Sequence record: NC_041869.1
Strand: one strand, 5' to 3'
Length of the DNA stretch: 64,000 nt
Origin: Escherichia phage APECc02
The number at the start of each line of letters is the position of its first letter. Positions within the stretch are counted from its first letter, which is position 1. The position numbers and the translations under genes were made by a program. Positions 1-64,000 of this stretch are shown one piece after another. Under the pieces are notes generated by a model. It did not search any database, had not been told where the DNA came from, and was given only the letters and a program-made list of their open reading frames with translations.

Positions 1-79
1 GCATGTGCTGATCAGTATTGTCCTGATGGTCAGTGATCTATTGGAAACGGTTGGCACCTTGTTTTAAAGAGCGGTAAAA

Positions 80-271
80 ATGAATATCGAACAAGTTAGA
101 AAGGTATTAGCGGTACTGCGTTACCATAATCATAGAAAGGTCATAGACGATCCTGATTATGTTGATTCAAGCCTGGAAGGGGATACACTACAAGCCATAA
201 GTAACATGCAAGAATTGCTAAAGCGCATGACAGAGAAAAACCGACCGGACTACATAGGCGAAAAAATATAA
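80..271 (+). CDS. hypothetical protein
   Basis: ORF from track, purine-rich RBS-like motif upstream, followed by hairpin plus T-run. Confidence 0.45.
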   Translation: MNIEQVRKVLAVLRYHNHRKVIDDPDYVDSSLEGDTLQAISNMQELLKRMTEKNRPDYIGEKI

Positions 272-287
272 TCCTTATTGACTAGAA

Positions 288-316
288 AACAGGGCTTGCA
301 ATGGTCCTGTTTTTTG
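288..316 (+). terminator. rho-independent terminator-like hairpin (AACAGG...CCTGTT + TTTTTG)
   Basis: inverted repeat followed by T-run read directly. Confidence 0.55.
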
Positions 317-482
317 TTATACTTATTCCACGGCAGGCACCTGGTGACGGGGGGAGACAACCACCGGGCCTGCCTGTCATATAAGAACTATAAAAACCGT
401 TGACATCTGCCAGGGGGTGGGGTAACATTTATCTTGAAGGGGCAAAAGTGCCCACACAACAACCAGAAGAGAGGAAAACATT

Positions 483-755
483 ATGTCAAGCTGGATTAAT
501 CAAGAAGTCGAATCACGTTTTAATGCTATTTGGGATCTCATCGAAAAAGAAGACGGCACATCAAGCCCCTACCTCAACAATTTGGAATTCCATTTTGTGG
601 AAGCGATGAACGCAGAACATGATCACGAAGGTGGCGCGGATGAGTTCGCTAAAGGTTATGGCTTTAACAATGCCAACGAAATGATCGAGGCGGTAGTACT
701 CCAGGCTGAGGAAGATTATCAATTAAAAACGCTTGAATTCTGCCGCCGCAAGTAA
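483..755 (+). CDS. hypothetical acidic protein
   Basis: ORF with AGAGAGGA RBS. Confidence 0.5.
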   Translation: MSSWINQEVESRFNAIWDLIEKEDGTSSPYLNNLEFHFVEAMNAEHDHEGGADEFAKGYGFNNANEMIEAVVLQAEEDYQLKTLEFCRRK

Positions 756-815
756 TAAGATAATGACACGGGCCAAAAGGCCCACTAATCAGAACCACAC
801 AAAGAGAGAAAGAAA

Positions 816-1034
816 ATGACAACCCGTAAAATTAAAGTTGTTTGCATTGAATCGACTGGGGGCGCTTTTGTAGTTGGTCAGGAATATAATGCGGTTTTAA
901 TGGGTACGGATTGGAAGGTTAAAGGCCTTAATGGTTACGAGTACGGCACTACTTGCGGCTTGCGTGGTCGAATCGGATACGTGAGTTTAGACAATAAAGA
1001 AAAATTTGTTTTCGACACCGTTGTGAGTAAATAG
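816..1034 (+). CDS. hypothetical protein
   Basis: ORF with AAGAGAGA RBS. Confidence 0.5.
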   Translation: MTTRKIKVVCIESTGGAFVVGQEYNAVLMGTDWKVKGLNGYEYGTTCGLRGRIGYVSLDNKEKFVFDTVVSK

Positions 1035-1111
1035 CATGAATTGCTAAAGACTGATCTGCGAACTGCTGTATTATCAACTAATCAAAACGAACCACATAAA
1101 GAGGAAACATC

Positions 1112-1375
1112 ATGAAACGTCTGGATCAGCTTAAATTAGTTCAGTACATGGCCTACAGAATTCTTGAAGTCCAGAAAGGTAGCAAAAAAGAGGTTTGCGA
1201 GAAAGCTTATAAGATCTTCACTCGTAAAAAAGATGATTGGATGTTACGCCAGACCAAAAAGGCTGACATCTTGGGGTACCTGGAAGAAGAGATCCGCCTT
1301 GAAGAGCAAGAAGAGATCCGCCGTAGTGAGGCAGATTATCAGGCAGCTTGGGAAAACTGGATGAGCAACAAATAA
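1112..1375 (+). CDS. hypothetical protein (Lys/Glu-rich)
   Basis: ORF with AAGAGGAAA RBS; overlapping alt-frame ORF 1164-1364 rejected. Confidence 0.5.
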   Translation: MKRLDQLKLVQYMAYRILEVQKGSKKEVCEKAYKIFTRKKDDWMLRQTKKADILGYLEEEIRLEEQEEIRRSEADYQAAWENWMSNK

Positions 1376-1394
1376 TACAACAAGGTGCACGGTC

Positions 1395-1419
1395 AGGGGC
1401 TTAAAGCCCCTTTCTTTTT
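1395..1419 (+). terminator. rho-independent terminator (AGGGGC-TTAAA-GCCCCT + TTCTTTTTG)
   Basis: GC hairpin plus T-run immediately after ORF 1112-1375. Confidence 0.65.
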
Positions 1420-2027
1420 GTCTCCTCTTTTCCTACCACAAATGGCCCCGCCTGGCAAATGGAATAATCAACAAGCCAGCAATTAACCCCACTGTACAAA
1501 CATACATATAAAATAACTATTGCATAATTTTTCATTGTGTGGTAGCAGGGCCATTTTTACACGTTTTTCCTTCCAAAATTGCACGTAATGCAGCATTTGC
1601 ACAAAATTTAACCTGATGCATATCTTCAATAGCTTGTCAACAACTAAAAATCTTTATAAGTCATACACTTACATAACTACAAAAGCGTTTTCTACGTGAA
1701 AAATCGAGTATAACTATAGCCGCCAGATCTCAGAATTTACGTACGCTCGCCATTCTATAGCCTGCTAAGCATTTATTCCAACCATAGAATAACGGAATAG
1801 TCAATACCTGCATAAAATAATTATTCGTGTAAACTGCATAACATAAATCGGCCCAGGTGTCAACATTTTTCGTAAACAGTCTGGAATTGTCACGTTAGGT
1901 TACCATAAGCAGAGAAATCTTTAGTCGTCTAATGTTTACTGTACGTTACTATACTAACTGAAATCATTAGATGACTAATAGAAAGATAAGAAATAATTAA
2001 CAATACAATTATTTTATCTGTAACAAT

Positions 2028-2222
2028 AAGGCAACTATGCAAACGAATGGCATGGCGCGACGGAGTCGCGACATAATATAAAAGCAGTAACCATCACCCC
2101 CGTGATAGTTTGTCTGCAAACTATTAATCAGATCATAGTTGCCTTGTATTTAGTTAATCATGACATAACAAGCAAGGCAACTATAGATCTGCTAATAGTT
2201 GCCCTGCTTTTATATTATGTCA
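2028..2222. repeat. nested inverted repeats: 18-bp perfect arms GACATAATATAAAAGCAG (2070-2087) / CTGCTTTTATATTATGTC (2204-2221); GGCAACTAT motif 4x in alternating orientation; 8-bp stem hairpin 2105-2124
   Basis: read directly from sequence. Confidence 0.7.
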
Positions 2223-2317
2223 TAGAAACACCCGAAGGGGTGACCAAAGGTTACCTGGCATAGCCAGTGAAAGATTATTAACTTGCTAATCTTTATCATG
2301 CAAACGAATGGCATGGC
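2037..2317. repeat. 20-bp perfect direct repeat ATGCAAACGAATGGCATGGC at 2037-2056 and 2298-2317
   Basis: exact match seen in sequence. Confidence 0.8.
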
Positions 2318-2336
2318 TTATCATTTCTGTGTAAAT

Positions 2337-2381
2337 AGTCTATGCGTAAACTGTCAAGGCGTAAACAATCTATGCGTGAAC
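2337..2381. repeat. direct repeats TCTATGCGT(A/G)AAC x2 plus GGCGTAAAC
   Basis: seen in sequence. Confidence 0.6.
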
Positions 2382-2409
2382 AGTGAAACATGAAATAATA
2401 ACAGTTGTT

Positions 2410-2505
2410 ATTGTGTCATATTGTGCTGCAGCGTGTTGAGTATGTTTAAGGTGCCCAGTATGTCACCATTATGTCACTATTGTGTCATAGTGTCATAGTA
2501 TGTCA
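2410..2505. repeat. cluster of short (A/G)TGTCA(C/T) direct repeats, 6-8 copies at ~8-11 bp spacing
   Basis: seen in sequence. Confidence 0.6.
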
Positions 2506-2973
2506 GACAAGTTTTTCCCCTCTTTGTCAAGTGCTGCATGAAAAAATTTACAAGCTGGTATGGTAGCATTTTTGCGGCCTTGTTTACATTCAGTAATGTA
2601 TGTATAACCCTTGATGTGTGGGCGTTTAGACGTCTAGACGGTCAGAAGTCTGCAGGTCAATATCTAATCTATTGGCTGCTAACTATATCCCCCACAAATA
2701 ATAAGAAATATAATTGTTATGTGCGTAAACAGTAACTCATGTTATCAATCCCTGTATGGATCGCCAGTGGTGCGCATAATGGGTATTATGTTAAATTGCC
2801 CGTAATGATAACTATTCTCACAATGATAGGTATTCTCATTCACCCCCACAAGATAGGTTGCAAATGTTGTGCCACTGTGTGAACGGCCTAGCCTATTAAT
2901 TTGCCTCACTGCCTTGATATTTGAGAATTGTTATAAGAATGAGAAGTATTCCCATTTCGTCCGCCTGGCAGCA

Positions 2974-3316
2974 CTCCTGTAGGTCCTGCAAGGACTCTAG
3001 CTGAAAGCTAGACCCTTCGGGCCTCCCTGTAGGTCAGGTCAAAATCGTGGTAGAATTGGGCCTGTTCAGATATTTCTGGCTGACTCTTCAGGTCTGTGTG
3101 GGAAAAGCCAACCTCTCCGGCGGGGCAGGGGGTCATGACGGGAAAATTGCAGGTCAATTAAAAAATTTACGTGGTGTATGAAGCGCTCTTCAGGTAAGGC
3201 ATGTATTATGGGATGAAACCCTCTTCAGGCAATGATATTTGTGGGTGTGATATTTGCTGGAAAGCCAGATATGACGGGACTCCCGGCGGGGCAGGGGTAG
3301 TACAGACAGGGAAAAT
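2974..3316. repeat. GC-rich repeat family: CTCTTCAGG x3 (3085, 3186, 3221), CCGGCGGGGCAGGGG x2 (3117, 3282), ATGACGGGA x2, CCTGTAGGTC x2
   Basis: seen in sequence; no ORF with RBS. Confidence 0.6.
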
Positions 3317-3993
3317 ATGAGAATGTAGTTGGGGAAATTGATCAGACAGGTAGAGTATGGAATATGTTACAAGTATGTTAAATATGGAGGTTGAATATCT
3401 GTAGGATTTGTGTGTAAAATCAAAGACTTAAGGGGTGTTGTGGTATTTTCTATAAATAATTCAAGTTTAATAGGCAATATTTGTCTCTATCCGCTTTGTG
3501 TGGTAAACAGATTCAGATTAGATTGGTTTACAAGTGTATACATAATATACAAATTAAAGATACAAGAAACCCCCCTCCCCCCTTCGGCTACCATTCACCT
3601 TTTCCTCTGACTGGTACTTAAACACTTATTCAGACTCTTCAGGTTATCACCCATATATCATATGGCAGTGACTGGTGTCCTCCGGCCCCTCTTTCGTCAC
3701 CCGTCCGCTTCGCCATGCTAATGCCATAGCTAATGGTTCGGTTGTTCACCCTGTTCACTCAGGTGTATCTCTATACCCCTTCAAACCGAAGAGAACAGAA
3801 AACCCGAATTACTCGGTAAAAGAAAAGAGAAGAACTTAATTTTATCAGGATAGGCAAGAATGTCAAGGCATGACTGCTCACTAAACAAGCAAACAGTCAT
3901 GTGTGGGAGGTAAGTGATTGTGGTGGTAGGAAATTTAGTTGAAAGATGTGTTATAGGTGCTTCCAGCACTTTAGCCGGGCAGCTAATTGTGTG

Positions 3994-4209
3994 TCAGTCC
4001 AGCGGTTCATCCTCTACTTCACTGAAATCAATGTTCATGGTCTCTTCCCAACCATCGATCTCAGCACAAGAGTGGAGTTCTTTAGGGTTTACTCCCAAAG
4101 CCTCAGCAACAGAGTCTATATTTAACACCTCTGGCAGGTATGATTCATCGAATTCAAGGTAAATCAGGCCACGAGTGTTGTCAGCTCCACCAAATATCTC
4201 TATCTTCAT
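3994..4209 (-). CDS. small acidic protein (MKIEI... N-terminus)
   Basis: ORF with GAGGAG RBS; first gene of leftward block. Confidence 0.5.
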   Translation of the reverse strand: MKIEIFGGADNTRGLIYLEFDESYLPEVLNIDSVAEALGVNPKELHSCAEIDGWEETMNIDFSEVEDEPLD

Positions 4210-4330
4210 AAAATCTCCTCTGGGAATGAAAGTGTGAACAGGGTTTTATACGTTCTAATGCACAGGAATTATACACGTTTGCCTCTTCAGGCCATGCTTC
4301 AGCATGAGGAACCTGTGTGGGCTCGGTGCT

Positions 4331-4744
4331 TCATAGTCTACCACCCCTGAACTCTTCGTGCTCAGGCATAATAGAGAACCAGATATCTACGATGTCTTCC
4401 CACGTCAGGTCATCAGCCTCAGGATCTACCTGGAGCGAAGATGAAGAATCTTCAGAATCGAAGTTTTCCTCTTGCACTGGCTCAGTCAAGGGACATATAG
4501 TCACTCCTTTGGATGTCTCTTCAGATGCATGTGTGTTTATCATGTTCCACCCGTGAGTATTCCGGCAACAGCCACTATGGACGTAATGATCATCAGGATC
4601 ACCACCAAAACCTCTGACAATGTTTTCATTGTGTATCCCATATTCTCCAAACGATGTGTGGATACTATCACTGGATCGGTAATGTGTCAACAGAAACGCC
4701 GCGAGGGTTTGGTTAAAATCCGAGCGTATGGTGATTTGGGTCAA
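4331..4744 (-). CDS. hypothetical protein
   Basis: longest ORF co-oriented with block; opposite-strand overlaps rejected. Confidence 0.4.
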   Translation of the reverse strand: MTQITIRSDFNQTLAAFLLTHYRSSDSIHTSFGEYGIHNENIVRGFGGDPDDHYVHSGCCRNTHGWNMINTHASEETSKGVTICPLTEPVQEENFDSEDSSSSLQVDPEADDLTWEDIVDIWFSIMPEHEEFRGGRL

Positions 4745-4903
4745 AACGGACGTGCGTTCTCGCTACGCTCGAAATATGGAGTTGTTTGTAGGGAGCTCTT
4801 AAACGCTCTGTAATGAAATTAACTACCCAAGGTATGCAATCGTGCACCAGACAAAGAAAAGGACGCCACAGAGCGTCCTAGGTGTCTTAAATTTGATATT
4901 TTG

Positions 4904-5215
4904 CTATACCCACGAGGGCTTATCAAGGTTGGAGTAGCTGAAAGGTGTCAAAAGGTGACTGTCAAAATCTCTCAAACTATCCAAATCTTTTTCCTCGTCC
5001 TGACACCATCTGTGCCTACATTTGTTGTTGTAGTGCATGGAATGCATAGCGTTCTGCAACTTAACAGGCACAAGTGATTCAGGAGTAGATAGTATTGTTG
5101 GGTATGCCAGAACCACCTCAAACAGTGGAAACACATCGAAACTAAAGTCTACCTCTGCAGAGGTTGATGGCATATAGGAGTATTTAGCCGCCTTTGTAGA
5201 CATAATCCACCTCAC
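4904..5215 (-). CDS. hypothetical protein
   Basis: ORF, co-oriented, 4-nt overlap with upstream gene. Confidence 0.45.
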   Translation of the reverse strand: MRWIMSTKAAKYSYMPSTSAEVDFSFDVFPLFEVVLAYPTILSTPESLVPVKLQNAMHSMHYNNKCRHRWCQDEEKDLDSLRDFDSHLLTPFSYSNLDKPSWV

Positions 5216-5544
5216 ACAGGTTTGATAATACCTTCACCGAATAGCTCTTCGTATCTAATCTTGTCCGGATCCCACTCCTGTATAATTTCGAAGACAATAT
5301 CCAACCCAGGAACAATCACTTCTCCAGTGTCAAGCTTAGCAAGAACAAAACCGGAAGGTTGAATGGTTTCCCAGTTACGGCGATCAGAATAAAATACTTC
5401 GAAAATATCACCAACCTCAATCCGTTTCTGTTGCTCAAGATGCTGAAGGTTCTCTTTCATACGGATGCAGCGTATTTTTCGTGCAGGCCATAGACCACCT
5501 GCATCACGTTCATTCAATTCTTTTACAGTGATCGGTATACCCAT
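5212..5544 (-). CDS. hypothetical protein
   Basis: ORF co-oriented. Confidence 0.5.
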   Translation of the reverse strand: MGIPITVKELNERDAGGLWPARKIRCIRMKENLQHLEQQKRIEVGDIFEVFYSDRRNWETIQPSGFVLAKLDTGEVIVPGLDIVFEIIQEWDPDKIRYEELFGEGIIKPV

Positions 5545-5564
5545 CTCAAGTCTCCTTCATGGAT

Positions 5565-5593
5565 AGTAAAAAGAGGGGCCTAAGCCCCCCCTC
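5565..5593 (-). terminator. hairpin terminator (AGAGGGG...CCCCTCT, T-run on minus strand)
   Basis: inverted repeat plus T-run downstream of gene 5601-5906. Confidence 0.5.
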
Positions 5594-5600
5594 TTTGTCA

Positions 5601-5906
5601 TTATTCTACAGAGCGTTTGAACAGAATGTCTGCCTCAGACATGTGCTCAACCTCTTCTTCGATTTTAGCTCGACGTTTTTCAGCCTCATATCGAATATCG
5701 AACTCGGTAGCCACCAGAGATTTGATGAATTTAGGAGAATACAGATGATCCTGCTTCTCAACAAGAATGATATCCTTGATGGCATCTTTCAAATCTTTAA
5801 TCTGAAGCTGGAGTTCCACCAGTTCTTCAATTGTTTTGCGAAGGCGATCACGTTCTGCAGTGTCAGAAGGAAGAGAGGTGAACAGTTCAACTTTAGATTT
5901 AGCCAT
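5601..5906 (-). CDS. hypothetical coiled-coil protein
   Basis: ORF, charged/heptad-like composition. Confidence 0.5.
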   Translation of the reverse strand: MAKSKVELFTSLPSDTAERDRLRKTIEELVELQLQIKDLKDAIKDIILVEKQDHLYSPKFIKSLVATEFDIRYEAEKRRAKIEEEVEHMSEADILFKRSVE

Positions 5907-5934
5907 AGTAAGAGTCTCCTTATGTTGTTTTAAA

Positions 5935-6252
5935 TTAACGTTCTACAAAAATACCGTTCAGTTCAATAACCAGGAATTTCTGGTCTTCACTATCGTCTCG
6001 TGCCAGCACCTCACAGACGTATCGGTCATCCCCATCATCATCGCAGTCAAATACAAGACTGAGGACTTTATCATGATAAACCTTCGCCACTACCGCCTCG
6101 TAAGTATTGCCGATTGTGAATCCAAGATAATCTCCAATGCATTTGACAACAACATGATCACCAGCATTCAAGTCAATCTTCGTCATTACTGCGCTCCTTG
6201 GGTAATAATACTGTATGTAAAACTTTAACCAGAGATGTGAATAACGCCCCAA
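5935..6252 (-). CDS. hypothetical protein
   Basis: ORF co-oriented. Confidence 0.5.
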   Translation of the reverse strand: MGRYSHLWLKFYIQYYYPRSAVMTKIDLNAGDHVVVKCIGDYLGFTIGNTYEAVVAKVYHDKVLSLVFDCDDDGDDRYVCEVLARDDSEDQKFLVIELNGIFVER

Positions 6253-6341
6253 AACACACCGATAGCGCTAAAACAGACAAGGCCATCATTAAAGCTTCAG
6301 TAAAATCAGTCACTCCTCACCTCTTGTTAGTCACTATACTG

Positions 6342-6605
6342 TCATTTATCCTTGCCGTCAAGAACTTTTTTAAATCTTTCAGGGATATCGCCTGTTCTTA
6401 GATAGCTCATGACCTCACAAGGTTCCCACTTGAATTTCTTACAAAGCAGGGCGGCTGAGATTGTTTCATTGCGAAAAGAAAGGATATTAATATCCCATTC
6501 TGAGAATCCCAACTTCCGAAGGGTAGCTACAGAAATCCTCACCGCAACCCAGCAGCAAAAACATGCAACAAACGCCACTGCTATAACCCACATCAGGATG
6601 TTCAT
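6342..6605 (-). CDS. small membrane protein (N-terminal TM helix)
   Basis: hydrophobic N-terminus MNILMWVIAVAFVACFCCWVAV. Confidence 0.45.
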   Translation of the reverse strand: MNILMWVIAVAFVACFCCWVAVRISVATLRKLGFSEWDINILSFRNETISAALLCKKFKWEPCEVMSYLRTGDIPERFKKVLDGKDK

Positions 6606-6694
6606 ACAAGCACCTCACTGAAATACAAGACACAGTGTTAAGGTTACAGACCAGCAAATAATTAACAGTGCCGTTGCAACCTTGGCAAGATTTA

Positions 6695-6982
6695 TCATAG
6701 TGCCTCTAAGATTTCATATCCTTCGGGTCGGAATACAAGCCACTCCGTGGCTCCGTTTGGTCGATACGCTTTATACAGAACAACCTGATCTCGGCACATG
6801 CACATAGCTACATAGTTTTCATCCACACCTGCAGCCTGCATTGCAGCTTCTTCTCCGGCAACTGCTTTGCTTACAACCTCCTTAGTAGGCAAGTGTGCGA
6901 TCAGCTCGTCACCATCCTTAATTCCAAAATGGCTGAGTTCTCCATTGGTATCTTTAATCTTAATCTTAACCAAATCTTTCAT
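6695..6982 (-). CDS. hypothetical small protein
   Basis: ORF co-oriented. Confidence 0.5.
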   Translation of the reverse strand: MKDLVKIKIKDTNGELSHFGIKDGDELIAHLPTKEVVSKAVAGEEAAMQAAGVDENYVAMCMCRDQVVLYKAYRPNGATEWLVFRPEGYEILEAL

Positions 6983-7311
6983 TAGTCTTCCTCCAGGTTC
7001 AAAGGTCCTAAGATTTCATATGCCAGATTAGAAGTTACCAGAGGGTCTTCTGCATCTTTAGTATTATACCACCCGTGAATAACCAGAGTCCCACTTTGTT
7101 TCATGTCCAACTGTAACTCTTCTGCCGTTTCCTCATCCAGCTCCAAGATTTCCATAAGGTATTTGATGTTAGGAAGGTATGCAGCTGTTACAGTTCCCTC
7201 CACCAAACCTTCGGGCCAACCTACATCTGGATGACAAGTAGGAACCAGGTTGGTCAGCTTAATGGTGTACGCTTTTTCTGCACGAGCCTTCAGTAACGGG
7301 TCAATCTTCAT
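6982..7311 (-). CDS. hypothetical small acidic protein
   Basis: ORF co-oriented, start/stop overlap. Confidence 0.5.
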   Translation of the reverse strand: MKIDPLLKARAEKAYTIKLTNLVPTCHPDVGWPEGLVEGTVTAAYLPNIKYLMEILELDEETAEELQLDMKQSGTLVIHGWYNTKDAEDPLVTSNLAYEILGPLNLEED

Positions 7312-7661
7312 TATTCGTCCTCCTCTTCGGTGCCTGCTTCCAGTAATAAGTTAAGAATATCTTCTGCACAAGGCTCATAGAACTCTTGGCCTTCATTATC
7401 GATGATTTTGTAGTCATCTCCGCGAATAATCAGAGGATCACTCTCAAAATTATCGAGACCTTTAACAACGACAACACGATCGATTGCCATCATTGTAAGA
7501 ACTTTATCGACATCTTCCTCTGCTACACCATACTGCAGCAGAATGTCTTTGGTAGGAGGAACAGCATCCACCACAACACCGTTACCAAAACCTTCCGGTA
7601 AGTTAGCTAAAATATCTTCCGGAACCACACTAACATCAAAACCAGTAATTTCTACTTTCAT
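7311..7661 (-). CDS. hypothetical small acidic protein (MKVEI...)
   Basis: ORF co-oriented. Confidence 0.5.
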   Translation of the reverse strand: MKVEITGFDVSVVPEDILANLPEGFGNGVVVDAVPPTKDILLQYGVAEEDVDKVLTMMAIDRVVVVKGLDNFESDPLIIRGDDYKIIDNEGQEFYEPCAEDILNLLLEAGTEEEDE

Positions 7662-7922
7662 TTACAGCACCTCTTCGTCAACTACTTCATAAAAATGGCC
7701 TGGGATTGCAATAGCGTTCTCACCTTCACCTACAAACACAGTTCCGTCAAGAATCAACATCATAAGAGTTTCTGGAATATCCTCTTCCTGAACGTTGCCA
7801 AAACCTTTAATCAGCTCGTAGGTTGGAAGATTTACCTCTAAGATGTCACCATCTTTAGAGCGGAAATCAACACCATCCTGAATCTCTGCCATTTCAAGGT
7901 TTTTCAGTTTAATCTTCATCAA
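7662..7922 (-). CDS. hypothetical small acidic protein (MMKIKL...EVVDEEVL)
   Basis: ORF co-oriented. Confidence 0.5.
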   Translation of the reverse strand: MMKIKLKNLEMAEIQDGVDFRSKDGDILEVNLPTYELIKGFGNVQEEDIPETLMMLILDGTVFVGEGENAIAIPGHFYEVVDEEVL

Positions 7923-7998
7923 TCAGTCTCCCGTCTTGTTAAGATGAAGGTATTATTTCACACAGGGTTGGTGTTGTCAACACCTGTGTGCAAGAAAA

Positions 7999-8394
7999 TT
8001 ACTGAAACAGTGCGGATAAATTACCTTCTGGTGGGAACTTATCTGCCAAAAACGGTGTTAGCACAGTAGCCTTCTGAAGATCTGGGGTCCACTCGTTGTT
8101 CAGAACATCCCAGTAGTACGCAATGTTGCTGTGTGGGTGCCGCATTACGAACTTTTTCCCTTCGTAGTCATCTGAAACCTCTACAGAAGAAATAACAACA
8201 GAATCTTCAAGGGTTTCTTCATAGAAAGATCCGCCTTCAAATTTCCAACGAGATGCAAGAGCCCCTGCCTTGAACGCTGCAGATAACGGACTGTCGGCAA
8301 GAACATACATTTCTTGCACTCTGTCGCTGCGATCTTTGCTTCTTACGTTGTATACAGTATCTGAGCTATACTCAACACGGTATAGGCTTACCAT
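7999..8394 (-). CDS. family-B protein (HPxS...YW...WTP motif), paralog of 10202-10612
   Basis: shared motif FVMRHPHSNIAYYWD..WTP vs FVIVHPDSRVKHYWN..WTP. Confidence 0.55.
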   Translation of the reverse strand: MVSLYRVEYSSDTVYNVRSKDRSDRVQEMYVLADSPLSAAFKAGALASRWKFEGGSFYEETLEDSVVISSVEVSDDYEGKKFVMRHPHSNIAYYWDVLNNEWTPDLQKATVLTPFLADKFPPEGNLSALFQ

Positions 8395-8726
8395 TACCGC
8401 ACCTCCTCAATAACTTCCACATCTGAACCCACCACAAATGCAAAAGGACAGGTTTCATGAAAGACATCCGGATCGCCGCCAAGCTTGCTAACAATTTCTC
8501 CACCACTAATAAACACAAGCTCACCGATATTCATCAGATTGCTGAAATAGTATCCATAATGATTAAAGAATGCAGCAGGGTCAGGTAGACTAGTGGCCTC
8601 AAGCACTACATCGGTTGAGGTTACTTTCTTATCATAGCCTCTCGCCTTCTGAGATGCAAGATCTGCAGAATCCTCAGGCGACCGGAGATGCACAGGAATT
8701 GTTTCACCAATAAAGCGTACTTTCAT
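8394..8726 (-). CDS. family-A-like small acidic protein (MKVRF...DVEVIEEVR)
   Basis: ATG at 8726 preferred over upstream non-ATG start in track. Confidence 0.5.
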   Translation of the reverse strand: MKVRFIGETIPVHLRSPEDSADLASQKARGYDKKVTSTDVVLEATSLPDPAAFFNHYGYYFSNLMNIGELVFISGGEIVSKLGGDPDVFHETCPFAFVVGSDVEVIEEVR

Positions 8727-8730
8727 ATTA

Positions 8731-8994
8731 TCACCCAACAACCATAGCTTCAAAAGGGGTCATGAACGAATAAACGGCATCATCATCTGCTTCAGGGAAT
8801 GCTCCCAAAGACTTCATGTCTGAGCCCTTGACAAATACAAGGTTTTGATCAAAGGCTTCTTGGGGGTCAATCCGATACATATCTCGTAGGATATCACTTA
8901 CCTCCTCATCAAGAGGTGAGTATGCTGTGCACGTTTTTCCGATCAAGCTTTGAGAATCAGGGTATCCACCTGAAGTTTTAAAATAAACAATCAT
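8731..8994 (-). CDS. family-A small protein (VFVKGSDMKSLGA motif)
   Basis: motif shared with 10613, 10857, 14516 ORFs. Confidence 0.5.
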   Translation of the reverse strand: MIVYFKTSGGYPDSQSLIGKTCTAYSPLDEEVSDILRDMYRIDPQEAFDQNLVFVKGSDMKSLGAFPEADDDAVYSFMTPFEAMVVG

Positions 8995-9085
8995 ATAGTA
9001 TCACCTCTGGTAAGAGATTGGGATTCCTTTCCCACAAATAATTACAAACCTTCCTTGTCGAGGAAGTATGCTAATCCAAGCAGGA

Positions 9086-9355
9086 TTATTCCTCTACAAT
9101 CTCATACACATCCGGAGTTACAATCAACTCTTCTCCGTTACCCGGTGCAACAAACACCACCATTCCTTCAGGTGTGTGCTTTTTAGCCATCTCGATAACA
9201 TCTTCTCGCAGAGCTGGCTCCATCAGATCAAAACCTTCACCAAGGGCATCACGAACCACCTTCATATAGTCAACTGGTTGTGCTTCGACAATCATGCCTT
9301 CAACCAGTCCACAATTTTTGTCTGCCAGCTCAGTTTGGAATAATTTAATTTTCAT
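9086..9355 (-). CDS. hypothetical small acidic protein (MKIKL...YEIVEE)
   Basis: ORF co-oriented. Confidence 0.5.
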   Translation of the reverse strand: MKIKLFQTELADKNCGLVEGMIVEAQPVDYMKVVRDALGEGFDLMEPALREDVIEMAKKHTPEGMVVFVAPGNGEELIVTPDVYEIVEE

Positions 9356-9381
9356 TTAGAGGTCTCCTCAATTATTTGATA

Positions 9382-9483
9382 TTAATAGCCGTAACCTAAC
9401 ACATTAACTACAACTGCGATTGCAAACATAATTTCAAAGCATGCAATCTCTACATTTGGGACTAATTTCTTAATCACACCCAT
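9382..9483 (-). CDS. possible 33-aa hydrophobic peptide
   Basis: short ORF with GAGGTG RBS in a 150-bp gap; below track size cutoff. Confidence 0.25.
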   Translation of the reverse strand: MGVIKKLVPNVEIACFEIMFAIAVVVNVLGYGY

Positions 9484-9505
9484 TGTAGCACCTCATTCTC
9501 CAAAG

Positions 9506-9811
9506 TCAATCTTTACTTTGCCTCTCCCCCTTACCTTTCTTTCTACCGCACTTAGCCAGTTGACGTGCTGCAACATCTACCATACGGTCAGTTGCCTCGT
9601 AAGCATCACTGCCTTTAGCTTTGGCAATAACTTCTTTTCCAGAATTGTCAAAAATGAACGCCATAACTTCCTGGTGATCATTTTCAACTTTTACACTCAC
9701 ACGTGCATAGTTGGCAGAGGGGTGCAAACGCTCCAGCTTAGACATTTTGTTGGAAATGAAAGACACCATACCTTCAGTGATTTCTACGTTGCCAGTGATT
9801 TCAATTTGCAT
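9506..9811 (-). CDS. hpf: ribosome hibernation promoting factor / RaiA (YfiA) family
   Basis: MQIEITGNVEITEG..KLE..VKVE..ARQLAK aligns along its length with bacterial HPF. Confidence 0.8.
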   Translation of the reverse strand: MQIEITGNVEITEGMVSFISNKMSKLERLHPSANYARVSVKVENDHQEVMAFIFDNSGKEVIAKAKGSDAYEATDRMVDVAARQLAKCGRKKGKGERQSKD

Positions 9812-9830
9812 AACGTGTTCCTTTTAAAGA

Positions 9831-9849
9831 AGAGGGGACCAAACCCTCT
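9831..9849 (-). terminator. hairpin (AGAGGG-GACCAAA-CCCTCT)
   Basis: inverted repeat with T-rich flank on minus strand. Confidence 0.4.
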
Positions 9850-9893
9850 TTGAAAACAATGATACTAAATCTGAAGCGTTGTGTCAACAGTTT

Positions 9894-10184
9894 TTACAGA
9901 TTGTTGTCGATAGTTTTTAAAATATCCACAGCAAGATCTGCCATTTTTCGAACATACTCTGCAAACTCAACAGGATCCTTGATCAAAGAATTCACAGGGT
10001 CGTACCCTAGAGCGTTCAAAATGGTTGCAGCATCTACAACCTTCTCATCATTTGCGAAGATCTCTCCGTCAAACTTGTAGGTCCATTTTGAGTCAACCTT
10101 AGCAGAGCAGGGTTTGTCCATGCTTGTTACACCATCGTCTTTAAACTCTCCTGCGTTATCAATATTCAGAACTAAATCCATCAT
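9894..10184 (-). CDS. hypothetical protein
   Basis: ORF co-oriented. Confidence 0.5.
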   Translation of the reverse strand: MMDLVLNIDNAGEFKDDGVTSMDKPCSAKVDSKWTYKFDGEIFANDEKVVDAATILNALGYDPVNSLIKDPVEFAEYVRKMADLAVDILKTIDNNL

Positions 10185-10201
10185 AGTGGCACCTCACTGT
10201 T

Positions 10202-10612
10202 TCAGTTTAGCTTTTCTTCAACAACCCCATAACTTGGGGCAGAGTCAAGAGCTTTCTGGTTTAAAAGTGGTGTAGCAGAATCTGCAAACGGTGTCCAAGT
10301 TTTTGTTCTGGCATTCCAGTAATGCTTCACTCTAGAATCTGGGTGCACTATAACAAAAACTTTTTCACTTGTCAACACATTAATTTCTTCCACACCTTTG
10401 CTGATAATTTCTCCGTCATATCCCCCGGTCTGGTATCCTTCGTACCAGGTTCTTGCATAGGCATAGCCAGCCTGCCAGCATGCAGCCTCCTCCGAGGTGG
10501 AGACTACGTAGAAGTCTTTCTCAAATTCTGGGATACGCCCTTGCTTTACGCTCCAAGCTCCGCGAATTTTCATTGTAACTTTGAACAGTTTATTTTTCAC
10601 AACGGTTACCAA
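10202..10612 (-). CDS. family-B protein, paralog of 7999-8394
   Basis: shared HPxS..YW..WTP..TP(F/L)L motif. Confidence 0.55.
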   Translation of the reverse strand: MVTVVKNKLFKVTMKIRGAWSVKQGRIPEFEKDFYVVSTSEEAACWQAGYAYARTWYEGYQTGGYDGEIISKGVEEINVLTSEKVFVIVHPDSRVKHYWNARTKTWTPFADSATPLLNQKALDSAPSYGVVEEKLN

Positions 10613-10867
10613 TCACAGCTCTACAATATCTGCATCTGACCCTGCCCCAAAGGCATAATAGGACTCTTCCCCGAAATAATATTCCGGTGCACCAGCAGCG
10701 ATCAGGTCTGATCCCAAGATAAACACCACGTTGTGGCCTACATAACTGTGATGTTGCCGCACAGGATCATCCCACGGCAACCCTTCAAAGTATACCGCAG
10801 GAACGACCTTTCCCTTCAGGAAGGATTGTCCCAAGTAGACGTTAGAATCAAGAATTTTAACCTTCAT
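10613..10867 (-). CDS. family-A small protein (MKVKIL...GSDLIAAGA...DIVEL)
   Basis: paralogous to 10857-11084 and 14516-14749. Confidence 0.55.
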   Translation of the reverse strand: MKVKILDSNVYLGQSFLKGKVVPAVYFEGLPWDDPVRQHHSYVGHNVVFILGSDLIAAGAPEYYFGEESYYAFGAGSDADIVEL

Positions 10868-11084
10868 GATCGTCCTCCACTATCTCTACATCCTCACCAA
10901 GGGCAAAGTTGTAGGTCCACTGACTGTCAAAGCAGTCCTGAGATGCACCAGCGGCAATAAGATCTGCACCTTTTATTTTTAAAAGGTCAGGATAATCTTC
11001 GTTAGGGATAGCGGTAAACACTTTCCCCACTAAGGGCTCCTGACCAATATAGAAGCTTGAATCTAAAACTTTAACTTTCATCAA
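10857..11084 (-). CDS. family-A small protein (MMKVKVL...GADLIAAGA...VEIVED)
   Basis: paralog; tandem with 10613-10867. Confidence 0.55.
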   Translation of the reverse strand: MMKVKVLDSSFYIGQEPLVGKVFTAIPNEDYPDLLKIKGADLIAAGASQDCFDSQWTYNFALGEDVEIVEDDHEG

Positions 11085-11368
11085 CGGTCTCCCTCAGGCG
11101 GTTGTGGGACGTAAACACTGTTACGAATATCGTCAGCAGTGTAGTAATAAGTGGTTCCAACCCTGTCTCGGGCTGCAATGTACTCTGCTATACCAATAAG
11201 TGCCATTGATTTGGTGGCGTATCTTCCCAACTCGTTAGCTCCCCAGTAGAATTTAGACCAGTAGGGAATAAGACCGAACAAATATACCTTTTGACGAACT
11301 TCCCAGTAAGTGCCTTTTCCGACAAGTTTAAACTCTACTTCACTACTGTTAATCTTTTTCATTATCAA
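11081..11368 (-). CDS. hypothetical protein
   Basis: ORF co-oriented, overlapping stops. Confidence 0.5.
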   Translation of the reverse strand: MIMKKINSSEVEFKLVGKGTYWEVRQKVYLFGLIPYWSKFYWGANELGRYATKSMALIGIAEYIAARDRVGTTYYYTADDIRNSVYVPQPPEGDR

Positions 11369-11661
11369 TCTCCCTCTACCGTGGTCGGATTGTCAGTAAG
11401 AAATTGAGCATTGGCTGGAGGCACGCCTGACATTTTCCACACAACCATAAGTTTGTAACCAGGCACTCTATTAAGTGCAGATCGAGTAGAGTTTGTGCAC
11501 GTATACTTTCGCTTTCCAAACCCGTTCTCCATCATAATCCAGTACCCAGTATCTTTGTCACCAGGTATCGGTAGACCACCTTCATCAACCCACTGAATGG
11601 ACCACGGCACGATGGCTACAGCTTTATATTTAAACTTTTTAAACCACTCAAAAAGTTTCAT
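11365..11661 (-). CDS. hypothetical protein
   Basis: ORF co-oriented. Confidence 0.5.
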   Translation of the reverse strand: MKLFEWFKKFKYKAVAIVPWSIQWVDEGGLPIPGDKDTGYWIMMENGFGKRKYTCTNSTRSALNRVPGYKLMVVWKMSGVPPANAQFLTDNPTTVEGD

Positions 11662-11756
11662 AATTCAGCCTCGCATAGACATAATCACTATAAACAGGCA
11701 AACAATGAATCCGAATGCCACGCCACCCATAAACGTTAATATTGATGCAATCATAG

Positions 11757-11942
11757 TCAATCAGCCTCGCTTGGCAACTCTTCTACCTTAACATGCCGAA
11801 AAGTGTTACCGTAATGGTTGATCCATGACATCAGCTCGCTTTCTTGCTCTTCCTCTGGGATGAACTCTCGAATGCTGACAAGTTTTAAGAAAACCCAATC
11901 ACAATCTGCACCCATTCTACCAGACAGGCAATAGTGCTTCAT
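11757..11942 (-). CDS. hypothetical small protein
   Basis: ORF co-oriented. Confidence 0.4.
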   Translation of the reverse strand: MKHYCLSGRMGADCDWVFLKLVSIREFIPEEEQESELMSWINHYGNTFRHVKVEELPSEAD

Positions 11943-11960
11943 AAAACCCTCCCGCCTGGT

Positions 11961-12155
11961 TTAGAATATTGCTTCTTCCATTGCGCCTGAGAGCAACAAA
12001 GAGGTGATCTGGCTAACATTCATCTCAGACTCTACTTCCTCCCCTTTGAAAGGTTCGCGGCAGAATAGGACTGTTTCAGGACTTTTACTTCGAACAATAT
12101 AATACAAATCATTCAATGTGTTGTAGTAATAAGTGTTAAAACGTAAGTTTTTCAT
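11961..12155 (-). CDS. hypothetical small protein
   Basis: ORF co-oriented. Confidence 0.4.
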   Translation of the reverse strand: MKNLRFNTYYYNTLNDLYYIVRSKSPETVLFCREPFKGEEVESEMNVSQITSLLLSGAMEEAIF

Positions 12156-12439
12156 TTTCTAGTCCTCTTCTTAGATTTTTGGGGAGAAACGCTTTCTGCA
12201 ATACGAGACAGACGTTCTTCTGAAGCCTTACCTACTCCAGGTTTTTTGAGTGGATTATCTTTATGACCACAATCCAACTGGATATTGGATACCTCTCCAA
12301 CTTTGTAAGTCAATTCTAGCAAAAGGTTGTCGTCCTTGTCAAATGTTTTTACGATAAATTTTTTATCGTTCTCCTGAACTTCATATCTGGTACCTGCAGT
12401 ATACAGCATGGTGCCATCAGCATAGGATATCCAGATCAT
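12152..12439 (-). CDS. hypothetical protein (basic C-terminus)
   Basis: ORF co-oriented. Confidence 0.45.
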   Translation of the reverse strand: MIWISYADGTMLYTAGTRYEVQENDKKFIVKTFDKDDNLLLELTYKVGEVSNIQLDCGHKDNPLKKPGVGKASEERLSRIAESVSPQKSKKRTRK

Positions 12440-12783
12440 TGAGCCTCCTTTTGCTGCAACAGCATTAACTCTTTGTTAGAGATCTTTACTGCTGTTTTTA
12501 TTGTTCCATCTTCACGAAACCACGACCAGAACTCTACAGTGTCACCACTATCAAGTAAAGCATGCCCATGGTAAAAATCTTTGTCCTTAGACAGTTTCTC
12601 ATCTATATCTGCATCAACACATTCGTGATCCATAGCATTTTGCCTGAACGCATCGGTTATGCCAATGCACGCCTTGCTCTCAAGACTGGTATATCCGATA
12701 TCTTTTAATTCAGTTTCCCAAGTCCAGTACCCTATAAAAGCTAAAACAGCTACCCACAGTAATAACGTTTTAATCTTTGGCAT
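12436..12783 (-). CDS. membrane-anchored or secreted protein (N-terminal signal/TM)
   Basis: N-terminus MPKIKTLLLWVAVLAFIGYW. Confidence 0.45.
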   Translation of the reverse strand: MPKIKTLLLWVAVLAFIGYWTWETELKDIGYTSLESKACIGITDAFRQNAMDHECVDADIDEKLSKDKDFYHGHALLDSGDTVEFWSWFREDGTIKTAVKISNKELMLLQQKEAQ

Positions 12784-12845
12784 TCTCTCTACCTCTTTCT
12801 TAGTTTATTTCACTATGGCACATCCTTTGTGCCATATCTCAACTA

Positions 12846-13316
12846 CTACTTAAATAGTAGTTCAAAATAGTGCAAAATTAACAGAAGTTGAACTACACCT
12901 AGTGCAACGGCAAGTATGTTAATCTTAGAATCGAAAAACTTCTTAACTTTTACTCTAAAAGGTTCCTTAATGTCCTTTACGATCCTATCTATAGATGACC
13001 TCATATCTCTGATTACCATCCTGAACATTAAAGACGGATGCTCCCCCATCTCTGTAACGGAATCGAAAACATACTCTCTTCGGTCATAAGGGCCGCCAGC
13101 TCTGCGTATTAACCTCTCCACAGAGACCTCGAACGTCACACCTGTAACGTAATCATCTATAACAAGTCGTGACGGGTCTTTACCTTTACTATCAAGAGGT
13201 ATCAAAGTTATCTTTCCAGATTTTGTTAAAATTTCCCCTTTTTCAAGCAAGGTGTACCAATGCTCTCTGCCAAGACTGTTGAGGCACGTTTTTACATATT
13301 TAACAAACATCGTCAC
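12846..13316 (-). CDS. tail-anchored membrane protein (C-terminal TM)
   Basis: C-terminal hydrophobic stretch INILAVALGVVQLLLILHYF. Confidence 0.45.
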   Translation of the reverse strand: MTMFVKYVKTCLNSLGREHWYTLLEKGEILTKSGKITLIPLDSKGKDPSRLVIDDYVTGVTFEVSVERLIRRAGGPYDRREYVFDSVTEMGEHPSLMFRMVIRDMRSSIDRIVKDIKEPFRVKVKKFFDSKINILAVALGVVQLLLILHYFELLFK

Positions 13317-13718
13317 CCCTCATCGCACGTCTGATATAACCACTCTATAAAATCTTGATACCATTCGCCCTCTGAGCGCTCCGTAGGCCAATAATCTTCA
13401 CCCTCTCGTGCATTAAAATCTGAGTATTCAACTTTCCACTCCTTTACCAGCTCGTGGAGAAGGTTTTCAGCCTGCTCTAAAGATTTATTTTTTTACCATT
13501 GCTGTCTCCTTTTTCAAGATAGTTATACATCAGAACTGCACCACCTAAGATGGCTACCAGTAACAATACCCCAGATAGCATCTCAATAAACATGGCTTGA
13601 AACACTGGAAGGCCTCCCTAAATTAACGCACCATTTTAAATACATGCTCTTTTCCCATAAAGGTGCCTGGCTAAGATCTGCGTAGAACGCAATCTCTTTA
13701 AGAACAGTATAAACAGTT

Positions 13719-13955
13719 TTAGGTGCGGTCTCCATCCCTACCCTCCTTTTTCTCCTTACGGATATTCTTGTAGTAATCAACCAAGCACATTATCACGATG
13801 AAGATAACAACAGGCCAAAAAGGTGCAGCAGTGATGATGGTGATAAAATCATCAAACTTCACCCTTCGTCTGGACACGATGCATACACCTGTCAAGAATA
13901 CCGCTGTTATAACGGACATTACCAGGTAACCTATTAGCACAACATTTATACTCAT
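13719..13955 (-). CDS. two-TM membrane protein with charged C-terminus (holin-like topology)
   Basis: two hydrophobic helices then KNIRKEKKEGRDGDRT. Confidence 0.35.
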   Translation of the reverse strand: MSINVVLIGYLVMSVITAVFLTGVCIVSRRRVKFDDFITIITAAPFWPVVIFIVIMCLVDYYKNIRKEKKEGRDGDRT

Positions 13956-13985
13956 TGGTCCTCCCTTTGTAGGTTAAATTGTATA

Positions 13986-14519
13986 CTACAAATGGTCGCT
14001 GAGGGTGTCAAGAAAATTATCCCGTTCTTTCTCAGAGTTTTCATGTGTGTAGCTGAAAAACATATCGAGAATAACCTTATTGATATATTCCAGCTCCTCT
14101 GTGTTCAGATGCTTAGCAGGATCTACAATGACATCCCAAATATCATACAGACCGCACTCATGATACCCATAACGCCACTCAATTGTCAAGCTGAGCGGCA
14201 AATCTTTACCTTCACAAACAACCTTCCATCTACATATGTTGGTATCTGGTCGTACCTGTGCACGGTACACCTGCACAAAATCCAATTTGAATTTGAGGTA
14301 CTCGTCATACAATTTAAGCACAAAGCTCTCGATTTGTGGAGACACTTTTGCAGCAAACTGTGCGTATTTGTACTTGCACTGGATGATCTTTCTGCGTTTT
14401 GCAGTTAAATTTTTTGCCGCCAGTTGTTCTTCAGTGTATCTCCACCTACGATCAACAAACGCAACAGGGTCTTTGTCCCCATAGAGGTCTTCCCAGTTAA
14501 TCAGAAGCATACCTGTCAC
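13986..14519 (-). CDS. hypothetical protein
   Basis: ORF co-oriented. Confidence 0.5.
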   Translation of the reverse strand: MTGMLLINWEDLYGDKDPVAFVDRRWRYTEEQLAAKNLTAKRRKIIQCKYKYAQFAAKVSPQIESFVLKLYDEYLKFKLDFVQVYRAQVRPDTNICRWKVVCEGKDLPLSLTIEWRYGYHECGLYDIWDVIVDPAKHLNTEELEYINKVILDMFFSYTHENSEKERDNFLDTLSDHL

Positions 14520-14749
14520 TCCTCCACAACTTCAAGGCCTTTACCGCCTCGCTCTGGCAGATTACTTAAAGATAGGTAATACATATAATCAGGAGAGATC
14601 CTGCCAGACTCTGCACCTGCAGCTAGTAAATCCTTCCCTTTAACCAGGACAACATTCTCGTTTGCAGATAGCCGTTTTGCTTCCACAATTTTACCAACAC
14701 AGTCAACCAAGGAAGGGTACCCTAAATCTGTAAGAAATTTAACTTTCAT
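14516..14749 (-). CDS. family-A small protein (MKVKFL...GKDLLAAGA...LEVVEE)
   Basis: paralog of 10613 and 10857 ORFs. Confidence 0.55.
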   Translation of the reverse strand: MKVKFLTDLGYPSLVDCVGKIVEAKRLSANENVVLVKGKDLLAAGAESGRISPDYMYYLSLSNLPERGGKGLEVVEE

Positions 14750-14786
14750 GCTACCTCCTACCTACCATCCCTGGTAAGATAAATTA

Positions 14787-15185
14787 TTACTGAACAGAGC
14801 GCGGTGCTGGGAAGGATAACTCTTCTAAAGAGAAGATTTCATTTCCTACCACCCAAGTTGCTGGGTCATCTGGATCAACAGGTTGGATAATCATTACCTC
14901 ATCCGCCTCGCACACACGTTTCCCACCCATAGTAGCGTCAGCCACTAACATACGCGGCTCTTCAGAAATGCACAGGTAGCCACCTCGGCCCACTGTTCCT
15001 TCCACGGGATCCTGCCCTTTGACCACAATGAATACCTTCTCTCCTGTGGCGATATTACTTTTCACACTAACAGTTTGACCAACTTTAGATGTACCGATCT
15101 TGGTGGCTTCAAACATTAAATCCCGAATTACTGTTGCATAGTTGCCGGACACTTTCTTACCTTCTTTAGTAATCTCAATCTTCAT
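14787..15185 (-). CDS. hypothetical protein (MKIEI...)
   Basis: ORF co-oriented. Confidence 0.5.
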   Translation of the reverse strand: MKIEITKEGKKVSGNYATVIRDLMFEATKIGTSKVGQTVSVKSNIATGEKVFIVVKGQDPVEGTVGRGGYLCISEEPRMLVADATMGGKRVCEADEVMIIQPVDPDDPATWVVGNEIFSLEELSFPAPRSVQ

Positions 15186-15457
15186 AATCTAGGCTCCTTA
15201 AATGAATCTATGTAATCAATTAAATCCCAAGCATCGCGATGGGCTGTCAGAGGGTATACTTCTCCGAGAGGGATCATAGCAATAAGTCTATCAAAAACCC
15301 AGTCTGGACGCAACATTTTATGGTGATATTCCCACTCACCTTCCACAGATTTTTTCTGAGTTATCAGGATCTCTGTGTAGTGTTTCTCCTGTCTTGAGTA
15401 GATTGAAAATGACTTGTACATAAATGACCCCCTCTTGTTGAAAACAACAATACACAA
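15182..15457 (-). CDS. hypothetical protein
   Basis: ORF co-oriented. Confidence 0.45.
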   Translation of the reverse strand: MCIVVFNKRGSFMYKSFSIYSRQEKHYTEILITQKKSVEGEWEYHHKMLRPDWVFDRLIAMIPLGEVYPLTAHRDAWDLIDYIDSFKEPRL

Positions 15458-15772
15458 CTACCAGGTTACTGTCAAGTAGGCAACCGTATTATTTTTCTCT
15501 GGGGAGATGCCAACAACATCTACCTGCAGACCTCCTGCCCTTAAATCTCCAACAATGTGAGGGAAGTAATCTGAGAGATGCGAGGGTAGATTTATCGAAA
15601 ATCCGCACCCCAGAAAGCCTGCTAACGCTTTATTTTGTATCTCCCCCACAATCGCATCATAAATGGAGTTAAGCTCGTCAGGGAGCGTTACAGGACGTTT
15701 TAGCGCTAACTGGTGTAATTTGTCCTTAGCACTCATTTTCATTTCAGGTCTACCTCTGGAGGTGCCAACCAC
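15458..15772 (-). CDS. hypothetical protein
   Basis: ORF co-oriented. Confidence 0.45.
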   Translation of the reverse strand: MVGTSRGRPEMKMSAKDKLHQLALKRPVTLPDELNSIYDAIVGEIQNKALAGFLGCGFSINLPSHLSDYFPHIVGDLRAGGLQVDVVGISPEKNNTVAYLTVTW

Positions 15773-16272
15773 ATAAACGGCGGCAAGTCTAAACGGTTTT
15801 TCTTATCCCACACAAAATATGCATATGCTTGCCCGTCAGTTCTGCCGTTTGATTGAAATGATGGACGCTTAGATATTGTGATCACAGTAGTAGGTGCATT
15901 ATCAAGCCACCATTCAAATCTGGCTTTGCTTTCCAGAAAATTAAGACGCAAAAGCATAATAACTACGTCAGCATCTTTCAACGCCTTGTCTACAAACTCA
16001 CGAGCCAGGCTGTATGGTGGGTTGGTGATAATACAGTCAACATGGTTGTATTCTGTATTCAGATAGTCAACACCTTCTTGTATTTCTCCCCATGCAGATC
16101 CTAACGGCATACGGGAGTAGAACACACCTGAGGCACTATTCCTGCAAGGCTCTAAGTAGGTCCAGTCTTCTGGGAACGGAATAAGGTCATACAGCCCTTC
16201 TGCACACCACTCCGGTGTCACATACTCATCGTAGGCGTTACGTTGTTCATCAGGTTTTCGAGCACAAGTCAT
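15739..16272 (-). CDS. DNA N6-adenine (amino) methyltransferase, small NPPY-motif type
   Basis: catalytic motif IV CIITNPPYSL. Confidence 0.6.
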   Translation of the reverse strand: MTCARKPDEQRNAYDEYVTPEWCAEGLYDLIPFPEDWTYLEPCRNSASGVFYSRMPLGSAWGEIQEGVDYLNTEYNHVDCIITNPPYSLAREFVDKALKDADVVIMLLRLNFLESKARFEWWLDNAPTTVITISKRPSFQSNGRTDGQAYAYFVWDKKNRLDLPPFMWLAPPEVDLK

Positions 16273-16290
16273 GCAAATCTCCAGATCATA

Positions 16291-16312
16291 AAAGCCCTCC
16301 GAAGAGGGCTTT
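16291..16312 (-). terminator. hairpin AAAGCCCTC-CGAA-GAGGGCTTT
   Basis: perfect 9-bp stem with tetraloop between genes. Confidence 0.4.
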
Positions 16313-16323
16313 AGAATTAATGT

Positions 16324-17373
16324 TTAAGCTTCTTCGACAATTCCTGCACCCAGGATTTTTTCATTGAGCTCTTTTGCTGTTTTAATAATATTGTCCACCA
16401 GACGCTTGCGAGTCTTATCTTTTACCTTAACCTCTTCACCGCCGTTTAGGGTTGTCTTCAATTGGGACAAAATGTCTTGAAGTTCAACGACAGAGAATCG
16501 CTGCAGATCTTCTGAGGTAATCTCACCTAAGGCAATCTTAACGGTCTCACCACTTTCCATCTGCAGGTTCAGGAACACAGTGTGAACATCACCTTTCGAA
16601 CCACCAGCTTTTGCAGATTCAACAGCATGAACTAACTCATCTAAAGAGGTACACTGGTGAATCTCCGGGAGACCTGCTTCACCTAACACACCTTCTTCAT
16701 CACCTTTTGCCAGAAGCTTTTTCGGTTTTTGTCCGTTCTGGATGCGTTGTATGTTACCTTCATCCAGAATGATAGCTCCAGTTCGAGCTGCCAGCTCCTC
16801 TCCGTCCAACCACACTTCACCACCAGCTGTGATGGATGCGATCTCATCTTCTGTCAGCACCCAACCGTAGTATTTTTCGATCAGGCGTTCGAAACGCTTT
16901 TTCCAGTAGCTGACCTGAGTATTCATGTTCACACCGTTACCATAAGTGCCACCTTGATAGTAGTGGAACATAAATTCTGTGTCCGGAGCCACAGTACGTT
17001 CTTTGCAACCCAGCCATAAGATTGTTCCCGCAGAGCAGCACATCCCTTCCGCATGTGCAACAACGCTTGCCTGAGACTCGCGGAATGCCTGCAGATAAGC
17101 CATCGCAATGTGCACGCAACCACCAGGGCTGTTAATGATCACTCGAATGCTTTCTTCAGGCTGAGCCATACGGATCGTCTGCAGGCGAGACATATGATCC
17201 TGCAGGTCTTCCAAATCGTCGATATAAAGAACGTGGTCAACAACAGGTGTTGGGTAGCTGTATGTCTCCATAATACCACCCGGCATACCGAACATTTTAT
17301 TACTCATAGGTTCGAAACCGTTCTGTTTTTCTTTCATGCCGTGTACCATGGTGCTGCGAGGTGTTAAATTCAT
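16324..17373 (-). CDS. ClpP-like serine peptidase (S14 fold) with C-terminal extension
   Basis: INSPGG motif, Ser in CCSAGT, His in MFHYYQGG, matching ClpP catalytic layout. Confidence 0.65.
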   Translation of the reverse strand: MNLTPRSTMVHGMKEKQNGFEPMSNKMFGMPGGIMETYSYPTPVVDHVLYIDDLEDLQDHMSRLQTIRMAQPEESIRVIINSPGGCVHIAMAYLQAFRESQASVVAHAEGMCCSAGTILWLGCKERTVAPDTEFMFHYYQGGTYGNGVNMNTQVSYWKKRFERLIEKYYGWVLTEDEIASITAGGEVWLDGEELAARTGAIILDEGNIQRIQNGQKPKKLLAKGDEEGVLGEAGLPEIHQCTSLDELVHAVESAKAGGSKGDVHTVFLNLQMESGETVKIALGEITSEDLQRFSVVELQDILSQLKTTLNGGEEVKVKDKTRKRLVDNIIKTAKELNEKILGAGIVEEA

Positions 17374-17433
17374 GAGAAATCCTTAATATTGGAAGTTGAA
17401 AGCTATTTATTTAAACCTGATTCACATTTACCT

Positions 17434-17745
17434 TTATTTAGCAATCACTAGTGAATACTTACGATTGTCAGAAGCATCACAGCTCAATGATTGCCAGTCT
17501 ACCACATACCACGTATCATTGTCAACAATTACTTTATCGCCTGTTCTGTAGCAGGTACTGCTTTCAATAATCCGAGACTCGATAAAGAATCTGTGTCGGC
17601 GCTCACGTAGCAACGCTAAGTTGATTATATTACCACCGCTGTCCTTGATCCACACATTCTTGGATCCTTTATTTGCCAAAATTGTCTCGCCGTTGTAGAC
17701 AAACAGGCAGTATATTTTATTCAGTTTCTCTTGTATTGTAGCCAT
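17434..17745 (-). CDS. hypothetical protein
   Basis: ORF with AGAGAGAAGGA RBS downstream of promoter. Confidence 0.5.
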   Translation of the reverse strand: MATIQEKLNKIYCLFVYNGETILANKGSKNVWIKDSGGNIINLALLRERRHRFFIESRIIESSTCYRTGDKVIVDNDTWYVVDWQSLSCDASDNRKYSLVIAK

Positions 17746-17773
17746 ACTGTCCTTCTCTCTGTTTTGTCCGATA

Positions 17774-17802
17774 ATAATATCTAAAGCTTACCTATTTGTC
17801 AA
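17774..17802 (-). promoter_or_regulatory. sigma70-type promoter on minus strand (TTGACA-N17-TATTAT)
   Basis: plus-strand ATAATA 17774-17779 and TGTCAA 17797-17802. Confidence 0.55.
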
Positions 17803-17846
17803 CAACTGTTTTAGATATTTAAGGGTGGAATAACCACCCTTCTGTA

Positions 17847-18635
17847 TTACTCGGAAACAGGGGTCCAAATATGATTTGCACGATCCTCAATAAGATTGAG
17901 TGCGATCTGACGACCCAACCCGGAACGAACGACATCGTCTGGACTATCAAAGCTGATCATTCCAACCTCAGGATCTGGATGACGAGTAAAGAAATCCGTC
18001 ACCCATGCAAGGCCAGATTTACCAGGGATGTCACGTTGGCTATTATCACCCATAATTACAAGGGTGGCCTGATCAGAGATCCTTGTGATAATTGACAACA
18101 TTTCTTCAGGGTTAGTTTGCTGTGCCTCGTCAATCAGGACAAAGCATCGCTCATCGAAACTACGACCACGAATGCTTTCAACTTCACAAATCTCGATACG
18201 ACTGTTCTGACCGTCTCCCAGCATTGCGGCAAAAGCACCTTTGCCAACACGACGACAAATCGTGTCCATCATGCTTCGAAGATAGGGCCACAGTTTCTGC
18301 ATTGCATTTCCGGGTTTAAATCCTGAAGTCTTTCCTGTCTGGACGTAAGGACGTGCAACAATGATCTTATCAATCTCGTTCTTACGCAGAAGATCACCTG
18401 CATATGCAGATGCCATAAATGTCTTACCGGATCCAAACACACCGTTTACAATAATAATCTTACGTGACCCCAGATAATCAAGATACTTTTGCTGCTTCTT
18501 ATTCATTGGTCGGAGAGCTGGAGCGGTGTGCTCTCTTTCGTCAGCAAATTTCTCAGCAGCCTTACGCAGGCGATCAGATTTGCGAGCCTCTCTAGCTTCA
18601 TCACGCATGCGTTTTGTTTCTTTAGCTCGACCCAT
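17847..18635 (-). CDS. phoH: PhoH-like ATPase
   Basis: Walker A GVFGSGKTF plus PhoH-like downstream blocks; AAGGAG RBS. Confidence 0.8.
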   Translation of the reverse strand: MGRAKETKRMRDEAREARKSDRLRKAAEKFADEREHTAPALRPMNKKQQKYLDYLGSRKIIIVNGVFGSGKTFMASAYAGDLLRKNEIDKIIVARPYVQTGKTSGFKPGNAMQKLWPYLRSMMDTICRRVGKGAFAAMLGDGQNSRIEICEVESIRGRSFDERCFVLIDEAQQTNPEEMLSIITRISDQATLVIMGDNSQRDIPGKSGLAWVTDFFTRHPDPEVGMISFDSPDDVVRSGLGRQIALNLIEDRANHIWTPVSE

Positions 18636-18673
18636 GTTGGGACTCCTTTCAGATTGAGATGTGCCAAGTACTT

Positions 18674-19024
18674 TTACTGCAACAGTTTTTCAATAGCCGC
18701 TTCCATGCTGCTTGCAACAGCCTGAACTCGGATATTCATCTCTTCTTGGTGGATCAGCTCCTTAAGCTCTTTAATGGTAAATTCTTTAGAGAAACCTTCC
18801 ACCATAATCTTGTGCAAGGCTTCTTGCGTGTCTACTTGCAAGAACTTTTCCAGTTTGTTGGCAGAGGCTTCTAAATCAGCCCGAATACGAGGGTCATCTG
18901 TGCGATTCAGCATTAGGCGTAAGCCATCAAGATTAGTAGAAATAGCATCTGCATGTTGAGTAACTAACCGTGGCAAAATGAGGTCTACAAACTTATTAGC
19001 CAAATCGATACGTTCTTGTGTCAC
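18674..19024 (-). CDS. hypothetical protein (GTG start)
   Basis: ORF co-oriented; GTGA overlap with upstream small ORF. Confidence 0.45.
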   Translation of the reverse strand: MTQERIDLANKFVDLILPRLVTQHADAISTNLDGLRLMLNRTDDPRIRADLEASANKLEKFLQVDTQEALHKIMVEGFSKEFTIKELKELIHQEEMNIRVQAVASSMEAAIEKLLQ

Positions 19025-19134
19025 TGTTGCACCCCCTCTTCATCTTCATGATGTTTCTTTTCACGCTTGTGTTTTTTCTTAAGCTCAAGCGCAATCTCTT
19101 TCTTGTACGCCTTCTTCAAGGCTTTTTTAGCCAT
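19021..19134 (-). CDS. possible 37-aa Lys-rich peptide
   Basis: GGAGG RBS 7 nt upstream of ATG; stop overlaps next start; below track cutoff. Confidence 0.3.
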   Translation of the reverse strand: MAKKALKKAYKKEIALELKKKHKREKKHHEDEEGVQQ

Positions 19135-19196
19135 TTGGCACCTCCTCTGCTTTCATTACGCTAATTATAACCAACTTAACAAAACTTTGTCAACAA

Positions 19197-19670
19197 TTAG
19201 TCAACCTGAACCCAACCACCTGCTGCCTTTTTAAACATTCTTTGGTTATCACTACCTCTGAAGGGTTTTTTGGTTGGGTTATCTTTTTCGTACTTACCAT
19301 CCATAATGTAATCGACACTATCTTTAATGTAATCGGGAACCTCTTCAAACAAATACCCTGTGTACACCCAGATAGTTTTTGTGTTGCCGAAGTGTTCACG
19401 GATAGCGCTAATGATCGAGTACATACCCTCAATATTGTAAGGCGCTAAAGGTTCGCCACCGCATAATGTAACGCCAGTAATGTGTTTCGGCTCTATAGAG
19501 TGAAGTATACTCTCAATAGTGTCATTTGTTAACGGTTCCCCTTTAGCTGGTGACCAAACACTTTTGTTTTGGCAACCGACGCAGTGATGTGGGCAACCAG
19601 AACAGAACACCGTTGTCCTAATGCCTGGGCCGTCAACCATGCTACACTCTATAATATTAACAACATTCAT
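19197..19670 (-). CDS. nrdG: anaerobic ribonucleotide reductase activating protein (radical SAM)
   Basis: CSGCPHHCVGCQN cysteine motif; adjacent to nrdD. Confidence 0.85.
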   Translation of the reverse strand: MNVVNIIECSMVDGPGIRTTVFCSGCPHHCVGCQNKSVWSPAKGEPLTNDTIESILHSIEPKHITGVTLCGGEPLAPYNIEGMYSIISAIREHFGNTKTIWVYTGYLFEEVPDYIKDSVDYIMDGKYEKDNPTKKPFRGSDNQRMFKKAAGGWVQVD

Positions 19671-19903
19671 TCCTTATCCTCTTTTAGGTAAGGATATTCA
19701 GGCCCACAATAAGCTCTATCCAAGAAAACAGCTTCTTCCCCTCTGGAATCAGTAGATCTATAATACCCATCACCATGGTAACTAACGAACCAGTGGCACC
19801 CATCATCGCTTTCTACTGTTGTGGCTCTGTCCGAATGAAAGATAATTTCGTAATCCTTACCGAATGTAAACCATCTGTTAGCTTTTACACAGACACCTAT
19901 CAT
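19667..19903 (-). CDS. hypothetical protein
   Basis: ORF overlapping nrdG start by 4 nt. Confidence 0.45.
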   Translation of the reverse strand: MIGVCVKANRWFTFGKDYEIIFHSDRATTVESDDGCHWFVSYHGDGYYRSTDSRGEEAVFLDRAYCGPEYPYLKEDKE

Positions 19904-20054
19904 AAGGAACCTCTCTTCTGTGGTGTGCTTCTATTCAAGATAAACCTATAAAAGTCCATTTGATGAAGCCGTATAACTTTTTATACTTACGCTTCAGTGC
20001 TAACAATTTTATCTTGATTTTCTTGATAGATTCCCGCATTTCGACCCCTTATGC

Positions 20055-20171
20055 TTATAAGTACTCCGCATCGCATTCAGGGCAATGCCAAATAAAATCG
20101 TCCAGTGCCTTGCACCAACGAAGATTGCAACGACAACCACACTTGCAAATTTTATAAATACCTTTAGACAT
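20055..20171 (-). CDS. possible 38-aa Cys-rich zinc-ribbon peptide
   Basis: AGGGGGGG RBS; C-x-C-x-C...C-x2-C pattern; below track cutoff. Confidence 0.3.
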   Translation of the reverse strand: MSKGIYKICKCGCRCNLRWCKALDDFIWHCPECDAEYL

Positions 20172-20235
20172 ACTGTACCCCCCTAGCTCACTGTGTGTCA
20201 ATAATATGCCACATCCTTGTGGCTTTTGTCAAGTA

Positions 20236-22359
20236 TCAGCAACTACAACTTCCATAGTGCTTAACTCGCTCGATAACTTCCGCTTGCTTACCTTTATTGT
20301 AAGGACGGGAGTTAGGACTGGAAAGGTATCCAGACACACGTCGAATTACACTGATCGTTCCCTCTTCATGGTTTCCACACTCTGGGCATACAAAGCCTTT
20401 AGCTGTTGCACTGAACTCACCAGAGAAACCACACTTGAGACATTTATCCACAGGTTGGTTAATACCAAAATACATAATATGTTTATACCCGAAGTCAACA
20501 AGAGCCTCTAAAGCATCCAGGTTGTTTTTCAGGTTAGGTGTCTCTACGTATCCAATGTTGCCACCAGAGGAGATCATAGCAAAACCTTCCTCATACTCCC
20601 ACTTATCAAAAGGAGAGCTATTTATCCACACTGGCTGATGGAAACTGTTGGTGAGATATTCATGCTCGTGCTTTAACACTTCTGGATATTCACGATCCAG
20701 ACAGGTTGCAGCTTTATAGCATAGACTCTCAGAAGGAGTGCCGTACAAGCTAAATGCTAGTCTACTTTCCTTCTTGTATCGCTCACAAGCATCTCTCATG
20801 TGCTGAAGGATTCCAAGAGCTAAAGCCTTGTCACCTTCTCTGCCCAAAATCTGACAGGTTTCATACACACCAATATACCCAATACTGATGGAAGCGTACC
20901 CGTCATAGAAGAGTTTATCAATACTTTCTTCGGGATCCAGGCGAGCAAGAGCGCCTTCACACCACATGATGGGGTTCTGCCCTGCCTTTGTTCCTTTTAG
21001 ACGGTTAACCCTTACAAGGTGAGCCTCGTATGCAAGATCCAAGTATTCGTCAAGAACTGCAAAGAAATCAACACCTTCCGTCTTAGCTTTTGCCGCAATC
21101 ATTGGCAGGTTAAGGCTAACAACGCCTAAGTTAAATCTGCCAAGGTATTTCTCCTCGCCTGTTTCCAAGTCATTGTATTTACTAAGAAAACTCCTGCAAC
21201 CCATGCTAGTTACTTTGCCATCTGTCGAGCCTGTCACTTTTCTATTTAGTGGTACAGATACGAAGTCAGGATAGATACGTTCTGCACAGCATTCCAGAGC
21301 TAATCGTTTCAAATCATAGTTAGGATCCCCAGGGTTCATGTTGACACCCTCTTCCAGGAAGAACAGCACTTTAGGGAACACAGGTGTGATACGTTCTTCA
21401 CCAAGACCCATTTTGTGGACTTTCAAGTAGTTTTTGGTAATCATTCTACCAAAGACCGAGGTATCTAGTCCTAAACTTAATGTGATGAATGGAGTTTGCC
21501 CGTTGACAGAGGTTAACGTATTGATTTGATAGAGCAAAGTCTGCATGCTGTCAAATACATCTTTATCTGTCATTTGCATTGCAACAGTTTCAGCATCCGG
21601 CAACCAATGTTCCTGGCAAAATTTAAGGTTCTTCTCATAGGTTGCTTCAGCATACTGTGCCAGATAATGATCAATATGGCTCATAGTCTGACCACCATAT
21701 TGAGCACTAGCTACCGCGCTAGAGATTTGACTAAGGATTGTTGTTGCAACCCCTATTGACTTCGGCTTACTGACATGGGCGTTGCCAATGTTGAATCCGT
21801 TTTCCAACATATCTGGATAATTTACCAAACAACAGTTTGTTAACGGGCTGATCAAGTAGTCAAGATCATGCACATGGATGAAGCCTTTATTGTGCTCTTC
21901 TGAAACACGGTCTGGCAGGATCTGTGTTGATGCAAGGTGTTTGCTAAGGATGCCTGCAAGCAGGTCACGATGAGTGTGTACATGATTAGTGGGCTTATTT
22001 GCGTTTTCTTTTGTAAATTCATCACAAGTTCGATCCAAGAAGCCACTAATATCTGCAAGCAGTTTTCCACCTGCCTCTCTGTTATTATCTCTTGTCTGTC
22101 TATACTGGATGTATTCTCTGGCTGCACATTTTAAACCCATATCCATAAGAGCATCTTCAACAAGGATATGGATATTTTTTACAGAGATCGTGCACTGGTC
22201 GGTTGGCAGATTGTTAGCAACAACTTCATTAACCGCACAAGCGATCCGGTAAGCTTCTTCTTCAGTATGCCCAGACTCAAGTAAGGCGGACTCTGCCGCC
22301 TTGATCACCTTAATTCCGTTATAGAACTCTTCTCTACCGTCCCGTTTTACAACTTTCAC
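20236..22359 (-). CDS. nrdD: anaerobic ribonucleoside-triphosphate reductase
   Basis: 707 aa, C-terminal glycyl-radical-like RVSGY and Cys-rich zinc site. Confidence 0.85.
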   Translation of the reverse strand: MKVVKRDGREEFYNGIKVIKAAESALLESGHTEEEAYRIACAVNEVVANNLPTDQCTISVKNIHILVEDALMDMGLKCAAREYIQYRQTRDNNREAGGKLLADISGFLDRTCDEFTKENANKPTNHVHTHRDLLAGILSKHLASTQILPDRVSEEHNKGFIHVHDLDYLISPLTNCCLVNYPDMLENGFNIGNAHVSKPKSIGVATTILSQISSAVASAQYGGQTMSHIDHYLAQYAEATYEKNLKFCQEHWLPDAETVAMQMTDKDVFDSMQTLLYQINTLTSVNGQTPFITLSLGLDTSVFGRMITKNYLKVHKMGLGEERITPVFPKVLFFLEEGVNMNPGDPNYDLKRLALECCAERIYPDFVSVPLNRKVTGSTDGKVTSMGCRSFLSKYNDLETGEEKYLGRFNLGVVSLNLPMIAAKAKTEGVDFFAVLDEYLDLAYEAHLVRVNRLKGTKAGQNPIMWCEGALARLDPEESIDKLFYDGYASISIGYIGVYETCQILGREGDKALALGILQHMRDACERYKKESRLAFSLYGTPSESLCYKAATCLDREYPEVLKHEHEYLTNSFHQPVWINSSPFDKWEYEEGFAMISSGGNIGYVETPNLKNNLDALEALVDFGYKHIMYFGINQPVDKCLKCGFSGEFSATAKGFVCPECGNHEEGTISVIRRVSGYLSSPNSRPYNKGKQAEVIERVKHYGSCSC

Positions 22360-22634
22360 TTTTTCTCTCCAAAACCATTCTTAACAAAAGAGATGAAATC
22401 GTCGGCACCGCCTATATGGATACTGTCAAGATTGCTTTCTAAGAAGATTTGCGGCAACGTTCTGGGGACAATTGGACTACACTTCTCAATAAGCTCTTCT
22501 TTTGTGTAGCCCTCGCCAAGTGTCTTATATACAAAAGGCAGACCTTTGCTGATTGCAAATTCTTTTGCTCTGACACAATGTGGGCAGTTATCCTTACCGT
22601 AAATGATGATGAAAAAAGATTTTTCGCAGCTCAT
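22356..22634 (-). CDS. glutaredoxin / NrdH-like redoxin
   Basis: CPHC active site in thioredoxin-fold context, between nrdD and nrdB. Confidence 0.75.
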   Translation of the reverse strand: MSCEKSFFIIIYGKDNCPHCVRAKEFAISKGLPFVYKTLGEGYTKEELIEKCSPIVPRTLPQIFLESNLDSIHIGGADDFISFVKNGFGEKK

Positions 22635-22637
22635 ATA

Positions 22638-23726
22638 TTAAAACTCCCAAATTTCTTCTTCAGCGTCGTTAACAGTTGTGTTGACGCGGTAGTCAGTGTT
22701 CGACATTTCTTGGTTCGCCGTCTGTTGCAATGAAGGTTTCATCCACACCTGCATAAACGGTAGCGGGTCCTTTGCTGGCGGCACAAAGTCTTTGTCGATG
22801 TCGTAGTAATCATAAATTGGTGAGCAGTTATAGTCAACCCACTCTTTAAGCAACGGTGAGTTAAGACCTATAATCGCTCTTCCTTCGCTGAAAATATAGT
22901 CACTCCAACCGTACTCTTTGGTTCGTACTTCATCAAGAATCTCTTTTAACTCCCCCTTTATCTCAAGGAAGCTTTTCTCCCATGCGGGATCATTAAGCAG
23001 GATATCAATGATGGCAAAATCACCTTTCGAATGTAGCATTTCGTCAAGCATGATTTTTTGAACAAGCTGCGCCACCTGAACAAAGATACCCTGTTCAGCT
23101 ACTGCGAAAGTGCATGCAAAACTTGCAATAAACTCAATACTTTCCAGAGCTAAAAGTGCAAAAAGCGCTCTAAGAATGCATTTCCGCACAACATCTTCTT
23201 CAACACTAGAAGGATCCAGTCGGTATTTTGCACCAATAACCTCTAGCTCTTGCATGTATTTGACAATAACACCGGATCTGCTCAGAACGTTTTGGTTTTC
23301 CTGAATCTCTTCTATAATCTCACGGGCATTGGGGAGGCATTGTCTAACAATCTCTGAGTAAGTTAGTGCGTGAAGAACTTCAATCTCCGACTGTTTCATC
23401 AATAGAGTGAAAAGCTCACTATTAGTGATGAACGGTGAAAAGAGGCAGATGATCGATCTTGCCGCAACGCTATCAGCCTCCCATTGCCACATCAAGGTCT
23501 GTACCATCACGTCATAAGTTGACTTTGAGCATGTTACAAAATCTGAAATAGATTGCGACAAATCCACTTCATCCTCTGCCCAATCTTGTTCTTTTTGTTT
23601 TTTGTATAGTTCAAACAGTTGTGGATATTTTTTGTTGATAGAGTCGTACATACCCATTTGCTGTCCTAAAAACAGCGGATAGTCACCAGTTTTATGAGCG
23701 GTGTTCTCAGCATTAAATACAGCCAT
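22638..23726 (-). CDS. nrdB: ribonucleotide reductase class Ia beta subunit
   Basis: 362 aa, di-iron ferritin-like composition; operon position next to nrdA. Confidence 0.8.
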   Translation of the reverse strand: MAVFNAENTAHKTGDYPLFLGQQMGMYDSINKKYPQLFELYKKQKEQDWAEDEVDLSQSISDFVTCSKSTYDVMVQTLMWQWEADSVAARSIICLFSPFITNSELFTLLMKQSEIEVLHALTYSEIVRQCLPNAREIIEEIQENQNVLSRSGVIVKYMQELEVIGAKYRLDPSSVEEDVVRKCILRALFALLALESIEFIASFACTFAVAEQGIFVQVAQLVQKIMLDEMLHSKGDFAIIDILLNDPAWEKSFLEIKGELKEILDEVRTKEYGWSDYIFSEGRAIIGLNSPLLKEWVDYNCSPIYDYYDIDKDFVPPAKDPLPFMQVWMKPSLQQTANQEMSNTDYRVNTTVNDAEEEIWEF

Positions 23727-23740
23727 TATTCTAACCTCTA

Positions 23741-23758
23741 AAATGGGGCCGAAGCCCC
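23741..23758 (-). terminator. intercistronic hairpin GGGGC-CGAA-GCCCC
   Basis: stem-loop between nrdA and nrdB. Confidence 0.35.
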
Positions 23759-23765
23759 TTTAAAA

Positions 23766-26081
23766 TTATAGTGCACAACTTTCGCAATACGGATCTTCAA
23801 CTGAACTATCTGCAATCAAAGGATAGTTCTTTCTGGTTTCATCTTCAGCCTGTTTCTTGGCATGAAGTTCCTCTGCCAAGGAGTCACCAGCACCAACCCT
23901 AGAGTTTAAATAATACCATGTCTTCATCCCGAATTTAGTGGCACGGATAAGGTACCCTAGCTGCTCCTTCATTGAAATTTTACCATCTTTCAACTTGGTG
24001 TAGTCTATGTATAAATCCGCGCTGATTGCCTGACCTGTGAATTTTTGAATCACGGCATACATATCGATCATGTCGTTAGTATCAACGTCCCAAGCCGAAG
24101 TGTAATACTCTTTCAACTCATCATAGTCAGGAACGATAAACAGCACCTGCCCTTGTGGCGACTTTTTAAAGATAATGTGCTCACGGACAGGATAAACCCC
24201 GTTAGTGGTGTTTGTTGCCAGCGAAGAGCTTTCATTAGGCATATATGCTTCAAGAACGCTATTACGTAGCCCACCATTCTCAATGATTTCTTTACGTAAC
24301 CCTTCCCAATCCTGTTTAAGAGAAGGATCTTTCACCACGCTATCGACCTCTTTGTTATAGGTGTCGATTGGTAACCAACCTTCTGGATATTTTGTTTTAT
24401 GCATCCACTCGCAGACACCACGCTCTTTTGCCAACCGTAAACTTGCCTTATGCAAGCTGTAGCTGTGAAGTTCTGCAAGATCGTGAACGAGCTGTTTACT
24501 TTCAGGAGACCCGTAAGTAACCTTGTGGCTGGCAATAAAATGTGCAACATTGGTAAGGCCAACCCCGATGGATCTGCGTTTTTTAACTGTGCTTTCCATA
24601 TTTTCATACGGATATGTCATGATTTCCATAACATTGTCAATCATAAGCACCGTATAGTATGCAACATCCTCATACTCCTCTGGAGTAACCCTCCCAGCTA
24701 CAAGAGATGACAGGAAGCACAATGCAACCTCTCCATCATCAGCATCGTACTTGAAGATATTACGCATATCTGAATAGCCTTTTGTCGGGAGGGCTATTTC
24801 TGCACACAGGTTGCTTGAATAGATCACATCTTTAAAAGGTGTATGTCTATTCATCTCATCTGTCCAGTATACGTACAGCCTTCCCACCTCAGTGCGCTGC
24901 GTGATCAGTTCAACAGCAAGATCTCTAGCTCGGATCCATGTTTTAGGAATACTGTCATCTTTAGCAATACGATCAACCTCTGCATCAAACTCCTCCATAG
25001 ACATGGTGAAGATACCCTCATGCAGTTGAGGCGCGTGCTTATAAGAAACAAGCATCCAATCTAAATTCTTAGCCACACGGTTGATAAACGACCTATTAAT
25101 ACCGATGGAGTAGTCCATGGTGTTGATTCTTTTTGAAGCAACAGTCATAGGGTTTCTCAAACGGATTAGCTCATCAATCTGCGGGTCCAGTGCAAGGAAT
25201 GATACTGTTGCAGAACCACCACGTGATTGTTGTCTGTTCTCCTTAACCCCAGCATCAATACCTCGATAATATGGAATCTTACCCATGTGTTTAATAGTGT
25301 TACCACGAACACCATCGCCTGCAGATCTTGAGGATAAGTAGTAGCCGATACCTGCTTGATTAACCGTCATTGTGTACGCAACTTCACGTGCCACACCAAT
25401 AGATTTTGCTGTATCGTCAGCTTTTATTACACAACAAGATGCATACCCTGTCTTACCTGTGCGCAGCCCGTTTAAGTACGGTGTCGGGGCATTGATCTTT
25501 AAGTCGGACAGATACGTGTATAATTTTACAACATCGTTGATACGACGTTCTTTCGGCATATTCTTCATGACAGCCATTGCTATCCCCATAAACATCATCT
25601 GGGGAGATTCAAACAAGGTGTCTTTAAGAGTATCCTTGATCCCATATTTGTCGCGAAACTGTTTAAGGACTGCATAGCCATAACCGAGATCTTTACTGTG
25701 GTCAATAACAGCGTCTAAAGTGTTTAGCTCGGTAAAGCTATAGCCCATATCCTCCCAATACCCTTTCTCAACCATGGTATTGTAAAATGATGGTAAGGAA
25801 GGGATCTTTGTAAACCCTCCAAAAGCCTCTTTATAAATCTGACCAATAAGAACACGACCAGCCATACGGGAATGTGCTTCGTCTTTACGGCTAACACAGG
25901 AGTCTATGATAGCTTGGTTAACTTCTTTGGTTGTACATCCATCATACAGTCGTTTGTATGCATCCAGTGCAATGTGTGACCAATTGCCGTTACCGTCGTC
26001 ACCGAAAATAGCTGCCTTATTTAAACGTTCTGGATCGAATGCCACTTCACATCCGTTGCTTTTAATTACCTTGGTGATCAA
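23766..26081 (-). CDS. nrdA: ribonucleotide reductase class Ia alpha subunit
   Basis: 771 aa, N-terminal ATP-cone-like region, C-terminal CESC-like tail. Confidence 0.85.
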   Translation of the reverse strand: MITKVIKSNGCEVAFDPERLNKAAIFGDDGNGNWSHIALDAYKRLYDGCTTKEVNQAIIDSCVSRKDEAHSRMAGRVLIGQIYKEAFGGFTKIPSLPSFYNTMVEKGYWEDMGYSFTELNTLDAVIDHSKDLGYGYAVLKQFRDKYGIKDTLKDTLFESPQMMFMGIAMAVMKNMPKERRINDVVKLYTYLSDLKINAPTPYLNGLRTGKTGYASCCVIKADDTAKSIGVAREVAYTMTVNQAGIGYYLSSRSAGDGVRGNTIKHMGKIPYYRGIDAGVKENRQQSRGGSATVSFLALDPQIDELIRLRNPMTVASKRINTMDYSIGINRSFINRVAKNLDWMLVSYKHAPQLHEGIFTMSMEEFDAEVDRIAKDDSIPKTWIRARDLAVELITQRTEVGRLYVYWTDEMNRHTPFKDVIYSSNLCAEIALPTKGYSDMRNIFKYDADDGEVALCFLSSLVAGRVTPEEYEDVAYYTVLMIDNVMEIMTYPYENMESTVKKRRSIGVGLTNVAHFIASHKVTYGSPESKQLVHDLAELHSYSLHKASLRLAKERGVCEWMHKTKYPEGWLPIDTYNKEVDSVVKDPSLKQDWEGLRKEIIENGGLRNSVLEAYMPNESSSLATNTTNGVYPVREHIIFKKSPQGQVLFIVPDYDELKEYYTSAWDVDTNDMIDMYAVIQKFTGQAISADLYIDYTKLKDGKISMKEQLGYLIRATKFGMKTWYYLNSRVGAGDSLAEELHAKKQAEDETRKNYPLIADSSVEDPYCESCAL

Positions 26082-26386
26082 TTTGCTTCCTCCACTTCAT
26101 TAACGTATTTATCAAGGCAGGTATCAGTATCTTGCTGGATAAAGGTATCCTCTTCTACAGAGATATTTATAATTTTACCTGTATACTCGTCATAATAAAC
26201 ATCATCATACATTTTAATATCGTTTGTCAGGCCGTTGAACCAAAGCCAACCAACATATTCTGCCCGACTTGCAAAACCAAGATCCTTCCACTTGGAGTTA
26301 TGACTCATCTTCACCACCTTAGCTTTCAATACCGAATAATTTTTCCAGGCGATGCAGATCTTCAAAATTGAAAGGTTCATCAACAA
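26078..26386 (-). CDS. hypothetical protein
   Basis: ORF co-oriented; start may be downstream of track start. Confidence 0.45.
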   Translation of the reverse strand: MLMNLSILKICIAWKNYSVLKAKVVKMSHNSKWKDLGFASRAEYVGWLWFNGLTNDIKMYDDVYYDEYTGKIINISVEEDTFIQQDTDTCLDKYVNEVEEAN

Positions 26387-26819
26387 TATGAATATCTTCA
26401 GCCTTTTCAGATTGTTTTGTATACTTTCTTACATTAACACGATCCTCTACGGGGATATCATACGGGAGATCTTGAACAAGCATTGCCTCACCAGGTGCTT
26501 TATCTACATCTAAAATATCTACACCGTTATACATTTGTGGGTATCTAAAGTCTGCACGCATGACACCAGCAAATACATCTGCCTTTCGATAATGTGTTGG
26601 CTTATTTTTGCATCGAACGTTTTTTCCACGAAGAACATCAATACTTTTTAAATCAAACCCTACGGCAAAGAGTGCAGCTCGGAGACCGTTTCGTGTGCGA
26701 ACGTTAAACCCGGGGACGGTAGATAGAAAATCTAAAGTAACTGAAATAAATGTCTTTTTAGGAATCATAACATTACTCATATCTGTCTCCATTTCTGGCT
26801 CACCAACAAAGTGAGCCAT
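26319..26819 (-). CDS. hypothetical protein
   Basis: ORF; promoter at 26821-26849 suggests a later Met as true start. Confidence 0.45.
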   Translation of the reverse strand: MAHFVGEPEMETDMSNVMIPKKTFISVTLDFLSTVPGFNVRTRNGLRAALFAVGFDLKSIDVLRGKNVRCKNKPTHYRKADVFAGVMRADFRYPQMYNGVDILDVDKAPGEAMLVQDLPYDIPVEDRVNVRKYTKQSEKAEDIHIVDEPFNFEDLHRLEKLFGIES

Positions 26820-26820
26820 T

Positions 26821-26849
26821 ATTATAGATTATCTAATACTATTAGTCAA
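26821..26849 (-). promoter_or_regulatory. sigma70-type promoter on minus strand (TTGACT-N17-TATAAT)
   Basis: plus-strand ATTATA 26821-26826 and AGTCAA 26844-26849. Confidence 0.55.
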
Positions 26850-26878
26850 CACAAAAGTTACCTATCGCTGTGATAGGA

Positions 26879-27862
26879 TTAACCTTTCACGAAGTGGTTA
26901 TTAAGCAGTTGTCTGTGCTGAACCCACCCACAAAAGTTGGCAGACCAGAATTTACCATCACGGTCTTGATGGGTTACACCTTCCTGCCAAGTACTGATGT
27001 CTTGTGTGATTTCACATGAAGACAGGTAGTAGTTTAAACGTTCCATTGCGTTATCGTGATCCATAGGTGTTGCCTGGTGCTCGTAAGGGCTTGCATGAAT
27101 ACGATCCCCACCAATCAATTTTTTAGCCACACTATCTGCCTTTTCAAACGTGCTGTCAATATTTCGATAAGATACTTGTGCACAGCAACTAGCACTGATA
27201 GACAGAGCTTCTTTAGTATCGAGAATGCAGAGCTTTCCTTCTGTGTCACGTACAGCGTAGTTAAACTCTCCGTCCAAATAAACGTGCTCTACATATGGGG
27301 TGTGCCATTGACCCGGTTTAAGGATTTCAGGAGTGCTATTCTCAAGAGCCTCCCACATACAACTAGCTAACATCTGAATCGTAGGATCCGCATCGTGCCA
27401 GCAACGGAGGTGGAAAAAATTATTCCACTCGGTGCTTGTTACAACTGTTTTCATGCGCTGGAACGGCTCCACTAAGCGGTTACATACTTGCTTATGGTAA
27501 CCAGCAAGGGCGAACTTCTCTGCATGCCAAGCGGCGTTTTTTGCAGCTTCTTTCCAAAACTCTTCAGGAGTTAGCTCCATGTCAGTGTACTCTACACGGA
27601 TCTTTTGATCGTGTTCCCCACCATCTTCCATTCCTCGCTTATTTACACCGAAGCGAACTGGCATTGCCGGATTCTCCACAATCTGTTGCAGCATCTTGCC
27701 GACAGGTACTGCACGGGAAGACATGGCGTTTCGGCTGAACACTCGGTGCGTCATAAGCTCTGAGTGAATAATTCGAGGATACTCTAGTTCAAAAGTGGTG
27801 ATACGCTTACCTTTCTCGGAAATGCTGTCAGCAATAATCTTTGCAGTGCACAGTTTTAGCAT
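26879..27862 (-). CDS. thyX: ThyX (Thy1) family flavin-dependent thymidylate synthase-like protein
   Basis: THRVFSRNAMSSR aligns with the ThyX RHR-x7-S signature, first Arg replaced by Thr. Confidence 0.55.
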   Translation of the reverse strand: MLKLCTAKIIADSISEKGKRITTFELEYPRIIHSELMTHRVFSRNAMSSRAVPVGKMLQQIVENPAMPVRFGVNKRGMEDGGEHDQKIRVEYTDMELTPEEFWKEAAKNAAWHAEKFALAGYHKQVCNRLVEPFQRMKTVVTSTEWNNFFHLRCWHDADPTIQMLASCMWEALENSTPEILKPGQWHTPYVEHVYLDGEFNYAVRDTEGKLCILDTKEALSISASCCAQVSYRNIDSTFEKADSVAKKLIGGDRIHASPYEHQATPMDHDNAMERLNYYLSSCEITQDISTWQEGVTHQDRDGKFWSANFCGWVQHRQLLNNHFVKG

Positions 27863-28062
27863 TATTTAGCTCTCCTTGTTTTAATTTTGGAAATTTCGTC
27901 TGGGTTTATGTTGGCCTTAAATGCAAGGTATCTGTTGAACATGTCAGAGCACATATCTTGGGTGATCCTAGAGGCATACACTAGCTTACCTCCTAGATCA
28001 TACACCTCTAGCCAGTCACCGTATCTGACTACAGGATCGCCACCTTTAGAACATCTGCCCAT
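27862..28062 (-). CDS. hypothetical small protein
   Basis: ORF co-oriented. Confidence 0.4.
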   Translation of the reverse strand: MGRCSKGGDPVVRYGDWLEVYDLGGKLVYASRITQDMCSDMFNRYLAFKANINPDEISKIKTRRAK

Positions 28063-28063
28063 T

Positions 28064-28657
28064 TCAAATACCTTCTAAAAATTTTCCTATTTTATACCAG
28101 CTATTAGCGGTATAGTCAACACTGACCTTTAACTCCTCGAATTGCTCATAAGGCGTATCTTTTAGGATTTTAATAACTTCAGGTCGTGAAGCGAATTGGT
28201 TCAGGTATTCATGCCTGTCATCAATTATAACATCTACAGCCACATTTCCTTTGAAATGTGTGGCGTAGAATCCGTGGCCCTGGGTGTGATCGTCCAGATC
28301 CATAAAATCACTGGTCCAACGCTTTAAGAACCTTGATTTAGATGCAAGGTGACCTTTCTTGCATACCGAGATAAATGCAAGCTTGTGACCACGAGCCACC
28401 AAATCTTTCATAACCTCAATAGCCCCCTCTTCAGGCTTAAGGAAGTCGTAGAGGAACGGATCACTCCAGAAATCAAAAGGTCCTATGATGTTTTCTTTGG
28501 GACGATCAGGCCAATACTTTGACAGATCGTAATACATTAGCCCATTAGAAGGTTTAGCTACTGTCTTACTGGCTGGACCATACAAACGCTCCAACCACTC
28601 CCACCATGCTGTTCCTGAATCTACCAGTGTCAGATCTACATCAATTCCGATTAACAT
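28064..28657 (-). CDS. HAD-superfamily hydrolase, deoxyribonucleotidase-like
   Basis: N-terminal DxDxT motif IDVDLT. Confidence 0.55.
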   Translation of the reverse strand: MLIGIDVDLTLVDSGTAWWEWLERLYGPASKTVAKPSNGLMYYDLSKYWPDRPKENIIGPFDFWSDPFLYDFLKPEEGAIEVMKDLVARGHKLAFISVCKKGHLASKSRFLKRWTSDFMDLDDHTQGHGFYATHFKGNVAVDVIIDDRHEYLNQFASRPEVIKILKDTPYEQFEELKVSVDYTANSWYKIGKFLEGI

Positions 28658-29265
28658 TCTTCTTGGGCCTCTTTAGCATCAATATACTTGCACACAATCT
28701 CCGATGCACACTCCCAAGGTGCACCTTCAGGGTTTACAACATCAAACTCAACCCCTTTTATTCCGTTCTTTTCCAGACTTAGATAGGTTCTGGAATCATT
28801 TCCCCAGTCATATCCTACACGGTGAATACGGAACAACAACAGATCTCCACCTGTGCTGTATGCGTACTCGCTAAGGCATGCCAGCTCCTCTTTGAATCCC
28901 CCATCGGAGTAAACAATAACCCCTTTACCTTCAGGGAAATCTTTCTTCAAAGATGCGACTGCGGCTTTACCGAAAGCATCTTCACCAAAGATAGGTTTAA
29001 TCAGATTTTCACTACAATGGATCATCCATTCTCGCGGAGAAACATGCTTGCCGTCTATCATTAAGAAAGGGCAAGGCTCTTCTTTGTAGTGACGGTCATA
29101 AAGTGCATTCCAGAGTTGAGGAGTTACACCAGCTGCCTTAATTGCCACACTGAAGAGCATTTCCTTAACCTCGCGGTGGTGTGAGTTAGGAATAGCTTCC
29201 AACAAGAGATCTGCAATGTGATCCTTACCACTGCTGGGTGGGGCGTTAAGAACAATAATATCCAT
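28651..29265 (-). CDS. deoxynucleoside monophosphate kinase-like (T4 gp1-like)
   Basis: N-terminus IIVLNAPPSSGKDHIADLL resembles T4 dNMP kinase. Confidence 0.55.
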   Translation of the reverse strand: MDIIVLNAPPSSGKDHIADLLLEAIPNSHHREVKEMLFSVAIKAAGVTPQLWNALYDRHYKEEPCPFLMIDGKHVSPREWMIHCSENLIKPIFGEDAFGKAAVASLKKDFPEGKGVIVYSDGGFKEELACLSEYAYSTGGDLLLFRIHRVGYDWGNDSRTYLSLEKNGIKGVEFDVVNPEGAPWECASEIVCKYIDAKEAQEEC

Positions 29266-29468
29266 TAAAAACCTCCGTGGTATTCTTCAACTGCATCAAT
29301 AATACTTTTACACTTATCTACCAGCTCGTTAGCCACTACAGAATCGTCTTCCCAAACAGCCTCCTCAATCTGATCAAGCAATGATCGCATCTTACTCATC
29401 ATTTCTGGGATAAAGTTTTCTGAAAAGCTGTCTGGAATTGTTAACTCTAGTGTCATTTCGGTCTCCAA
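29265..29468 (-). CDS. hypothetical small acidic protein
   Basis: ORF co-oriented. Confidence 0.4.
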   Translation of the reverse strand: METEMTLELTIPDSFSENFIPEMMSKMRSLLDQIEEAVWEDDSVVANELVDKCKSIIDAVEEYHGGF

Positions 29469-29483
29469 TCATACTATGCGTTA

Positions 29484-29942
29484 TTAGAAGTTTGTTTTTA
29501 CACGTCCCTTCTCATCAACCTCGTTGTTAGCTAAAAGCGTTACAAAGTCTGTGAAACGAACATGAAGAACCCTTTTCTTATCAAGGTATCCTAAAGCCAC
29601 CCCTGAGAAATTTAGCATCAAAGGGGCTAAAGAAGCTCTGGCACTGAAATGCTGTTGTTCTACCCTTCCAACACCCTTAGTGTAGGATGGGTTAAGATTG
29701 TAAGTTCTGAATCCCAGTTTTGTTGGAGCTTTAGAATTAAAAACGACTTTATAGCGTTTCTTACTCAACTTATGCTCCAGGATAAGCATTCCCTTATCAC
29801 CTTTGATAAGTTGAAAATCTGTAAAGTGCTCTTTTAAGACGAAAGGTAGTGCCAGTCCCATCGCCTGTCCTCTTTGTACCGCTGTCTCACCAAAAGCTTT
29901 TGCATCAGTAAGTTCTTTGGTCAAGTCTATGCTTTTGATCAT
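29484..29942 (-). CDS. hypothetical protein
   Basis: ORF co-oriented. Confidence 0.45.
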   Translation of the reverse strand: MIKSIDLTKELTDAKAFGETAVQRGQAMGLALPFVLKEHFTDFQLIKGDKGMLILEHKLSKKRYKVVFNSKAPTKLGFRTYNLNPSYTKGVGRVEQQHFSARASLAPLMLNFSGVALGYLDKKRVLHVRFTDFVTLLANNEVDEKGRVKTNF

Positions 29943-30753
29943 ACCTGGTCTCCAAAATGTATTGTAGTTCTTTCTTACCTATACTCTTCATTCCAGCAGT
30001 CTTACCTGCTTCTTCTTGAAAAGAAGAATAGCATTCAGCAAACACTCTGTCAACACCGTTAACTAAAGATTTTATGAAATATGTTGATTCTTCAGATTTT
30101 GGGTCATCATCCCCCAATACTTTTCCAGCATTATACCCAACACGTCTTACACAGAAGTCGTAGTCATCTGGTGTGCTAAAAGAAAATAACTTATTCTCTC
30201 CAATCTCTACAGGATCCCTATTGCACGCCTTTTTCTCCCAAATTTGGAAAACACATGGCACGTCATAAGGTTTGCCATTAAGTAAAAACGAATTCTTAGG
30301 GCACCTTTCGCTGTAGACAAGGTGCATCGACATGTCCAGTTTGTTTGCAAAAAATATTTTTTCAAATGTCCGTGGCAAGATGAAGGCTATAGCCCCTCCA
30401 AGCTCTAGCAATGATGCACAATGGTTAAAGAATTTGCAAGCTAAGGATGAATTCTTGCCAAATGGTGGGTTACCTATGAAGACATCTGCCTTGGGATGCA
30501 CCTCCAAGAAGTTTGCCTGAATGCACGGTGTTGGTCCTTCAAATTCAGGATCTGGTACTAAATCGTACGACAGTATCTCTGAAAATAGTTTTGAAAAAGA
30601 ACCCCTTCCAGCAGAAGGCTCAACGTATGCACAATTCCCATACTTATCTTTTACTTTACCAACAAGATATTCTGCATACTCAGGGTTTGTGTAGTATTTG
30701 TCGTTGGACTCTTTCTTGCTCAAAGTGCCTCCAAAAGGAAAAGGGAGGCGCAA
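29905..30753 (-). CDS. DNA amino-methyltransferase (N6A or N4C)
   Basis: motif I EPSAGRGSF and motif IV FIGNPPFG. Confidence 0.65.
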   Translation of the reverse strand: MRLPFPFGGTLSKKESNDKYYTNPEYAEYLVGKVKDKYGNCAYVEPSAGRGSFSKLFSEILSYDLVPDPEFEGPTPCIQANFLEVHPKADVFIGNPPFGKNSSLACKFFNHCASLLELGGAIAFILPRTFEKIFFANKLDMSMHLVYSERCPKNSFLLNGKPYDVPCVFQIWEKKACNRDPVEIGENKLFSFSTPDDYDFCVRRVGYNAGKVLGDDDPKSEESTYFIKSLVNGVDRVFAECYSSFQEEAGKTAGMKSIGKKELQYILETRYDQKHRLDQRTY

Positions 30754-30760
30754 GCCTCCC
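30725..30760 (-). terminator. hairpin GGGAGGC-GCAA-GCCTCCC with T-rich tail on minus strand
   Basis: inverted repeat plus TTTTCCTTTT. Confidence 0.5.
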
Positions 30761-30768
30761 TATAATTG

Positions 30769-31752
30769 TTAGATTATCTGAATCAGGGTATTTTTCATTT
30801 CTTCTCTGGTTCGGATGTTGTTACGGTCACGAACAACAGATCCACAACCTTCGCAGCGGTATGTTTTAAATGCACTCAGTTGAGTATACGCCAAAGCTTC
30901 TTCCTCGTGAAGGTGTTCTCCACCACAGCGTGGGCAACGAACTTTTGGCTCCTCATCCTGGTAGTACAATGACATGTTGGGGTGCTGCTTAGCAAACGGG
31001 CGAGCCAGCAAATACAGGCCTTCCAGAGATAGGATATCGCCAACATTGTACTCCCGCATCTGTTTAAACGCCTCAAGATCACCGTGAACACACTTGATCC
31101 ACATTTCAAATGTGTGGTCAATCAGTTTCTGTCGGGCAAGTTGGAAGTATTTGCATGCATACTCCAAAGTGTTTGCATTCAAACGGAATGCCTTCTTGAT
31201 CATTTTAAGGGTGTCAACCTCTTTGTAGGGGCTTGTTGGAGGCAATCCGTGAAATGCAAATCGTTGGTTGGCCCACCCACAGTCAAAACCTGAATTGTGG
31301 GCTACTGCGATATCACATTTATCCAGATAATACCACAAATCCTGAATCAATTCGAGATCATTGTGAATATCCTCATCCCACATTTTGTAATCAGGAAGAG
31401 CGCAGTCAACCACACTAGGACTGTCTAACCACTTACCTGCGAAAGTTAGCATGTAGGGCATAATTTCAATACCGCAGGTTTGAATGTTGGTCTTATAGTG
31501 CCCAAAGAACCAGCCGTTTGTTGGAGATGTCTCTGTATCATACACCCAAACTTTAGCACCTTTGTGCTCTTCAAGGAAACGCTCCGTTGCTTCTCCTACA
31601 ATCTCTGACATATTCTCTTGTGCACGTTTAAGCTGTAGTCGGATCCAGCTCTCACGTGACTCACGGCCTAAAAATTCACGAGCAATTTGTCTATTAGTGT
31701 ATCCCTGTTGCTTTAGTGTTAAAATTTGCTCAAGAGTTAACTTTGTCATCAT
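30769..31752 (-). CDS. DnaQ-like 3'-5' exonuclease domain protein with N-terminal HTH-like and C-terminal zinc ribbon
   Basis: VWVYDTETS acidic motif, later H/D residues, CPRCGG...CEGCG. Confidence 0.4.
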   Translation of the reverse strand: MMTKLTLEQILTLKQQGYTNRQIAREFLGRESRESWIRLQLKRAQENMSEIVGEATERFLEEHKGAKVWVYDTETSPTNGWFFGHYKTNIQTCGIEIMPYMLTFAGKWLDSPSVVDCALPDYKMWDEDIHNDLELIQDLWYYLDKCDIAVAHNSGFDCGWANQRFAFHGLPPTSPYKEVDTLKMIKKAFRLNANTLEYACKYFQLARQKLIDHTFEMWIKCVHGDLEAFKQMREYNVGDILSLEGLYLLARPFAKQHPNMSLYYQDEEPKVRCPRCGGEHLHEEEALAYTQLSAFKTYRCEGCGSVVRDRNNIRTREEMKNTLIQII

Positions 31753-31764
31753 CGTTAAGATTCC

Positions 31765-31986
31765 TTAGTAAAACTGAAGAATGTCTTTTAAAGCGAAGTC
31801 ACGATATTCGCCCTTGTCTACATCGAAGGCACGCATCAACCACTGCTCTTCTTTATGATACTCTGTAGAGCCAAACCATAAATTAGGCTCAGTAACGCAG
31901 CGATCTGCAACAACACCTTTCCAGTTACGGTATTTCATCCTGATCAGGACTGAGTCGCAAGGATTGAATACCTTTTTCATCCCCAT
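31765..31986 (-). CDS. hypothetical small protein
   Basis: ORF co-oriented. Confidence 0.4.
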   Translation of the reverse strand: MGMKKVFNPCDSVLIRMKYRNWKGVVADRCVTEPNLWFGSTEYHKEEQWLMRAFDVDKGEYRDFALKDILQFY

Positions 31987-32530
31987 AGAAATCTCTCTCC
32001 TCAGTTTTCTTTATAAACTCCTGCATGTAGGACTCAATAGCCTCATGCTTGGTGCACTCTGGATTAATGACAAGATTGAGATCTGATTCTGCTCGTGCAA
32101 TGATCGTAGCTTTAGAGCATCTCCTCAAGAACTTTGTCATATCATCTCTGTAGTTTTTGTGGAGCGGGAAGTCGCTGTAGTCTTTCTCCAAATAGTCAGC
32201 CATCCGGCGCAACGCCTCTGATAAACTGCAATCTGTATACTCGTTACAGTATTTCATCCAGTATTTAAGCACATACCCCTCAAAGGTATTAGTGCATTGT
32301 GACAAAACACCCCTGCAACGACCAGTCAGATGGTCATGATCCAAACAAGGCTTACGAAGTGGCTCGCACAAGATCGGATCAAGACCATCCTGCTCCTCTG
32401 ACAATTCTTTTCGAAAGTTGGCTATGTCCTTAGAATCTTTTAACCACCCGTTATGAACGGGGGCTTTGACAGCTTTCTTTCTTATTTTACGCTTTGCGAT
32501 AATCCCTCCAGATGCGCCCTGCCTATCCAA
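31925..32530 (-). CDS. recombination endonuclease VII (T4 gp49-like)
   Basis: C-x2-C...LDHDH..G..RG.L..C.N motif and C-terminal similarity to T4 Endo VII. Confidence 0.65.
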   Translation of the reverse strand: MDRQGASGGIIAKRKIRKKAVKAPVHNGWLKDSKDIANFRKELSEEQDGLDPILCEPLRKPCLDHDHLTGRCRGVLSQCTNTFEGYVLKYWMKYCNEYTDCSLSEALRRMADYLEKDYSDFPLHKNYRDDMTKFLRRCSKATIIARAESDLNLVINPECTKHEAIESYMQEFIKKTEERDFYGDEKGIQSLRLSPDQDEIP

Positions 32531-33111
32531 TAAGCATCTGCGAGATCGGCCTTACCTTGTACCAAATTGATCCCATCTAGGAACCCAGGTTCAGATACTT
32601 CGCAGGCCTTAACCATCAACTTTTTATCCATCGTAACAGGTTTCTTCACAGTATGCTCTTTACCTGTCTTTTTGTCAAGCTTTTTCTTCTCCTCGAAAGC
32701 AAGTTCCTCAGGAAGATGACTACGAGCAAACTTTTTGGCAGTTGTTGGTGTCACTGTGTGGACCTTAAACAGGCCGTCATTTTCACAATCGGCTAAGGCA
32801 TCCCAAAGCATAACTTCAAGACCGTAAAACAACCCAGCCAGTTCACGTGTGGCATCCCCGCGTGATCCAAAGGAAAGCCCTTCCATAACTACGGTGTCAA
32901 CGCCGTGCGTGTGGATATAATATCTGACCTGTTTGCAGATCCAGTCAATACGCTCAGCAGCTGTTGCAAAAGAAACCGTCCCTGGTTTCTTCTCTTTTGC
33001 AGATGAGCTTTGAGTTCGTAACACAACCTTATGAACAGGCTTTCCATCGTCCCATACAACGCAAGCTGTGTGCGTCAACGACTGGTCTATGGATAATAGA
33101 CGCTCTCTCAT
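32482..33111 (-). CDS. RuvC-like Holliday junction resolvase
   Basis: LSIDQSL..ACVV, VVMEG, DAYWIGRAH mirror RuvC catalytic D/E/D/H layout. Confidence 0.5.
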   Translation of the reverse strand: MRERLLSIDQSLTHTACVVWDDGKPVHKVVLRTQSSSAKEKKPGTVSFATAAERIDWICKQVRYYIHTHGVDTVVMEGLSFGSRGDATRELAGLFYGLEVMLWDALADCENDGLFKVHTVTPTTAKKFARSHLPEELAFEEKKKLDKKTGKEHTVKKPVTMDKKLMVKACEVSEPGFLDGINLVQGKADLADAYWIGRAHLEGLSQSVK

Positions 33112-33443
33112 GCTTCTTCGTCCTCCTCTCCTTCATCAGGAGCGTAAGCCTTATCTTTGAACAAGACGAGAGAGCAAAGCTTAACATCTGTTTCCACACT
33201 GGTGAACATGCATAACCGCTCGCCCTCAATCAGCTCACAATCCTCTTTTAAAACAGCAGACCATACACGGTCATCTGCGTAATCATCCGTGTACAGGATG
33301 TATGAAATGGTGTCATCTTCATACAACCGCCACATACCTGTGGCAACAACGAATGTATTTTTTGTTTTAAGTGTCCCTGTTGTGTGATCATCCTCAAAAA
33401 CAGCTTCCATAATTGCGTTATCTACAGAATTTTTAGTCATCAA
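33108..33443 (-). CDS. hypothetical protein
   Basis: ORF co-oriented. Confidence 0.45.
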   Translation of the reverse strand: MMTKNSVDNAIMEAVFEDDHTTGTLKTKNTFVVATGMWRLYEDDTISYILYTDDYADDRVWSAVLKEDCELIEGERLCMFTSVETDVKLCSLVLFKDKAYAPDEGEEDEEA

Positions 33444-34579
33444 ATTGCTCCAACATTTCTAAGAACGTTAACAAGTTTTGTTTGATCATTGAATGTTCGC
33501 TTCATATACAAACAGTCAAAAATTATACTCATCCATTGACCTACGGAAATTCTACGATCAATACCATTGAAGTCAGTATACTTAACAACACCTTTCGGGA
33601 ACCACTTCTTGTACTGATCAATAATAGCCATCCACATCTCCTTTGGAGTGCTGCACTGAGACAGTAGGTAGAATGCTGAGGCATCTCCGAACTTACCCTT
33701 ACCGATAAGTCCCTGATACGGCTTGATGTTGTCAGCAGAGTCACCACACAGCATTTGGTATCCGAAGAACAGCATTCCGTAACCACCAACCTCTCCATTA
33801 GGCTTCATGAAGATGTTCCCCATACCGTTATCGATCAGCATAGGGGTTTCCCTTACAAAATCTCCCTTATCGTTTCGCATGGGATCGAACACAAGCCCCG
33901 GTAGTGTTCTTTGGTCCTTATCAATAGAGATAATAAACTTGTTGAACTTACCTGTTTTTTGGTAGTGGTTCCAACCTTCAAATTGCTGGATAGCTAACCA
34001 GTCATCAGCCTCGATACCGTTGATCACTTGAGCATTATACTGCTTTTGGAGATACTGTCTTGCATCTCCAAGCAGCAGTGGTCGAAGAGTATTGTTACGG
34101 TTGGCTTTGTATCTTTCCGGCATTGGAAGATCTAGTCTGAAGTTACCTGTGCCTCCCAACACCCCGACACATCGCTCTTCCGGAATACCAAGATAGTTAA
34201 GAACTGCATTTGCCTTACATTTTATTGTGTGCAAGCAGTTCTCTACAGGGTCAGGTGTTTGGATATCCAAGACATCAAAATCTTCACGTGTCCACGGAAT
34301 AAACTCCTTACCAGACTTTTTACATGCGGCTTCACGGTTGGTATTCTCAGCTTTTAGCCAACCACCAACGGTGTTCTTCTGACGCCCCCAGAACTCTGTT
34401 CGTGTTTTAAACATCTTCTTACGTCCGGAGGCTTTGTGTGTTACCTCAATTGTCCTTTTTTCACAACTTGCTGCAGCTTGATATGCAACCTGATCGAAGT
34501 CATAATAAACTATAGCGTCAGGTTCAAGAAGATCAGCCAGACAATCTATGGACTCAATAAGTGGATATTCTCTACTCAA
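33440..34579 (-). CDS. 5'-3' exonuclease / flap endonuclease (RNase H-like)
   Basis: YKANR and GIEADD motifs typical of FEN/5'-exo family. Confidence 0.6.
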   Translation of the reverse strand: MSREYPLIESIDCLADLLEPDAIVYYDFDQVAYQAAASCEKRTIEVTHKASGRKKMFKTRTEFWGRQKNTVGGWLKAENTNREAACKKSGKEFIPWTREDFDVLDIQTPDPVENCLHTIKCKANAVLNYLGIPEERCVGVLGGTGNFRLDLPMPERYKANRNNTLRPLLLGDARQYLQKQYNAQVINGIEADDWLAIQQFEGWNHYQKTGKFNKFIISIDKDQRTLPGLVFDPMRNDKGDFVRETPMLIDNGMGNIFMKPNGEVGGYGMLFFGYQMLCGDSADNIKPYQGLIGKGKFGDASAFYLLSQCSTPKEMWMAIIDQYKKWFPKGVVKYTDFNGIDRRISVGQWMSIIFDCLYMKRTFNDQTKLVNVLRNVGAI

Positions 34580-34880
34580 AGACCCTCCTGTTAGTTATTC
34601 TGCAAGATGGTTGGATGCTGTAATGGAATGCATCATCACTCTCTGCAATAAGTGACTCAACATCCCAATACTTTTCAAAAAGGAACGGATTAGACCCCCA
34701 GTGGTGGGTTATTTTCATCAAGGAGTCTGGTATCATATAACCACAGATCTTAATTACATCGCCAGGTTGAATTGTGTTTTCATGAAGGTTGCTTGCCTTC
34801 TTCAGAATCATACCTTTATGATTCTCGTTTGCATACAACTGGACAATATCTTTATCTTCAACAATAAAAATTTTAAGCAT
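34572..34880 (-). CDS. hypothetical protein
   Basis: ORF with AGGAGAA RBS downstream of promoter. Confidence 0.5.
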   Translation of the reverse strand: MLKIFIVEDKDIVQLYANENHKGMILKKASNLHENTIQPGDVIKICGYMIPDSLMKITHHWGSNPFLFEKYWDVESLIAESDDAFHYSIQPSCRITNRRVFE

Positions 34881-34914
34881 ACCTAGTTCTCCTAGTTTAT
34901 AGATATCTGACCGA

Positions 34915-34944
34915 TAATATCAGATTAATAACACTTTTGTCAAG
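34915..34944 (-). promoter_or_regulatory. sigma70-type promoter on minus strand (TTGACA-N18-TATTAT)
   Basis: plus-strand ATAATA 34915-34920 and TGTCAA 34939-34944. Confidence 0.5.
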
Positions 34945-35233
34945 ACTTTTTAGTCTTTCTTGGAGAGCTTTTTGTTGATCTTTTCCTTTTGTGGTAGATT
35001 CCAAGTGCAGCGTTTTCTTGGGCGCACGTTTTAACAGTTCTCAGACAAGAGCTTTCAGCTTTAGGCAGGTTTAACTCCCACCAACCAAGCCAGTAAAGTT
35101 CTGATTCAGACAACTGCTCAGATTCAGCCTTCCGATACAAGGCTTGCATACCTCTGATGATATCGTCCAGAGGTGTATCGAATACAAAAGCTGTCTTATC
35201 GAATTTCTCTTTTACAGATCTCTTAGCCATCAA
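34940..35233 (-). CDS. hypothetical protein
   Basis: ORF co-oriented. Confidence 0.45.
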   Translation of the reverse strand: MMAKRSVKEKFDKTAFVFDTPLDDIIRGMQALYRKAESEQLSESELYWLGWWELNLPKAESSCLRTVKTCAQENAALGIYHKRKRSTKSSPRKTKKS

Positions 35234-35687
35234 GGTAACCCTCTATCCACGAAAAGTCAGTCTTCCATTCTGGAACTTTACTAAGCTCGCGCCACTCTGC
35301 AAAGCAGTCTCGGTAATACGCCTCTGCCATACCTCTGGTGATCTTATTCACCTTAGCCAACTGATTAACTGCCTGAGCATACTTTCCACGGATATTTGCT
35401 AATCCAGGATGTACCGATGTGTGACAATCTGGGCACAACGCTATCAGTCCGACAAGCCGGATCACTCCCTCTTCGAAAGTGTAAAGTTCATGACACTCCA
35501 CTGGATGTTTGCTGCCTTTACCGCCGCACACCTCGCAAGTGTAGTTTGCCTCTCTGTAGCACTTCTTACGGATCTTATCCCACTCACTCTTCTTCACAGC
35601 GTTTCGGAGGTTATTATACCAAGCTGTTTCTGGGATCAGTTGCACAATAAGCCTGCGTTCAGACCTCATTAAACGTCCGTCTTCCAC
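35223..35687 (-). CDS. zinc-binding protein, possible HNH-type nuclease
   Basis: CEVCGG..H..ECH...CPDCH cysteine/histidine pattern. Confidence 0.35.
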   Translation of the reverse strand: MEDGRLMRSERRLIVQLIPETAWYNNLRNAVKKSEWDKIRKKCYREANYTCEVCGGKGSKHPVECHELYTFEEGVIRLVGLIALCPDCHTSVHPGLANIRGKYAQAVNQLAKVNKITRGMAEAYYRDCFAEWRELSKVPEWKTDFSWIEGYLDG

Positions 35688-35696
35688 GTATCCCCC

Positions 35697-35918
35697 TTAT
35701 TCAAAGAAATGGGTGCGAGGGCAGGAACCTGCCTCGCCTTGTTTCACAAGCTCGTAGAGCTCACCTTGGCTTGTCTCATAAAGGCAAATACGTTTACCAT
35801 TGTCCCGATACACATCGACAAGATACGCTGTTTCACCTGCAAACACGACACCACAGGCCAGACATGCTGCCATGAACAAAATTGCCAACAGAAAATCTTT
35901 CATGGTTAAACACTCCAT
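35697..35918 (-). CDS. small secreted or membrane protein downstream of endolysin
   Basis: N-terminal hydrophobic MKDFLLAILFMAACLACGVVFAG. Confidence 0.4.
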   Translation of the reverse strand: MECLTMKDFLLAILFMAACLACGVVFAGETAYLVDVYRDNGKRICLYETSQGELYELVKQGEAGSCPRTHFFE

Positions 35919-35966
35919 AACATTTTATGAGGTAACAATACCACGTCCGTGTGGTTATGTCAATGA

Positions 35967-36437
35967 TCAATCCAGGACAATGCCGCCTGCCTTTTTAAAC
36001 ACCTCGATCAACTTCTCGATCTTCTGTTCATGCTGACCATATCCCGCGCCGGGTAACGAAGCCCAGCGGGAACGGCATTTGCGGATAGCTTCGTGGATAC
36101 GCCCTTCGTCAATGTCGGCGAGAGCCTTGCACTCACGGATCAGTTGCAACGCAATCTTGTCCTGACTGGCAGGGCCAAAATCTGGTAATCCTAACTGTTT
36201 CATGTAGTGTTTAGCAAACTTCTCCAAAACCTGGTAACGACCAGCAGCGGAGGAGGTAAGTTTAGCATTTAGCTTAACGTAAACACCTGGATGCTTGCTG
36301 TAATCGCTGAACAGCTTGCCGCCGACTATGACATCGTACCCCCGATCCTTGGTAGGTTGTCTACCATTATCTGTTCCTTCCGAATATGCGATCATATCCA
36401 AGAAAGCTTTTCGTTGAACATTTTTATCAAGTTTCAT
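35967..36437 (-). CDS. endolysin, lambda R-like lytic transglycosylase
   Basis: QRKAFLDMIAYSEGTDNGRQ...GRYQ...WASLPGAGYGQ matches lambda R nearly motif for motif. Confidence 0.9.
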   Translation of the reverse strand: MKLDKNVQRKAFLDMIAYSEGTDNGRQPTKDRGYDVIVGGKLFSDYSKHPGVYVKLNAKLTSSAAGRYQVLEKFAKHYMKQLGLPDFGPASQDKIALQLIRECKALADIDEGRIHEAIRKCRSRWASLPGAGYGQHEQKIEKLIEVFKKAGGIVLD

Positions 36438-36561
36438 TTTTCATACTCTCCAGTTTGCTCATAACTAACCCGATCAACAACACTGCATAGTGTGGTTATG
36501 TAGGTGCCAATTGAAAAACCATCATTCAATTGGCTACCGTTACCTACTAAACCATCCTACA

Positions 36562-37845
36562 TCATTCCAGAACCTCCCAAGTATCTGGGTTAACATTTCG
36601 GACGCAGATACCGACAGGGAATTGGTAGTTGTTGTCTTCTGTCCTTGCTTGATATTTGAAGGTGACAAACTTGCCGATCATTTCCTGCATCCTGTCATAG
36701 CTACGCTCCTCGTGCGTGCCTTTCATCTTCATTTTAACAACAACACCTTCCTTGTCAACACAGATAAGAACACCTTCATCATTCTTATCTTTCTCAACGT
36801 CAATAACTTTCACCTCTGCGTCGTTGAACTTTTTCCATTTCAATGCTTCAGATGTTCGCTGACCATACTCATATTTACCACAGAAGTTACGCATAATGGT
36901 ACCTTCATATCCTTCAGACATAAATATACCAACAGACTCTTCGCACCGATCAACCGTATATGCAAGCTCTGCATCAACAACCTTAATATGATCAAGCATC
37001 AAAGAAGTAATAGCACCGTTTGCCTCCATAAGATCCTTACAGCGACCAGACTCTGTTTCAGGATCCCACCACACCTTATCGCTAGGAATATCGAAAATAT
37101 GATACTCTAAGTCGTAGCTGCAGTACCCTCCGTAACGCAAATCATCACGAACAGGCTCAACATCAACAGGAATGTCCACCTTGTTGAAGTTTTTGTATGT
37201 TGCTAAACCTGCTTTAATCGCAGCCTGACGGCGTTTTTTATCTGCCTTGTAGTCTTTATCGATCTCGGCCTGAATTTCTTCCTGTGTGCGCCACCGTTTA
37301 GCAAGAGACACTATTTTCTGCAGAGGCAGACCATGAATATAGAGCTCTCCGTCGAGCTGTTTAATCCCGGTGGTTAGGTGGAAAGAGCGAAGTTGCTCCA
37401 GAAGCTTTCCTTGAATAGGGTAGGACTTATTACCACGGGAAATAAATTTAGGCTCACCATTCTGGAAAACAACAAGTAGACGAAGGCCATCTAACTTACG
37501 CAAGATCCAGCAAGGTAATTTAAGTGCCTTGCCACGCTTCAGGTAGTCATGCACCAACATGGGTAAAAGATCAACACCTTGCTCACAATCTTCCATACTC
37601 TCCACGTACCCGAGTCGGACCTGTTTTTCCCACTTACTGATCGCTTCCAGCTCGGCCTGTTGCTCAGCTGTAGTTTCATTGGCGCGACCCACGTTCTTAG
37701 GTGTGCAGATCGTCTCTTTGTATTGCAGTTTACCATCAAGCTTGCCAAACTCTACGATAACCTTATCACCATCCGTGAATACTTTCCACTGTTGGTAGCT
37801 GCCATCTTTGTTCAGTGCGTACAGTGTTGTTTTGATTTGATGCAT
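36562..37845 (-). CDS. ATP-dependent DNA ligase
   Basis: adenylation motif I KLDGLR, motif IV-like EGYEGTIM, motif V KWKK. Confidence 0.8.
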   Translation of the reverse strand: MHQIKTTLYALNKDGSYQQWKVFTDGDKVIVEFGKLDGKLQYKETICTPKNVGRANETTAEQQAELEAISKWEKQVRLGYVESMEDCEQGVDLLPMLVHDYLKRGKALKLPCWILRKLDGLRLLVVFQNGEPKFISRGNKSYPIQGKLLEQLRSFHLTTGIKQLDGELYIHGLPLQKIVSLAKRWRTQEEIQAEIDKDYKADKKRRQAAIKAGLATYKNFNKVDIPVDVEPVRDDLRYGGYCSYDLEYHIFDIPSDKVWWDPETESGRCKDLMEANGAITSLMLDHIKVVDAELAYTVDRCEESVGIFMSEGYEGTIMRNFCGKYEYGQRTSEALKWKKFNDAEVKVIDVEKDKNDEGVLICVDKEGVVVKMKMKGTHEERSYDRMQEMIGKFVTFKYQARTEDNNYQFPVGICVRNVNPDTWEVLE

Positions 37846-38114
37846 TACTCGGCCTCTTCCTTAAAAATTTTAAACATCTCTTCTTTACTCATTACCAACC
37901 AGTCCCCCATAAAATCAACAAGCCAATCACCCTGGTACAAGACTAGGTTACCAAACGGCTCTACAAGCTCACACATGCGACGAAGATCTCTGGTCCGAAC
38001 AGGTGACGATGTAAACACACCTGTATCAATCCACCGTTGCAGATCAGATACTGATGAAGAGCTTCCGTCAAACTGGTGTGCTTCTACAGGTTTAGCAAGA
38101 TTAAATAACGGCAT
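37845..38114 (-). CDS. hypothetical protein
   Basis: ORF co-oriented. Confidence 0.45.
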   Translation of the reverse strand: MPLFNLAKPVEAHQFDGSSSSVSDLQRWIDTGVFTSSPVRTRDLRRMCELVEPFGNLVLYQGDWLVDFMGDWLVMSKEEMFKIFKEEAE

Positions 38115-38439
38115 TGCAGTCCTCCTTATCTAATAGATCTTTTATTGGGTAAACAAGCAGGTGTGGATCGTAATAATTTATAGTTTTATTCTGCCACACT
38201 ATGAACTTAATTACAACTAAATTTACCACATCTTTATCTCCATGTAGTCCAACACACAGATTTGTCCATATTTTGTGGTTGAATACTTTGCTGTCGATGT
38301 AGATCTTAGTGTCAAACTTATCCTCTATCCTGCCTATAAGTTTAACCAACTCTTTCATCTGATCCCCAAACACAGCATCGTTTTCAAGATCTCTAGAGTG
38401 CTTGTACATAACTATCTGCCTCACTTGCATACTTTCCAC
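38101..38439 (-). CDS. hypothetical protein
   Basis: ORF co-oriented. Confidence 0.45.
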   Translation of the reverse strand: MESMQVRQIVMYKHSRDLENDAVFGDQMKELVKLIGRIEDKFDTKIYIDSKVFNHKIWTNLCVGLHGDKDVVNLVVIKFIVWQNKTINYYDPHLLVYPIKDLLDKEDCNAVI

Positions 38440-38472
38440 AACAAGTAAAGCCGGGTAATCCCGGCCATGTTG

Positions 38473-39186
38473 TTAAATATACTCTGCTACATCCTTGAAG
38501 CTCGAAGGCTTCATGATCTTACCTTTACTGTCAAGGAATATGATAACTTTATTACCGTTGTAGAATTCTTCCTTAGCAACAAAACCTTCATATCGACCAT
38601 CAAAGCGTCGCTCAAGATCTTTAATCTCCAACTCTATGAGTTGTTCAGCAGGCATATCTGCACTGGCACCGTGTGAATACCGTAGATGGTTGACCCGTGC
38701 AAACTTGCTGTCATTCGATTTGAGAACCTTACGCATCATCCCGCACACATCGCCGCGAAGCTGGAACAGCAAAGCTGTTGACAACTCCGCTAAACGGTAA
38801 GCTGACGCTCTTTGCTTGGATGTGTTTTTCGCAGCGATCAGTGTGTCATAGAACTCACCGATCTTGAACTTAAGACCTTGTGGATTATCAAACAGGTTTG
38901 ACCACTTTTCGTGATTGTCATTAACAAGATAAGCTGCATAACTTGTGACAACGTGAAGATCGCAGGCCTCCTTTAGCAGGTGATCTCCACCATCACCTTT
39001 CTCCAGCTCTTCCAAAACTTCATTGAACTCTTCCTCAATGAAGCTAAGCTGTAATTCGAATGGTGTGTATGATTTTTTCACTTTAGCTGCCACACGGTTC
39101 CAGTTTTCCACCCAGTTGGCAGACCAAAGGTAGTTTTCAGGTTGGGATAGTTTTTCCAGGTTGTCAATTAATTTAGTATTCAGCAT
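38473..39186 (-). CDS. hypothetical protein, possibly MazG-like
   Basis: acidic helix EEEFNEVLEELEKGD; weak. Confidence 0.3.
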   Translation of the reverse strand: MLNTKLIDNLEKLSQPENYLWSANWVENWNRVAAKVKKSYTPFELQLSFIEEEFNEVLEELEKGDGGDHLLKEACDLHVVTSYAAYLVNDNHEKWSNLFDNPQGLKFKIGEFYDTLIAAKNTSKQRASAYRLAELSTALLFQLRGDVCGMMRKVLKSNDSKFARVNHLRYSHGASADMPAEQLIELEIKDLERRFDGRYEGFVAKEEFYNGNKVIIFLDSKGKIMKPSSFKDVAEYI

Positions 39187-39199
39187 TAAAGGTCTCCTT

Positions 39200-39961
39200 T
39201 TAAAGTTCCATAAAGTTTTCTACAGTCTCAATGAATGTTTTATCAGAGAAGGCATCAACCGCACCGTTAAACCAAACTGGGATGCCGCGATCCTCATACT
39301 GGTAAATATCACTACGTGAAATGCCATTCTCCTCTAGATGCTGTGAGTCGTATTTATTAACGATCAGTAGTTTGGTTCCCTTATTGCAGGCAGGGAATAG
39401 CTCCCAGTTAAAATTGATAACTGTGTTGGAGCACCCTACAAGGATAACCATATCATTGCTCGTAAGAGAAGTCAACAGGTCATACATGTCTGTATACTTC
39501 GGAGCTACTTCTCCGAAGAACACCACATTAGGCTTAACCCAGGTATACTTTCCTGCGTCTACCTCAGAGTATCCAATGTCCTTAATGACGTCACTTCCTT
39601 CATCGTCCTCATAGACTATTTCTGGCAAATACCCGTGGACATGTAAAATATCTTCATGTTTTACACCAGCACGCTCCAGCAAATCATCTACATTGGTGGT
39701 AAGGTTGATCACACGACCAGACCAGCGGGAATACCACTCAGCGATCCGAAGATGTGCAAGGTTAGGCTCAACACTGCCTAAAGCTACACGACGTGCATTG
39801 TAAAAGTCATGCACCTTATAGTAGTTCTTGGCAAAGGTGTGGATGTTGCACACCTCATCGATGCTGAAATTCTCCCACATTGCAGTGCTACCAGATCGGA
39901 AAGTGGGAATACCAGATTCAGCGCTCAAACCAGCACCGGAGATAATAATCAGTCGTCGCAT
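39200..39961 (-). CDS. Sir2 (sirtuin) family NAD-binding protein, lacking canonical Zn-binding Cys pairs
   Basis: SGAGLSAESGIPTFR, LHVHG, VVFFGE, ILVGCS motifs. Confidence 0.75.
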   Translation of the reverse strand: MRRLIIISGAGLSAESGIPTFRSGSTAMWENFSIDEVCNIHTFAKNYYKVHDFYNARRVALGSVEPNLAHLRIAEWYSRWSGRVINLTTNVDDLLERAGVKHEDILHVHGYLPEIVYEDDEGSDVIKDIGYSEVDAGKYTWVKPNVVFFGEVAPKYTDMYDLLTSLTSNDMVILVGCSNTVINFNWELFPACNKGTKLLIVNKYDSQHLEENGISRSDIYQYEDRGIPVWFNGAVDAFSDKTFIETVENFMEL

Positions 39962-39969
39962 AAGTGTCC

Positions 39970-40320
39970 TCAGTAGATGTTTTGTTTAATCTCTATTCCA
40001 AACTTTTTAAACGAGTCAGCTGCAAGCATGAATTTACGAGCCGCTGATGGGTTAGAAGTATGCACGAAAATCTTCACGTTGTCAACTACAGGAGGCTTAC
40101 CAAATACAAATTTTTCCTCTAGGATGCAGAAGCAATCGTATCCTTCAAAAATTTCTCCCAAGTCGCTGTCAAAATGCCACTCAGAAACTCGTCTATAAAG
40201 CTTTCTCTTGTCATTGATGAAATCCATAAACTCAGAAGAGTTCTTCAGCCAAAGAGCATCTTGGAGCCCGTAATTTGACGGATCTCTCAAGTCATCCAGC
40301 CACACAATCAACTTCTTCAT
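39970..40320 (-). CDS. hypothetical protein adjacent to Sir2-like gene
   Basis: ORF co-oriented; no motif recognised. Confidence 0.45.
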   Translation of the reverse strand: MKKLIVWLDDLRDPSNYGLQDALWLKNSSEFMDFINDKRKLYRRVSEWHFDSDLGEIFEGYDCFCILEEKFVFGKPPVVDNVKIFVHTSNPSAARKFMLAADSFKKFGIEIKQNIY

Positions 40321-41252
40321 TGCATATAGTCCTCGTTGTGGAAATAGTAGTCAAGTATCTCGCGGCGTTCCTGCTCAAGGAGACAGTTCCACACATCTTC
40401 TGTGTAATTGCTACGAATGAAGTTTACCATGCCGTAAAACTCTTCGTCAACACGTTTAAAGATATCCTCATCCCAAATCTTCCAAGCTTTACCTCTCATT
40501 ACGGCCTTCCGTGCCAAATAGTACGGAGACTTGATCTTCAGCTGCAGATCATAAGGGTAGTAAGGCTTACGAATCATATACCCTTCACCTCTTGTTTCTG
40601 CAGCTAATTCTTTTGCATAACTGAACGGAATTTCACGCACAGTGTGAGGACGTTTTGCACCAAGGTATTTGGCAATCCCATCTAAAGCTGCCTCTGGTAG
40701 CATTATTCCAGAATCATTATATCTGCAACCTATCAAATATGCGCCATGATCTTCCTGAACAATATGCGGATCTGAAGGGTGACAAATTTCAAACATGAAT
40801 GTCATGTTTTCATTGCCCATAACCTTCTTGATAAGATCTAAATTACCACATTGCTCCTGGATGGTTTCCTTTGCGAGGTTACAATATGGAGAATCAAGAG
40901 ATCCGGTTGTTGAGAACAATAGTTCACCTTTATGAGAGGATACCACACCAAGGAATCCGTTCTTTTTCTCTACCGCCGTCACAAGCTTATTGTCAGGCAG
41001 GTTGGTGGAGTTTTCTCCCAAGTTAAACACTTTTGTGAAGGGCCATGCCACAACATTTCCTTCATTACCGACAACAATGCCTCGGCACTCCAGTAAACGA
41101 GGGGACAAATGCCATAAATTGTTGTAAAATACTTTTCTGGCATATTTATAGATCTTTAACCCAAGATCCGGGTAATATCTACTGGTTACAAGACCTTTGT
41201 CAACTAGGTCGTCTGCATTAAAATACTTCATCATACGTTCCTCATTTGTCAT
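40317..41252 (-). CDS. RNA ligase 1 (T4 RnlA-like)
   Basis: LLECRGIVV, FTKVFNLGEN, KKNG adenylation motif, LLFSTTGSLDS match T4 Rnl1 blocks. Confidence 0.8.
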   Translation of the reverse strand: MTNEERMMKYFNADDLVDKGLVTSRYYPDLGLKIYKYARKVFYNNLWHLSPRLLECRGIVVGNEGNVVAWPFTKVFNLGENSTNLPDNKLVTAVEKKNGFLGVVSSHKGELLFSTTGSLDSPYCNLAKETIQEQCGNLDLIKKVMGNENMTFMFEICHPSDPHIVQEDHGAYLIGCRYNDSGIMLPEAALDGIAKYLGAKRPHTVREIPFSYAKELAAETRGEGYMIRKPYYPYDLQLKIKSPYYLARKAVMRGKAWKIWDEDIFKRVDEEFYGMVNFIRSNYTEDVWNCLLEQERREILDYYFHNEDYMQ

Positions 41253-41295
41253 TTTGTCAGTCTATCCTGCCACACAAATAACCTAGTGTCAACAC

Positions 41296-41324
41296 TTGAA
41301 ATTAACAAAACAGTTAGGTATACT
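41296..41324 (+). promoter_or_regulatory. sigma70-type promoter (TTGAAA-N17-TATACT)
   Basis: hexamers read directly; upstream of kinase gene. Confidence 0.5.
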
Positions 41325-41352
41325 ATCGTTGAAATTAAAACGGAGTATTACT

Positions 41353-41763
41353 ATGTCTAAAATGCTATATATCGTGCGTGGTCTACCAGGGTCTGGCAAA
41401 TCAACACTGGCAAATGCGCTATCTTTAGAAGGTCTGTATCCACATTTTGAGAACGACATGTTCTGGTACGACGATGATGGAAATTACAACTGGGATGCAA
41501 GTAAAGTAACACTTGCAGCAAAATGGTGCAAAGATAACGTAGAAGATATGATGCGTATGGGATACGACCGTATCGTGGTAAGTAATACGTTTACAAAAGA
41601 AAAATATGTGCAAGAATATATTGACATGGCGATCAGTCATGGGTATAGTTATACCGTGATCGTGGTTGAAAACCGCCATGGTAATAAAAGCATTCATGAT
41701 GTTCCAGACAGGGTTGTGGATCGTATGGAACGCCAGCTTAAAAATTGCATTAAACTTAAATGA
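41353..41763 (+). CDS. polynucleotide 5'-kinase (T4 Pnk kinase-domain-like)
   Basis: Walker A GLPGSGKST; start taken at MSKMLYIV with GGAG RBS. Confidence 0.65.
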   Translation: MSKMLYIVRGLPGSGKSTLANALSLEGLYPHFENDMFWYDDDGNYNWDASKVTLAAKWCKDNVEDMMRMGYDRIVVSNTFTKEKYVQEYIDMAISHGYSYTVIVVENRHGNKSIHDVPDRVVDRMERQLKNCIKLK

Positions 41764-41770
41764 GGAATGT

Positions 41771-42325
41771 ATGAAATACTTTGTAACAAGCGACACACAC
41801 TTTCTCCACCAGCGGGTCATGGAGTTCGACTCATGTCAAAAACACAGATCTCAGTATGATCACAATCTTGACAGTATGAATGCGGGAATCATCACCGAGT
41901 GGAACTCTGTTGTGTCACCTGCAGACACTGTGTTCCACCTGGGAGATATTGCGTGCACTAATGATAAGAATATCAACAAATTGCTCCCAGATGTTCTAAA
42001 TATGTTGAACGGACATATTATTCTTGTTCGTGGTAACCATGACACAAGGACGACTGTCAGAATTATGAAAGAGTTCGGTCATGAGGTTGTAGATTATTAC
42101 GAGCTTCGCCACAACAAGAATTTGATCTGTATGAGCCATTACCAGTTTGCAAAGTGGAACAGAAAGCCTCACGGATCAGTCCAACTGTTCGGTCATGCTC
42201 ACGGAACCACACAGCAGTTGTTTGGCAGGCAGTTTGATGTCGGTTGGGATGTGTGGGGGAGACTCTTACCATTAGAAGAGGCATACCGTATTGCAATGAG
42301 TCTTGCTATTGACAGCGGGGAGTAA
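41771..42325 (+). CDS. calcineurin-like metallophosphoesterase
   Basis: DTHF, GD, GNHD motifs; start at MKYFV with GAGGA RBS. Confidence 0.65.
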   Translation: MKYFVTSDTHFLHQRVMEFDSCQKHRSQYDHNLDSMNAGIITEWNSVVSPADTVFHLGDIACTNDKNINKLLPDVLNMLNGHIILVRGNHDTRTTVRIMKEFGHEVVDYYELRHNKNLICMSHYQFAKWNRKPHGSVQLFGHAHGTTQQLFGRQFDVGWDVWGRLLPLEEAYRIAMSLAIDSGE

Positions 42326-42372
42326 TCCCTGCTATTTTAAAGAAAATTGCCACACAAGGAGAATCAGGAGAT

Positions 42373-42723
42373 ATGAAAGATGGGGATAAGCTGCTATATC
42401 TTAAAGTCCCCCTTGAAATACTGTCTATGTCAAAAGTTTTGAATGACACAACTGGGGAGGTTGTTGTTCTTGACTTGTATGACAAGATCGTATACTGCTA
42501 CCTGCACAACTGGTATAAGCTTGGAGGAAGTTCACGCTTCACACCCAGCACAAGGAAAATTGCAGCAGATGTTGGGATAAAGAAAACAAAAGCAGCAGCG
42601 TGCGTTAAAACTTTAGAATGTGCAGGAGTGGTTGAAATATCCACACAAGGGAGAGGTAAAAGATGCACATTTTCCAAAGTTTTGCCACCAGAAGAGGTTA
42701 TTCGAATGTCAACAACTGGTTAG
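42373..42723 (+). CDS. hypothetical protein, possible DNA-binding
   Basis: ORF with AAGGAGAA RBS; immediately upstream of iteron array. Confidence 0.45.
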   Translation: MKDGDKLLYLKVPLEILSMSKVLNDTTGEVVVLDLYDKIVYCYLHNWYKLGGSSRFTPSTRKIAADVGIKKTKAAACVKTLECAGVVEISTQGRGKRCTFSKVLPPEEVIRMSTTG

Positions 42724-42796
42724 ACCAGTAAAAACTTAAATATCTGTACTATAAGGATTCGTATGTTTTATGTTCGCTCTGGAACAGAGGTTAGTA

Positions 42797-42880
42797 ACTG
42801 TCCGTGATACGGACACTACTGTCCGTCACGCGGACACATCTGCCCGTAATACGGACACTAACTGTCCGTGATACGGACAC
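42797..42880. repeat. four tandem ~21-bp iterons, each palindromic (CTGTCCGT-N4-ACGGACAC)
   Basis: copies at 42797, 42818, 42839, 42861. Confidence 0.8.
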
Positions 42881-42884
42881 ATAA

Positions 42885-43015
42885 AGAATATAACTAAAAT
42901 AACTAAATAATAAAAAATAAAAGATCTAGTACTTATGGTACTAAGTACATATACTTAACTTATGTAGAATATACTAGATCCTAAGTACCATGTTTTAAAT
43001 TTATTACTTACTATG
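42885..43015. other. AT-rich tract with short direct/inverted repeats (CTAAGTAC, AGTACT)
   Basis: composition and repeats seen directly. Confidence 0.6.
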
Positions 43016-43020
43016 GGTAG

Positions 43021-43270
43021 TGTCGGCCCTTCATTGGCACTCGCCTACGAGGGGCGAGATGCCGGGCCTCCCTGGTGCACACAATAACAGAAGTGCATAC
43101 ATGCAGGTCTGTTAACATGTGTGGGAGCGAAGCGATAGCGCAGGCCAAAGGCCGAGCACTGATGTGGACCACCGACGAAAGCTTGCCAGCGCCGTAAGGA
43201 GTCGGTTGAGAGTCTCCCGCGCGAGCTTGGATGAAGTTTATGTGTGGAAACGGACAAGAAGGCCCCTAAA
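43021..43270. other. GC-rich ORF-free island with multiple hairpins (candidate structured RNA or acquired fragment)
   Basis: marked GC shift versus flanks; no plus-strand ORF; several GC stems. Confidence 0.35.
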
Positions 43271-43383
43271 TCGCTCCACAGCTATATAAACTATACCAGG
43301 TAAGGCAATCGCACCAGTTTGATAGAAAAGCTCGTTACAAAGCGATACAGTGAGTTTTTCTATAACTTGAAGAGGAGGTAGTT

Positions 43384-43962
43384 ATGAGTCCACGCAAAGA
43401 TGACCGTGAAAAGATTGCAAAACGTTATCAGAATGAAGAACAGATGGAGAAAACTTTCAAGTGGAAGCCAGGTTTCCAGCGTAATCATTCTAACGCTCGT
43501 GATCGTAAGCATCCGGATAAGTGGTTAACACCGCCAAATGATGGCATTCAGGTTGGTGATGAGAAGGAGCTGTCACCTGGAAAAGATGGCAACTACATTC
43601 GAACTAAGGAAGCAGGTCCAAAGGATGACAGCTATCTTGTAGATAAGGTTCTTGACGGTGTTGATGTAGGTGTTGACACTGTACGAAACCTTTTTCTTGG
43701 TTGGTATCGCACAGGGTTTTTCGACATCAAGGCTATTCGTCGTGTTTGTGATATTAAAAAGTCTGCCTACGATGATGATTCCCTACATCGCACTCTGAGA
43801 CAATACTCAGAGAGATACGGTCATCCAGTTATCACTCTTGACGATATTAACGAAGTTATGTATCATGTAGAGGTTGTTGCAGGTAGGTTCGGTGATGCAT
43901 ATCTCGGTATTCTCTCTGCAAAGGATGAGGTAATGTTAAATAAGATTTACTATGAACGCTGA
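43384..43962 (+). CDS. hypothetical protein
   Basis: ORF with GAAGAGGAGG RBS. Confidence 0.55.
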   Translation: MSPRKDDREKIAKRYQNEEQMEKTFKWKPGFQRNHSNARDRKHPDKWLTPPNDGIQVGDEKELSPGKDGNYIRTKEAGPKDDSYLVDKVLDGVDVGVDTVRNLFLGWYRTGFFDIKAIRRVCDIKKSAYDDDSLHRTLRQYSERYGHPVITLDDINEVMYHVEVVAGRFGDAYLGILSAKDEVMLNKIYYER

Positions 43963-44161
43963 GGGGCGATTAATGAACAATCCGGTAGCAAAGAACTGTA
44001 ATAAATTCAACAAGTCTGCGATTCACACTGACAGGAAAAAGAGTTGGTTTCCTGACATTGACGAGGAGCTTGAGAGTTACTTTGAAGATTTAGTCACCAA
44101 TGCAGAGGAGGTTGCGATTAAAGAATACGCAGACAGGAGGGATAAGGCCGGAATCTGTTGA
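43952..44161 (+). CDS. hypothetical small protein
   Basis: ORF with GAGGGG RBS. Confidence 0.45.
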   Translation: MNAEGRLMNNPVAKNCNKFNKSAIHTDRKKSWFPDIDEELESYFEDLVTNAEEVAIKEYADRRDKAGIC

Positions 44162-44186
44162 CAAAAATAATGTTACCTGATAAGAT
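44158..44186 (+). promoter_or_regulatory. sigma70-type promoter (TTGACA-N17-TAAGAT)
   Basis: hexamers read directly. Confidence 0.5.
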
Positions 44187-44237
44187 CTGCAATATGATGT
44201 GATACAATTTTAACTTACGAGGTCTACAGGTAATGCT

Positions 44238-44480
44238 ATGTTTAAGGTTAAGCTCGTTTTTCGTTCCATGAATGAGGATTATTTAGAAGATGAAGGTGAA
44301 TTTCGTGCACTGGATGATGCAATAGATTTTGCCAACGACTTAGCTTGTATGAATACGGGTTATGGGCTATGCTGTTGGGATGGTGGTGTTCAGATCGGTG
44401 ATAGCAAGATCTTCTACTTCTACCCTGAGCCCGATAACAAACAAATTAAGTATGTTTTATTTATTTGTGCTTTACAATGA
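44238..44480 (+). CDS. hypothetical small acidic protein
   Basis: ORF downstream of promoter. Confidence 0.45.
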   Translation: MFKVKLVFRSMNEDYLEDEGEFRALDDAIDFANDLACMNTGYGLCCWDGGVQIGDSKIFYFYPEPDNKQIKYVLFICALQ

Positions 44481-44767
44481 GGTTGTTTTCGTGTATCATG
44501 ATGAATATCCAATTTAAAGATGAATTTGATGGCTTTATCTCCGGATGCTTTGAAACAGGGTTCGGAGAAGGCTGAGTTACCCTTAGAGGGCTTGATAGTG
44601 CACCACACTTAAAATGGTAGGGGCAGCCAGCACATGACGATGTGACCCCAGCCAACCTGTAATAAGGTCGAGCCAAAGCGCGGTAATGGGCTCTGGTAAC
44701 CCACTTGTTGGGTCTTGCTGGTCCAGGACGCTGGACAAGTCGCAGGGAATACCACCCTGCGGCGAAC

Positions 44768-44796
44768 TTGACAATCAGTATTTGCTATGATAAAAT
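44768..44796 (+). promoter_or_regulatory. sigma70-type promoter (TTGACA-N17-TAAAAT)
   Basis: hexamers read directly. Confidence 0.55.
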
Positions 44797-44824
44797 CCAC
44801 CTATCACGTGATAATGGAGGAAAC

Positions 44825-45163
44825 ATGGCGGATACAACTAAAAAGCGTCGCCGTAGAGGCAGACCTCTGAAAGAGGAGTCCAACGCCATTCAGCTAGAGA
44901 AGAACATCCTTGATATGAAGGAATCTTTTATAGCGATGGTTCCAGAAGCTCACAAAGTTTTAAGAGAGCTGATGTTGGACCCGAAAACCAAACAAAATAT
45001 TCGTCAAAGCATTGCAGAGTATGTTCTTGATAAGGCAGACCGAATGCAGGAAGAATATGATGAGATGTTTGGTGAAGAGGAAGAGGTGGTAGTAGAAGAG
45101 GCTGAAAAACCAGCACCTTTTATGCCATTTACCACAGAAATACAGCCTGTTGGCAATAGTTAA
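44825..45163 (+). CDS. hypothetical DNA-binding protein (KKRRRRGRP basic N-terminus, acidic C-terminus)
   Basis: ATG with GGAGGAAA RBS just downstream of promoter. Confidence 0.5.
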   Translation: MADTTKKRRRRGRPLKEESNAIQLEKNILDMKESFIAMVPEAHKVLRELMLDPKTKQNIRQSIAEYVLDKADRMQEEYDEMFGEEEEVVVEEAEKPAPFMPFTTEIQPVGNS

Positions 45164-45172
45164 AATATTTTC

Positions 45173-45201
45173 TTGACAAACTTTGCTTAACAGTGTAATA
45201 T
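45173..45201 (+). promoter_or_regulatory. sigma70-type promoter upstream of tRNA cluster (TTGACA-N17-TAATAT)
   Basis: hexamers read directly. Confidence 0.55.
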
Positions 45202-45259
45202 TGTAAACATGGTCTCCCACCTTTTCTGGCGGCTAAGGTGTAAAAGAAAGCCACCCAGT

Positions 45260-45334
45260 GCCCTGTTAGCTTAGTGGATAAAGCAGCGGCCTTCTAAGCC
45301 GTTGACACTGGTTCGAGTCCAGTACGGGGTGCCA
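45260..45334 (+). tRNA. tRNA-Arg (anticodon TCT), CCA encoded
   Basis: cloverleaf folded by hand: 7-bp acceptor, anticodon loop CTTCTAA, GTTCGAGTC T-loop. Confidence 0.75.
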
Positions 45335-45338
45335 AATT

Positions 45339-45425
45339 GGGGAGTTATCCCGTAGAGGTAGCGGTGTAGACTGTAAATCTATTGTCATTGCGACTCGGGT
45401 GGTTCGACTCCACCACTCCCCACCA
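45339..45425 (+). tRNA. tRNA-Tyr (anticodon GTA), long variable arm
   Basis: anticodon arm AGACTGTAAATCT identical to bacterial tRNA-Tyr; acceptor pairs; CCA encoded. Confidence 0.8.
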
Positions 45426-45539
45426 AATTTACATTTTTAAATGCATAAATCATACAGATAATGGCATTGATATTTATCGTCGTTTATACTAGTCACTAAC
45501 TGCTCGAAAATCAGTGTCATTATCAGTATTGTTTATAAA

Positions 45540-45630
45540 TGAGGGTAGGGAGCAATGGTGCTCAAGCGGTCTTGAAAACCGTCCCGTTGAGGATGACTCG
45601 ATGATGGTTCGATTCCATTACCCTCAGCCA
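45540..45630 (+). tRNA. tRNA-Ser (anticodon TGA), long variable arm
   Basis: anticodon loop CTTGAAA, long variable arm, T-loop TTCGATT; 5' boundary uncertain by 1 nt. Confidence 0.65.
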
Positions 45631-45728
45631 TATTGTTGACCTTGTAATTAAGCGAAAGCCGGAAGCAGAACCGGATTATCAAATGTTACAGTCGTCATCG
45701 CCGACTAGCAACATGGTCAACATACTGA

Positions 45729-45825
45729 GCTAGGTAAGCCCTTTGGCAAGGGCGAGGATTTTTAATCCTGAAAATAGACGAGGTAGTCGTTGAATACATA
45801 GGTGGTTCGATTCCATCACCTAGCA
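45729..45825 (+). ncRNA. atypical tRNA-like element (acceptor and T-arm intact; possible TTT anticodon; ~31-nt variable region)
   Basis: GCTAGGT/ACCTAGC acceptor pairing and GGTTCGATTCC T-arm, but non-canonical middle. Confidence 0.3.
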
Positions 45826-45832
45826 CCTTTTT

Positions 45833-45908
45833 GCTGATGTAGCACAATTGGTAGTGCAATTGATTTGTAATCAATAGGTTGCAGGTTCGAGTCCTGCTAT
45901 CAGCACCA
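45833..45908 (+). tRNA. tRNA-Thr (anticodon TGT), CCA encoded
   Basis: acceptor GCTGATG, D-arm GCAC..GTGC, anticodon loop TTTGTAA. Confidence 0.75.
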
Positions 45909-45909
45909 T

Positions 45910-45984
45910 GGCCCTGTAGCTGGAAGGTTCAAGCAAGCGACTCATAATCGCCAGACGGTGGTTCAATTCCACCCAGGGCCACCA
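45910..45984 (+). tRNA. tRNA-Met or Ile2 (anticodon CAT), CCA encoded
   Basis: acceptor GGCCCTG/CAGGGCC, anticodon loop CTCATAA. Confidence 0.75.
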
Positions 45985-45995
45985 AATAATAAATA

Positions 45996-46072
45996 CTCCG
46001 CGTAGCTCAGCTTGGTAGAGCGCCTGATTTGGGATCAGGAGGTCGAGTGTTCGAATCACTCCGTGGAGACCA
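45996..46072 (+). tRNA. tRNA-Pro (anticodon TGG), CCA encoded
   Basis: canonical D-arm TAGCTCAGCTTGGTAGAGC, anticodon loop TTTGGGA. Confidence 0.75.
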
Positions 46073-46118
46073 CTTTCAGTTATACTTTAAACATATACAA
46101 ACAAAAGGAACCTTTAAA

Positions 46119-46388
46119 ATGTATACACTTAAAATTGTAGAGCGTGTAAATCCAACCCATACTGTAGATTTTCGTGACGATTTCAATCCTCTGGCTGTAA
46201 ATCTTCGAGAGTCATATCATGAACTCAGCTGCGATGCAGTGGTGGTCTTTTTTGAAGACAACTCTGAAGGGGCAGTAGCTTGTGTTGTTGATAGTGAGCA
46301 GAAGTTTTATATTTACAGAGATGTAGATGCATACTTGATGAATGAAAATGCAGTTACTGTTAGAATCATCCACCGAGTGCCTCGATAA
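46119..46388 (+). CDS. hypothetical protein
   Basis: start at MYTLKIV (track start overlaps tRNA-Pro); AAAGGA RBS. Confidence 0.5.
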   Translation: MYTLKIVERVNPTHTVDFRDDFNPLAVNLRESYHELSCDAVVVFFEDNSEGAVACVVDSEQKFYIYRDVDAYLMNENAVTVRIIHRVPR

Positions 46389-46440
46389 GTATTAGTCTCC
46401 TTTTAGTTAGTTTCGATCTATTTAGGTTACTCAATTTTAA

Positions 46441-46484
46441 CCCGCCCCGTTAGCTGTATAGCTGTATAGCTGCGGGGTTTTTTC
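46441..46484 (+). terminator. hairpin terminator with three AGCTGTAT repeats in loop, then TTTTTT
   Basis: CCCCG...CGGGG stem plus T-run. Confidence 0.55.
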
Positions 46485-46501
46485 GTTTCTGGAGCCTTAA
46501 A

Positions 46502-46900
46502 ATGATTTCAGTTTTAACATGGCTGAGTAGGTATAGAGGGATCATAAAAGGTTTAGTTTTTGCAGCTGCGCTAGGTACAGCTTATCTTGGGGCCGTATAT
46601 TGGTTTAACTCTAAGCTTAATGAAGCCTACCAAGAGGGTGTGTCAGCAACAGAGTTAAAGTGGGAACGGATCCTTGATCAGCAACAAAAGCAGGCCGACA
46701 AAATTAAAATGGGCCACGCAGAGGAGGTTAAAAACCTTGAAAAATCCCTTTCTGATCTGCAGGATAAATTAAATATGGCTGAGAAGGCAGGTAAAGAAAA
46801 GCAGATTATCTACCTCCAGTCACCTGAAGGCAAGAAGTCAACACTTCCTGATCAGCTTATAGATATTTATAATGAGAGTATCAATCAGGAGGATCAATGA
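46502..46900 (+). CDS. i-spanin-like (N-terminal TM plus coiled coil)
   Basis: TM helix GLVFAAALGTAYLGAVYWF then charged helical region; overlaps o-spanin start. Confidence 0.55.
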   Translation: MISVLTWLSRYRGIIKGLVFAAALGTAYLGAVYWFNSKLNEAYQEGVSATELKWERILDQQQKQADKIKMGHAEEVKNLEKSLSDLQDKLNMAEKAGKEKQIIYLQSPEGKKSTLPDQLIDIYNESINQEDQ

Positions 46901-47184
46901 GAGTTGCTACACTGTTTATTGCGTGCTTGTTATTATGTGGGTGTGCAACCAGCGTTGAGAGAGAATACAAGATTGACCCTCCGGATGTAGGAAGGTTGAT
47001 TGTTAAACCCCCGGAAGGTGCCATGAAACCACCTGCTAAAGCTATGCCTTTGAAGAAAGGTGCTCCAGATGCAGTAAATTCTGGCATTATGAGGGATAAT
47101 AATTTGTCTTGTAGCAATGATAGAGCTAAATTGATCATTTTGCAAGACTATATTAGAACACTGTTTCCAAAGGAGAGAGGTTAA
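46897..47184 (+). CDS. o-spanin-like outer membrane lipoprotein
   Basis: lipobox-like LLLCGC after signal sequence, Pro-rich mature region. Confidence 0.55.
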   Translation: MRVATLFIACLLLCGCATSVEREYKIDPPDVGRLIVKPPEGAMKPPAKAMPLKKGAPDAVNSGIMRDNNLSCSNDRAKLIILQDYIRTLFPKERG

Positions 47185-47618
47185 TGTCTAAGATTTCTAA
47201 GATTTACGGACCGTGTTCTGAAAAGCAGAAGATGATCCTCGAAAACGATGCAGATATTTTGGTAATCGGCGGTGCCGCAGGGTCTGGCAAGTCGTTCCTC
47301 TTGCAGTTGATGCCGCTTAAAATTATTGATGACCCACACAGCTCTGTGGTTATGTTCCGAAGAACAACCCCGCAGTTGGAAGGTGAGGGTGGACTATGGC
47401 CTAAAGCAGTAGCTATTTATAGTGATCTGCCTGAAAACATTAAGCCAAAGTTTAGAGAGAAGGATCATAAGTTCATTTTTCCACGGTTTGATCCGAGCAC
47501 TGGCAAGTGGGATAGAAGCAAAAAGGGAGCTGTTGTAAAATACTGCCACATGGAGTATGTACAAGATAAGCTTAACCATCAGGGGCTTGAGTACACCATG
47601 GTTTGCTTCGATGAGGGT
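47184..47618 (+). CDS. terminase large subunit, exon 1 (ATPase Walker A to Walker B)
   Basis: Walker A VIGGAAGSGKSF; reading frame ends at MVCFDEG then TAA at inferred intron start. Confidence 0.7.
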
Positions 47619-47668
47619 TAATTTGTAGCTCTCGTAAAACCTCCCTAATTGCGGGGAAATCTTTATTA

Positions 47669-47697
47669 TTGACACCACCAACCTGTTATGGTAACAT
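47669..47697 (+). promoter_or_regulatory. sigma70-type promoter inside intron (TTGACA-N17-TAACAT)
   Basis: hexamers read directly, upstream of intron ORF. Confidence 0.45.
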
Positions 47698-47836
47698 AAT
47701 AGAGGCTTCGAAGAGAGATCGAAGGTATGGTAACAGTGTGTTAATTTAGATAATCCGCAGCGAAGCATCCGAGAGGATGAACGTTCAACGACTAGTCGAA
47801 AGACGTAGAATCAAGCGATTCGAAACGGGAGGGTGA

Positions 47837-48427
47837 ATGTGTAATACTAAAAAATGTATGGATTGCCAAAGAGTTCTGCCTATTGATGATTTCTTTTTAT
47901 CATCTAAGAGCAAGGATGGATACTCAGGTACATGCAAGGAATGCTATATGTACTACAGGAAGGGTGGATCTCGTAAAAACAAAAATATGGTTAAGAGAGA
48001 TGACGCAGCATTGTTTATTCAAGACTTGCTGAAGAAAGGTGAACTTTTTGAATGCAAATCTTGTCATGAAAGTATGCTCGCTGATAGTTTTTACACAAAA
48101 CGTGACTATGGTAAAGTATATCTGGTTACGAACAGGTGTAAGATGTGTGAAAAGTTTTATCAGATTGAGAAGAAATTTCACATAACAAAAGATGAATACT
48201 ATCGTCTACTCTCAGATCAAGATCATAAGTGTGCCATTTGTAGAATATCTCTTAATGAGTATAGGACGCAAGGGTACAGAGATTTCTTTTGTGTTGATCA
48301 TGACCATAAAACTGGTGCTGTAAGAGGGTTGCTTTGTGATAAATGCAACAGAGCTTTAGGTTTCTTCCAAGAAGATGAGGAAACTATTCTTAGAGCGGCA
48401 GAGTATTTACACATTCATAAGATATAG
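47837..48427 (+). CDS. Endo VII-like HNH homing endonuclease (intron-encoded)
   Basis: CAICRISL...CVDHDHKTGAVRGLLCDKCNRALGFF matches T4 Endo VII zinc/HNH motif. Confidence 0.7.
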   Translation: MCNTKKCMDCQRVLPIDDFFLSSKSKDGYSGTCKECYMYYRKGGSRKNKNMVKRDDAALFIQDLLKKGELFECKSCHESMLADSFYTKRDYGKVYLVTNRCKMCEKFYQIEKKFHITKDEYYRLLSDQDHKCAICRISLNEYRTQGYRDFFCVDHDHKTGAVRGLLCDKCNRALGFFQEDEETILRAAEYLHIHKI

Positions 48428-48501
48428 TCTGGTCTGCATGGAGACATGCAGCTGCCTGAAAATGGCGGGGCAAGACTAGCGACCTTGCCCGAACATAAAC
48501 G

Positions 48502-49623
48502 ACACAGTTCGAATGGGAGCAGATAGACTATCTGATGTCTCGTCTGCGATCTCAGTCAAAGTATCCATCAAGAATGGTTATCAGCTGTAACCCTGATTCA
48601 GAACACATGCTTGCCAAACTGGTTAGGTGGTGGTTGGACGATGAAGGGTATCCAGATCCGGAGAAATGTGGTAAGAAAAGGTATTTTATCAGGCGTGACG
48701 GTGAATTTATCTGGGGAGACTCTAAAGAGGAGTTGATAGAGAAATACACCACGGTTAACGGACTGGGTGTGGAGATCAAGCCAAGACCGTTGTCATTCTC
48801 GTTTATAGGCGCAACAATATTCGATAATCCTGTCTGCTTGAGAGACAACCCAGAATACCTTGCTTTCCTTGAAGGTCTGCCTGAGCTTGAAAAAGCCCAG
48901 CTTCTTCATGGTAACTGGTTTGCAAAGCCTGAGGGTGCAAACTATTTTCAAAGATCTTTCCTTCGTGATGCCGATAGAGTACCTCTTGGATCAGTGTCTT
49001 GCAGGGCATGGGATAAAGCAGGAACCGAGAGAACTTCCGGTAATAAATTTCCTGACTTTACCGCCAGTGTCAAGGTAAGTAAAGATAGCGACGGCTTTTA
49101 TTACCTGTCCGGGGATTATTGTCCTGAGAACGTGGATGACGGGAGGTATTCCACAGGTCTGGAAGGCAAGTTCTGTAAAAAGGCTGGTGAACGAGATGTG
49201 ATCATCAGGAAACAGGCGCAGTTTGATGGTGATGATTGTATAATCGTATTCTCTGTGGACCCCGGTCAGGCAGGTAAGAGTGAGTTCTTAACCTCCTCCA
49301 GATCCTTGCTTGCCGAAGGGTTTAGGGTTGAAGAAGACCCAATGCCTTCCAACAAATCTAAACTGACAAGGTTCTCACCTTTTGCCAATCTTGCCCAACA
49401 AGGAATGGTGAGGATTGTAAAATCCAGTTTCCATCCTGATACTCTGGAAGCATTTCTGACTGAACTTGAAAAATTCAACGGGGAAAGATCAACATTTAAC
49501 AGAAAAGACGACTGGGCCGACTGTGTAGCTTCTGCGATTAATTTCCTGGAGAAAGAGGAGGTAGCACTTCCTTGTGTGATTCCATCAATCTCATCACCTT
49601 CTATGTTCAAGCGTTTTATCTAA
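48502..49623 (+). CDS. terminase large subunit, exon 2 (nuclease domain)
   Basis: frame open from 48499; contiguous with exon 1 if intron removed; exact 5' boundary inferred. Confidence 0.6.
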   Translation, partial: TQFEWEQIDYLMSRLRSQSKYPSRMVISCNPDSEHMLAKLVRWWLDDEGYPDPEKCGKKRYFIRRDGEFIWGDSKEELIEKYTTVNGLGVEIKPRPLSFSFIGATIFDNPVCLRDNPEYLAFLEGLPELEKAQLLHGNWFAKPEGANYFQRSFLRDADRVPLGSVSCRAWDKAGTERTSGNKFPDFTASVKVSKDSDGFYYLSGDYCPENVDDGRYSTGLEGKFCKKAGERDVIIRKQAQFDGDDCIIVFSVDPGQAGKSEFLTSSRSLLAEGFRVEEDPMPSNKSKLTRFSPFANLAQQGMVRIVKSSFHPDTLEAFLTELEKFNGERSTFNRKDDWADCVASAINFLEKEEVALPCVIPSISSPSMFKRFI

Positions 49624-49626
49624 GTG

Positions 49627-49655
49627 TTGCCAATCTTAATTAGATGTGGTAGAAT
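49627..49655 (+). promoter_or_regulatory. sigma70-type promoter (TTGCCA-N17-TAGAAT, TGn-extended)
   Basis: hexamers read directly. Confidence 0.5.
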
Positions 49656-49673
49656 AGAGTAATCGGAGATACT

Positions 49674-49701
49674 AGCCCTCTAACACGAGGGCTATTTTGT
49701 T
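49674..49701 (+). promoter_or_regulatory. leader hairpin plus T-run between promoter and portal start (attenuator-like)
   Basis: AGCCCTC-TAACAC-GAGGGCT then ATTTTGTT. Confidence 0.35.
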
Positions 49702-49725
49702 ATACTGTTTTGAGGGGTAAAGCTT

Positions 49726-51282
49726 GTGTCCAAAAAGAACCGCAGGAAACACAACGCCACAGCCAAAACTGTGAATAAATCTGGGAACGCAGGCGCACCA
49801 ACTCATAATGTTCGTATGAGTGAGATCGGTTCTGGCGCACTTTCCCAAATTATGGCAGAATCGCAATCTATGATGGTTGAGGAATTGCGTTGGCCTCAGC
49901 TGATTGCCACCGTGGAGACTATGAAATGTGATTCCACAGTTGCTACTGCCTTAGATACAAAATATGTTTTCATCACGAAAGCATTCAATGATTTTAAGAT
50001 CCTCTATAATGTTAAAAGTGAAGACTCTAAGAAAGCTGCCGAGCTTATAGAGTATTCTTTGCGTAATTTGGCAAACCAACAAACTCTTCGAGATATTGCA
50101 AGAAGCGCAGCTACCTTTAACGAGTATGGTTTTTCACTGTTTGAGAAAGTATACCGCAGAGAGAAAGAAGGTAAATATGCCGGGATGCTTCTTATTGATA
50201 AAATTGCATTCCGACCTCAGGCCAGTTTGTCCAGATCAGAGCCGTTTGTCTTTGACAAGAATAGTAGAACACTGACAGGTATTTATCAATCACCTAATGC
50301 ATTTCTAAACACTCAGAATGCACGCTGGGCTGGACCTCTTGCTGCAATGCCTTCAAAAGGCTTTAATGAGCCTGAAATTTTCATCCCTGCTAAAAAGCTT
50401 ATGCTCATGACCCTGTCAGGAACAGAATCTAACCCTGCAGGTGTGTCACCGATGATAGGTTGCTACAGATCTTTCCGTGAGAAAGTTCTGATTGAAAACC
50501 TTGAGGTTGTTGGCTGTTCCAAAGACCTTGGTGGTGTGCTTGAGCTGAAAATTCCTTCCAATATTTTGAACAAGGCCAGCATTGACCCGAATTCAATGGA
50601 AGGGAGAATGGTTGCAGACCTTATGCTTGACGCAGCAAACGCCCATAGTGGTGAGCAAAGTTTCTTTATACTTCCGTCTGATAGAGATAAGTCTGGTAAA
50701 GAGCTTTACTCCATGACCCTGAAGGGGGTTGACGGTATGGGTAAGCAGTATTCCACTAAAGATTTGATTGATGCCCGTAAGAAGGCGATTCTTGACCGTT
50801 TCGGTGCTGGCTTTATTAACCTCGGTAACGATAACGTTGGATCCTTCTCTCTGTCTGAGTCAAAACAGTCTATCCATGGTCATTTTGTTCAGCGTGATAT
50901 AGATATTATCACTGAGGCCTTCAATAAAGATCTTATTCCACAGCTTCTGGCATTGAATGGTATCATCCTTGAAGATGATGATATGCCTAAACTGAAACCT
51001 GGTCTGATTGAAGAAGTGGATATGGAGAGCTTCTCCAAGTTTGTCCAGAGGATCGGTGCTGTAGGTTACTTGCCAAAAACTCCTGCAGTAATTAATAAGA
51101 TTCTTGAAGTTGGCGGGTTTGATGAAAGATTTGACGAGGACATGGATCAGGAAGAGCTGATGAAGCTCTTGGGCCAGGACATTAGTAGGGCTGGTGATGG
51201 AATGGCTGCAGGATCCACTGGCAACGGCACTTCTAAGATGTCATCAACCAGAGATAATTCCATATCCAACATGGAAAATTAA
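49726..51282 (+). CDS. portal protein (GTG start)
   Basis: 518 aa immediately after terminase; GAGGGG RBS; call by position and size. Confidence 0.55.
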   Translation: MSKKNRRKHNATAKTVNKSGNAGAPTHNVRMSEIGSGALSQIMAESQSMMVEELRWPQLIATVETMKCDSTVATALDTKYVFITKAFNDFKILYNVKSEDSKKAAELIEYSLRNLANQQTLRDIARSAATFNEYGFSLFEKVYRREKEGKYAGMLLIDKIAFRPQASLSRSEPFVFDKNSRTLTGIYQSPNAFLNTQNARWAGPLAAMPSKGFNEPEIFIPAKKLMLMTLSGTESNPAGVSPMIGCYRSFREKVLIENLEVVGCSKDLGGVLELKIPSNILNKASIDPNSMEGRMVADLMLDAANAHSGEQSFFILPSDRDKSGKELYSMTLKGVDGMGKQYSTKDLIDARKKAILDRFGAGFINLGNDNVGSFSLSESKQSIHGHFVQRDIDIITEAFNKDLIPQLLALNGIILEDDDMPKLKPGLIEEVDMESFSKFVQRIGAVGYLPKTPAVINKILEVGGFDERFDEDMDQEELMKLLGQDISRAGDGMAAGSTGNGTSKMSSTRDNSISNMEN

Positions 51283-51301
51283 AAATTATCAACACAGGGG
51301 G

Positions 51302-51330
51302 TTGCAAAACCTCCTTTGGCGTGATAAAAT
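51302..51330 (+). promoter_or_regulatory. sigma70-type promoter (TTGCAA-N17-TAAAAT)
   Basis: hexamers read directly. Confidence 0.5.
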
Positions 51331-51349
51331 AATCCACATGGGGAATAAG

Positions 51350-51769
51350 ATGCCACAGGAAGAAATGATTTCCTACGAAATCATCTACGAACCTGACACT
51401 AAAGATGCTCACGGTGAGTGGATGAGTAAAGACACCATCAAAAAGGCTAAAGATAACTGGGACGCAGCATACGCCGCAGGCCTAGTTTCTGAAAACCTTT
51501 TTCACTTGACCTCTACAGATGCTTTCACTATTGAAAAGACGTGGATTCAAGAAGAGTTTGATGTTGTAGTAATTGGCACTGAGCAGGTCATCAAGGCTGG
51601 CTCTTGGGTTGCTAAAGTTAAATACAATAATCCTGAATTATGGGAAGCTAAGAAGGCTGGCATTGTTGGTGGCCTAAGCATTCAGGCAACAGGTAATGTT
51701 GATGAAGAAACTGGTGAAATTACCAACGTAAACTTCGGGATCAGTGTTGTAGAAGAGGGCAATGAATAA
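51350..51769 (+). CDS. head morphogenesis protein, function unknown
   Basis: start at MPQEEM downstream of promoter. Confidence 0.45.
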   Translation: MPQEEMISYEIIYEPDTKDAHGEWMSKDTIKKAKDNWDAAYAAGLVSENLFHLTSTDAFTIEKTWIQEEFDVVVIGTEQVIKAGSWVAKVKYNNPELWEAKKAGIVGGLSIQATGNVDEETGEITNVNFGISVVEEGNE

Positions 51770-52746
51770 TGTCTGAAAAAACGATTACTATTAAAGAGAA
51801 GGGGATTGCCCTGTGCCATAAGGCGCAAGGCTATAGCGCTAACAACAGACCTGTATCTCTTTTGATGAAGAGTGATCTTAAGCCTGAGCAGTTAACAGAC
51901 GATATTGTTAAGGCACTTCGCCAAGTTACTGTGGAGCTTAGTTTTGAAGAATACCTGCGTCGTTTCTTCGATATGTGGTATGATGATGCTAAAGCACTTG
52001 CACACATGCTCGGTTTTGAGATTGAAGAGGAGGCTTGGGCTAAAGAGCATCCTGATTGGGAATGGGCGCAAGCTGACGCAGAGTCTTGTATTGCATGGCT
52101 GGAAGAGCGTTGTGATAACGTGACCATTCATAAAGCTGCAAAAGAAGGTAAGCAGCTTAGCGTGGTAGATCAGTACAGCCTGTTAAAAACACAACAGATT
52201 TTTGAACAAGTAACCGCTGATCTCTTCGATAAAGAAGGGAACCTGATCAAGGCGGTACAGGAACCCGCTGAGGTGGATAAAACTGCCGAGGTGGATGATG
52301 TTGCAAAATCCGCAAATACCGAGGAGAATCCGGTGGACGTAACCAAAACTAAAGAGTATCTGGATCTGCTGAAGCAAGTAGAAGAGCTGAAAGCAACCCA
52401 GAGTAAAGCTGAAGAAATCATCAAGGCCCAGGTTGAAGTTGAAAAAGCTAAAATGCTGACTAAGGCTCAAGCTTTAAGCTTTGTTGGTGAAGAAGATCAT
52501 GCAACCCTGGTTGACTTCATGCTGGAAAAAGCTAACGAACCTATCGTAGCTATGCTGGAGAAAGCTCAAGCAAAAATTGAAGAGCTGGAAGCAGAGGTGC
52601 ATAAAACCAAAGAAGAGTTTGCCACCACTGAACATGGTAATGATGGCGAACCTGTTGTGGATGATATTGCGAAATCCGCAGAAGAAATTCTTGCTGAAAA
52701 CGTTGCAAAAGCACTTGCTCGTGCACGTGCAGAATCTACCAAATAA
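51769..52746 (+). CDS. scaffolding protein-like (acidic, coiled-coil)
   Basis: Glu/Lys/Ala-rich helical composition; position before capsid gene. Confidence 0.5.
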   Translation: MSEKTITIKEKGIALCHKAQGYSANNRPVSLLMKSDLKPEQLTDDIVKALRQVTVELSFEEYLRRFFDMWYDDAKALAHMLGFEIEEEAWAKEHPDWEWAQADAESCIAWLEERCDNVTIHKAAKEGKQLSVVDQYSLLKTQQIFEQVTADLFDKEGNLIKAVQEPAEVDKTAEVDDVAKSANTEENPVDVTKTKEYLDLLKQVEELKATQSKAEEIIKAQVEVEKAKMLTKAQALSFVGEEDHATLVDFMLEKANEPIVAMLEKAQAKIEELEAEVHKTKEEFATTEHGNDGEPVVDDIAKSAEEILAENVAKALARARAESTK

Positions 52747-52765
52747 GACATTAACGGGGAAATAA

Positions 52766-53155
52766 ATGATTACCGCTCAATATTCTGATATCGTGCTCGG
52801 CAAAGTTGATTCTAGCGATGCTGGCTACAATTTTAAAGAGATGGAAATTACACTGACAGAGCACCATCATGCTGGTACTGTTGTAACAGAAACTGGCACT
52901 ATCGCTAACGATGATGGCTCAGACGTTTATGGTGTTCTTGTAGACCGAGCTCTGGTAAAAGATGCAGGAAAAGTTCATCTCGCTGAGCCTCTGCAAACAG
53001 GTCAGAAATATAAACTGGTTGTTGCAGTTCACGGTGTTACCTTTGCAAAAGATAAGCTGCTAGGGTCTAACGGTGAAGCAGCTAAGCAGGCTGTTCTTGA
53101 AAAGCTGGAAGCTCTGGGTAACAAAGTTCACGTCCAGACTCTTGGTGAAGAGTAA
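52766..53155 (+). CDS. head decoration-like protein
   Basis: 129 aa immediately before major capsid gene. Confidence 0.4.
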   Translation: MITAQYSDIVLGKVDSSDAGYNFKEMEITLTEHHHAGTVVTETGTIANDDGSDVYGVLVDRALVKDAGKVHLAEPLQTGQKYKLVVAVHGVTFAKDKLLGSNGEAAKQAVLEKLEALGNKVHVQTLGEE

Positions 53156-53203
53156 GCCCTAAATTGTTCGGGAAAATATTTAAGTTTTACTTTGGAGAAA
53201 TAA

Positions 53204-54211
53204 ATGATTACTCGTAAAGATGAATTTGGCATTGTTGATTTAGGTGCTACTCTGGACCTTGTTCCGCGTCAATTCCGACTGATTACTGGTATGGATCTGT
53301 TCGAAACCCGTCTCGGCACCTCAACAATTGCTCAGATTGAGCGTGTTGATGAAGTTGTAACCGACATTCCGGCACGCCGTCGTGGTGGTGAGCGTAACTA
53401 CGTTGGTAGTGAACGTGCTCAGGTTAAAAACCTGAACATCCCGTTCTTCCCTCTGGACAAAGGCATCACCGCAGCAGATGTTCAGAACTTCCGTCGTTAC
53501 TTCACCCCTGATGCTCCGAAAACTGTTCAGGACGTAGTAACCCGCGTTGTTCGCCGTATCCGTGTTTCTCATGAAGCACTGCGTGAGAAAGCGCTGTTCC
53601 AGGCTATTCTGGGTAAATCCTATGCACCTGGTGACACAACCTGTCAGTATGACTACTACACTCTGTGGGGTGTGTCTCAGAAGTCTGTTGAGATTGACCC
53701 TGCAAAAGCAGATCAGGATCCGATGGAGGTTCTGGAAGAAGCTCGTCTGCACATCGCGCTGCAAGCTGGCGATAACGCAGCTGGCTATCGTATTGTAGCC
53801 CTGTGCTCACCAGAGTTCTTCAGTGCTATTACCCATCACCCTCTGGTAGAACTGGCATACACCTATTACGGCTCTGCTCAGGAACCTCTGCGTCGCCGTC
53901 TGGGTGCTGGCGGTCAAGACAGCGTATACCGTGTGTTTGAGCATAAAGGTATCACCTTTATCGAAGATATCTCTGGCAATATTCCTAAGAAAGAAGCTCG
54001 CATTCTGCCGATGGGTATTGATCAGATGTTCCAGCTGCACTTTGCTCCGGCAGACGATGTTAACGAAGCAAACACTCCAGCACAGGAACTGTACATGTGG
54101 TATAAACACTCTGCATACCTGCGTGAAGAGAAGATTGAATCTGAAACTTCCATGCTGGCAGTTAACACCCGCCCAGAGCTGGTTGTTAAAGTAACTCTGA
54201 AAAGTGAATAA
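53204..54211 (+). CDS. major capsid protein
   Basis: 335 aa, codon usage biased to CGT/CTG/GGT, strong terminator downstream; position. Confidence 0.6.
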   Translation: MITRKDEFGIVDLGATLDLVPRQFRLITGMDLFETRLGTSTIAQIERVDEVVTDIPARRRGGERNYVGSERAQVKNLNIPFFPLDKGITAADVQNFRRYFTPDAPKTVQDVVTRVVRRIRVSHEALREKALFQAILGKSYAPGDTTCQYDYYTLWGVSQKSVEIDPAKADQDPMEVLEEARLHIALQAGDNAAGYRIVALCSPEFFSAITHHPLVELAYTYYGSAQEPLRRRLGAGGQDSVYRVFEHKGITFIEDISGNIPKKEARILPMGIDQMFQLHFAPADDVNEANTPAQELYMWYKHSAYLREEKIESETSMLAVNTRPELVVKVTLKSE

Positions 54212-54234
54212 TCACTAAGGTGATTCATCCCATA

Positions 54235-54266
54235 TGGGGAGGGGGTTCTCCCCTCCCCTTTTTATT
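54235..54266 (+). terminator. rho-independent terminator (GGGGAGGGG-GTTC-TCCCCTCCCC + TTTTTATTT)
   Basis: perfect 9-bp GC stem plus T-run. Confidence 0.75.
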
Positions 54267-54291
54267 TATTAGGGTTTACCAGGAGTGTCCC

Positions 54292-55137
54292 GTGAAGAGA
54301 GCTGTATATCCAGTTGAGTATGATCCTCTATTAAGAGTTTTCAACAATCAGTTAAGTTTTTATCAATTTTTAGCACAATATAATCCAGAAATCAATGTTG
54401 GTTTATCAGCCCTGCTGCCACCAACAGAATTCGTTATCGGCAGTGTTCACTATCCATGTAGAACGATTGTAGACTTCTTCGAGAAGATTGCAAAACATAC
54501 AGGCCTGCCAATTGATACTGGTATTTCAACTATCCGTATGGGTGTTATTCTTCTGTTCTTCACAGAGAACCTTGATGAAAGCACTTTAACACTGCAAAGC
54601 GGGGATGTCAATATCACACTCACCCCGTCAGTGTTTAAAGAGGTAGATGCGGCTTTCCAAGTTTCCGTGGCAGAGGGCCATCTATGGGACCCTGTAGGGA
54701 TGCCTAAAAAAGTGACCATAAACGATGAGCAATGCAACATTGTTTATGAAGAAGATACCCAAACTTTCACCATTGAGTGGCCTAAGAAACGTTCTCAGGT
54801 TGTAAATCTTGGGCTGGTTTCTACGATAGCTCCACCGCCTGAACCAGAGCCTGAGCCGCCTGTAGGCCCTACTGAACCCAGTGGTGACGGTGAAGAATCT
54901 CCAGATCCGGCTGCACCGGAAGGCACTGAGCAGGATCCTGAACAGGCACAAGAATCAAGATCTTCTCGCAGTGATGTTGATGCCCTACTACAGCAGGCCG
55001 CAGCTCTTAACAACGAAGATGACAAAAGTGGTTCAAAAGATGCACTCCAAACCTTCGCCAAAGAGTACGGTGTTACCTTAAGTAAGGCAAAAACTTTCCA
55101 AAATATGATGAAAGATTTTGAGGCTGCACTGGCATAA
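54292..55137 (+). CDS. structural protein with Pro/Glu-rich linker (GTG start)
   Basis: AGGAG RBS before GTG; track ATG start overlaps terminator. Confidence 0.45.
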   Translation: MKRAVYPVEYDPLLRVFNNQLSFYQFLAQYNPEINVGLSALLPPTEFVIGSVHYPCRTIVDFFEKIAKHTGLPIDTGISTIRMGVILLFFTENLDESTLTLQSGDVNITLTPSVFKEVDAAFQVSVAEGHLWDPVGMPKKVTINDEQCNIVYEEDTQTFTIEWPKKRSQVVNLGLVSTIAPPPEPEPEPPVGPTEPSGDGEESPDPAAPEGTEQDPEQAQESRSSRSDVDALLQQAAALNNEDDKSGSKDALQTFAKEYGVTLSKAKTFQNMMKDFEAALA

Positions 55138-55147
55138 TTTTGTTAAG

Positions 55148-55180
55148 GCCCCTTCCAAATCAGGAATGGGGCTTTATTTT
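55148..55180 (+). terminator. hairpin terminator plus TTTATTTT
   Basis: GCCCCTTCC...GGAATGGGGC stem plus T-run. Confidence 0.55.
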
Positions 55181-55196
55181 TACGAGGTATTTTCAA

Positions 55197-55817
55197 ATGG
55201 CATGGTATGAAGATGAAGAGATTATCACGTCCCCGCCTAACCATGATGGTGTAGTTGATACCCCAGAAGAACCACCAAAAGAAGATCCTGTACCTCCGGA
55301 ACCTGATCCAGACCAACCTCTTATTAATATTATGAGGTTGTTGCTTGGCAATGTTGATGAGGAAACCCTCCCTGACGAGGTAATTAAAACATTCCTTGAC
55401 ATGGAGAAGCTGAAACTAAATTATCCGGCAGACCCTGATAAGCTACCTCTGCTTAAGTACAATGTGCTTGTGCAGCTTGTGCGGTGGCTGATGATGCAGG
55501 AAGTGTCCAGCGGTAATGCAAGTATAACTTCCCGTCTGGAAAAAATAGGTGATGAGACCATAGAGATTCGTGGTGGATCTTCCTACGCCCAATGGAAAGA
55601 CTTTCTTGATTGGCTGCTGGCACACCCTGACTATGTAGATTCTGAGCTGGATGCTTACAGCAGAATGATTATCATTGGTGGTGTTCGTGTAGACGAAGGA
55701 ATTCGGGTTAAATTTAATGAAAACAGCAACGGACCGTTCGATGTCCAGGGGATTACACCTATCAGTGGTCTAAATAACCAACCTCCTCGCCACCCAAGAC
55801 GCAAACGCAGTTTTTAA
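55197..55817 (+). CDS. hypothetical structural protein
   Basis: start at MAWYEDEE. Confidence 0.45.
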   Translation: MAWYEDEEIITSPPNHDGVVDTPEEPPKEDPVPPEPDPDQPLINIMRLLLGNVDEETLPDEVIKTFLDMEKLKLNYPADPDKLPLLKYNVLVQLVRWLMMQEVSSGNASITSRLEKIGDETIEIRGGSSYAQWKDFLDWLLAHPDYVDSELDAYSRMIIIGGVRVDEGIRVKFNENSNGPFDVQGITPISGLNNQPPRHPRRKRSF

Positions 55818-55823
55818 AAATTG

Positions 55824-55852
55824 TTGCTTTTGATGTATCTTTGTGGTAAAAT
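55824..55852 (+). promoter_or_regulatory. sigma70-type promoter (TTGCTT-N17-TAAAAT, TGn-extended)
   Basis: hexamers read directly. Confidence 0.5.
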
Positions 55853-55870
55853 ACATTAGTGAGGGATATA

Positions 55871-56329
55871 ATGCTAAAGGTTAAATGTCAAACAAGGTTC
55901 AACCTAAAGCGCTTAGATCGCTTCTACAAAGACCTTGTGAGACTTGAAAGTAAAACAATAACCTACGGCTTTTATGACGAACCTCACCCGTCAGGCTTAA
56001 ATATGGCAACATTGGCAGCCATTCACAACTTCGGTTGGAACGGGCTGCCTGTTCGCAATTTCATGGAGACAGCCTTTGCATTTCATAGTGCTCAACTGCA
56101 GACTTTGACAGAAAAATTGTTGAGAGCTATGGCTAGAGGATCAAGTGCAGAGGCTATTCTTAAGCAGATGGGGGACACAGGGGCCAAAGCTATCCAGTTT
56201 GTTATTGAGGCTGGGCAGTTTAGTAATCCTACTGTTAGTGAGCAGTGGGCACAAGAAAAGGGCTTCAACGAGGCTATGCGGCATTACGATGTGCTGCTTG
56301 AATCTGCAACCTTTAAAATCGGACAGTAA
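55871..56329 (+). CDS. head-tail joining / virion morphogenesis protein (tentative)
   Basis: start MLKVK with GAGGGA RBS; call by position. Confidence 0.4.
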   Translation: MLKVKCQTRFNLKRLDRFYKDLVRLESKTITYGFYDEPHPSGLNMATLAAIHNFGWNGLPVRNFMETAFAFHSAQLQTLTEKLLRAMARGSSAEAILKQMGDTGAKAIQFVIEAGQFSNPTVSEQWAQEKGFNEAMRHYDVLLESATFKIGQ

Positions 56330-56344
56330 AAATAAGGGGGTTGA

Positions 56345-56770
56345 GTGGCAGCAGGTTATAAGCTGATAGGAAAGAACAGACTAATACCTCGTAAAACATT
56401 CAAAGGTCGCCACAGAGTGTATAACAAAACAGTTGGTGGCCCTTTTGCCAACGAGGGGTTAGAACTTGAGTATGAAGAGTTCGATGTCTTAGAGTGCGTT
56501 GTGCAGCCGTTGACAGGAAGGGCAGCTAAAGATTACTCCTCTCAAATAAACCCTGAAGGTGACAGACAGTACGAGGCTTTTACAGTTTACTCCTCAACCA
56601 AGTTGTATAGTCCGGATGAAGGAACATATGCAATGGCTGACCAAATTCAGCTGCCCGACATCCGTGGTGACTTGAAATGGTTTACTGTTTTAAAATGCGA
56701 TGCATATGTTACCTCTGGTGGTGGGAGATATAGATTTTTTGTGGTAGAAGAGCCTGAAGGAGAAAACTGA
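56345..56770 (+). CDS. hypothetical structural protein (GTG start)
   Basis: AGGGGG RBS. Confidence 0.45.
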   Translation: MAAGYKLIGKNRLIPRKTFKGRHRVYNKTVGGPFANEGLELEYEEFDVLECVVQPLTGRAAKDYSSQINPEGDRQYEAFTVYSSTKLYSPDEGTYAMADQIQLPDIRGDLKWFTVLKCDAYVTSGGGRYRFFVVEEPEGEN

Positions 56771-57321
56771 TGGAAGCTTTCGAAAAAGTTTTTTCTGATC
56801 TTGAAACAACCATTGCTAAGCTCGTCAAGGTTGCCACAGGAAGAACTGTAGTTCTGGCAGAAAGCTTTACCATACCTAAGCCGGAAGGTGAGTTTGTACT
56901 TTTACAAACCTTGGCGATCAATCCAACCACTTGGGAAGATAATGAGTTTCAAGACGCGGAGGGTAATGCCTACGTCACCCACAGTTACACTGTTACTTAT
57001 CTGTTAACAGCTTATCGTGGCAGGGCATATGCTGCACTTAGCAGAGTATTGCAAGCAATAAACCTTCCGATGTTTTATGACAAGTATTTCCCTCTGGGAT
57101 CGTGCTTTGCCTACTCTAACAATTCAACAATCTCACCTCAAAGAGTGCCGTTGAATAAGCAGACGTATGAAAATAGAGCCACTGTGATGCTGACATTTAA
57201 CGTAAGGTTTGTTGAAACAGACATTGGGGCTTTTGAGGATCTTCAGGGAATTAAGGCTGAAATAACCACACACTTCCCTTCACCCAATTCTGGTAAAGCG
57301 GTTACAGACAGTGGTCAGTAA
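56770..57321 (+). CDS. hypothetical structural protein
   Basis: TGATG stop-start overlap with upstream gene. Confidence 0.5.
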   Translation: MEAFEKVFSDLETTIAKLVKVATGRTVVLAESFTIPKPEGEFVLLQTLAINPTTWEDNEFQDAEGNAYVTHSYTVTYLLTAYRGRAYAALSRVLQAINLPMFYDKYFPLGSCFAYSNNSTISPQRVPLNKQTYENRATVMLTFNVRFVETDIGAFEDLQGIKAEITTHFPSPNSGKAVTDSGQ

Positions 57322-57393
57322 TCGTTATAATTGTGTAGTGTAATGATTACACTGCGTGTTTGATATCCGTGCACAGATATTAAGAGGAAACAA

Positions 57394-58770
57394 ATGCCAT
57401 ATTTAGATAAAGTGGTAGATGTTACAGTTAACCTCGGAACCCAGCCTATTGACACTGTAGGTTTCGAAACTCCCCTGTTCATCGCTATCCACAACAACTT
57501 TACTGAGCGAGCTCGCGTATACGCTGAGCTGGATCAGATGGTGGAAGATGGTTTCGCACAAGGCTCTGCAGCGTATGAGTTTGCAGCAAAAGCTTTTGGT
57601 GGTGTATTCCCTCCACAATACGTTATGATCGGCAGACAGGCCAAAGAAAAGACCACTGTAGATTTTAAAGGTATTGCTGCCGCAGCTGATACCGATGTCG
57701 TAATGACTATTGCAAAAGGTAGCTACAATACTTCTTTGATAGTGCCTATCTCTGGTGGAACAGGTGCAACTCAGATTGCAGAGTCAATGAAGACTAAAAT
57801 TGAAGCAGATGATAGCTTGAACGATATCACTGTAGAGGCTGCTGAAGGTGTTCTCACCATCACGGGTGATTGTACTGTTGGTTATCATACTGGCAACTAT
57901 ACAATCAAAAATATCGCCAATGCTGAAAAACCTTCTACAGTAGTTGATAAGATCAATGCTGAGCGTGACAATTGGTACTTCCTGTGCCATGAAGACCACA
58001 CCGACATTGAAGCATGTGCTAAGTGGGCTCAGGCTAACTACAAGCTGCATGTCTACTCTACTGCAGAAGATGTGACTGGTAAAGATAATAACATCGCCAC
58101 CAAACTGATGGCTGCACAATATGACAGTGTTGGCATGTACGATCCTCGTGCTGATAAAGATTTTCCAGAGGGTGGTATCGTAGGCGCTATGGCATCCAAC
58201 GATCCGTCTTACGGTGACAGCTTGCACTTAAAACAGATGCCGGGTGTGATTGCACCATCTCTGACTTTAACTCAGCGTATGGCGATTTGGGAAAACCACG
58301 TTAACTTCTACAGGATGATTAACGGTGTCGGTGCTTTCTGGGAAGGCAAGTGTGCTTCAGGTCAGTATGCAGACGCTATTCGTTTTGCACACTGGATCAA
58401 GTTCAGATCTGAAGAATCCATGTTTGGGTACATGCATCGTCGCTCCAATATGGGTTTAAGCATGAAGATGTCTGATGATGATCTTCCGGTTATCAAGTCT
58501 GTCCTGATGAACAACCCAATCAACACTGGCATTAAGAATGGTGCGATCCTGACAGGTTTCGACGAAGACAATAATGTATTCTACGACCCGATCATCACAG
58601 TTCCTAAACGTGCAGAAATCCCAACCAATCAGTTGGCTGCTCGTGTTCTGGAAGGTGTGAAAGTAGAACTGGTGTATAACAACGCCCTGCACTTCGTTCG
58701 TATCCGGATCAATGTCCTTCTGGACAAAGTTGGTTCTAAATCCACCAATGCTGTTGCAATGACTGAATAA
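57394..58770 (+). CDS. tail sheath protein
   Basis: 458 aa directly upstream of 157-aa tube-sized gene, chaperone and tape measure. Confidence 0.55.
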   Translation: MPYLDKVVDVTVNLGTQPIDTVGFETPLFIAIHNNFTERARVYAELDQMVEDGFAQGSAAYEFAAKAFGGVFPPQYVMIGRQAKEKTTVDFKGIAAAADTDVVMTIAKGSYNTSLIVPISGGTGATQIAESMKTKIEADDSLNDITVEAAEGVLTITGDCTVGYHTGNYTIKNIANAEKPSTVVDKINAERDNWYFLCHEDHTDIEACAKWAQANYKLHVYSTAEDVTGKDNNIATKLMAAQYDSVGMYDPRADKDFPEGGIVGAMASNDPSYGDSLHLKQMPGVIAPSLTLTQRMAIWENHVNFYRMINGVGAFWEGKCASGQYADAIRFAHWIKFRSEESMFGYMHRRSNMGLSMKMSDDDLPVIKSVLMNNPINTGIKNGAILTGFDEDNNVFYDPIITVPKRAEIPTNQLAARVLEGVKVELVYNNALHFVRIRINVLLDKVGSKSTNAVAMTE

Positions 58771-58780
58771 GGAAGCCTAG

Positions 58781-59254
58781 ATGGAAACTCAAATTTTAAC
58801 TCCTTATGCGTATGACCCTAAAAAGGTCAAACTGTATCTGATGCAGCAGCGTGTCACTGGCTTCGCTGCTGACACCAAGATTGTTGTTTCAAGAAACGAA
58901 GACAACATTTACCCTCACGTCGGTGTGGATGGTGAAATGTCTGCGGCTCTGTCTCGTAACCAATCTGGTGTTATGACCGTGTCTTTGCAGAACACTTCTG
59001 TATGGAACGCTTACCTTTCTGACTGGCAGAAACAGGCATCGATTACTGGTCTGGTATTCTTCCCAGTTCTGCTGGAAGGTAGCCAGGGTCCTGGTATTTC
59101 CACAATTGGTTGGATCCAGAAACAGCCTGACCTGACTTACGGAACCGAAGTAGGTCAACTGGACTGGGATATCGGTATTCTGGATGCATGGCTCAACCGT
59201 GATAACATCACTGGTGCTCTTACTGGCCTCGCAGGTCTTGCAGGTATTATCTAA
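58781..59254 (+). CDS. tail tube protein
   Basis: 157 aa after sheath, followed by strong terminator. Confidence 0.55.
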   Translation: METQILTPYAYDPKKVKLYLMQQRVTGFAADTKIVVSRNEDNIYPHVGVDGEMSAALSRNQSGVMTVSLQNTSVWNAYLSDWQKQASITGLVFFPVLLEGSQGPGISTIGWIQKQPDLTYGTEVGQLDWDIGILDAWLNRDNITGALTGLAGLAGII

Positions 59255-59271
59255 GGGCACACTTTAGCATA

Positions 59272-59303
59272 AGCCTCACCTTCGGGTGGGGCTTTTTGCT
59301 TTT
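59272..59303 (+). terminator. rho-independent terminator (AGCCTCACC-TTCG-GGTGGGGCT + TTTTGCTTTT)
   Basis: GC stem, UUCG loop, T-run. Confidence 0.7.
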
Positions 59304-59344
59304 ATGGTTTTGACACACGTTCTTGAATTGCTTGGAAGGTTAAA

Positions 59345-59373
59345 TTGACAATGCACCATAATCATGGTAAAAT
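59345..59373 (+). promoter_or_regulatory. sigma70-type promoter (TTGACA-N17-TAAAAT, TGn-extended)
   Basis: consensus hexamers read directly. Confidence 0.6.
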
Positions 59374-59416
59374 ACACAAATATGGTGCACAACATGACTA
59401 ATAAGGATGCTATAAA

Positions 59417-59890
59417 ATGGCTATAAACTTTAGACCTACAACAGAGATTGATTTAGCAGGGCACAACTTTGTGATCACCCACTGGGGACCGATGAAAGCA
59501 ATGAAAAACATGCCTAAAATCGGTAAGATTGTGGCTGTCCCGCTAGGTGCTATCGGTGGATCTATTATCTCAGGCGGTCAGAACATGGCAGAGGTCCTTC
59601 CTACAGCTCTGGCTTACCTGTTCCAAGAACTTGATGATAACTCTATCGAAGAGTTATTTAAAATTTTGTTCGAAGATATTACCGTAGATGGTGTGGATAA
59701 GCTTAACCCGGATGTTGTGTTTGCAGGGCATCTGCTGGAGATGATTAAGCTGGCAGGTAAGGTTCTGGAGGTTAACTACGGCTGTTTTTTCACACAAGAC
59801 GGTTTAGGAAGCCTTCTGGAGATGTTACAGCAGATGGGTATGATTCAGCAGGTGAACAACCTGGATCAGACTCCGGAAGAGCAGGAATAA
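59417..59890 (+). CDS. tail assembly chaperone (G-like)
   Basis: 157 aa upstream of tape measure; contains slippery heptamer. Confidence 0.6.
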   Translation: MAINFRPTTEIDLAGHNFVITHWGPMKAMKNMPKIGKIVAVPLGAIGGSIISGGQNMAEVLPTALAYLFQELDDNSIEELFKILFEDITVDGVDKLNPDVVFAGHLLEMIKLAGKVLEVNYGCFFTQDGLGSLLEMLQQMGMIQQVNNLDQTPEEQE

Positions 59891-60150
59891 GCAAGGTTGT
59901 TGTGAGGGCCAGTGAGTGGGCAGCCAAGAACAGTTCACTCAACTGGTTCGACTTTCTTTGGTGTAGGGTGCTCAAGAATTTCAAAGGGGAAAATTTTGAA
60001 TCGCTAAATCTTGCAGATATGGCGTATTTCCTGAAGCTCTGTGAGTATCTTGATATCGAAGAATTCCTAGATACCGTCCAAAACAGGGAAATGGAGCGGG
60101 AGCAGAAGGCTGCCGCAGCTGCTGCGAAAGCTAAGCGCAGGAGAGGATAA
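59417..60150 (+). CDS. frameshift-extended tail assembly chaperone isoform (GT-like), about 243 aa
   Basis: joining zero frame to -1 frame at 59791. Confidence 0.5.
59785..59791 (+). other. programmed -1 ribosomal frameshift site T_TTT_TTC
   Basis: X_XXY_YYZ heptamer in zero frame; -1 frame open from 59776 to 60150. Confidence 0.55.
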
Positions 60151-60154
60151 TCTA

Positions 60155-60190
60155 AGGGCCGGATTCCTTTTCTGGGATCTGGCCCTTTTT
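60155..60190 (+). terminator. hairpin plus TTTTTATT
   Basis: GGGCCGGAT...ATCTGGCCC stem. Confidence 0.5.
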
Positions 60191-60204
60191 ATTATGAGGA
60201 AACC

Positions 60205-62541
60205 ATGGCTACAAACAAAATAGTTGCCACAACAGTCAACAAGATTGGCTTTGAGATAGAGAACTCCTCCTACAAAAAAGCTGTAGAGAAAATTCGCAGT
60301 ATTGGGAGGGAGTTCAGGAAACTGGGCGAGGATTTTAACTCAGCCAACCCCATGAGTAGATGGCAGGCGGTAGCTGTTAAAACCCAGCAGACAATGCAGC
60401 GGGTTGCCAGACAGCAATCTCAGGCAAATGCTAAACTGCACAGAGAGAGCGTAGCACAGGCCAAGAAAGAGGCTGCAGTAAGGGCTGCAATAGAACGTAG
60501 GGAGAATGCGAGACGTAAACAAGCTGTAGGTAATCTTACCGCTAAAAATCCAGAAATGGCTAGGATGCGTAAGTTCTACCAGCAGCAAGCTAAAGAGGCC
60601 AAAAAGGCTGCCAAATCTGCACCAGTGTCTTACGGTGGTTATAAGGCACCTAAGGCAAGAGTTTTGGCTAATGCCAAATCTTTCAAATATATCCCAGGTA
60701 ACCCTAATATGGGTGGTGTGGCTTCCGACCCTAACCTTGTGAAAGCTCAGACAGCCGCTATGAATCGTTATCATAGACAGCTAAGAAGAGACAGTAAAGC
60801 TGGTATGGATAATAGGCTTATGTCGGATCGTGAGGCAAGGAGAACCCACCTCTACAACTCCGCGATAAGACTTTCTGCCAAGTATGGGGCCGGATTCCGT
60901 GGAAGCTTGCCAGGATACTCAGAGTTAGAGTCCAGGTTTGCTCGCGGGGAGATGAAGAAGTCAACCTTTAACGCCCACCTGTCAGCGCTGCAGTCTGGGT
61001 TTAAAAGCGCCACCAGCCAAACGCTTACACTAGGCGATGCCATGAGAGACTTACGTAGATCTGTTATTAATGCAACAGCTGCGTATACAGCTTTTTCTGG
61101 ATTTGCTGCGGTTAACAGATCCGGTCACATGATGGAGGGGGCAAGTGCTGCTCTTACTGCTGTCACTGGAGATCCAAACAAAGCCAACAGTGAGGTTGCG
61201 TTTGTCCAGCAAGAGGCTATGCGTCTTGGTTTTGATCTCAAATCTGGTCTTCAAGGTTACGCCCAGATGTCGGTAAACGCCAAAAACCAGATGACAAATC
61301 AGGAAGTGCATGAGCTGTTTTCTGCATACTCCCAGTATGCTGCTGCTTATGGTGCCGATGAGGTAAAATACCAGCGCGGTATTATGGCTATCCAACAGAT
61401 GCTTGGCAAGGGACAAGTAATGTCCGAAGAACTGAAGCAACAACTTGCTGAAGCATTGCCTGGTGCATACGAACCTTTTATCAAGGCCACCAAAGAGGCT
61501 TTTGGTCTTTCTGAACTCTCCATGGATCAGTTCATGGACATGATGAAGAAAGGTGAGGTTAAAACAGCCAAGATCATGAAGTATGTGGCTAAGTACATGA
61601 ACGAGGCATCTGCAGCTGGTTATGAAAGAATGCAGAAGTCTAACGTGCTGGCAGAAAACAGACTGAAAACCTTCATCGAACTGACTCGTCAGAAACTGTT
61701 CACCCGTTGGTCTGACGAACTAACAGAGTTCTATTATACACTAATCCGCACTGGTGAGACTCTGCAATTTGTGTGGGATGCCTCTGGTGATTTTGTTAGC
61801 GGGTTTGTGAGAGGCCTTAACTGGGTAGTTGGTGAACTAAACAACACTATAGTCAAGATCCGCATGTTTTTCCTTGAATGGGGGATTAAATGGGGATTCA
61901 TAACAGCTAAGACGAAGGAATATTCTGAAGAGCTTCATGACACCTTTAGCTATGCTAAATGGGCAGGGTTTGCTGCTGCCATCATGCTGGTAGTCAACGC
62001 CCTAACAAAAGGTTTTGTCATGGCATCCATGCTTGTAAAAACCTTTAAATTCCTTAACTCTCTAAGGGGTGCAGCTGGAGCAGCGGGTGCCGCTACTACA
62101 GAAGGATCTGGTGGTGGAGCTCCGGCAGGAAAAGGTGGGGGTGGCCTCAAGACACCTGGTGGCAAAGTTGGTCTGCTCGGTAAGCTGGGCATTATCGGTA
62201 CAATACTAAGCGCCGGGGAATTATTTAATGACCGTTACAACCCACTAAGTGAAAGAAATCAGCAGCTAGATACTATCAGCGATATGATTCGCAAAGATAT
62301 CATATCGGGAGGTAACGGGTTTGTTAATCCTTTGGACACCTTACCTGGCGGGACTCTTCCGTTGCCGGGTGGCCCTGGTTTTGCTTCTCAATTAAGAACT
62401 ATGGAAATGCTACCTTTAGAGATCAGTGATGGGAAAATCACGATTTCAATAGATGAGGGTGAGTTTAACAAAATATTTGATGCAAAACTTGAGTGGGAGA
62501 ACAATAAAGATATCAACTTCATGTCTACCGACCTTTGGTAA
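60205..62541 (+). CDS. tail tape measure protein
   Basis: 778 aa, Ala/Gln-rich helical N-part, hydrophobic segments, Gly-rich tract. Confidence 0.7.
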   Translation: MATNKIVATTVNKIGFEIENSSYKKAVEKIRSIGREFRKLGEDFNSANPMSRWQAVAVKTQQTMQRVARQQSQANAKLHRESVAQAKKEAAVRAAIERRENARRKQAVGNLTAKNPEMARMRKFYQQQAKEAKKAAKSAPVSYGGYKAPKARVLANAKSFKYIPGNPNMGGVASDPNLVKAQTAAMNRYHRQLRRDSKAGMDNRLMSDREARRTHLYNSAIRLSAKYGAGFRGSLPGYSELESRFARGEMKKSTFNAHLSALQSGFKSATSQTLTLGDAMRDLRRSVINATAAYTAFSGFAAVNRSGHMMEGASAALTAVTGDPNKANSEVAFVQQEAMRLGFDLKSGLQGYAQMSVNAKNQMTNQEVHELFSAYSQYAAAYGADEVKYQRGIMAIQQMLGKGQVMSEELKQQLAEALPGAYEPFIKATKEAFGLSELSMDQFMDMMKKGEVKTAKIMKYVAKYMNEASAAGYERMQKSNVLAENRLKTFIELTRQKLFTRWSDELTEFYYTLIRTGETLQFVWDASGDFVSGFVRGLNWVVGELNNTIVKIRMFFLEWGIKWGFITAKTKEYSEELHDTFSYAKWAGFAAAIMLVVNALTKGFVMASMLVKTFKFLNSLRGAAGAAGAATTEGSGGGAPAGKGGGGLKTPGGKVGLLGKLGIIGTILSAGELFNDRYNPLSERNQQLDTISDMIRKDIISGGNGFVNPLDTLPGGTLPLPGGPGFASQLRTMEMLPLEISDGKITISIDEGEFNKIFDAKLEWENNKDINFMSTDLW

Positions 62542-62552
62542 TAAACTGTGCA

Positions 62553-62578
62553 AGGGGGCTCCGGCCCCCTTTATTTTA
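62553..62578 (+). terminator. hairpin GGGGGC-TCCG-GCCCCC plus TTTATTTT
   Basis: GC stem plus T-run after tape measure gene. Confidence 0.6.
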
Positions 62579-62584
62579 TCGGTG

Positions 62585-62613
62585 TTGTAAAAACGGCTAT
62601 TTTATGATACAAT
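62585..62613 (+). promoter_or_regulatory. sigma70-type promoter (TTGTAA-N17-TACAAT)
   Basis: hexamers read directly. Confidence 0.45.
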
Positions 62614-62646
62614 ATCTAGATGGTATCGGAGTGTCCTGGAGAGGTT

Positions 62647-63531
62647 ATGCCAAGCAATATAGTTGATGAAAAAGACCTGTACAAGCCTCAAGAGGTTAAA
62701 TCTCCAAAGGCTGAAAAGGCAGAGCAGCAAACTGAAAGCGATGTAAAGTACACTATGTTTGTCAGCGGTCTTAACTATGGCGGTCGCAATACGGGGATGA
62801 AGGGTAAAAACTTTACTAACGATCTTGCCATTATCTTCGATCAGGTTGAGAATTACTCTTTCAAACATTCTGTTGATAAGACTGGGTTTGCGGTGGAAGA
62901 TAAATCTACCCTGTCAGACCACGCCGTAATTAAAGATGGTGTATTTTCTTTTACTGGTAGGGTAAATACATCCCCACACATAATCTATGAGCAAAACTAC
63001 ATTGATAGGAATACTGACTCTAAAAACCCTGCAGCATCTATGCGACCAGGCGCTGCATTGGAGGCTTTGACTGAGATTATCAATAAGCGACAGTTGGTTT
63101 CTTTGGTTACCGAGGAGAGACTTCTTGAGAACTACATCATAACCAGTCTTTCTGCCAACAAGTCTGTTGGTGAAGGCGCTGCAATGGTGTTTGATGTAGA
63201 ACTTACAGAGTTCCGCACATTCTACTTGAATAAGGTTGTTAATGCAACTGTATACAGCAATCCTAAGAAAGTAGGCAAGACCCAACAAAAAGGCGCTGTC
63301 AACGACTGTAAGAATGGTAGTAACGTAGGTAACAAGAGGGACACAGGAGCATTCGCAGACACTGCATCCACAAACGCTGCAGAGGAGTGGCAGCCATACA
63401 AATCTATGATGTGGACAGATGAAAACGGTGTTACCCAATCGGCTGCGGATTGGTATTATCAGGAATATGGAAGACCTTCTACCATAGTCCCATCTGAGCA
63501 GGGAAACTACAACAAAGTTAACGGGAAATAA
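62647..63531 (+). CDS. tail protein downstream of tape measure
   Basis: start at MPSNIVDE with GGAGAGG RBS. Confidence 0.45.
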   Translation: MPSNIVDEKDLYKPQEVKSPKAEKAEQQTESDVKYTMFVSGLNYGGRNTGMKGKNFTNDLAIIFDQVENYSFKHSVDKTGFAVEDKSTLSDHAVIKDGVFSFTGRVNTSPHIIYEQNYIDRNTDSKNPAASMRPGAALEALTEIINKRQLVSLVTEERLLENYIITSLSANKSVGEGAAMVFDVELTEFRTFYLNKVVNATVYSNPKKVGKTQQKGAVNDCKNGSNVGNKRDTGAFADTASTNAAEEWQPYKSMMWTDENGVTQSAADWYYQEYGRPSTIVPSEQGNYNKVNGK

Positions 63532-63543
63532 GGGGAGCGTATA

Positions 63544-63924
63544 ATGGAGCTTAAAGATTGGTGCATAATCACCTTTGTGTGGGACATTGACGGCTTTCCT
63601 GACCAAACCATGCGTGTTGTTTTAGACAATGAAACGTATGAAATGCGTATGCAATGGAATGAGAGGGATGAGTCCTGGTGGTTATCTCTTGGTCCAGTAG
63701 GTGATAGCCCTTTAGTAACCAGAAAAGTAACAGCTTGTCAAGATATTTTAGACGGGCTGCATTACAGAGATGATTTACCGAAAGGAAGACTGATGGTGCT
63801 GTCGTTTAAAGACGATCAATATTGGGGTAGAGTTGGAAGATATAACCTTGGGGCGAGATCTGAGCTACAACTTGTATACGGCACCCCGGTTGATCTTTAC
63901 AAGGAACAGCAAGGGTTAGAATAA
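63544..63924 (+). CDS. hypothetical tail protein
   Basis: AAGGGGAG RBS. Confidence 0.45.
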   Translation: MELKDWCIITFVWDIDGFPDQTMRVVLDNETYEMRMQWNERDESWWLSLGPVGDSPLVTRKVTACQDILDGLHYRDDLPKGRLMVLSFKDDQYWGRVGRYNLGARSELQLVYGTPVDLYKEQQGLE

Positions 63925-64000
63925 TGGCAGAGTACAGACGTAGAACATGGCGATTATTGTTTGGTCGTCCTGTAGAACATGGCGGCAAATCAAAAACCAA
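63924..64000 (+). CDS. hypothetical protein, 5' fragment (runs off window)
   Basis: ATG overlapping upstream stop (TAATG). Confidence 0.35.
   Translation, partial: MAEYRRRTWRLLFGRPVEHGGKSKT

What the first reader, a model, noticed from the sequence alone, without database searches (positions are those of the whole stretch)
59417..60150. Programmed -1 frameshift in the tail assembly chaperone
The zero frame contains T_TTT_TTC at 59785-59791 and the -1 frame is open from 59776 to 60150, producing a G/GT-like pair just upstream of the tape measure gene. This is a conserved tailed-phage feature and supports the sheath-tube-chaperone-tape measure calls.
Basis: partly seen in the sequence, partly recalled or inferred. 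Interest (0 to 1): 0.35.

Follow-up and report, generated by a model that had tools for sequence, protein, structure and literature searches.

The report
Tail chaperone −1 frameshift in rV5-like phage
This rV5-like E. coli phage almost certainly makes a short and a long form of its tail assembly chaperone by letting a few ribosomes slip back one base at a TTTTTTC site, an ordinary and widely known phage trick that databases leave unannotated for this phage group.

Summary
A 157-aa ORF (59417-59890, Pfam Phage_TAC_15, E=2e-23) lies between the tube gene and the tape measure gene. It carries T_TTT_TTC in the zero frame at 59785-59791. The -1 frame is open only from 59776 and runs to 60150.

The window is an rV5-like Vequintavirus (98.5% identical to rV5). 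In all 26 loci examined, down to 26% fusion-protein identity, the same layout recurs. Seventeen non-redundant lineages keep T_TTT_TTC at the homologous codons. One lineage (Rheinheimera Barba19A) has the lambda-type G_GGA_AAG a few bases downstream instead.

Three further results support a fusion product:
- Of 143 aligned codon columns, only five have an invariant third base, and three of them are the heptamer codons.
- The sequence after the G stop evolves as coding sequence in the -1 frame.
- It has no conserved start codon.

I found no conserved downstream RNA structure. None of the 19 annotated GenBank records I inspected joins the two ORFs, and no fused protein appears in the protein databases.

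Verdict: a G/GT-type programmed -1 frameshift, well supported by comparison but not shown experimentally. It is a new member of a known kind and of low to moderate interest. RNA polymerase slippage on the T6 run is the main rival I could not exclude.

The parts
57394..58770 (+). Tail sheath gene (context)
   Evidence: Pfam DUF3383, E=1e-11. Annotated as tail sheath in rV5 RefSeq. rV5 gp53 was detected in virions by mass spectrometry (PMC3606486).
58781..59254 (+). Tail tube gene (context)
   Evidence: Pfam KPP10_Orf10 / Phage_Tube_PhiTE, E=7e-9. rV5 gp52 was identified as the tail tube protein by virion mass spectrometry.
59271..59294 (+). Terminator-like hairpin after the tube gene
   Evidence: 10-bp stem followed by a T run.
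59345..59373 (+). Sigma-70-type promoter-like site upstream of the chaperone gene
   Evidence: TTGACA-17-TAAAAT, 11 of 12 matches with an extended TG. Annotated as promoter P51 in the rV5 record. Also present in metagenome relatives L015 and L016, but not found in the other genera.
59403..59407 (+). Ribosome-binding site (AAGGA) of the G gene, 9 nt before the ATG
   Evidence: Read directly from the sequence.
59417..59890 (+). G: zero-frame tail assembly chaperone, 157 aa, 17.3 kDa
   Evidence: PF21822 Phage_TAC_15, E=2e-23. phrog_3840 'tail assembly chaperone', E=5e-69. Mass.
59767..59771 (+). Internal Shine-Dalgarno-like GGAGG, 13 nt upstream of the heptamer (a possible 5' stimulator, unproven)
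   Evidence: GGAGG or GAGG at a 13-nt spacer in 11 of the 17 T_TTT_TTC lineages, and GGAG at 14 nt in 2 more. The motif also encodes the conserved Leu-Glu-Val, so the two constraints cannot be separated.
59785..59791 (+). Slippery heptamer T_TTT_TTC (proposed -1 shift site)
   Evidence: In phase in the zero frame. Invariant in 17 non-redundant lineages. Its three wobble bases are invariant, which is true of only 5 of 143 codon columns.
59791..60150 (+). -1 frame extension (119 codons plus stop). The fusion GT is join(59417..59791,59791..60150): 244 aa, 27.1 kDa
   Evidence: Open -1 frame. Conserved as protein (phrog_10409, E=9e-51; alignment). The post-stop part evolves as -1 frame coding sequence.
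59791..59890 (+). Dual-coding overlap. The -1 frame encodes a conserved H-x-R-R-F-R-x-P motif and then a Gly/Ser/Asp-rich linker
   Evidence: Alignment. AF2 pLDDT is below 50 for residues 1-31 of the C-part. Substitutions in the overlap follow the zero-frame pattern.
59893..60147 (+). T domain: small helical domain plus a long basic C-terminal helix
   Evidence: AF2 with a 13-sequence alignment predicts helices at residues 35-118 of the C-part, pLDDT 70-91. No PDB fold or sequence match.
60154..60187 (+). Intrinsic-terminator-like hairpin between the GT stop and the tape measure start
   Evidence: 14-bp stem followed by a T run. Annotated as a terminator in rV5. A hairpin plus T run is present, with different stem sequences, in all 10 other Vequintavirinae-type lineages examined, but not in Stephanstirmvirinae.
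60205..62541 (+). Tape measure protein gene (context)
   Evidence: Pfam TMP_3, E=1.5e-18.

Best explanation
This is a lambda G/GT-type programmed -1 ribosomal frameshift in the tail assembly chaperone gene of an rV5-like myovirus.

Proposed mechanism (inferred, not shown):
- Most ribosomes read 59417-59890 and release the 157-aa chaperone G.
- A minority slip when the two tRNA-Phe occupy UUU-UUC (59786-59791). They re-pair one base back on UUU-UUU (59785-59790).
- These ribosomes continue from 59791 in the -1 frame to 60150.
- The product is a 244-aa GT protein: the first 125 residues of G, a disordered Gly/Ser-rich linker of about 30 residues, and a helical domain of about 85 residues with a basic tail.

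By analogy with lambda gpG/gpGT and P2 E/E+E', the two forms would coat the tape measure protein at a fixed ratio and promote tube and sheath polymerisation, without entering the virion.

The shift appears to rely mainly on the heptamer. No downstream RNA structure is conserved. A Shine-Dalgarno-like GGAGG 13 nt upstream may help.
For: Shown directly by the sequence:
- The heptamer is in phase. The -1 frame opens 9 nt before it and runs to 54 nt before the tape measure gene. The +1 frame is closed.

Family and position:
- G matches Phage_TAC_15 (E=2e-23) and lies in the order sheath, tube, chaperone, tape measure.

Comparison across relatives:
- 26 loci were examined: the window, 19 GenBank phages and 6 metagenome contigs. 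They include Vequintavirinae of five genera, Stephanstirmvirinae, Aeromonas Plateaulakevirus and Rheinheimera Barbavirus. Fusion-protein identity falls to 26%.
- All have the -1 frame open 224-296 nt past the G stop, giving GT of 231-252 aa.
- T_TTT_TTC is invariant in 17 non-redundant lineages.
- The codon supplying the first T encodes Cys (TGT), Pro (CCT) or Ser (AGT, TCT), yet always ends in T.
- Only 5 of 143 codon columns have an invariant third base: Trp, one Asn, and the three heptamer codons.
- Barba19A has lost the T run and has an in-phase G_GGA_AAG a few bases downstream. The function is kept while the sequence changes.

The extension is coding and depends on upstream translation:
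- Post-stop substitutions concentrate at -1 frame third positions. Window versus L015 gives [8,1,28], with 26 synonymous and 6 non-synonymous codon changes. The pattern reverses in the other two frames.
- Candidate start codons are not conserved. The first one falls at codon 84 of 126 in KpS8, 68 in pEp_SNUABM_01 and 64 in PBES02, all inside the conserved domain.
- Database ORFs for this region have ragged N-termini of 43-102 aa.
- The -1 frame motif R-F-R directly after the slip site is conserved.

Literature:
- U_UU.U_UU.C is among the efficient -1 motifs in E. coli and is used by IS elements (PMC4066793).
- The same GTTTTT motif was proposed as a -1 frameshift site in the chaperone genes of Vandenendeviridae and Andersonviridae. 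That paper reports these families as related to Vequintavirinae (PMC12846349).
Against: - There is no experimental evidence for the fusion protein in any phage of this group. The rV5 genome and proteome paper mentions neither a frameshift nor a chaperone.
- No conserved or unusually stable RNA structure follows the heptamer. In the window, z = -1.35 for 116 nt. The consensus fold scores -5 kcal/mol with no covariation. Per-lineage z-scores are mostly positive. No Rfam family matches.
- The upstream SD-like motif is absent or displaced in 4 of 17 lineages and overlaps conserved codons.
- A run of six T could also support RNA polymerase slippage, which would give the same protein.
- In this window a GTG at 59902 with a weak AAGG 5 nt upstream could allow some independent initiation of an 82-aa product.
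Confidence: 0.85

Rival explanations
1. RNA polymerase slippage. The polymerase stutters on the T6 run (59785-59790) and adds one U to a fraction of transcripts. Normal translation of those mRNAs then yields the same 244-aa GT protein.
For: - The shift site is a homopolymer run conserved in 17 lineages.
- No RNA stimulator for ribosomal shifting was found.
- The protein product would be identical, so the conservation data do not discriminate between the two mechanisms.
[quoted passage not shown] This rests only on the title of Vladimirov et al. 2022 as cited in PMC12846349; I did not read that paper.
Against: - Productive bacterial slippage is described for runs of about 9 A or T (PMC5009743). 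Here the run is 6.
- Barba19A replaces the run with G_GGA_AAG, a classic tandem-slippage heptamer that is not a homopolymer, in the correct phase.
- U_UU.U_UU.C is a measured ribosomal -1 motif in E. coli.
Confidence: 0.08
2. Two separate genes, as most GenBank records annotate them. The downstream ORF is translated on its own from GTG 59902, possibly by re-initiation after the G stop 12 nt upstream, giving an 82-aa protein. No fusion is made.
For: - GTG 59902 has a weak AAGG 5 nt upstream.
- The rV5, DrSchubert, Mangalyan, PVP-SE1 and other records annotate a separate small ORF.
- PHROGs holds it as its own families of unknown function.
Against: - No start codon is conserved. In KpS8, pEp_SNUABM_01 and PBES02 the first ATG/GTG/TTG lies 64-84 codons into the -1 region, inside the conserved domain.
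- Gene callers give 43-102 aa products with ragged N-termini.
- The -1 frame stays open back to the heptamer in all 26 loci, and its first residues (R-F-R) are conserved.
- This model does not explain the invariant wobble bases of the heptamer.
Confidence: 0.05
3. Coincidence. The heptamer is just a Phe-Phe dipeptide and the open -1 frame is a chance feature or a decayed gene.
For: TTTTTTC is not over-represented in the window: 10 observed against about 7.7 expected.
Against: - 119 open -1 codons against a median of 8 for other in-phase heptamers in the window.
- Purifying selection acts in the -1 frame.
- The layout is conserved across 26 loci.
- The wobble positions are invariant even though the amino acid at the first heptamer codon changes.
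Confidence: 0.01

Closest known systems
Phage lambda gpG/gpGT programmed -1 frameshift (Levin, Hendrix & Casjens 1993; Xu, Hendrix & Duda 2004, 2013, 2014; summarised in PMC5009743)
   Same: - Two overlapping ORFs lie immediately upstream of the tape measure gene.
[quoted passage not shown]
- The second ORF is in the -1 frame and has no start codon of its own.
- The result is a short and a long chaperone sharing an N-terminal part.
- One relative here (Barba19A) uses the lambda heptamer G_GGA_AAG.
   Different: - The heptamer is T_TTT_TTC.
- The chaperone belongs to a different sequence family (Phage_TAC_15).
- The phage has a contractile tail.
- The cassette has its own promoter-like site and is followed by a conserved terminator hairpin before the tape measure gene.
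- The frameshift rate, and whether the T domain has the same binding partners as in lambda, are unknown.
Phage P2 E / E+E' frameshift in the FETUD tail operon (Christie et al. 2002). Recalled from my own knowledge; mentioned in PMC5009743 as having 2- to 3-fold higher efficiency
   Same: - A myovirus with the order sheath, tube, chaperone pair, tape measure.
- From memory, a T-rich slippery run.
   Different: No detectable sequence similarity was tested or found here, and the genome type is different (a temperate 33-kb phage against a lytic phage of about 137 kb).
Conserved GTTTTT -1 frameshift proposed for the TAC-N/TAC-NC locus of Vandenendeviridae (Pakpunavirus Adele) and Andersonviridae (PMC12846349). 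[quoted passage not shown]
   Same: [quoted passage not shown]
- An uninterrupted -1 frame up to the tape measure gene.
- The downstream ORF is routinely mis-annotated as a hypothetical protein.
- These families are reported as structural relatives of Vequintavirinae.
   Different: That paper analysed Vandenendeviridae and Andersonviridae only, not Vequintavirinae or Stephanstirmvirinae. I did not test direct homology between those chaperones and this one. tblastn with G did not list them among the organisms shown.
E. coli dnaX and IS-element -1 frameshift signals
   Same: A tandem-slippage heptamer. U_UU.U_UU.C is used by some IS elements. There is a possible internal Shine-Dalgarno stimulator upstream.
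   Different: No downstream stem-loop or pseudoknot was detected. The expected efficiency is therefore low rather than about 50%.

Membership tests
G/GT-type tail assembly chaperone frameshift cassette (Xu, Hendrix & Duda 2004) | Pair of overlapping ORFs located between the major tail (tube) gene and the tape measure gene | tested here: met
   Tube 58781-59254, G 59417-59890, -1 ORF to 60150, tape measure 60205-62541.
G/GT-type tail assembly chaperone frameshift cassette (Xu, Hendrix & Duda 2004) | Upstream ORF belongs to a tail assembly chaperone family | tested here: met
   PF21822 Phage_TAC_15, E=2.3e-23 (cut-off 22 bits, score 83.6). phrog_3840, E=5e-69.
G/GT-type tail assembly chaperone frameshift cassette (Xu, Hendrix & Duda 2004) | [quoted passage not shown] | tested here: met
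   T_TTT_TTC at 59785-59791. It is the only in-phase heptamer in the G ORF.
G/GT-type tail assembly chaperone frameshift cassette (Xu, Hendrix & Duda 2004) | Downstream ORF in the -1 frame without its own conserved start codon or ribosome-binding site | tested here: met
   Start positions vary from codon 36 to codon 84 of the -1 region and no strong SD is present. Database ORFs have ragged N-termini.
G/GT-type tail assembly chaperone frameshift cassette (Xu, Hendrix & Duda 2004) | Layout conserved among diverged relatives, with selection on the shift site | tested here: met
   26 loci. Invariant wobble bases. Shift-site replacement in Barba19A.
G/GT-type tail assembly chaperone frameshift cassette (Xu, Hendrix & Duda 2004) | Fusion protein is actually made, at a low fixed ratio to the short form | not testable with these tools
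   Needs mass spectrometry, western blot or a reporter assay. No published data were found for this phage group.
G/GT-type tail assembly chaperone frameshift cassette (Xu, Hendrix & Duda 2004) | Both products are needed for tail assembly but are absent from virions | not testable with these tools
   The major virion proteins named in the rV5 paper's text do not include gp50 or gp51. I did not read its full supplementary table.
Stimulated bacterial -1 frameshift signals (dnaX / IS911 type) | Stable stem-loop or pseudoknot 5-9 nt downstream of the heptamer | tested here: not met
   No excess stability (z from -2.25 to +1.5, mostly positive) and no covariation.
Stimulated bacterial -1 frameshift signals (dnaX / IS911 type) | Internal Shine-Dalgarno sequence about 10-14 nt upstream of the heptamer (spacing recalled from Larsen et al. 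1994, my own knowledge) | tested here: inconclusive
   GGAGG at 59767-59771 with a 13-nt spacer. Present at 13-14 nt in 13 of 17 lineages, but it overlaps the conserved Leu-Glu-Val codons.
Transcriptional slippage recoding | Long homopolymer run (about 9 A or T in the described bacterial cases) | tested here: not met
   The run is T6. Barba19A has no homopolymer at the site. The run length criterion is from PMC5009743.

The most novel reading that the evidence does not exclude
In this clade the output of the chaperone cassette may be set at three conserved levels rather than by the slippery site alone.

1. A heptamer that works without any downstream RNA structure. It might be helped by an internal Shine-Dalgarno contact 13 nt upstream, or by the conserved CGGTTTCG block (or its R-F-R nascent peptide) just downstream.
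2. A dedicated strong promoter in the Vequintavirus genus.
3. A terminator hairpin whose stem sequence differs between lineages, placed between GT and the tape measure gene. It would hold chaperone transcripts in excess over tape measure transcripts.

If the 3' block or the nascent peptide proved to be a new kind of frameshift stimulator, that would be the novel part.
Probability: 0.15. Interest if true: 0.45.

Novelty: new member of a known kind. Interest (0 to 1): 0.25.

Why it matters
The main value is for annotation.

- The fusion is missing from all 19 annotated GenBank records I inspected.
- It is absent from a 5.8-billion-protein collection. All 73 hits to the fusion are 149-159 aa.
- PHROGs files the extension as three families of unknown function.

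Correcting this would rename hundreds of small 'hypothetical proteins' in Vequintavirinae, Stephanstirmvirinae, Plateaulakevirus and Barbavirus genomes. It would also remove spurious small ORFs with arbitrary start codons.

Biologically it extends the G/GT rule to a large group of lytic myoviruses of 115-150 kb that are used in phage therapy and biocontrol. It gives a clean natural example of shift-site turnover (T_TTT_TTC to G_GGA_AAG). It does not change the understanding of frameshifting or of tail assembly.

Tried and rejected
- **Downstream stimulatory RNA.** I folded the window, a seven-lineage consensus and 45- and 70-nt stretches in each of 18 lineages against shuffles. Nothing was conserved or unusually stable. 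Only Aeromonas 4L372XY has a local hairpin (z = -2.25). No Rfam family matched.
- **AlphaFold2 of the whole GT from a single sequence.** pLDDT was 37.7, so the model is unusable.
- **Mixed alignment of GT with G and T homologues (A4).** MAFFT misaligned it, so I discarded it.
- **T domain.** A 13-sequence alignment gave a usable helical model (pLDDT 70). Foldseek against the PDB found nothing (best E = 5.4). phmmer of GT against PDB sequences found nothing.
- **Natural in-frame G+T fusions.** None turned up.
- **Weak matches of the T part to proteins of 737-1311 aa.** The three long proteins I scanned with Pfam are DUF285 / leucine-rich-repeat proteins, so I treat these matches as pattern similarity, not homology.
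- **Literature.** I found no description of this frameshift in rV5-like phages. A 2026 paper with mass-spectrometry 'frameshift peptides' concerns T4-like phages and is irrelevant.

Full report
**What the window is.** The region 57394-62541 is 98.4-98.8% identical to many Escherichia phages of the genus Vequintavirus, and 98.5% identical to the type phage rV5. Pfam assigns the following:

| Coordinates | Pfam hit | Role |
|---|---|---|
| 57394-58770 | DUF3383 | tail sheath |
| 58781-59254 | KPP10_Orf10 | tail tube |
| 59417-59890 | Phage_TAC_15, E=2.3e-23 | tail assembly chaperone |
| 60205-62541 | TMP_3 | tape measure |
| the two ORFs after it | Dit_like, Pam3_gp18 | baseplate proteins |

rV5 gp53 and gp52 were identified in virions as sheath and tube by mass spectrometry (PMC3606486).

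**Checking the observation.**
- The zero-frame ORF runs from ATG 59417 to TAA 59888-59890 (157 aa).
- Its codons TGT (59783), TTT (59786) and TTC (59789) put T_TTT_TTC at 59785-59791 in the X_XXY_YYZ phase.
- The -1 frame has a stop at 59773-59775 and is then open from 59776 to 60150.
- The +1 frame is closed.
- A slip at the heptamer gives 125 zero-frame residues plus 119 -1 frame residues. That is a 244-aa, 27.1-kDa protein, against 157 aa and 17.3 kDa for the unshifted product.

The heptamer by itself is not unusual. There are 10 TTTTTTC on the + strand against about 7.7 expected. The combination is. Of 53 in-phase heptamers in ORFs of at least 100 aa in the window, this one is followed by 119 open -1 codons. 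The median is 8.

**Comparative evidence.** I collected homologous loci from GenBank phages and from metagenome contigs.
- With the window this makes 26 loci.
- They cover Vequintavirinae (Vequinta-, Seuna-, Henuna-, Mydo- and Certrevirus, and W70), Stephanstirmvirinae, Aeromonas Plateaulakevirus and Rheinheimera Barbavirus.
- Fusion-protein identity to the window falls to 26%.
- In every locus the -1 frame is open from shortly before a slippery heptamer to 224-296 nt beyond the G stop. Where the tape measure gene directly follows, it ends 14-151 nt before that gene (usually 50-64 nt). The +1 frame closes within a few codons.
- Predicted GT lengths are 231-252 aa.

Seventeen non-redundant lineages carry T_TTT_TTC at the homologous codons. 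The codon that provides the first T encodes Cys (TGT), Pro (CCT) or Ser (AGT or TCT), yet always ends in T. In a codon alignment of G, only 5 of 143 columns have an invariant third base. These are the single Trp codon, one Asn codon, and the three consecutive heptamer codons. The mean third-base identity is 0.53. This points to selection on the nucleotides rather than on the amino acids.

Rheinheimera phage Barba19A has lost the T run (TGTCTAACTTC). It has an in-phase G_GGA_AAG, the lambda heptamer, a few bases downstream, and its -1 frame is open in the same way. This is what selection for the recoding event itself would produce.

**The extension is coding and depends on upstream translation.**
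- Beyond the G stop, substitutions between relatives fall mainly on -1 frame third positions. Window versus L015 gives [8,1,28], with 26 synonymous and 6 non-synonymous codon changes. Window versus L016 gives [18,15,56], with 44 and 19. The same region read in the other two frames gives the reverse pattern.
- The product matches PHROG families of unknown function (phrog_10409, E=9e-51).
- Potential start codons are not conserved. The first ATG/GTG/TTG in the -1 region is codon 38 in the window, but codon 84 of 126 in KpS8, 68 in pEp_SNUABM_01 and 64 in PBES02. Those lie well inside the conserved KNSSLxWFDYLWCR...EYLD core. None has a strong Shine-Dalgarno sequence.
- Gene callers accordingly produce ORFs of 43-102 aa with ragged N-termini.
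- The first -1 frame residues after the slip (H/R/Q-x-R-R-F-R-x-P) are conserved across subfamilies.
- Inside the 100-nt overlap, substitutions follow the zero-frame pattern. There the -1 frame encodes a variable-length Gly/Ser/Asp-rich segment, which AlphaFold2 predicts as disordered (pLDDT below 50 for residues 1-31). It is followed by a helical domain (residues 35-118, pLDDT 70-91).
- That domain has no solved structural or sequence relative.

**Mechanism.** The best-supported reading is tandem -1 slippage of two tRNA-Phe from UUU-UUC to UUU-UUU. U_UU.U_UU.C belongs to the H_HH.U_UU.Y class, which Sharma et al. list among the most efficient -1 motifs in E. coli. It shifts at more than 0.1% without stimulators, is under-represented in E. 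coli genes and is used by some IS elements (PMC4066793).

I found no downstream stimulator. From memory, lambda G/GT also needs only its heptamer.

A GGAGG lies 13 nt upstream (59767-59771). An SD-like motif occurs at 13-14 nt in 13 of 17 lineages. Internal SD sequences stimulate -1 shifting in dnaX and in many IS elements (PMC5009743). However, this motif also encodes the conserved Leu-Glu-Val, so its role is open.

The function of the two proteins is inferred from lambda, where gpG and gpGT coat the tape measure protein and the T domain recruits the tail tube protein (PMC5009743). It was not tested here.

**Rivals.**
- RNA polymerase slippage on the T6 run would give the same protein and cannot be excluded from sequence alone. 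The run is short compared with described cases (about 9), and the Barba19A site is not a homopolymer.
- Separate initiation at GTG 59902 is possible as a minor extra route in this phage. It cannot explain the data from the relatives.
- Chance is excluded.

**Novelty.** The G/GT frameshift is a textbook, widely conserved feature of long-tailed phages (PMC5009743).
- A December 2025 paper proposed the same GTTTTT-type site for Vandenendeviridae and Andersonviridae. It reports those families as related to Vequintavirinae, but it did not analyse Vequintavirinae or Stephanstirmvirinae (PMC12846349).
- Moogle is annotated with a frameshifted chaperone (PMC4319497).
- For rV5-like phages I found no description.
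- None of the 19 annotated GenBank records inspected has a joined CDS.
- No fused protein turned up in the protein collections searched.
- rV5 RefSeq annotates gp050 from a CTG at the slippery site, with no join.

This is therefore a new, well-supported member of a known kind. It is useful for annotation but not surprising.

Noticed in passing
window 60154-60187; also L004, L005, L006, L007, L008, L009, L015, L016, L019 and L020, between the GT stop and the tape measure start: A terminator-like hairpin with a T run sits in the spacer of about 50-64 nt between the chaperone cassette and the tape measure gene. It is present in all 11 Vequintavirinae-type lineages checked, including the window. 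The stem sequences differ but still pair (for example GGGCCGGATTCC/GGGATCTGGCCC, AAGCCGGGTTCC/GGGAGCCTGGCTT and GGCCAAGATC/GGTCTTGGCC). It is absent in Stephanstirmvirinae, where the spacer is 14-20 nt (151 nt in Eryne). It may keep chaperone transcripts in excess over tape measure transcripts.
   Followed up: partly
window 59345-59373: A near-consensus sigma-70 promoter (TTGACA-17-TAAAAT with an extended TG) lies directly upstream of the chaperone gene and just after a terminator-like hairpin at 59271-59294. The G/GT pair therefore looks like a separate transcription unit inside the tail module. The promoter is seen only in the Vequintavirus genus and in close metagenome relatives.
   Followed up: partly
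L012 (Rheinheimera phage Barba19A) 1500-1530: Shift-site turnover. The ancestral TGTTTTTTC is degraded to TGTCTAACTTC, and an in-phase G_GGA_AAG (the lambda-type heptamer) appears a few bases downstream. 115 Rheinheimera phage records match the chaperone protein; only Barba19A was inspected for the site.
   Followed up: partly
window 59798-59806 and homologous positions: A nucleotide block CGGTTT(C/A)G, 7-16 nt after the heptamer, is nearly invariant across subfamilies. It is read as Gly-Phe/Leu in the zero frame and as Arg-Phe-Arg in the -1 frame. I could not tell whether the constraint is protein-level in one or both frames or whether the block helps frameshifting.
   Followed up: partly
window 45260-46072, especially 45729-45827: A cluster of seven predicted tRNA genes (Arg-TCT, Tyr, Ser-TGA, Thr, Met, Pro, and one unassigned). 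The unassigned call is 99 nt long with a four-base anticodon 'atcc'. It may be an ARAGORN artefact, a pseudo-tRNA or something odd. There is no tRNA-Phe, so it has no obvious link to the frameshift.
   Followed up: no
window 9518-9853 and 9850-10080: The second-longest -1 continuation after an in-phase heptamer in the window is T_TTA_AAG at 9823, with 83 open -1 codons. The -1 ORF has its own TTG start at 9850, overlapping the upstream stop by 4 nt. It looks like an ordinary coupled gene pair. ORFs of similar size also lie on the opposite strand, so the coding strand is uncertain.
   Followed up: partly
GenBank records MG0656xx ('Campylobacter phage' C9, C11, D1, A140 and others): Between 18 and 23 records named as Campylobacter jejuni phages are about 99-100% identical to rV5-like E. 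coli phages in this region. Most of those listed carry no annotation. They are probably mislabelled or contaminated isolates.
   Followed up: no
L011 2019-2784 (Aeromonas 4L372XY); L012 1820-2458 (Barba19A); L016 1-1397: Endonuclease genes are inserted next to the chaperone cassette. An endonuclease in 4L372XY and an HNH endonuclease in Barba19A lie between GT and the tape measure gene. In a gut-metagenome Vequintavirus relative, a 512-aa DUF723 protein lies just upstream of G.
   Followed up: no
L001 3889-4257 (rV5 RefSeq gp050), equivalent to window 59782-60150: The rV5 record annotates ORF50 from a CTG codon that overlaps the slippery site. The annotators extended it almost to the start of the open -1 frame without a canonical start codon and without a join. 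One database ORF (P0081) likewise begins 'MFFQERFR', at the heptamer itself.
   Followed up: yes
C-part residues 46-88 (window about 59926-60054): The T domain gives weak, multi-stretch HMMER matches (E from 4e-6 to 8e-4) to DUF285 / leucine-rich-repeat proteins of 737-1311 aa. This is probably pattern similarity to the repeat (N-x-S-L-x-W-F-D...L-K-x-F) rather than homology.
   Followed up: partly
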